39,332 nucleotides of DNA from Diploschistes diacapsis. Lineage: Eukaryota. The translations under genes were made by a program, and so were the position numbers. Positions 1 through 39,332 of this stretch are shown in pieces. Under the pieces are notes generated by a model that did no database searches, was not told where the DNA came from, and was given only the letters and a program-made list of their open reading frames with translations. The stretch is taken from assembly GCA_023645945.1 (NCBI GenBank), contig JALAIB010000054.1, forward strand, positions 1 to 39,332. The letters are read 5' to 3'. Position 1 is the first letter of the stretch; each line of letters starts with the position of its first letter.

Positions 1-39
1 TCGCGATCTTTAGAAACAAAGTTTCTATATTATTATAGA

Positions 40-209
40 TGTAACGCCCAAAGGTGCGCCCTGGGGTTCAGGTCCCCCCGCTGCCACAGCCACGCACCTA
101 CATATAGTGTAATAGGGAAACAGTGCTTCGGGGTTCCTGAATGAATTGTGTACAGTCTTTTGGCTCAGTGGGATAGCGCTACCTATTAGGCACTACCCCC
201 GCTGTTACA
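40..209. mobile_element. Solo LTR of an LTR retrotransposon (about 170 bp)
   Basis: Starts TGTAAC (40) and ends GTTACA (209), i.e. TG...CA ends with a 6-bp inverted repeat. Flanked by the direct repeat TATAGA at 34-39 and 210-215 (putative TSD). Confidence 0.7.
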
Positions 210-219
210 TATAGACTAC

Positions 220-661
220 TAGGAAGGATTGCAGATGATCTAGATCATTAGATTATTAATCCAAATATTAGATTAATGATCTAATAATATTTGGACCGTG
301 GATCCAATAAATGTTGGACAATTAGATCCACTATTATGTTGGATTATGGGTCGAATAATGTTGGATTATAAATCCAACAGTTATCGGAGATTAATATGTT
401 ATTAATCATTAAGCGTTAGTTAGGTGAAATGTGTCTATAAAAGACCTCTCACCTCCTATCTTTACTAACGCTATCTTCATTCATTACCTCCTACAATAAT
501 AAGTATTATTATTGTATGCAAGCAATTTAGCATTTATTTCACCAGTCTTATTGCCTATTTAGTGATCCCACTTCCACTTTCAACATTAATGATTGATTGA
601 TTAACAAAATAATTAATTAATCGATTAATCGATTAACCGTTAAATCTATCCAAACATGGCC
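220..661. repeat. AT-rich degenerate repeat tract, probably RIP-mutated DNA transposon end(s)
   Basis: Many GATCCA/TGGAT motifs together with transition variants GATCTA/TAGATC/TAGATT at 236-390; ATTAATCG tandem units at about 615-636; TpA-rich; no ORF. Confidence 0.5.
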
Positions 662-974
662 TTGGATTAAGAGCGCCAGAGAAAAGGCAGGCTCTGGAGC
701 TTGGGTGCCGAAAAGAAGCCAGAGACTGGGGCTTTTGCTGGCCCGTGTGGTTATCATCGGATCTATGGATCCCTGCCGTGCTACCCAATGCATTCCTTGA
801 CCATCTGGACGCCAGCCAGCGTGAGCGATTTCTCTGACACGCGAAGTCTAGATTAATATTAGAGATACAGAGTAAGCTTGAGGAGAGGACCTGGACGATG
901 AATCGGAGAGTTTCTCAAAAGTCCATCAGGTTGGCCTTGCCTTGATTGGAACCTCCTACAGCTTAAAGTACTAG

Positions 975-1073
975 GCCAAAAGTAGTCAGGTACACCATAA
1001 GCGGCAGTAAATAAACAGTCAACTCTTTACTGCCGCTTATGGTGTACCTAACTACTTTTGGCACCCGACTGTA
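975..1073. mobile_element. Fold-back/MITE-like remnant with 37-bp inverted repeats
   Basis: 975-1011 is the reverse complement of 1026-1062 at 36/37 positions (one transition), with a 14-nt spacer. The right end continues ...GGCACCCGACTG-TA, which reads TA-CAGTCGGG on the minus strand, like a Tc1/mariner terminus. Confidence 0.6.
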
Positions 1074-1268
1074 CTTTGGCCTCTTAAAAGCCGAAGCTAG
1101 ATTCCTCGAATAGAAGCCCAACCGCACCGATGCTAGCCACATGCTGCCACCCACTTACCTAGTACCGGCTCACATAAGCGAGTCTCATTCGGCATCGTTA
1201 TACCGATTGCAGGAACTTGAAAATCATCGTGGGTATTTGTATGAGTTCTGGGTGACGCTCCAGGAGTG

Positions 1269-2838
1269 CTACAGCTTTGCAAAGGCAGTTGCTACTTCGC
1301 CATTCATGTCTATTAGCGTGCTCTTGTTCCTCACCCACGCCTCGATGCCCCTTCTTCCGTTCTCAACTCCAAGACCACTCGACTTCCACCCACCCACGCT
1401 CATCTCTGCGGGACTCTCGCCCCACGTGTTCACCCAGATGATGCCTGCCTCAAGCTTGGTGGTGACTGTATGCGCAAGATTGAGATCTTTGGTGAAGACA
1501 CCGGCTGCGAGACCCAGGGAGGTGTTGTTGGCACGTTGCACAACTTCGTCCACTTTTTTGTAGTACAGAATGGACATCACAGGCCCAAAGATCTCTTCTT
1601 GCACAATCTTCATGTCGTCGGTGCAGTCTGTGAAGATGGTTGGTTTGGCCCAATAGCCGTCTTCGCAGCCTTGTGGTATGGTCTCTGGTTTGCCCAGCCC
1701 GCCATATATCAGTTTCGCCTTGTCGGTCTCAATGCCATGCCAGATATATTTCATGACCTTGTCATGGTGCACTTTCGAAACAAGAGGACCGAGATTGGTA
1801 TTCATGTCCATGACATTGCCCGTCCTGACAAATGCCATCTTCTCCAGCAGCCTTTTCTCAAACGCAGCCTTCCTTTTCTCCGGCACAAATACCCGCGTCC
1901 CGTTTGTACAGACCTGTCCTGTGGAGTAGAAATTGGCCATCATGGCCCCGTCTACGGCATTTTCGAGATCCGCGTCCTCGAAAATGATGCACGGGCTTTT
2001 CCCTCCCAGCTCCATTGTGACATACTTCATCTCCCCAGCTGCTAAACCAGCCACCGTTTTGCCTGTTGACACTTGGCCAGTAAACGATACCTTCGCAATG
2101 TCCGGGTGGGAAGCCATATAGGCACCAACCATTCCCGGTCCATTGACCACGTTGAAGACCCCAGCTGGGACGCCTGCTTCGGTGTATATCTGGGCCAATA
2201 TCTGACCATGCATGGGCGTAAATTCCGAGGGCTTATAGACCATGCAATTGCCGGCCGCTAAGCATGGTGCAGATTTCCAAAGCGCTCTAACCAGCCCTCA
2301 TATCTCAGCAAGGGTCGTCGCAGGCCAAAAGTATGCCATCGGGTCTGACGTACATCTGGATGGGATAGTTCCACGCCCCAATACCTGCACAAACACCCAA
2401 GGGCTCTTTGGTGCTCACGCACCATGCGCCTTCCCGAAGTTGGGTCCGCTCTCCGACGAGCCCACCGCTGCCGACCAGATTGGCATAGTATTCCAGCACG
2501 TCCGCTCCTGTGACGATGTCAACCACGCTTGTCTCGCTGAAAGGCTTTCCAGTGTCTTTTGTCTCGATCTCGGCAATTTCATCATTGCGTGAACGAAGTA
2601 TAGAAGCTGCTCGGTGCAGTATCCGAGATCTTTCAATCGCTGGAAGCTTGGACCACGCTGGAAAAGCTCGTGAAGCTGATTGCACAGCAGCATCTACATC
2701 TGCATTGCTGGCTCTGACAACAGTCGCGAGAGGTCGAGATGTGGAGGGGTCTATCGTTTGGAAGGTCTCCTCAACTGACAAGGAAGGCTGTGCTTTCCCA
2801 TCGTAATAGAGCTGCCGCGTGGGGTAAGGCAACGACAT
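1269..2838 (-). CDS. Betaine aldehyde dehydrogenase (BetB/ALDH9-like), about 500 aa; exons 2838-2354 and 2286-1269
   Basis: ALDH motifs [23 protein letters not shown], catalytic GQVCTNGTR and EEIFGP. Intron 2353-2287 (GTACGT...TTAG) joins the two ORFs in frame. C-terminus AKL. Confidence 0.92.
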
Positions 2839-3381
2839 CACAATTGGATCCTCTCACAATGAGTCTTTGCTATGAACGTGAGCGGAAGATACCGAAGATA
2901 CCATACCGTAGTCAGCAGAATGGTCGCATGAAGATTGCAAAGCTTGTGCCCCCTGCGTCGAGTTTGCAATGACAACGTGGGGGTTCGCCAAGGCCTAGTA
3001 TATGCGGAGTTCTTGCCACCCACTTTCCACCAGGCGAGAGCCTCACACGATCAATCAATCAATCAATCAATCAATCGTCTGAGACTACCGATCTTCGAGA
3101 CGCTAGAAGACGTTTGGGAGGACTGGGCACTACTAGTATTGGAAAACCTGGAGATTTCCATGGTCTTTCTCTCTGTTCTATGGGCGGTGAGGATCCCATA
3201 GGGGGTACCAGGTAGGTAGGCAGATCTTGACCCAGACAAATTTTCTTCAGCAGCCTTCTTTGCTTTGCTATTTCCTATATGCCTTCTATCCCACCTTCTA
3301 TCCTAAAATTGAGCCTTCTCTAACTCTCTCTGCTCCCTTACATCGTCTGCATCTCAACTATCTTGCATCGTATCACGTTTG
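2839..3381. promoter_or_regulatory. Probable bidirectional promoter region of the BADH / choline oxidase pair
   Basis: About 540-bp head-to-head intergenic region between two genes of one pathway; pyrimidine-rich tract before the oxidase start codon. Confidence 0.6.
3051..3076 (+). repeat. (TCAA)6 microsatellite
   Basis: tcaatcaatcaatcaatcaatcaatc read directly. Confidence 0.95.
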
Positions 3382-5122
3382 ATGATAATGACAACCACCG
3401 TCCTCTCTGGTTCTGACGTGAATTCGTTTGACTATGTTATCATTGGCGGAGGAACAGCTGGTTGTGTAATAGCAAGCCGACTAGCCGAGTATTTGCCGGA
3501 GAAGAAAACACTACTCATTGAAGCAGGGCCAAGCGACTACCTCAACGACCGGGTATTGCTCCTTAAGAATTGGCTGTCACTGCTTGGCGGTGAATATGAC
3601 TATGGCTATCGGACAACGGAGCAAAAGATGGGTGAGTTTCTTTGTGAAAGCATAGCCTCCTCTTACAAAGTGGCGGTGCGATGAGAGGAACGACCATTTC
3701 AAGAGCAACATGATTGGTGCTAATATCTGCCCAGGGAATTCCCATATAACGCATTCCCGGGCCAAGGTACTCGGTGGCTGTTCTTCTCATAATACATTGA
3801 TCTCTTTCAGGCCGTTTGAATATGACTGCAGACGTTGGGAGGAGGCCGGATGTCAAGGTTGGTCATTTCAGACCTTTACCCGTTTGCTTGATAAGTTGCG
3901 GAATACTGTTCAGCCGGTTCAGAGCAGGCACAGAAACCAACTTTGCAAGGATTGGATAGAGTCATGCTCCACTGCTCTTAATGTCCCTGTCATTGAAGAT
4001 TTCAACCATGAGATTAGGTCGAAGGGAGGCTTTCAAAACGGTGTAGGCTTCTTCAATGTCAGTTACAATCCAGATGATGGTCGTCGCTCTAGCGCTTCTG
4101 TTGCATATATTCACCCTATTCTTCGAGGTGATGAGCGGCGCCCAAATCTGACCATCTTGACAAATGCATGGGTCTCAAGGGTCAACGTGACTGATTCGGT
4201 TGTTACTGGTGTCAATATTAAGCTTCAGAACGGGACCCCTTTGACCATAGCACCAAAAATCGAGACTGTTTTGTGTGCCGGAGCAGTCGATACTCCAAGG
4301 TTACTGCTCTTGTCTGGCATTGGTCCAAAGCAACAGCTTCAGGATCTCGACATTCCCATCGTCAAGGATATTCAAGGTGTTGGTAGCAATCTTCTGGATC
4401 ATCCAGAGACGATCATACTGTGGGAACTCAATCGACCAGTGCCCCCTAACCAGACCACCATGGACTCAGACGCTGGTTTGTTTCTCCGACGTCAAGACCC
4501 AAATGCAGCAGGTTCGGATGGTGTAGCTGCCGATATCATGATGCACTGCTATCAGATTCCCTTTTGCGATAATACCTCACGACTTGGCTACGATAGACCT
4601 GAAAATGCTTTTTGCATGACACCGAACATTCCGAGGCCACGATCAAGAGGGCGGCTTTACCTCCTGTCGAAAGACCCAGCCGTTCACCCAGCACTAGATT
4701 TTCAATACTTTACCGATCCAGAAGGATATGATGCTGCAACAATCGTTGCTGGCTTTAAAGCTGCTCGAGAGGTTGCGAAGCAAGAGCCCTTCAAATCTTG
4801 GATCAAGCGGGAAATAGCTCCAGGACCCAATATTACATCGGACGAAGCACTCAGTGAGTACGGCCGCCGTGCAGCACATACAGTGTACCACCCGGCTGGT
4901 ACGACGAAGATGGGTAACATCGATAGCGACAACATGGCAGTTGTAGACCCTAAGTTGAGACTAAGAGACGTCAAGAAAATCAGGATTGCGGATGCTGGAG
5001 TGTTCCCAGAGATGCCGACTATCAACCCGATGCTTACGGTTCTGGCCATAGGCGAGAGGGCGGCAGAAATTATTGCTGAGGAGGCAGGATGGAGCGGATT
5101 GGGCGAGAAAGCCAGGCTGTAG
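3382..5122 (+). CDS. codA: Choline oxidase (GMC oxidoreductase); exons 3382-3631 and 3735-5122
   Basis: FAD-binding IIGGGTAG; LGGCSSHN (flavinylated His motif as in Arthrobacter choline oxidase); TVYHPAGT; INP. Intron 3632-3734 (GTGAGT...GCTAA...CAG). Start is 3382 or 3388. C-terminus ARL. Confidence 0.88.
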
Positions 5123-5489
5123 ACACCCAGGCTCAACTACATATTGAATAAATTCTCTCAGTTGAATATTAGCCTTCAATCTTATTAGATTGCATCAGTC
5201 AACGAGTCTAGAATCAACTGCTTTCAACATTTAACGATTGCAACTGTATTGTCCTACTATATCACGATCTGGTTGATGTGGTCTGTGTGGGTGACGCCCC
5301 TTGTGAAAAACCTGTCGGATGGAAAATTCGCAAGGAGCGCAAATCTCTGGCATATACGTAAAAGTCGTTAGACAATGTGGGCACTATTTAGAGTGCTTGT
5401 ACTTGGACCATTATGTTGCGAAATTTGATATTATAATATACTTGCAGGATTGAATACTCAAGAGGCGCATGCAGGACGACGGCTAAGAG

Positions 5490-8400
5490 ATGCAAGCCCA
5501 ATACCACATTCACCATGGAACATCTGCTCTATCGGACATTCGAAGTCGAATTTTGGCGGAAAGGATTGGTGCTGACGAGGTCAAATCAAGATACGTTCAC
5601 TACGTCGCTTTAAAAGAAGCTCTGAACCAAAAAGACCAAGCTATCCTAGACCAGCTGCTTGCTTATGACGATGTACCTTATCAGGAATCGCCAGACCAGA
5701 ATATAAAACCTGGCTCACGGACTTACAAATTCTACATATCACCTCGAACAGGCACGATATCATCATGGAGTTCAAAAGCTACAAGCATTGCCCATGTGTG
5801 CGGCTTCAGGGGAAAGGTCAAACGCATCGAAAGAGGCACCATCTTCTTTGTGACTACAAGCGCCGAGGTGGATAGTGATATACCGTCATTCGCAGACGAG
5901 ATCTACGACCGTATGATCCAGGCAATCAGCAGAAATCCGCCTGACTTGGATACCATGTTTGCTGAGTCTGCCCCGGCGCCTGCTACAGTGATCCCTATTC
6001 ATGATCAAAAGGTTGATCCACAAAAGGCTCTCGAGGATGCTAACAAGACCTTAGGACTTGCTCTCGATACCTCGGAAATTGACTATCTAGTGCAAGTATA
6101 TGGAAAGGACGGTCCGTTGCACAGAAACCCCTATCTTGAGGAACTCTTCATGTTTGCCCAGATCAACTCGGAACACTGTCGTCACAAGCAGTTCAATGCA
6201 TCCTGGACGATCGATGGCGAGGAAAAGCCTTATACCCTCTTCAGCATGATCCGAAACACTCACCAAAAGTCTCCGAAGCACGTCGTGAGCGCCTACAGTG
6301 ATAACGCTGCTGTTCTCGAAGGCTATCAGGGTAGCTTCCTTGCCCCAGACTGGGTCACTGGCATCTGGACACAAACAAACGAGCAAGTTCACTACCTTGC
6401 AAAGGTCGAGACCCATAACCACCCAACCGCAGTATCTCCGTACCCTGGAGCAGCTACAGGGTCCGGAGGCGAGATAAGGTAGGCCCGCTTCTCATCTAAT
6501 TGGCATAGCTAAAGTGTATAAGAGACGAAGGGTCTGTAGGGAGAGGCTCGAAGCCCAAGACAGGCCTTTGCGGTTTTGCGGTCTCCGATTTGAACATTCC
6601 AGGTTTTAAACAGCCTTGGGAGATTGACATAGGAAAGCCCGGTCACATCGCTTCCAGTCTCACTATCATGTTGGAAGCGCCACTTGGAGCTGCGGATTAC
6701 AACAACGAGTTTGGAAGGCCCTGCACATCAGGATTTTTCCGAACTTTACTTGTTAAGGTGCCGATTGGAGGAGGGACTTCCGAGTTCCGAGGCTACCACA
6801 AGCCAATCATGCTCGCTGGTGGACTCGGTACTGTCCGGCCTCAGTTGGCTTTGAAGGGCGCTGATATAGTTCAACCTGGTGCTTCTACAATAGTCCTTGG
6901 TGGCCCCTCCATGTTAATAGGACTCGGAGGAGGTGCGGCGAGCAGTGTCGCTAGTAACGAGGCAAATGTACACCTAGACTTTGCCAGTGTCCAGCGTGGA
7001 AACGCAGAAGTTCAAAGGCGGGCACAAGAAGTGATAAATACCTGTGCTGCAATGGGTTCCGACTCGCCTATATTATTCATCCATGACGTCGGCGCTGGCG
7101 GGTTATCAAATGCTCTACCTGAGTTGGTCCACGATTCGAATCTAGGTGCAACTTTTCATCTTCGCGAAATTGATAATGCGGATTCTTCCATGAGCCCTTT
7201 GCAAATCTGGAGCTGTGAGGCTCAGGAGCGCTATGTTATAGCGGTAGCGAAAGAGAATATGAAAACTTTCAAGACGATTGCTGACAGGGAGAGGTGTGGT
7301 TATTCGGTTGTGGGCAGAATTACAGGGGAGCAGAACAAAGAAGAGCGCATCATACTTGTGGACAGAGACTCTCATGATCACCCTACTCCGATCGATCTCC
7401 CCATGTCTGTCCTGTTCGGTAAGCCTCCAAGAATGAGGAAGAATGTCGAGTCGAGACAACTGCCTTTGCCACCATTTGATAGCAGCCTTTCCACGTACTT
7501 GCCCGGAGTCTTGGCCGAGGGTCTTCTTCAAGAAGCGATTAATCGAGTTCTTGCTCTACCTTCGGTAGGGTCGAAGAGTTTCTTGATTACGATAGGCGAT
7601 AGGACCGTTGGTGGGCTCACTGCAAGAGACCAGATGGTCGGCAAATGGCAGACGCCTGTGGCCGATGTCTCGGTCACCGCAACTTCGCTGACACTGGGTA
7701 TCAAGACAGGCGAAGCGATGGCGATTGGCGAAAAGCCCACGCTGGCGCTGATATCCCCTGCTGCATCGGCTAGAATGGCAGTAGCAGAATCGCTGCTGAA
7801 CTTGGCGGCTGCATGTCTGGATACTCGATTACAAAAGGTCAGGTTATCTGCGAACTGGATGTGCGCAAGCAGCCACCCCGGTGAAGGCGCTGCCATTTAC
7901 GAAGCAGTGGAGGCAATCGGTATGAAATTGTGTCCAAGCTTAGAAATCAGTATCCCAGTTGGAAAGGACTCTATGAGTATGAAGATGAAATGGACTGATA
8001 CGGACTGTAAAGAGACGCAAGAGGTTTCTGCCCCTTTGTCACTTGTCATTACTGCCTTTGCTCCAGTCCTAGACATCACCAAGACGTGGACGCCGGCCTT
8101 GCAAAGGGTCGAAGACGTTGGTGAGACTGTCATCCTGCTTGTAGACCTAGCTCAGGGCCGTAAGGCACTCGGCGGATCAGCCCTCAGGTAAGACGGACTC
8201 TGTAGGAGTAAATTGGAGATCTTCGCTGAAAACTATTAGTCAAGTATTTGGCCAGGTGGGAGACGTGGCTCCAGATGTACATGACGTGCAGCTGCTCAAA
8301 GATTATTTCGACGCGATGGAGCAGTTACAAGACGCCGGGATCGTACTAGCTTACCATGATCGGTCTGACGGCCTTTTTGTTACTCTAGTAGAGATGATGT

Positions 8401-9659
8401 TTGCCGGTCGATGTGGCATGAACGTAATGCTAGATGCGTTATGTGATACTAATGATACAGCTAATATCATGGAGACATTGTTTAGCGAGGAGCTCGGTGG
8501 CGTCTTTCAAGTCCGTAAGCAAGATGAGATGGCATTCCATAGAGCCTTTGCAACTTGTGGACCTCCGGCGGGCTTGATCAAGCGTTTAGGCAGTGTACCC
8601 AATGCCAACAAGCAGGAACTCGCCATTTACCGTGGTCATCAGCTTGTTTTCCGCGGCGACCGGGTTCGACTCCAGCAACGCTGGGTTTCTACTTCGCACC
8701 ACATGCAACGGCTTAGGGATAATCCGATCTGCACCGAATCTGAGTTCGAGGCCATCTCAGACTCCAAAGATCCAGGTCTTTCATACAATCTAACCTTCGA
8801 CCCTTCTGACAAAGTCGTCCCCGTCCTTGCGAGTCTCATGAATTCTCTCTCGCTTACGAGCAAACCAAAAGTGGCAATACTTCGTGAACAGGGTAGCAAT
8901 GGCTCGGCAGAAATGGCCTTTGCCTTCATGACGTCTGGTTTCACCGCTATCGACGTTCATATGACCGATCTGATATCCGGCCGCGTCACGCTCTCCTCTT
9001 TCGTTGGCCTCGCAGCAGTGGGTGGCTTTTCATACGGCGACGTCTTAGGCGCCGGTCAGGGCTGGTCTAAATCTGTCCTTCTGCATCCAAAGACACGGGC
9101 GGACTTCAAGGCCTTCTTCGACCGAAAGGACACCTTCACCCTGGGAGTCTGCAACGGCTGCCAATTCCTCTCGCGCCTCCAACAGCTCGTTCCCGGCACC
9201 AGCGGCTGGCCAGTCTTCAAGCGCAACGCCAGCGAGCGGTACGAAGCCCGCGTATGCATGGTCGAGCTCCTCGACAACCCTGCTACTCCTTCCGTCTTCC
9301 TGCACGGCATGGCGGGGTCGAAGTTCCCAATTGCAGTCGCCCACGCCGAGGGCCAGGCGACCTTTGCCGCCACCGGGTCATCTGCCCAAAAGTTACTTGA
9401 TGAGGGTCAGGTGTCGATGCGGTACGTCGACAATTATCTGCGGCCCACGGAGAAGTATCCGGCAAATCCAAACGGTAGCCCACTTGGCATTGCCGGTGTG
9501 AGGTCGAAAGATGGACGGGTATTGGCGCTTATGCCGCATCCGGAACGCACCGTGCTGGGTGGCGTTGCAAGCTGGATTCCGGACGGGAAAACGGCGGAGT
9601 GGGGGGAGAAAGGACCTTGGGGGAGGTTGTTTGAGAGCGCCAGACGCTGGGTTGGATAG
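5490..9659 (+). CDS. ADE6: Phosphoribosylformylglycinamidine synthase (large PurL), about 1357 aa; exons 5490-6478, 6523-8187, 8240-9659
   Basis: NSEHCRHK, KVETHNHP, GAATGSGGEIRDEG (across intron 1), HDVGAGG, GKDSMSM, and glutaminase GVCNGCQ and MPHPER. Introns 6479-6522 and 8188-8239 restore the frame. Confidence 0.97.
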
Positions 9660-10422
9660 ACTTATTGGGAATGTAAAGTGCGATAGAAGGAAGGATGACG
9701 ATGCGACTTGTCGATTAATATGCGTTCTCACAGCTACCCGAAAGCACCTTTTTTTTGATCATTCTAAATCTTCATCTGATCCATGTGATGGATTGTTTTG
9801 GCATCTGACCCACCATCAAGTTTCAATTTGTTATCGTTCTTCACCCCTTGGTCTAACAGTGTAAGCAGACAACTTTCAAGTGTGATCAATAACAGCCAAA
9901 AGCAGCCACAATGCTGATCTCTTAGTGACGGTATCATCATTCCTTCCCAATCAACTGTTCTTTTTCACCTGCTCCCTGCAGCCCTTCGCACCGAGGCACA
10001 CCCGGAGAACTCCCAACCTCCCTGTGTATCGATCTTGGCCTTCTTGGCAGGCGCTCCAGCGCCATAAGAAGAACCACGGGCACCACGTCCACGGGGAGCG
10101 CGTCCCACGACTACCAGGCCTACGAGCGCCATGTGCACGAGCACTGAAAACAGCATTCTCATCATCATCGTCCGAGACTTCCTCGTAGGCATATCCATGC
10201 ACTTTCATCTCCCATTTGCTGTTGTAGGATTCTTTCCTTGGCTCTTTCACGGTCGAAGGCCAGATCGGTTTCCAGTCAGACCAAGTTCGGACTCGAAAGC
10301 AGCAGTAACGGTAGACTTCTTGAAAACGATGGTCATGGAGCATATGCTGGAAGCTCCTCTTTCCCATATGCCTATGTTGTTGGAATCCCGATACTTGCCC
10401 TGTCAAGATCCAGCATTTCTTC

Positions 10423-11980
10423 TCAGTCCTCTCTCCTAGTTCTCTCCTCCCTCCCCCAAACCTCATCCGCATCTCGCTTCCCTCTCGACTCGGGCACCCA
10501 CCATGCAATGAACCCAAAGAAAATAGCCGCCAGCGCCGCAAACACGAAAAACACTCTCCCATCATCCAGCGCCGCATACAGGATTGGAAAGAACTGCGCC
10601 ACCAAGAAGGTCGCGATCCAGTTGGCCGCTAGAGCCCAGCTTTGCGCGGCGCCGACCGCCTCAGGGCCCACTAGCTCGCTCGCTAGTATAAATGGCACGG
10701 GTCCTAGCCCCACGGCGAAGCTGGCGACGAACAGCAGCGTCACGACTCCCGCCAGGACTTTGACCTGGAACATCATGGCGAGCGCGAGAACGAAGGCGTT
10801 AATACCCATCCCGGCGATGGAGAGGAGGAGGCAGGTCTTGCGCCCAATTCTGTCCGAGAGTGGGGAACAGAGAACGGTGACAATGAGGTTGAGGGCGCCG
10901 ACGGCGACGGTGATGAGGCCCGCGGCGGTGGGAAGTAGGGAGGAGAGAAAAGAGACCGAGTACATGATGACACTATTTATGCCGCAGAGCTGCTGCGCGA
11001 GCATGACAGCCACGACGGCGACAATGGCGCGTCGGTGCAGCGGGTGCGTCGCGACAGCGAAGATGCCGATTGTTGGTGTTGTATCATTGTGGGGCATCAG
11101 AGGTCGATGAGAGGATGGTTGGGCGTGGGTGTCGTGGTCGAGAAGGTTTTGCTCCTCGCTCTCCCCAGCGTAGCTCGGTGGGCCCCATTTTCGGGACTCG
11201 TCAGGCGTGATGGCGCCGCCGCGGATACGCCGCATGTTTCTACGGGCTTGCTCAGGTGCACCGTGCGTGCCGAGCCATTCTGGGCTTTCTATGGCGAAGA
11301 AGAGGGATAGAAGGTGCAGCGCGCCCAATGCGGAGGCCATTCCCAGGACGACCCGCCACATTGAGCCGTAACTTAGAAAGTATCCCATTATTTGCGAGAC
11401 GAGTATGCCGATGTTCGTAAAGATTTGTGTCATCGCCCCTAGCGCTCCTCTTGCGTTGGCGGGGGTGATTTCAGATATGTATATGGGCCCGACGACGAGC
11501 GATGCGCCTGACGCAATGCCCGAAAGAAAGCGACCAAGTGCCATAACAGGGATATTGGGGGCGAGGGCTTCCATGAGGGAGCCGATAATGTGAAAAGGGG
11601 TAGAGAGGCGCATGGGAAAGAGCCGACCTCTATTTGAGGACAGAGGTCCAGCACTGAGAGCGCCAACGAGGCCGCCAAGTGTGTAGATGGAGGCAACGGT
11701 AGCGAATTCGGGAGCGGTCATTGGAATGCATGATGGAAGGTTGGAGTCACGGAAGGGTGGAGAGGAGGAGCTCGAGGAGGAGGAGAGGCAACGAATTGAT
11801 TTTTCGGGGGCATTGAGTTCGGACTGGAGAGATTAGTTAGTGAAAGATACTGATGGTAGGGGAGGGACTTGCGAGATGGTAACCGAACTGTAGAGGACCG
11901 AGAGCAGCTGAGACTACGAGGAAAAGGAGATAGGGCGTCACGCCCACAGTCCAAGGCCGTCCATTCGTAGCCTCCGCCAT
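10423..11980 (-). CDS. MFS sugar-porter family transporter (yeast YBR241C/Vps73-like), about 502 aa; exons 11980-11873 and 11823-10423
   Basis: LGPLQFGYHL|SELNAP, GR, YISE, RG, ESP, QQLCGIN, DRIGRK and VPES motifs. The join requires a GC-AG intron at 11872-11824. Confidence 0.9.
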
Positions 11981-12451
11981 CTATGATGTTGCTAGAAATT
12001 ATGCAGAGCTATCGGCATTACCATGCATCATATAGCAGCCACTGTCGATAATGCTGTATAGAGTTGACATCAAGATCGAAGCCGGAGAAACACAATCGCC
12101 GAAGTAATGTCTCAGTTACGTTCAGAGGCACAGCTTCAATGTATCCAACGCTAAGTATTTCAGAACAGTGTTTTAGAAATAGCTAAATTACCTAGAACTA
12201 TTCCATTCACCAACGGGAACTCATTAATACTACTCACAGACGTCAAAGTTCATTAATACTGTATTGGGCTGATTACCTAGCAGGTATCTAATTCTACTTA
12301 GCTTCGGACCGTTCATCACTTCTCATTAAGGCGATTGAGGTGGCGCAGACCCCCCCAACTCCTGTGTTATATGAGTGGTTGCTACCGCACTGCCAATGCA
12401 TGCAGGACGAGTCTCGATTGCTGATATAAGCGTTGAGACGACATGATTGAT

Positions 12452-15400
12452 CTAGTCGATACCGATGCAGTCGACAGCTTTTCGCTTCCGGGATGGTCCG
12501 ACAAACGAAGGTGTTAAAGGCGTAGCTGGCGTAGTTGGACTCGTGAGTGCTGAGAAAGAGCTACTGCCGGCCGTAGTCGAAGGTGTGACGGGCTCCTGGA
12601 TCTCGACCTCCGCATACGAAGAGTCCAACATGATCACATCTTTGTCCTGAATTCGAGCCGTGGACCTATTCGCCGCAGCGTGCTTCTCACGCTCCTCCGC
12701 ATGGCTCTTGTAGCATTGCGCGCACTTGATGAAAAACATGCGGTCCCTGGCACCAAACCCTAGCAATTGAAGTTCCTCGACCACGTCACCAAGAAGCTCT
12801 GTGTTGTTCCAATCGAGACAATCCTCGCAAAAAGCTTTAACACAGTAGCGGCAGCGATAGAGCATTCCTCCTGCATCGTCGGCTCCGTGCTGGCAATCGG
12901 CACAGCGGTGCTGCGGGCAGTAGAACAGTGGCTTTGTAGAGATAGAAGATCGAAATTCAGAGTTCAAACATGCAGAGTGATACGAACGAGGGCACCCAGC
13001 ACACTGTTCGAGGTCGTAACATTTAAAACAAATTTGGCAATGCTTTACTAAGAGTTAGGACAACGACTTCTTTGGACTCATATGCACTTACCTCTTGGTG
13101 CGCATAAGCAGCCCTGTTGACTCGTTTCTGGCATTTCAGACTTGTACCCTTTCCAGCCATAGTCGGAACAGCCTCCCACTGAGCGCAATTGGCAGAATAC
13201 TTAGACACTGCATATCCGTCAATCATTACGGTCGTGTTCTTGCCAACGCGGCGTTCCTCTCGCCTCACATCGGTAGGTACGATGAATGAGTCTTGAAATC
13301 TCTTCTGTTTCGCCACCTTCTTCCCCTCGAAAATTTGCGTTCGTACCTTCTCCCTCTTGGCTAGCCACTCACTCTCTGCTTCTCCCTCGCGGTCGCCGTA
13401 ACTCTCTGGGACCGCTTCCTGCGTTGCATTGTCCTTACAATGCTCGAGCATGGTCTCCCAGTTCCATAGCCTCATATCGCGAGGAGAGATCTCTTCATGC
13501 ATCAATGATCTTGTTCCTCGGCGCACAAGTGACATGAGTTCCGCAGTTCCAAGCTGTGAACTAACGTCTTCTTCCCTGTCAGATTCGCCTCCATTGCCGC
13601 TGCTCTTCAAAACGTGAGTATCTCGCAGTGACTCCGTCATTTTAATGGACAGATAAAGTTTTTTCTCAAGGCGTGAAAGCATCTGTTCTTCAACAGTGCC
13701 CTGGGTACACAACTTGTAGATTGTTACAGGCCTGGTTTGCCCAATCCTGTGTGATCGGTTCTCAGCTTGGAGCAGGACCTGCGGGTTCCAGTCCCTGCTA
13801 GTTATGAGCTTCTATGAATTAAACATACGGTGCTTCGCATACAAACTTACATATCAAGTAGCACCACGTCTGATGCCGAAGTTAAGTTGATTCCTAGCCC
13901 TCCAGCTCTTGTCGATAAGAGCATCACTTGATAGTCTGAAGTCAGGTCGTTGAACATGCGAATGTTGAGGTTCCTTCGTGCCCGTCCGGTAGATCCATCC
14001 AGGCGTAAGTAGTGGTATTGAGAGCCATCGCCGCCGCATAATAACAGCAGCTCTTCCACTATATTCAACATTTCAATGAAGCAGGAGAAGATAAGAATCT
14101 TTTTGCCTTCCTTTACTACCAGTTGTTGCACTAGCTTTTCCAAGATGATAAGCTTGCCTGATGCAATTATCAAGTATTCGTCAGACCCTCGATCATTAAT
14201 GGTAGGCGCTGCGTCCGGTAGCAGGTAAGGGTGGTTGCACAACTGGAGAAAATCAGCAGGACAATCGAGCCGGAAATCGCGAGTTTACCTTTCGTAACTG
14301 TATTACTAAGTTCATAAGCTTCTGCCAAGCGGGTGAGTTACTCTCATACGGCTCCATCGCTGAAACCTGCCCAATGTTTTTGGTAGATTCCGACATCTTT
14401 ACGCCCAAGTACTCGTTCTGCTGTCTGCTGTCTGCTCCCTCTTCCTTCTCTGCCGCCGTAAGATCTTTCTGAACAGGATCCTTAAAGATATCCTCTAGTA
14501 GAGTCTCGTCCACACCAGATAGCAAGCGCATGTACCATGACCGCTGCATGGGTGTGAGCGGTGCGAAAAGCAACACGTCCGTTTTGGGTGGCAGATTTAA
14601 ATTGACTCCAGGTGTGTTCTTCATTCTACGGAGCATCAAAAGTTCGAGAAGCCTGCAAGCATGGTCGATGAACGCTCTGTTATATTGTGCTTTCGAAACG
14701 TTGAATGCACATTGAAAATTAGGTAGAGTCGAGTTGGTGAAGACATTTGGCAGAATCCTGGGTATACATTAGTACTATGATTTCCAGGGCTCGGTTTACT
14801 TGCCAGTGTAGTAATGCCCAAAGCTCAACCAAGTTGTTCTGAATGGGCGTTCCGGTCAGGACCAGACGACAGTTGGCCTTCAAACCCTGCAATGCCTTCG
14901 CAACGTTACTTTCGGCGTTCTTGATCTTGTGGCCTTCGTCTAGGATAAGGCAATCGACAGGTAAGCAGCGCTTGAACCATGTTGACTCAGAGATAAAGGT
15001 CTCGTACGTCGTAATGACCACATCCACTCCACGACGACTATCCTTAGGCTTGTCTGCCACCACAATTGTATCATGATTGTATTCGTTAGAGGCAAAAGAA
15101 TTGGAAACGTCCATGACAATAGGTCTTTCGAAGCCCAATGCGATTTTCTTCAAGCGAGATCTTTGTTCACTAGGCCCATGAAATTTCAGCACGGTGATGC
15201 CTGGTGCCCATTTGCCTATTTCCGAAGTCCAGGAATTCAGAATGCTGAGGGGCACAATCACTAGTGATGGTCGTTGTACCCAGCGCGAATCATGACGTGT
15301 CTCCTTCAGCCATTGTAGAAGAGAGATCGTTTGCCCCGTCTTCCCAAGGCCCATCTCGTCTCCAAGAATTGCCGGCATTCCATTGCGATATAGATGGACA

Positions 15401-16089
15401 AGAAAGGAAAGACCTCGGAGCTGATAAGGTTTCATGTCCACTTTGATGCTAGCTTTTGTGAGCATACTCCATCGTAATTTCAAAGTCGCTTACCCTTCTG
15501 GCTGATCGACTTGTTCATACGCTACTAATCTCTGGCTATTCATCTCTTGCTCCTCTTCCGCAATGAGCTTAGTTAAGTGGTTGGATTCCGGGATTAGAGG
15601 AAGGAAGAGATCTTTGTGAGCAATTAGAAATCTAGACTGTCTTAACTTGGTCTCTGCGTCTTGAGTGGCTATGGTATCTTTCTTAATTTGACTAATTGCG
15701 GCAGGGGCGTCCGAAACAACTTTGGGTACCGTCTTCACGCGAGACAGTTCTCGCCTCCCTTTGTTCTGTCCAACATTTCGTAATGCTTTTTCTGGTGGTT
15801 TTAACTGTTGAAACGATCTTAACCGCCGCCCGGTCGGGATATCCTCTTCCACATTATGCTGTGCTCGGATCTGTAAAGCGGAGACCGACGTAACTTTCTG
15901 GGCATAACCCGTCTGCGTATTAGCAACATTGTGCTTTGGAAGCATTGTGGAAGGTGCCACTGCACGGTAAACCTGTTGAGTTGGAGGCCCTGCTTTTCCG
16001 GAGTGGTGAGCTATGGCATCAGCATTGAAGGCCCGAAGCAACTCATCAGAACTGGGATTATTAGAGTCATCCATTTTGGGAAGTTGCAT
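12452..16089 (-). CDS. SNF2-family chromatin-remodelling ATPase with C-terminal PHD-like zinc fingers; introns 15493-15449, 14803-14758 (GC-AG), 14288-14243, 13850-13795, 13091-13043; start uncertain
   Basis: LGDEMGLGKT, LDEGHKIKN, LTGTPIQNN, QLRKLCNHPYL, RLDGST, STRAGGLGINL, DWNPQ...QAENRSHRIGQ; Cys/His-rich tail (CQIC...CAGCPRSYHSAC...CPQHRCADC...CRYC...CEDC...CAQC). Confidence 0.88.
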
Positions 16090-17384
16090 AGCAGGAATGT
16101 GCGAGGTTTCCTTGGATGATACGTAGGGCCTTGCCAAGTGGATAAAGGTAGATTAAAATTACCGTGTCAATAGCGGTAGAGTAACATTTAGACTAAGATT
16201 AAACTTTCAACCCTAACATAAAGGGGGAAAACGGAGAGAGAGCAAGCCAGGAGGAAAAAAGTAGAATAACAGGCAGAACAGCGGATGAACTCTCTGCGAC
16301 AATACCTGGTGTGAAAACTCCATGATGAGCGGTTTATGCATAACGCTTCATCAACCTCTTGTTGAAACACAAAGATCACTGAGTACATAACATCGATGCT
16401 GAGCTTTGCCCAATGAACTGCAGGTACTTGACACCATGTAGAAGCGCTGCGAATGCATGCAGCTACTATCGACCTTTGGGACCGATTCTGCCAAATGTGT
16501 CCCCTCAACCAAGGACGTCACAGTTGTGTGCATTTGGGCTGTCGAAGATACTCTGATATACTGAAGAAGCCGAGAGCGCCATCTTCATAGCTTGCATTCA
16601 AATGGCTAATTGCGCTGTCGAGTCGAGCTGAAGACGGACCCGAGGAGTAACTGCGATCAGCTGACTTTTGTTTCTGAAGCCAGATATTCATTGCAATCAG
16701 AAATGAATCTCAACCATCGGTCTTCGCGGCACAATCTGCTCTGAGAATTTGCAATACAAACACCCTTGAGAGCGCTCATATGCAAAAGTCACTGTACTCT
16801 TTTTGTCCAGTAAAGGCCCCATCGAATGTGGTATAGGGCCCATCCTGATTGACTGGTGCCGCTGATGAAGAGAAGATGGATGTTGAAGCTCAGATTCAGT
16901 TACAAGGACATATGATGATAGTGCTTACGGGTAAGGCTACTAGCGCCGGATACGAGATGCAGATCCGACAACATCACCCGGCTTGTTATTGGCGGTTCAA
17001 GCGATTTATCGCGCAGTTGTCAACATAGGCTGGAGAAATGGTAGGATCTACTGTGGACATGGACGCAAAGTAGCTGCATGTGGATAAGGGGCTGATATAA
17101 ATGGCCAAAGTTGATTGTATCAGACTGTCTAGCCCGTGATGCTAGCCCACTAGTTAGGACAAAGCACTAGCGGGCGACACATTGTTAAAGAAGCCCTGCA
17201 CGACATTGGAAGCCATGCACGCACTTCAGTATAGTGATTGGATCAAGGGCGCAAGTAAAGAAAGGATTGCTTCTGTACTGCTAGCGAGGTTTGAGCTTGA
17301 TACGTTGAGAAGAAGGCTGTCATTCAGAGCGGTTGTACCTACAGTTGTATCTATATTTTGAACTACAATTGAAAAAAACAAACC

Positions 17385-18230
17385 TTACCAAGGATACACC
17401 CCTTCCGACTCGTTGTTGTGGACAAATCTACCTACGTCATCATCCCTCTGTCCTTCGATAATTGCCAACATTGTCTTCCCACTAGTCTCAGGCAGTAATG
17501 TGCCTGGCGCTGGCTCCTTTTCCCGCCGGAGATTGGAATGCACGTATCCAGGGCACATAACGTGGACCTTCACGCCCTTGTCTTTAAGCTCCCAGTGGTA
17601 ATGCGCTGTGACCATGTTGAGAGCCGCTTTGCTTACACGGTAAGCTGTTGCGTCGGCCATTAAAGATGGTGTGTCTTCCGGCATTCCGGGCATGGATCCG
17701 GAATGAAGGTCGCTAGTATCTTGCTTCAAGGTGATAGAACCAAGACCGCTGCCCACAAATATGACGCGGCCGCGACCAGACATCAGAAGCAGAGGTTTGA
17801 AGGCTTCCGTCACCACAACAGGTCCGATAGAATTTGTATCGAGGACTGACTGGAACTGCTTCCGGGGTGAATCTCTATACTCCACCCCAACATGGCCAGC
17901 GTTATTGATTAGAACATCGAGTCTGCCAAATTGCTCATCAATGGATTTTGCGGCGGCTTCGATGGAAGCATCATCGTCCACATCGAGCTGCATGAGGGAC
18001 ACGGTCCCCTTGAGATTTGCTGCTTGAACTTCGCGGACTGCGACCTCTCCTTTCTCGAGGGACCTGCTTCCCATAATGACATGATATTCTGGGGATTCCT
18101 CGGCAAGGACCTGAGCTGTAGCTTTACCCACGCCAATGTTGGCACCTGGACAAACTCAGATATCAAAGGGATTGACATGTCAAGACGAAGACATAGCTGT
18201 AATCAGAACAATGGTCTTTGACGAATTCAT
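17385..18230 (-). CDS. Short-chain dehydrogenase/reductase; exons 18230-18197 and 18145-17385; donor is non-canonical, so possibly a pseudogene
   Basis: KTIVLIT|GANIGVG (TGxxxGxG), LDVLINNAG, YRVSK and CPGYV. The only in-frame splice uses a CTATGT donor. Confidence 0.8.
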
Positions 18231-18756
18231 TCTACTGGCCTGACTTTGCTGAATGCTTCTAGAGAAGATATATCAAAGGTTGGATAGGACCGAAAGTGCT
18301 CCTTACTTGCTGCAGACCAGGTTATAGTTTACATGCTCTAAATATCGGTACTTGCCTTGATATTTATACTCACTATAACGAACAACAAAGCTCATTGTCC
18401 ACAAGCTTTCGAGTAGCCACCGATCACTGCTTCAAGCCCGAGATTCCGATACATCCTTATCAGCCCGGGAAACAAGCTTTGAGCTTACTGATTGAAAGTT
18501 TTGCTCTGAAATCTGTACCTAGAGATGAAGGTATGACTCTTTACATTAGCTTTCTAGCTACTGCACATCTAATGAGTCAAGAATGTGGACGTCCGAAAGA
18601 TCTCCGGTAAACGTTGAAGGTTATCGGAGTTAGCAGAAATGTCCTTAAGTGACGCCTGCCAAGTCTTTAGCCATTGGTTAGCGCAGCTGCGCTGGATCAA
18701 AAGAGAACTTCTCTGATACCCTGTCAACCTTTTCGTCCTGTGCTTCAACGTCAGGC

Positions 18757-19840
18757 ATGACTTCGCTTGACCAACTTCAAGTCCCTCCCGACGAATCGTT
18801 ATATGACTCATGGGAGGAAGCAAGAGCTGCCTTGCAAGAATGGGCGGTAAAGGATAAGTACGCTTGCATCCCCCAGTCCTTCCCACACCGCCCTGCCTGC
18901 TCAAGCTACCCCCAGATTCGCCTACATAACACCCCGCAAAGATGTCGCGCGCGGGGAGTACGTCTGCGCGGCTACCAACTGCCCCTGGCATGTAACAGCC
19001 ACCAAAACAGCCAATGGGCAGATCCGGCTGCGCGTCGTCGAGCGCGCACACAACCCTTCCTCCCCTCATGCCCGCCGCAGCGCCGCCCTCTCCTGGCTCC
19101 TCGACACAATCCCCAAGATCCTCCCCATCTCCCCCGCCACGACGCCGCAGGATATTGCGCAGGCTATCCGCGCCCACTATGACGAGCGCGTTGACTACCA
19201 GCAGGCGTACCGCTGCCTGCAGCAGATCGCGGGCGACATCCGGCAGCCACGGCATCGGATTAACGTTCCGGATTCGCTGCGCAAGGCCGTCATCACGCTG
19301 CGAGCCTTTCAGGGGCTAGACTGGGCAGACATAGAGCGCAAGACGGGCGTCAAGGCCACGACGGCGGCGTACATCTACAAGCAGGCGCACAAGAAGTCCG
19401 GGTTCAGCACCGACCCGCTAAGGTTGCTAGAGCATTCGGCGGCTAAACCGGGGGGGCCGGCGCCAGGCAATGATCTGAAGAAGATGAGAGAGAGGACGAG
19501 GGCGAAGAGCAAGCAGGCGTTGAGCTTGGAGTTCGCGAGGCAGAACCTTGTGGCCATGCACGCAGAGAGGGAAAGGGTGGCGGCGGCAGGGGTTGGAGGA
19601 GTTATGCCGGAGATCCCCGGTGTAGACGTTGCGATGCAGCTTGCCGGGGCCGCGGATGGAATGTCTCGTGATAGAGCCGGCGAAGGCGGAGCAGAGTTCG
19701 GAGCTCCGAGTTCCGGAGGCGATTCTCTGTTTGGCACGCCGGTTGCGACCCCGATGCAGTCAATGGGTGAACCTAGAGATGAAGGCCAGGCGCTACAGAA
19801 CCGGGAGCTCAGCCCTACTTCTGAGGCTTTGGCTACGTAA
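18757..19840 (+). CDS. Transposase-derived DNA-binding protein (MuDR/FAR1-like Zn domain plus Tc1-like HTH, no DDE domain), about 341 aa; exons 18757-18857 and 18916-19840
   Basis: Intron 18858-18915 (GTACGC...CAG) gives one continuous frame into ORF 19424-19840. Motifs: YDSWEEARAALQEWAVKDKFAY...YVCAATNCPWHVTA...AH; TPQDIAQAIRAHYDERVDYQQAYR; LRKAVITLRAFQGLDWADIERKTGVKATTAAYIYKQA. Confidence 0.72.
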
Positions 19841-20237
19841 CAGGGATGGTTTCGCGGGCGGAAATCAAGGAGCGTCCTCCTTAGAGTCACAGCGTGCTTG
19901 AGAGCGTACATGACATCTGTTAAGGTATCTTTTAGGCTTCTGACACCATTGGGGCTGCAGTCTTTCCGTCAAAATTTCAAAATCTTATGGACTTTCCACC
20001 TAGCCACTAACTAGCGTAGACCCTAATGGTGAAAGTCTTTAAGTATCGTAAATTGGGTCTAGGTACGAGAGCTGGAAAGCCCTCCGGAGCGCACGGTCAG
20101 TACATCAAGAAAAGCCGGACCTAGACTCAATAAACATAACAGTGTAAAATTCACGTGGTGCACGTTGGTAATCAACGCACGTTGTGTTTTGCAAAGCAAA
20201 TATGATAGCTCGCTATGAACCTAGCGTTGTCGCCTCG

Positions 20238-21501
20238 TTATTCTTCTTTTTCCACCTCCCCTTTGCTCTTCCCGGCATCATCTGAGTACTGCGTAATGTC
20301 GCTATCTTCACCTTCTTTCCCCATCAATGCGAGCTCCTCTTCCACTCTCTCCACCTTCTTCTTCCCATGGTCCACACTCTGGTTTGCCACCCCTTGCCCT
20401 GTGATCTCCGCCACCAGCCTCTTTCCCTCATCTTCCGCCCCATTCATTCTCCCGCAACCACTACACCTCCACTTTCCCACGTCTTCCAACCGTTTCACTC
20501 CCGGCGGCGCCTGGCCGTTGACCAATCGGCAACTACCACAAATGAGTGCTAGCCGGTTTTTGGCGTTCGTCTCGTCTTCTCCAAGCAGCACATCTAGGAG
20601 GCGATCGTACCACTTAGATCCTCCGTCACTATAGGCTTGGGCATAGTGTGTAGACGTAGAGAAGGCGTTGGGCGCGAACTCGGCGCTGTCATCGGGTGAG
20701 AACGAGTCTGTATGTCGCTGTTGGGCCGATAGTGGGGTCGTTGCTGCGGCTAAGTAAGGTGGATTGGATCTGGGAGTTACGGGTGCTGAGGGATTCGGAG
20801 AATTTGGGGCAGAGGCCGGACCAGATCGAGGGGGTTGTGGAATGTTCGCAGTGGGGGGAGGCATGACATTTGTTCTGCCCGTGCCATTGCGTGAATTACT
20901 GAGGCCTTTGGTTTCAGAGGACGGCTTCTGCTGAGTCACAGGCTTCTGTTTAGGGCGTGCGGGTGTTCCACCGTATTTCTCGAGGAGTTGCTGTGTGCTA
21001 TCATACTTTGTAGCAGCTTTGAGTTTGGTGATTATGTTATCCCGCTGTTTCTGGAGCGAGTTGACATGGGACTGAAGTTTAGAGATTCGGTAGTTGTAGT
21101 AGGTTGATAGGACAAGACGAACGGCATATATTCTGATATTTTAGTGAGTGTTGGGATAGACTAGATTCATTGTAGCCCATTCCTTACATCACTGAACCAC
21201 CAACAAGTGCTGTATAATCATAAATACCACAATTCTTGAAGCCCACAACGAGTCCAATGATCATGATATACAACAAATAGGCGAAGCTGCTGTAGAGTGT
21301 CCATAGTGCCTTGAACCGCCGAGATCGTTGCCGACAGCTGTCAAGATCTGTAGTTGCCCGCGTGATCTTTGCCGATATAGCAGACAGGCTCTTCTCGAAT
21401 GATGCTGGAGAAAGGTCGTCACCCTTGTGTTATGTTTATAAGTTGCAAGTCACGACATTCAAGCTCTCAACACTAACCTTCCAGGGCCAGAATGAAACCA
21501 T
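20238..21501 (-). CDS. LNP1: Lunapark, ER tubule junction protein; exons 21501-21478, 21423-21188, 21132-20238
   Basis: MVSFWPWK|GDDLSPASFEKSLS, hydrophobic hairpin, KLKAATKYDSTQQLLEKYG, WYDRLLDVLLGEDE, and Zn finger ALICGSCRLVNG...WRCSGCGRMN. Confidence 0.93.
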
Positions 21502-21740
21502 TTTTCAATATTGCACTCATAATCATCTCACTGCCTAGACCAATTACCAGTTACAAGCTAAATAAGTTGATTACCAATTACAGAACTTGTCACGGTCCCA
21601 GGCATGAGGGCAGCGCTGGCAAGGCTTGGCACAGTGACTAACGCCCATGAGGGGCAATTACTTTGGCAGACATCTTTATGGTACACTTGACAGCGGAATA
21701 TTCTAAACATGCTATTTAGTCCCTTGCGCTTCGCTTAGGA

Positions 21741-23069
21741 ATGACCACTATGCTGTCATCTATTGGTGAGCCCTGGAAATCGATTAATGGACAAGGGCTG
21801 GATTTAGCGGAGTATAATTTCACTTCTAAACGAGATATCTTGCCCTAATCGCATAGGATGATCTCGAAGCCGGCGACCCATCTACATAAGATAATCACTC
21901 TGACATTGCTAAGATGTCTCAACCGCAAAGCCGTCACCTCGACCTGGATGTTCCGCCTGAACGATGGCGTTACACTCAAGAGCGCGGCCTCTGGTGTCCC
22001 GAGTAATGCGGCGGAATACATCTTCATCTAACTAGCCAACGTTCTTAGGCATCAACCCGGATTCATACATCAATACTGGGTGAAAGGACCGCACTTACTC
22101 TCGAAAACTCAAACTAATCTGTCTGCAGGGCCACCAGGTCGAATACCCAAATAACTTTGTCTGGGTAATCGGGTACGTAGCGTCTGGCTCCAGTACAGCA
22201 CGGGCAAGCGGACTGAACCCCCGGGCCACCCATCTCATCTAACAAATTCATAACAGACTGGGAAGCCGAACAAGAAGGCCTCCTCAGCAATAGCGAGAAC
22301 TGTCTCAACCTCGTAGCCTCGGCCCGCAACATATTCGATACCACGGAAGAGAAACCTATCGCCCGTATGGCCTCCCCCTTCCTTCCCCATGTCGTTATCA
22401 CGATTCGTCAAACCCCCCTTCCCCCCTGCCCTTCGCTGGAAAAATAACCTTTCTATGTTCGAGAACTGAGACCCTCCCAGTATACACCCGCTGGCACTCC
22501 GGCTACCCGATCGGCGCCTCCCCAACCGCCGCCTTCGAAGCCCCGGTCACCGAACTCGCCTTCTTCACGCTCCCCAGCGCCAGCTACACGGCCGCGACAA
22601 AAGCCCAGATGGAGCAGGCCATGGCCGCGCCCAGCTTCGACGTCATAGAAACGGCTGGGAAGAGCAGCGGGGGTGCGCAGGGATGGGGTATGTCCCGCTT
22701 CCATTCGCCTCACTATCGCAGCCCTTAATACATACATTGAGGGATTAGCCACTTTCTGATTTCTGATATTGACATCATGAACCACAAACAGTCTTCGGGT
22801 CCCAGAACGCCACGCTCGCCACGGGCCGCTCGCTCGCTGTGCACGGTGTGTTCGGGTACAAGAGCGTGGCGGACCATTGGCACTGGCGATCGACGGCGGA
22901 GCACGCACAGGTTGTCAAGGAGATGAGCGATGGACTGAAGGAGTTCGATATGCAGCCTGCGAGCGTGCCGGGCGGGGGCTTGTTCGTGAAGGAGGCGGCG
23001 GGGATGTTTCATGTCGAGTTGCAGAAGGGGTTGGAGAAGAGACCGTATACATCATGTGATGGGACGTGA
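21741..23069 (+). pseudogene. Dimeric alpha-beta barrel (ABM-like) protein gene with an in-frame stop and a frameshift; 5' end uncertain
   Basis: Spliced pieces ...HQPGFIHQYW|GHQVEYPNNFVWVI|DWE...APVTELAFF...GW|V...GYKSVADHWHWRST...MFHV. Introns 22080-22128, 22173-22256, 22365-22480, 22688-22791. TAA at 22029-22031 and an extra G at 22171-22172. Confidence 0.65.
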
Positions 23070-24349
23070 GGAGCATCTGAGACTTCGTGTACGTGGAAGT
23101 GGCTGTTTGGAAAAGGTAACCGGATGCGTGTCGGTGATATGCGGCCTGACGGGAAGGATGGCGGTGGAGCTGCACTGGCCATGTCGTTTGGAGCAGCTGT
23201 GTCGGAAGACAACCAGAAAACAACACACTGTTATAAAGGGTATCGCCCGATACCTTCCTGTTCTCCTACACCAAGGCCCAACTCTCTCACATACCGGGGC
23301 TGGAGCTCCAGATTTCCTCGTTGGGTGCAAGATAGCCGCCACAACAACTTGGAACAGTTTAGGTTGAGAAGGCTTCTTCAGCCAGGGCAAACTGATAGAC
23401 TAGATCTAGCATCTATATTGTAGAAGGTAGGTGGCGCTGAATGAAAACACCAGGGTCAACGTGTTCTGCTGATTACATATATATAGTTGAATTGCATGCT
23501 CATTTCTCAATAAGTTACTCGGTTGGCCCCATAGTTAAGCCTCGAGTATGGAGTCATCTAAAACCTGGACATACGCTCGTGCTTTCTCAGCATGATCAGT
23601 GATTGCCACCACTCCTAGTCGTGTGCCATTGTCATCTGTTAGAACACAGCCTCGACTAGGTTTCTCAAATTGTGGTGCCTGTTGTCATGTCATGGCGTGT
23701 CGCTGACTGACATCAAAACCATCAGTTACGGAAGGACAATATGCAAAGCCTTACCTTGAACATGAGTCAAAAGCCTTATAGGCTTCCCAGAGATTTTGGG
23801 CAGAGGAATAGGAAGCATGCCAGTTCAGATTCCAGTTGATTACTTTATTCTTTTTTTCGTCTTAACGTTTTTTATATTGATATTGACAGAGACACTTGCT
23901 TTATGTATCGTCATCGAATGCACACCACTTGAGTCGGTACCTGTAAGGAACACGGGTCCAAGATACAGATCAGCAATTTTTTGCATGGCTATAATCGTTA
24001 GGCTTGCTGGCGTGGTACTTGTATCATGGTGATGGTAGTAAAGGAAAGTCGAACTTAGCCTACTCTATTTTGATTGTAGCATTTACTAGGAAATTTGTAG
24101 TATCATTTGAAGGTCAGAAGGGAGCGATGGAAAACCGAGTAATACTTCAATTCTTGCAACGGGAGTACCGTTGCTACGAATTCCAAACTGGGCTGCCGTC
24201 CCGTCCCACGACATATACATTGACAACTCGAGCATCCTGCCAGGCTTGGGGTCTTTGCTTCACCACAAAACTTTTTGCACTATCATTCGCTCGGGCAAAG
24301 GCAATATACCTAGAGAACAACATGTGGTGACTCAATACGACCACAGAAC

Positions 24350-24910
24350 TTGTTCGAGGTAAACCCTAATCATTTAGTCGCTCATCGACTCACCCTTCGT
24401 CACAACTATATAGCGCTTCCTAATAGTCTTCAGCTCCTCAAAGACCGGCACCACGATCCTTTTGGAGGGTTACTTTGTTGTAGGTATGATTTGATCACAA
24501 CACCATATCCAATCCTACCATCCTCAAGCGGATTAACAGCAAAAGGGCCATCAATGGACGGCCTTGTCAGCAAGCAGTCAGCGCTTCAGGTTAAGAGAGG
24601 GCAACTCTCAGAAGGTATTCAGCGTTCCAGGTGGAGGCTGGAGCGACCAGATTTATTCAATATCCCATGTGGAAGATCTGTCAAGTCATCTATGATGCAC
24701 GGCTTTGTCGAACAGTTGGGGAACCAGATCGATTACCTCGAAGTGGCGGCGAAGGGTTTTGAACTGAACGCGTTGCAATCGCAGACTCAGCAACGTGAAT
24801 ATGATGATTCCTATGACTCTGACGACTGGGATGACGCCGATGATTCGATTTCAGGAGCTCTGTCAATTCTTGTGGCTCTGGTGATGTTGATATGGCAGTA
24901 TTTTGAATGA
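24350..24910 (+). CDS. Hypothetical ORF or gene fragment with an acidic tract and a hydrophobic C-terminus
   Basis: 186-codon open frame ending EYDDSYDSDDWDDADDSISGALSILVALVMLIWQYFE; no recognisable family; true start unknown (first ATG at about 24554). Confidence 0.3.
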   Translation: MFEVNPNHLVAHRLTLRHNYIALPNSLQLLKDRHHDPFGGLLCCRYDLITTPYPILPSSSGLTAKGPSMDGLVSKQSALQVKRGQLSEGIQRSRWRLERPDLFNIPCGRSVKSSMMHGFVEQLGNQIDYLEVAAKGFELNALQSQTQQREYDDSYDSDDWDDADDSISGALSILVALVMLIWQYFE

Positions 24911-25945
24911 AAGCGATTGTAAAGGAGTAGATAAGGGCAGGAGTATAGGAAGAGCAAAAGGTGATGCTGACGCCGCAAGATATGTTACATGGAATGTTAA
25001 GTGCACCCTCAATGTATGATCAATCCGAATCGATCAAAGGAAAGCAAAAAAGAATGAATACAAAGACTCTGCAGAGGCATCAAGCTTGTGATTGTTGTAT
25101 CCGTTGAGAAGAAACGTCTAATCTACCCTCCGGTTATCTCCTAGTGGTGTTAGGCTCCAAATATACACATGTTCAATGATTAGCGCTAGCCTAGCAACTA
25201 TGGAAGCTCAGGATCCAGCGTGTCCGTACTTGTGAGTAGAACCCATCAATGAATAGTGTTGAATCCGCTCCGTATCATGTTCCAGAGAGGACGCCGGCAC
25301 TCGTTACCTGCAGATATCGGTAAAGAATAATAACCGCTTCATCTGGTGTAATAGGCACTCCTAGATGCAAACCTAACCCGGTGCTTGAGGCTTTTCCATT
25401 GGGTACCTTGTAACCTAAAGGAGGGGCATTTGGTCTGATAGTACCATTGAGCCAATCCTACATTCTGCCATCTCCTCTCCGCTCTTCAATGGTACTGAGA
25501 ATGCAGGTGGCCTTGCCAACCGCAGCCGACGTTCCTCTCAGCCGAGAATCGCGGCTTATGTATGGGGGCGGTGCAAGGCTCTTGTTGGCGATAATCAACT
25601 GCCAAAAACCGAATCGTCTTCAGTAGGAAAATATGGACAGAAGGCGCGTGTTGCGGTAGAGGCTTGGGCAAGGATAGGCTCAACAGGCGTACCCGGCTAC
25701 TTGACGACAGCGTAGATGGTCCTCAGGTGGCCAAGAGGTAGTTACGGAAACTGCAGATGACTACCATCATGTTCTATACAGTAACAGACAATTTATCTGA
25801 GCATCGGCAAGTAGCCTCTATCTTTTAGAGGTTCAGTCTGTTCTGAGTTCTTGGAACCTCGGAGTAGGGTAAGTATATGTATGATAAAGATTGCCTTAGT
25901 ATTAATGAAATAGATAGATTAATATCATCTGACTCCACTATGTCT

Positions 25946-26028
25946 GGCTGAATGGTCTAGTCGTATGATTCTCGCTTTGGGTTGCTCCTAATTGCGAGAG
26001 GTCCTGGGTTCAATTCCCAGTTCAGCCC
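25946..26028 (+). tRNA. tRNA-Pro(TGG) with an 11-nt intron (25982-25992)
   Basis: Acceptor stem GGCTGAA/TTCAGCC; anticodon arm CTCGC-TT-TGG-G[intron]T-GCGAG; T arm CTGGG-TTCAATT-CCCAG; TTTT Pol III terminator just downstream. Confidence 0.93.
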
Positions 26029-27046
26029 CTCCTTTTGGTATTTTCTAGACGTTTATTTATTGCGGCATTTTATATTATAAATATAATTGTGTTTTAACAA
26101 GTTGAGTTTATCAATGGAGTCGTGTTCGCGTTCCGTGCGCGCTTGCTGCTTGCTACATGTTACATTACATGTACAACCTAACAAAAATATCGCTATCTCT
26201 AGTGGGCCGTGTTGGCGCGCGCATAAAAATCTTGGGTCTTCGCATTGGAATATTTACTTTAGCGCAATGGTTGTACTTTGGTATGTTCGATATTGCAAAC
26301 ATGATTCTAGAGCGATTGGCATGGTGTGCATTCGTTGGGGTAGCGGTATTAGCGACAATGGACGGAACTTGAAGTTGAAGCCTTGAAAGTCACTCAAAGC
26401 AGTTTCAGAGTGACACAAACTCTATTCACACTTGATTAGGCTAGCAACAAAGTTGAAGCCGAAAACTGATTCCAGTAAGCCTCCTCATCAAGGCTGACCG
26501 GGCTTCCAAACTAAGGGCCACTAACCATTGTTGTTAGCTCTTCAGTTGTCCACCACCTTGAAACAAACATCATACCATGGAAGTATGAATCCTGTTGTCT
26601 CAGCCTTTGTACCTCGGTATTCTGCTACCCGTTTGGTTTTGCTGTCAACTCGGGCATTGTACGCGTATCGCTTTCCTATTCAGTGACTGCAGCACTAGTT
26701 CGTTACAATGCTACTCCATCTGGTACGACGTGACCAGTTGTTTTATGGCTGAAACATGGCCGATCCATGTGCCATTAGTCGCCAAATTATTGCCTCACCT
26801 CCTTTCTGCCAGGATCGACTGCCTGCGTTGGTGGACAACTGGGCGCGTAGAGCCTCCGAATAGGGTTAGTTCCCAGGAAATCCGACTTCCAGTGGTATTG
26901 CGGCTGAAAGTAGAAGGGAAGGCAGAGTTTCCATATACGCCTCGTCTTCGAACATATTTCGAATCTATGTTCTTTCACTTCCATGTTCCTTTACCTTTAC
27001 CTTTGTTCCTGTTCCTTTGAAAAGCTGAGTTCGACTCTTTACAAAG

Positions 27047-30000
27047 ATGGATCTTGAAGCCCCTCAAGAAAAGCCCGAAATTACATCAGCACATTCACAG
27101 AGGGACAGACTTAGCCCTCGATCGCCATATCAACCAAATGCAGTGTCTCAATATCCACTAAGTAGTGTCGAGAGGCCTGCATCTTCTACCTCTTTCTTAA
27201 ATACCTCGTCAGCAAGCATACCACGGACTGAGCAGAGGAGGTACGACATAGCATGGAATTGATTGTTTTATTGATTCGAAGACCTGACTTTCGAAAGCTC
27301 GTCGACCTCTTCGTTGCCTTATCGGTTTCATCTTAACAATGACCGCAATCCGCTCGATCCTAGGCCTAACGGCTCGCCTATCCCCTCGTCTCACTCCTTC
27401 TTTCGAACTTCTTCTGGATCGCTGCCTTCAAAGACTCACTATTCTGTCGACTCAATCGCCAAGGCGGTCGCAAGCTTCAATGTGAATGGTGAGATAGGGG
27501 CCACGACGCCGGAGCGGCCGCACTCCGCATTTGAGGTCAATTGCAACTTTCCCAACCCTGAAGTTATTGATGCCTTTCTTTCCTCGTCAATCGGAAAGCT
27601 ACCGAGAGAGCAGGTCGCTTCCACTTGGAATGATTCGCAGCCCTATGACTCCAGCAGAGAGCCAAAACCAAACCACGATTATTTCTCTGAACGTTTCCAG
27701 CAAGTGCTTAAGGACGGAAAGCTGTTAGCTTCGAATGTAAAGAGCGTTTTGAGCCATTACACGGCTCTAGATCGTGCTCAAATCAGCCGACTTCAAGACT
27801 GTGCAGCTGACTACGCTCAGAGCGGTACAGGCGCGACGCGAGCCATCGGCATCCTTGGTGACTCTGGGTCAGGTAGTGTTCTACCCACAAGCTTTCTGCA
27901 CTCTACTGAAACATAAAAAGGCAAAAGTAGATTGATAAACTCGTTACTAGATTGTGAGATAGCAAAAACGGTAAGCGGCTTCTTGATCTTTTGCGAATTC
28001 ACACTAATACCCAGAAGTCCAACTCTGGAGAAGCTGTTACGTCCGTGATTATGGAATTCAGATGGTTAGCAGAGCCTAGTACTGCGCCTTTCAAGGTTGA
28101 AATGCATTTCTGCAATCAGAGCGAAAGCGACGAGTTGATTAAGGAGCTTGTTCGGAGCTACCGCGGCATCCATCTTCTGCAACTTGATGGGGATGAAATT
28201 AGTGCTTCAGAGTGTGAAGAGGTAGAAAGAAGACATGAAGTGGCATGGTCTGCTCTCAGTGCGGCGTTTGGCCATCACAGGCAGTTGAAGAGTCTTTGCG
28301 ATAAAAAGACTGAAAACGCAAATGATGAGGTCGTTGCTCAGCTGTCTACTTGGTTCGCCGATCTTCAATGGCCTAGCGGCTCTCAAAATGGGAGATGGGA
28401 ATCACCCTTCGAATCAGCCAACGATTGTCTAAACATGACATCAAACCTGATGGAGGATAGATTTTGGCCATTCATCAAGATCATTCGGTAGGCGTTCTAT
28501 GTTTGTCTGACTAAATCCCTGTGTACTGACTAATTATACACAAGGGTTTATTTGAAGGCACCAATCTTGGAAACTGGGCTAGTCTTGGTTGACATGCCAG
28601 GTACGCAAGCGAACTCCTCCATATCTTTCCAAGACTAAATGCCACATCTTAGGACTGCGAGATGTGAATTTAGCCAAAGTCAAAGCCACTGAAGAGCATC
28701 TGTTCAAGACTGACCACATCTTCATCGTATCACCTATTGGTCGAGCAGTATCGAGCCGATCAGTGAAAGAGTCTTTGATTACAGTGTTTGGAGCATCAAA
28801 ACAGCATGTGCCGGTCAGTTCTGATGAGCACGAAGCCCGTCACCCTCGGGTGACCATAGTCTGTACTCATTCAGAGATATCGAATGTCAGTCTCATGATG
28901 AATTTTAGTATATTATAACGGCGACTAATACGAACAGGACATGACCGCAGAAGAGTTGAAACGAAAATATGTACTTAATAGAATGGTAGATGCAAGCTCC
29001 GTCGATAAGCTAGAGAAACAGCACGACATGGCAAAACGGAACGAAAATCAACTGGAGCAGCACAGGGTTAAACAAGAGTTAGTATATCTTCTCTCCAAAA
29101 CAATGTGCTCTAGCCCGAAATCCAAGCATCAACTTATGGCCCGTAGGTTGAAGCACATACTTATGAAGGCGCGCAGCGACGATGTTACTACAAAGATAGA
29201 GAGCAAATACGCCGGTCAAACGCATGGACAACTAATAGAGGTCTTCTGCGTTGCCAACTCCGAGTACTTCGATTGTTCTCGCAAAGGTGATATCACTGGA
29301 GTCAACGCGTCTGGGATTCCAGCACTGAGACGTCGCTGCTACATGGTCTCAGCCGATGCTAGTCTTCTTGAAGCCAGGAATTATCTTCTTTCAACCTTGC
29401 CTAGTCTACTGGAGTCAACCAAATTATGGATACAATCACTTAGTGGTCAGTGCAGGAAAAGTTCGGGGGAGCGGGAAAAAGCCAAAGAAAATGTGGAACA
29501 GCTCACAACACTGGTATGCTCGACGATGAGTACTTTGCGTTGGTGCTAAATGATGTAGACTCGGGCATCAATTGGAGGTCTAGAACTGGCCTCGAAAGAA
29601 TCGTTCTCTGAGAACATCTCGAACCTCATAGGTTATTTCCCTCAGCCGATTGTTTTCCTCGCTCTGACGCGCGATAGAATTCGGCACTAAACGAAAGGGA
29701 AATGGAACCACTATAGGGTTGAAACCGTCTGGATGGGAAAGTGCCGCATTGGAGAAGAGCATGGAGTGGGAAAGAGTAAGAGGATTCCGAGTGTCAGAAC
29801 TTTGACATCATGCTAACAAGAATCTTAGTGGCCGCATTGTAGAAACCGCAATTCCTTGTTCTTCCATGCCTTGGCTGATTCTTTACAGCTTCATACAGTG
29901 CATGGTGCCGCCATGACGGTACCCATTGCACCATCGTGCGAGGCCCTGTACGATGGAACATGGAACTCATCTGGAAAATGCGTTGCGAGATCGAGGTGCA

Positions 30001-30851
30001 ATGGGATCTATTCGAGGACGACATCAAGGACGGAATCAGGGATGTAGTGAAGTCAGCCAAAACAGCACTTACAGATCTGGCAAATAAGTTTAAGGGTAAG
30101 TGTGCAACAAGGATAATAGCATTGCCGGTATCTTAACGCCATTTAGCCAATGAAAACTTTGCCCGGGCCATTGAACTGCAGATGAGAAATGCCGAACACA
30201 AATTAGGAAGGGTAGAGTATTCTGCTCTGAAACAGACACAGTACGGCATCGCAATCCCACACCATGTCGTTGCAGTATCACTAATCATTGAACGACAGAT
30301 TACTTCTCCGAAAGATCGTTGAAGACGGCTCTACTTCATTTGTTCTGAAGGCGATGAGGCCGGCTTATCAGGAAGCTTCCCAGATGTCCGGTAATGGCCA
30401 CTACTGTTTACTCAATATCCTTTCTAGCACCTCATTCATGCCATCAACCATGCTTCAAGAGAACAACCACTCATTACTAATCGCCTTCTGCTCCTCTGAG
30501 AATCAAGTATTGTGCTAACAGGACATAGGAAGAGGGTCAGACCAACGCCGTAAAGCCAGAATCAAAAGTCAAATCGAGAACGACCTCTTCGTGCATATAA
30601 CCAATGACATTGTTGTCGCCAGCGATTTGCTGATAGAAGATAACTGCAGGTATGTAGAAGCCGTACTGGTCGAGCTACTACATGCTGTGCGGACCGACTT
30701 CGACGTTGCCTACGGGACATCAGGAAAAGAAGAGCCAAGCTTGCCTGCCACGGAGGACTTGCGAGCCAAGCAAGCTGCCAGCGAGCTGGAACCTATCTGG
30801 GAGCGCTGGCAGCAGCACGCCGCCAATATCAAGGCCGCTCTTACTGGGTGA
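27047..30851 (+). CDS. Dynamin-superfamily / SLIP-GC-like P-loop GTPase, 15 exons; introns 27241-27297, 27873-27920, 27971-28014, 28488-28544, 28601-28652, 28886-28937, 29078-29146, 29514-29558, 29632-29677, 29776-29828, 29839-29888, 30096-30146, 30241-30298, 30391-30528
   Basis: G1 GILGDSGSG|KSRLINSLL, G2 AVTSV, WPFIKIIR|VYL, G3 LVLVDMPG|LRD, G4-like VCTHSE, SGIPALRR, followed by a helical C-terminal region. All splice phases can be reconciled with no stop codon. Confidence 0.8.
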
Positions 30852-31571
30852 CGAGGATGAATAGAAATTGGAGCGTAGCTTGAATGATGATGTGAGCAGT
30901 TGACCATAATCATGTTTGTGTAAAATATATCGAGATTTGGAGGTCAATTAAGAACCGCTTGAAGGGAAGCAAAATATAGTGGCTGGTATCTTACTTTGCA
31001 TACGCTTTAGAATTACATATCATAGCGATCAGAATATTCAAATTAAAGCTTTGTTTTGGGTGCGATACTAGATAGCGGCACTGAGCGAAAAAACTGTCTA
31101 CAATACTTTCAGGAACCTGTAGGTGCATAGCTGTGGCAGCAGCGGCAGATGTGTACCCAACAGGAGTTACGTTTATTTTCCGTAAAGAGAATACTGAATG
31201 AATCTAATAAAAAGCTTCAATTTGTTCGGATTCTTTAAAAGCTAGAGGGTTCATTACTTTCGGCAGGACTTTTATTACATAGACGGGAGTTCTTCCCCGT
31301 AGATAGCCACATGTTAGCAGAACACGATGGGTTTGATAGCGGCTGCGCATAAGATTCTGTGAGCTGCTAGTGGCCCGGGGTCATTTTTTGCTCCGGCCGG
31401 CAACGGCGCCGTTACAAAATCCGCTGCTGTTTAGCAGTTTTTGGATCAAACGTTAAATATTCATGCGATAGATTGATTGCTGCAATAGCAGCACCCAAAA
31501 CCTCATATGGTGTTACGAGCAAGACCGCTCTCCTCATAGGGAACCGTCATGGACAATTGCTCAATATGGAC

Positions 31572-34500
31572 ATGTTCAACGTAAGCGTTCAGCTACTGAG
31601 CTTGCGGCTGCTGACCCGAATTAGCGCTTGAAAGGGGCAATAGACTCACGCATCGCGGAGGAACAAGCGCGCCAGAGATCCTTCCAAGCTCCGCAGGCCC
31701 GAGCCGGTTCAAATACTAGGAGACAGTCTGCAAGAGCTGCATCTCCTGCCCTTAGGCCACCAAGGGCCTCCTCTATAGATGGCAACGCAGATCCTGCGGC
31801 AAGGGGACCCGATCCCAAGGAATTTGACCCCGAGTTTGTTCTAGCGGATGACGATGATGCGTCTACGATGGCTACGACGCCTCTGCCCAGCCAGAGCAAA
31901 GATATAGGAGTGGGACCTGCAGAGAAGGCTAGTGAAAGACCAATAGGCTCCGAAAATGCAGGGCAAATGGAGAAAGATGATGTGGATGCTACAAGTGCAG
32001 CATCAAGTGCAGCTACAGAACTAGCCGCAGACATTAGGACAAAGCTTCGAAAACTTGATCGGCTAGAGCCCAGATACCAAGAGCTTCTACGGTCTTACCG
32101 GATTGCACACGCGCGTGTAGGGGCAATTGAGCTCTTCGAAGCGGCTTTGCGGGAGAATACACCTTTGACTTCGATCAACGACCCTGGAGCGCTCACGGAA
32201 TACTTGAATCAACTCAACCTCAAGAGTGATATGGTCCTTGATGAGCTTAAAAGAGTCTCTACTGAAAAAGAATTATTCAAACAAAGGCTACAGGAGTCAG
32301 AGAAGAAATACGAAGAGGCGTTAGCTAAGATTGAACAGTTTAGTATCAATGGCCAGAGAACTGAAGAAACCGCTAAAAATAACAATGATGCCGAGGAGAT
32401 ACAAGAGTCCGAAACGAAGCATGATGAACCTATATCATCTCGGCCAAGCTCACTGGATGATCAGCAGTCGCTACAAAGTCCAAAGTCTTCTTCCACTCCG
32501 GCCAAATCACAATCCCGAACCCCATCGATTGCAGGATTCTCCATTTTTTCTCCAAAATCGAAACCGGCTGATGTGGCGCCAGTCCAGAAACAAAATGAAG
32601 AGTTCTGTTCCTATGATCACGAGCTTCCGCGCTTAGAATCAGAAATTAAGGATCGCCAGACTCAAATTGAGAGCTTAGAGGGAGAGGTCAAACGTCTCAA
32701 AGGTGATCTCGCTGTTGCTAGAGAGTCGACGCAGAGCATGGTTCAGACCCTAGAAGAGTCAATGCGAGATCTCAATTCATTACGTGAGAAGAACGAACGC
32801 TATGAGATAGAGATTAAGACCGTCAAGATGGAGAAGGAGTCACAACTAAGTAATCTTCACTCCCAACTAGAAATCGCAGACCGCAAAATTCGCGAGATTG
32901 AGGCAAAAGGCGATCGCGCTGAGGTAGAAACGGAACTGAGCAAGCAAAGGGATCTTCTAGCCAACGCCAATGAGGAGCTTGAGAAACTCCAAAAGTTGAA
33001 TGAGAAGAACACGAGCGCTCTGACGGCAATGGCGCAACTAGAAAATCAGATCGCAGCGCTAAGAAAGGAAATAGGTGAGTTGCAGGAAGAGAAAGCTCGA
33101 AGTTCTACTCGTACCAACGATCTCGATGAATCGATTGCAAAGCTCCGTCAAGACTTCTCGGAGACTTTCATTGAGAAAGAGAATATCAAGTCTGAGTTGG
33201 AATCAAAATCTGAAGCGCTACTGAGACTTCAAGCGAGGCTTCAAGAGGCCGAACAGAACCCAGAAACTCAAAAAGTAGACGCAAAAGCTGGTCACAGCGA
33301 CGGCACGCCATTGCCAACCCCTACTCCGACTCCAACTTCTGAGACCGCGTCAAACAAAAAGAACAAAAAGAAGAAAAAGAAGGGCGGAAAGTCCACAATT
33401 GAGCAGGAGTCTAACCCAACAAGCTTATTACCTCCGTCAGCTTCTCTTGGAGGCGCCAGTGAAGCCTCGGTATCGCAGGATAAGGAGTCACAGCTGCAGG
33501 ATGAAGTCAGCAAATTAATTGCTCTAGTTGCTGAGAAGGATGCTGCTATTGAGAGGCTAAGCAGCAAGCTTAAGGACGAGGACAGTTTGAGAGAAGAGAT
33601 CGAATCCCTAAGGGATGATCTCATCAACCTAGGGCAAGATCATGTTGCAGCAAAAGATAGAATGAAAGCGCTCAAAGCGGAGAAGAGCTCGCTAGAAAAG
33701 ACTATCTTAGAATTAGAGAAAGAGCTGAATGATATTCGAACGTCGCATGCGGCGGAGTCATCAGGGTCTGCCCAAGCACATAAGGATTTGTCGGCACAGT
33801 TCAACGAGCTCAAGATCAAAGCTACCAGCCTTGAGACGGATCTTGCTGTTGCACGACAGTTAGCATCTTCCAGGTTCAAAGATCTTACGGCGCTCCGAAG
33901 CGTGCTGCAAAAAGACCAAACTGAATTGCTCTCGCTGCGCAAGGAGAACACAGAGCTCAAAGGCACCCAGACAGAGCTGGACAAGAAAGTGGAAGAGTTG
34001 CAGAAGATTGAGGTTCGGCATAATAACATACGGTCAGAGCTGGCCGATGTTCGGAGAAAAATGAGCGAAAAGGAGTCGGAGACGAAGGTCTTGACGCAGA
34101 AGATAAGCTTGGAGGTGAGTATTAGACAAAAAGCAGAGGATGCTCGTAGCAGGGCTAGTCAAGATCTGTCGCGTATTGAGAACGAAAAGACACAAGTCAA
34201 CGAAAGTCTTGAGAGAGCTTCTGTCAATCTGTCAAGGACCAAAGAAGAGTTAGCTAGTGCTAGGGGCCGGATCCGTGATGCTGAGGATGCATTCTCAGCG
34301 CTTCAAAGGGAGGCAGATCGTATGAAGGAAGAGATCCAGCTGAAAACAGCTCAACACGCTAGTGCTGAGAGTCTGATGAACAGTATGAGAGACCAAACTT
34401 TAGAAATGGCCACCCAGACCAAAGAGTCCCGGGAGCGATGTGACAGCCTCGAAGAAGAAATTGCCGACGCCCATCGCTTGCTTAACGAACGAAGCCGGGA

Positions 34501-35375
34501 GGCGGAGACGATGCGGAGGCTACTTGCGGAGGTTGAGGGCCGGTCAGACTCTCGAGTGCGCGAAATGAAGGAGAGGCTGGATGTGGCCCTCGAGGAGAGG
34601 GACAAGGCAGAGGATGATGCTAGTACAGCCGGCAGACGCAGGGCCAGGGAACTCGAAGAATCACGGAACAAGCTACGGGAGGCACAGCGGGATCTTAAAC
34701 GTACAGAAGAGGAGAAGGAAGAACTAGAGGTTGCTCAGCGGGATTGGAAAAAGCGGCGCGAGGATCTGGAACAGCAATCTGAGGCTGCAACGAAGGAGGC
34801 CGAGGAAGTCAGGAAAGCCATGGGTTCACTCCGCGATGCCCTAGATGACAGCGAGCGCCAAGCCCGTGACCTTGAGAAGCAGAAGGCGGGTCTACGTCGG
34901 ACTATAGAAGACACACAGCAGCGTTTGGAAAGATTACAAAAATCCAACAAGGTAAGTTTGTTTCCCATTAAATCAGCTTCCCGCTAATGCCGTTCCACAG
35001 ATGCTTGCAGAGGAAGTGCGGTCAATGCAAGCAAAAGCGAAAAGTCAAGGGTCACAGACTCAATCGCCAAGGTCGTCAATCGATTCCTCGGCTGCGCGGT
35101 CGAAGCTGTTGTCGCCACCGCCAAAAGGCACCAGTACCCCCACCAGTACGGAAGGCACGAATGGGCAAGCAGTTGCTTCGACGGACTACCTGAAGAATGT
35201 CCTCTTACAGTTCCTGGAGCAGAAGGACAAGAAGCACCAAATGCAGCTCATCCCCGTACTGGGGATGCTGCTCCACTTTAACCGGTACGTCTCTTATTGA
35301 ATTTTGGCCAGTCTATCAATAACACCCTGCAGACAGGACGAAACAAAATGGATGGCTGCAATCACAGCTCGATGA
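31572..35375 (+). CDS. IMH1: GRIP-domain golgin; exons 31572-31580, 31625-34951, 35001-35284, 35333-35375
   Basis: MFN|RLKGAIDSRIAEEQAR N-terminus, about 1000 aa of coiled-coil, and C-terminal GRIP motif DYLKNVLLQFLEQKDKKHQMQLIPVLGMLLHF...W. Confidence 0.88.
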
Positions 35376-36435
35376 GACATGTCACTCCGGGTTGTGTAAA
35401 AGCCTTTGTAAGATTAGAAGCGTGAGCAGATATGCATAGCGACGACCTTGCTGTTATTGGATAATATAACAACCCTATCATTGGGGGCGGCCCCGGATTC
35501 AGCCCACAGAGCACCGCCGTTCGCCAGAATAGTGGTAGCATTAATGGGCAAATGTTCCGAATAGAAATCAAATAAGGATGTTCATACGCCCTGCTGTCGA
35601 TGATCATTACAGCATAGCATAAGCAAGATCATAAGACGAAGATGCTTATGATATCTGCAGGGCAAAAAAGCTTGGCGTAATAGGCGTCTAATAGCGCAAA
35701 AGCTCCAAGTCCGAGTTCCTACCAGGTAGTTAAGTTCCACTGAAGCCGAGACCGGAAAAGGGGGTTGTTTGTGGGTCAGGGGGGTGTGATTTATAGGGCG
35801 GTTGGATATGTATGTCGTGTGTGTGTGTGGTGAGATCGTAGTTCACATCAATCTCTGAAGCTTCTCCATCTCAGGGAGCAGCTATGCATAAACAATCTCA
35901 ATAGACGTCGACCGCAATCTTGTTTTCTTTAGCTTTGTCGGCTTTTCTCTTCTTCCATGCGTTGTTCCTATTCCTCTGCCCCAATGCGATAGTATCACCA
36001 TTCAATATACGCGCCCCACCAACCTCGTCGCAGTGCGGTGCAAAGAAGTCCAAGCTGGGATCTGCCAATCTTCCATATTAATATCTGTGTCGCCATTTGC
36101 TTTTTATTCAATCAATTGGTCTTGGATCGTATGGTATGTTGTTGTGTGATTGCTTATCGTTCTTCTCGGCTATGCTGTCTTCGCGCCCGGCACCGAGTAT
36201 GATCACGGCGGTCGCAACACATAGAAATTCGGAGATTGCGCTTTTCTGGGGCTCCCTTTCACAAGGCTAATACCTAGTTGCATAGAAAACTCTTAACCCT
36301 TTACACAAGCTCTGAGTTCAGCAGTTCCTTGTGAAACGAACGCACCGCACCGGCACTCTCTCCGAAAGCTCACCTAGTTCCGATCTGTACATCTACCGAA
36401 CTGCACGATCCACACCTTCGACGTCCTCTAACGAT

Positions 36436-38458
<2,023 letters not shown>

Positions 38459-39121
38459 TTGATGTGTCTGGGCTTCGGATGCAGGAGGGGCGGTCGACGA
38501 CGATCTCATGGGCCGGAATGTGAAAGGGCGTGAATGACGGATGAAATTATGTATTTCTGTGTGTGCGGAATTTCTCTATGCTACTACCATCACATAGACG
38601 CCGACGGGATCAGCATGTCTTAGTCCCGTCGGCTTCCTGCCTTCACTTTGTTTTCCATCGCTTATCGCGGTATCGCAGCCCATAGCGTTGCTACCGCGAT
38701 GTATGTCTCTCGTTAAAGTACGCAAAGCAACGCAAGGTTTCATGGGGAAGAGCAGGAAAGGAGAAAGGAGGAACTGCATGGTTTGAGCTGGGTGGCTGGG
38801 TGGACGGTTGTACGAAAGGGATGCTGCTACGTGGTGGTGGCAAGAACACGCAAGATCAAATCACGATGACTTATACAGCAAGGAAGAACGAAGGAAGCGT
38901 TTTGTGCCCGACTTTGAAAATCGTGAAAACCTTCGAAGACACCACGCTGGAAATCTAGCATGCAACAACATCCGTTCGCAGAAATGGGTATCAATGCCGC
39001 CCCCCTTCTCTCTCGTCACCCCTTTTTCCCCTCTATCTTTCTCCCTCAAACGGTTTTTCCCCACCTCCTCCCTTTCCCCCTCAAGACTTCATTCCCCCTT
39101 TCCCTTCTTCCTAGATCGCGC

Positions 39122-39332
39122 TCACGCAGCGACCACCCGGCCCGGACATCCCTCGCCGCACCCCGTCGGCCGCCGCGGATCGTAATAATCCTCCTCGTCC
39201 GTCTCGCTCTCAACTTCCACTTCGAGCTCTCTGCCCCTGCCACCAGCCCCTCTGTCCTCCAATCCCATCCTTCCACCCTCCTCTCCTTCTCCTTCTCCCT
39301 CGTTCTTAACCCTCCCCACCGACCCCTTGTCC
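39122..39332 (-). CDS. 3' end of an unidentified gene running in from beyond the window
   Basis: Frame open from the window edge to TGA at 39122; Gly/Glu-rich, with EVESETDEEDYYDPRRP. Confidence 0.35.
   Translation of the reverse strand, partial: DKGSVGRVKNEGEGEGEEGGRMGLEDRGAGGRGRELEVEVESETDEEDYYDPRRPTGCGEGCPGRVVAA

Follow-up and report, generated by a model that had tools for sequence, protein, structure and literature searches.

A candidate domesticated regulator combining DNA-binding modules of MULE and Tc1/mariner-like transposases in the lichen-forming fungus Diploschistes diacapsis

We identified within a 39,332-nt stretch of Diploschistes diacapsis DNA (contig JALAIB010000054.1; hereafter termed the window) an intact gene of two exons, located at 18757–19840 and encoding a 341-aa product, which appears to join the DNA-binding modules of two different transposases and to be devoid of a catalytic domain. 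The source organism is an ascomycete that forms lichens and belongs to the Graphidaceae (Ostropales). The front part of the protein descends from the amino terminus of a MULE transposase and comprises three elements, namely a helix, a WRKY-GCM1 zinc finger of the HxC type and a region of three helices. Beginning with residue 145 it would continue with the very amino terminus (from residue 2) of a Tc1/mariner/IS630-like transposase, consisting of a PAI-like helix-turn-helix (HTH) and a Gly/Pro linker, and carboxy-terminal to this linker with a basic helix and a putatively disordered tail bearing short conserved motifs. The best-supported reading of these data is that of an intact, low-copy, catalytic-less fusion gene encoding a DNA-binding domesticated regulator, a reading that we infer and regard as moderately probable.

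Gene structure and splicing

Splicing of 18757–18857 to 18916–19840 resulted in a coding sequence of 1026 nt, corresponding to 341 codons and a stop codon with zero internal stops. The removed intron (18858–18915) spans 58 nt, is bordered by GT..AG and interrupts the frame in phase 2. At this locus the open reading frame (ORF) listing contained only two fragments, 18757–19182 (141 aa) and 19424–19840 (138 aa), as already pointed out in the original prediction, which had stated that the ORF track misses the protein. The listing is fragmentary because the frame 18851–19840, open over 329 codons, lacks an ATG, GTG or TTG upstream of 19424. The parts of the gene and its product are the following:

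18757–18857, + strand: exon 1, 33 codons plus 2 bases, comprising the start codon and the amino-terminal helix ahead of the zinc finger
18858–18915, + strand: intron, 58 nt, GT..AG, phase 2, the removal of which restores the frame
18916–19840, + strand: exon 2, with the stop codon at 19838–19840 (translation, tblastn)
18917–19069, + strand: WRKY-GCM1-type zinc-finger sheet, residues 35–85 (Foldseek, VIA-align, ligand columns of alignment A7)
19088–19237, + strand: three-helix middle region common to MULE transposases, residues 92–141 (tblastn, structure model)
19247–19459, + strand: HTH module and Gly/Pro linker, residues 145–215 (BLASTP, hhalign, tblastn, structure model)
19472–19585, + strand: long basic helix, residues 220–257 (helix 233–270 of the P0002 model, pLDDT 69–87)
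19586–19837, + strand: low-complexity tail with a short conserved helix motif at ~19628–19654 and a weakly conserved carboxy-terminal motif

A word-based protein search with the exon 2 translation yielded as its sole match a hypothetical protein deposited for D. diacapsis. This deposited model (P0002) comprises 354 aa; it shares the donor site with the 58-nt intron, whereas its acceptor differs, leading to an intron of 19 nt (18858–18876). Like our model it is in frame and obeys the GT..AG rule. However, its 13 additional residues lie opposite gaps in every aligned homologue covering that stretch and exhibit pLDDT values <50 in the structure model, and 19 nt is well under the length of known fungal spliceosomal introns. 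The junction created by the 58-nt intron, on the other hand, aligns without gaps with P0079, P0009, P0012 and P0013. Because of the gaps in the homologues, the low pLDDT and the gap-free junction we favour the 58-nt intron, in line with the original prediction, and consider it very improbable that the 354-aa model represents the real product. Our finding corrects the deposited gene model.

The amino terminus can be aligned from residue 1 with P0070 and P0079 as well as with the MULE relatives P0009, P0012 and P0013. Exactly at the intron position P0070 contains a 19-residue insert, and P0004 and P0068 have ORF calls that start at this point, whereas the six MULE relatives with amino termini in alignment A7 show ORFs running uninterrupted across this position. 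This pattern fits an intron that would date to the ancestor of the fusion family and be absent from its transposase relatives.

MULE ancestry of the front half

An exhaustive phmmer search of 1.84e9 representatives returned 58 matches at E ≤ 1e-3, 57 of which were scanned against Pfam, the 58th being a fragment of the query itself. PF03108 was matched by 43 of these 57 homologues at E ≤ 0.01, with 35 reaching its 25-bit cut-off, and the MULE core (PF10551) was present in eight and SWIM in three. Seven homologues obtained with phmmer E-values of 2e-8 to 8e-4 for the whole library (P0018, P0035, P0038, P0039, P0051, P0056, P0060) all contain PF10551. The window protein itself scores 14.6 bits against PF03108 (E = 0.027), under the 25-bit gathering cut-off, as does P0079 with 17.9 bits. 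With the window protein, the Pfam AFT family (PF08731) did not appear among the matches at E ≤ 10, and it was matched by four of the 57 homologues with E-values of 2.5e-4 to 6e-3.

We next compared a structural model with known folds. AlphaFold2 calculations with the 58 phmmer rows yielded a mean pLDDT of 75.9, exceeding 90 in the folded parts. The four-stranded WRKY-GCM1 sheet with its amino-terminal helix was recovered with pLDDT values of 90–97, where the helix, encoded by exon 1, spans model residues 19–32 (pLDDT 91–96); the middle helices (105–153 in P0002 model numbering) were predicted with pLDDT values of 84–97. The top PDB matches in Foldseek were AFT2 (4lmg; E = 1.8e-3, prob 1.00) and plant WRKY domains (WRKY18/1/33/11). 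VIA-align 2 likewise ranked AFT2 first among 48,161 chains, aligning 73 residues of the model region 11..96 with an rmsd of 2.5 Å and a Z of 7.7, a value that is middling by the program's own caution and agrees with the sequence evidence. Direct sequence comparison of P0002 with the PDB gave nothing meaningful (best E = 0.22), the family profile A2 and profile A6 had zero matches there, and a search of the ESM Atlas with P0002 or P0072 produced no usable match.

The tblastn matches of the MULE-core proteins P0018, P0035, P0039 and P0060 all stop at 19237, at the end of the middle region. The proposal of a MuDR/MULE amino terminus with a WRKY/GCM1 fold is borne out by the homologues carrying PF03108 and PF10551 and by the AFT2 match, and residues 1–141 can be firmly assigned as descending from a MULE transposase amino terminus of the HxC-type WRKY-GCM1 class.

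Inspection of the zinc ligands showed that Cys51, Cys56 and His79 are present, whereas the cysteine of the HxC motif is replaced by Pro81. This cysteine column is nearly invariant in alignment A7, and zinc binding of the window copy may be impaired.

The HTH module and its relatives

Past 19237 the MULE transposases run on towards their catalytic domain, whereas the window protein enters a confidently predicted HTH (model helices 166–207, pLDDT 85–97). In tblastn, P0071 begins to match at 19247, just beyond the end of the MULE-core matches.

In structural comparisons the HTH tied at Z-values of 5.3–6.2 with the Cdc5 Myb domain, LuxR/GerE (TraR), sigma region 4, IstA, Tn3 resolvase and Tc3, where the Tc3 matches were 1tc3_C (Z 5.9, rmsd 2.8, 51 aligned residues) and 1u78 (Z 5.6). 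In Pfam the best match was Sigma70_r4_2, sub-threshold with E = 0.003, and no HTH family of the Tc1 type was listed. Judged from the predicted structure, the HTH fold is generic and structure alone fails to single out Tc1.

Sequence comparison was more specific. When a profile of the HTH was searched against longer proteins, 7999 candidates were scored and 11 of them reached E ≤ 0.01, namely the ten clusters of the fusion family and P0071 (E = 6e-8), and BLASTP aligned residues 111–195 of P0001 with residues 2–87 of P0071 (E = 8e-9). Comparing alignments A3 and A8, which have no rows in common, hhalign gave 95.6% with E = 1.1e-8. An earlier profile–profile score of 99.2% was discounted because P0054 was shared by both alignments. 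The P0071 family comprises eight proteins at E ≤ 1e-3 that carry the HTH at their very amino terminus, and the HTH relatives found outside the fusion family are exclusively these extreme amino termini. Within the HTH the window protein retains all eight columns that are invariant in the fusion family.

To which transposons the P0071 group belongs is less evident from domain annotation, as Pfam assigned zero families to P0071, P0067 and P0072, detected Sigma70_r4_2 in two of ten members and matched no transposase family in the group. AlphaFold modelling of P0072 with 10 sequences reached a pLDDT of 51, too poor for a fold search. The proteins of the P0071 family represent ORF calls that are truncated. 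When metagenome contigs were scanned, one locus was found, L001, with 80% identity to residues 90–301 of P0072; it contains frameshifts, and its 5′ side is cut by a Plavaka-type transposase on the opposite strand. The next ORF downstream (L001 6668–7048) continues the carboxy-terminal residues of P0072 and contains an Asp...Glu motif. Its top Pfam match is DDE_3 (E = 1.4e-3, sub-threshold), the sole other row being Flu_PB1 (E = 0.4); its sole PDB match is Sleeping Beauty SB100X over the stretch from the second Asp to the Glu (E = 0.031, sub-threshold); and its sole NCBIfam match is an IS630 transposase (E = 0.001, sub-threshold). The tie of the P0071 family to Tc1/mariner runs through this one degenerate, frameshifted copy, with all three matches under the curated thresholds. 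Because the three libraries are concordant on this ORF, we accept that the HTH probably originates from the amino terminus of a Tc1/mariner/IS630-like transposase, with a last link that is sub-threshold. The Tc1-like amino-terminal HTH of the original prediction is retained on the same terms, resting on homology to the P0071-family amino termini. The P0071 group would represent an unannotated Tc1/mariner-like family missed by current Pfam models.

Catalytic parts and carboxy-terminal region

Pfam matched no MULE or DDE catalytic family in the protein, MULE and Transposase_mut (PF10551, PF00872) being absent, and tblastn with 75 related proteins revealed no catalytic remnant in the window, as 0 of the 95 HSPs fell beyond the gene. 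The HTH is instead followed, as anticipated, by a basic helix and a low-complexity tail. The helix comprising residues 220–257 is a putative nuclear-localisation or DNA-contact segment. The tail is predicted with pLDDT values <60, and the columns of its motifs are conserved in P0004, P0006, P0007, P0008, P0068 and P0070.

A low-copy fusion family

Ten clusters, defined at 90% identity, share the fusion architecture: the window protein, P0004–P0008, P0010 (a fragment), P0068, P0069/P0079 and P0070. P0079 (CAF9922477.1), an annotated protein of full length, comes from Gomphillus americanus, a species of the same fungal family as D. diacapsis but of another subfamily. The clusters contain 1–3 member sequences from 1–2 contigs, several being located on contigs of 33–557 kb. 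Searching metagenome contigs for further family members gave 331 pattern matches, 0 of which were confirmed.

We calculated a tree of the MULE-homologous part with a quick method, based on 58 rows and 151 columns and excluding P0003 (the query), P0010 and P0054 (HTH only), P0069 (the P0079 locus) and P0005 (<50 residues in the slice). One clade, nested among MULE amino termini, holds seven of the eight family rows (SH-aLRT 94), with the MULE fragments P0009 and P0011 as the rows nearest to it (96, starred). P0008, a long gappy row with 33% of its columns filled, falls outside the family clade and is the closest relative in the HTH. The terminal branch of the window protein has a length of 0.7. 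The tree and the distribution of the family indicate that the fusion most likely arose once and was then inherited at low copy number in Graphidaceae and related lichen fungi.

Sequence identity is unevenly distributed along the proteins. Between P0079 and P0068 it amounts to 90% in the middle region, 92% in the HTH and 72% in the zinc finger, compared to 14% in the linker and 25% in the tail; between P0068 and P0007 the respective values are 95% for the middle region, 96% for the HTH, 44% for the linker and 45% for the tail. The window protein is 42% identical to P0079 in the finger, 31% in the middle region, 53% in the HTH and 24% in the tail. Such a profile, read at the level of proteins and not of codons, matches what would be expected under purifying selection on the folded modules. 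As uneven conservation is also seen in transposon-encoded proteins, it is insufficient on its own as a sign of host function.

These values also bear on whether the window copy might be an open but non-functional relic that is decaying in D. diacapsis, with relatives that are perhaps functional. Decay would be consistent with the fourth zinc ligand being lost in this copy only, with its terminal branch of 0.7 in the tree and with the weakly conserved tail and carboxy-terminal motif. In contrast, the 341 codons contain neither stop nor frameshift, where a 329-codon open frame has a chance expectation of ~1e-4 as estimated from base composition, the splice sites are intact, eight out of eight invariant HTH columns are kept and the structure model is confident in all three folded modules. 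We therefore regard decay of the window copy as quite improbable.

Composition and genomic neighbourhood

The coding sequence has a GC content of 0.61 compared to 0.495 for the window overall, in agreement with the GC-rich character noted in the original prediction. Its GC3 is 0.70 and rises up to 0.81 across the zinc finger and middle part, while the other 21 long ORFs of the window range from 0.45 to 0.70. With 0.70–0.81, the GC3 of exon 2 is at or above the top of the other ORFs of the window, which could point to recent arrival instead of long residence. Repeat-induced point mutation (RIP) is usually recognised by a TpA/ApT index >0.89 and a (CpA+TpG)/(ApC+GpT) index <1.03; the values of 0.71 and 1.40, respectively, obtained for 18757–19840 indicate that RIP is absent, so that the predicted lack of RIP-like decay stands.

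Inverted repeats flanking the gene are absent from the window, as had been expected from the lack of evident terminal inverted repeats; the sole inverted pairs are 14–15 nt long and map either to the coding sequence of neighbours or within that of the gene itself. A second copy of the gene was not found within the 39-kb window. An 18-nt direct repeat (18514–18531 and 19768–19785, 17/18 identical) was considered as an insertion scar and dropped, given its blastn E-value of 0.19 in the window. The stop codon lies about 400 nt from a convergent lunapark gene, and the neighbouring genes encode an aldehyde dehydrogenase, a GMC oxidoreductase, FGAM synthase, a sugar transporter, a PHD/SNF2 protein, an SDR, lunapark and a kinase, with no transposon domains found among them.

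This setting allowed us to assess whether the family might still be transposon-associated, its members being catalytic-less proteins of non-autonomous or composite elements, for example repressors binding MULE or Tc1-like ends. Both halves of the protein are transposase-derived, the GC3 of exon 2 is atypically high, the family is patchy with two named species in 10 clusters, and the window protein and P0079 are strongly diverged within one fungal family (31–53% per module), all of which would be in agreement with such an association. Nevertheless, the gene lacks flanking inverted repeats and is present in one copy in gene-dense surroundings of ordinary genes, the clusters have 1–3 members, several of them on long contigs, and the tree is shaped like species divergence and not like bursts. 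Continued association with transposons thus appears unlikely to us, and domestication of the fusion gene is plausible on the basis of the sequence data.

Possible origin and function

A possible route to the fusion gene would be the insertion of a Tc1-like element into a MULE transposase gene, or the joining of such an element to the gene by splicing, after which both catalytic parts would have been lost. The resulting protein would most likely act in the nucleus, where its two independent modules would bind DNA in a sequence-specific manner, and it may serve as a transcription regulator or as a repressor occupying transposon ends, with the tail motifs possibly recruiting partners.

More specifically, the family may constitute a lineage-restricted group of transcription factors in Ostropales that form lichens, originating from a single fusion, either nested or spliced, in which the two modules form a composite DNA-binding unit, an intron was gained and the gene became a single-copy host gene. 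We put this forward tentatively, its probability being below even. If it were true, the proteins could target the ends of the two parental transposon families, resulting in dual-specificity transposon control, or alternatively host promoters seeded by the parent elements.

It is well established that DNA-binding domains of transposases have been reused as regulators. A non-exhaustive literature search yielded no protein in which the DNA-binding front ends of two DNA-transposon superfamilies are combined and both catalytic parts have been lost. If the window protein is a host factor, it would illustrate how transposon parts alone can give rise to new multi-domain transcription factors, and the gene would provide a lineage-specific candidate regulator for lichen fungi, whose regulators are barely studied.

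Comparison with known systems

The plant FAR1/FHY3 proteins, to which the original prediction had likened the fusion, as well as MUSTANG, are like the window protein MULE transposase derivatives with an amino-terminal DNA-binding finger of the WRKY-GCM1 type. FAR1/FHY3-type proteins retain the MULE core and SWIM, whereas the window protein has no Pfam match to either and contains in addition a Tc1-like HTH. The analogy is thus loose, because FAR1/FHY3-type proteins keep the transposase core.

The HTH half resembles the paired-like (PAI/RED) DNA-binding domain at the very amino terminus of Tc3 and Sleeping Beauty in having a three-helix HTH followed by a Gly/Pro/Arg-rich linker. Unlike in Tc1/mariner transposases, in the predicted structure the RED HTH is apparently replaced by one long basic helix, and a DDE domain is lacking.

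Further known cases comprise SETMAR, the KRAB-mariner fusions, CENP-B and the Pax paired domain, together with truncated-transposase repressors such as the P-element KP. Like the putative role considered here, these fusion regulators and repressors reuse a transposase DNA-binding domain without transposition activity. In these cases one transposon domain is combined with host domains or stands alone, whereas the window protein unites modules of two transposase superfamilies.

The closest known kind are the fungal stand-alone MULE-derived WRKY-GCM1 factors, which are closer than FAR1/FHY3. According to excerpts of Babu et al. 2006 (PMC1702500), the fungal stand-alone HxC WRKY-GCM1 proteins, including yeast Rcs1/Aft1 and Aft2, are MULE-derived; as in the window protein, their finger stems from a MULE amino terminus and the transposase core has been lost. 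The same excerpts mention fusions to a Zn-knuckle and to isochorismatase, and none to an HTH. Unlike the fungal stand-alone proteins, the window protein adds the MULE middle helices and an HTH from a different transposon superfamily.

Gene model and base composition of the fusion gene

The deposited protein model of the fusion gene (P0002, 354 aa) carries a 19-nt intron at window 18858–18876, whereas homologues as well as intron length argue for a 58-nt intron at 18858–18915, and the public model therefore contains 13 spurious residues. Across the parts encoding the WRKY-GCM1-type finger, the three-helix middle module and the HTH (window 18917–19459), GC3 was 0.79–0.81, with 0.455 for exon 1 and 0.45–0.70 for the 21 other long ORFs of the window. 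Recent arrival is one possible cause of the high GC3 of 18917–19459; biased gene conversion and codon bias are others. Two long antisense frames, open from stop to stop, lie over the coding sequence:

18569–19315 (−), 248 codons
19375–19968 (−), 197 codons

These are most likely a by-product of the high GC content of the coding sequence and not genes. An 18-nt direct repeat (17/18 identical) has one copy 243 nt 5' of the start codon and the other near the 3' end of the coding sequence:

18514–18531 and 19768–19785, direct repeat

Its E value of 0.19 in a blastn search within the window indicates that it is probably due to chance. Elsewhere in the window, no Pfam match at E ≤ 0.001 was found for the following frame, nor a Pfam match for further long frames at 27275–29549:

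31625–34987 (+), 1120-codon open frame

Relatives of the HTH module

The short proteins P0054 and P0067 start directly with an HTH of the fusion-gene type and cluster with N-termini of the P0071 type. Both could be additional Tc1-like N-terminal fragments, or else independent HTH-only derivatives. The probable Tc1/mariner-like element of P0071/P0072 represents an unannotated family missed by Pfam. The metagenome-contig locus L001 contains a copy of it:

5989–7048 (+), degenerate, frameshifted Tc1/mariner-like element copy
4398–6138 (−), Plavaka-type transposase

The 5' side of this copy is cut off by the opposite-strand Plavaka-type transposase, and the arrangement is a nested insertion of one transposon in another.
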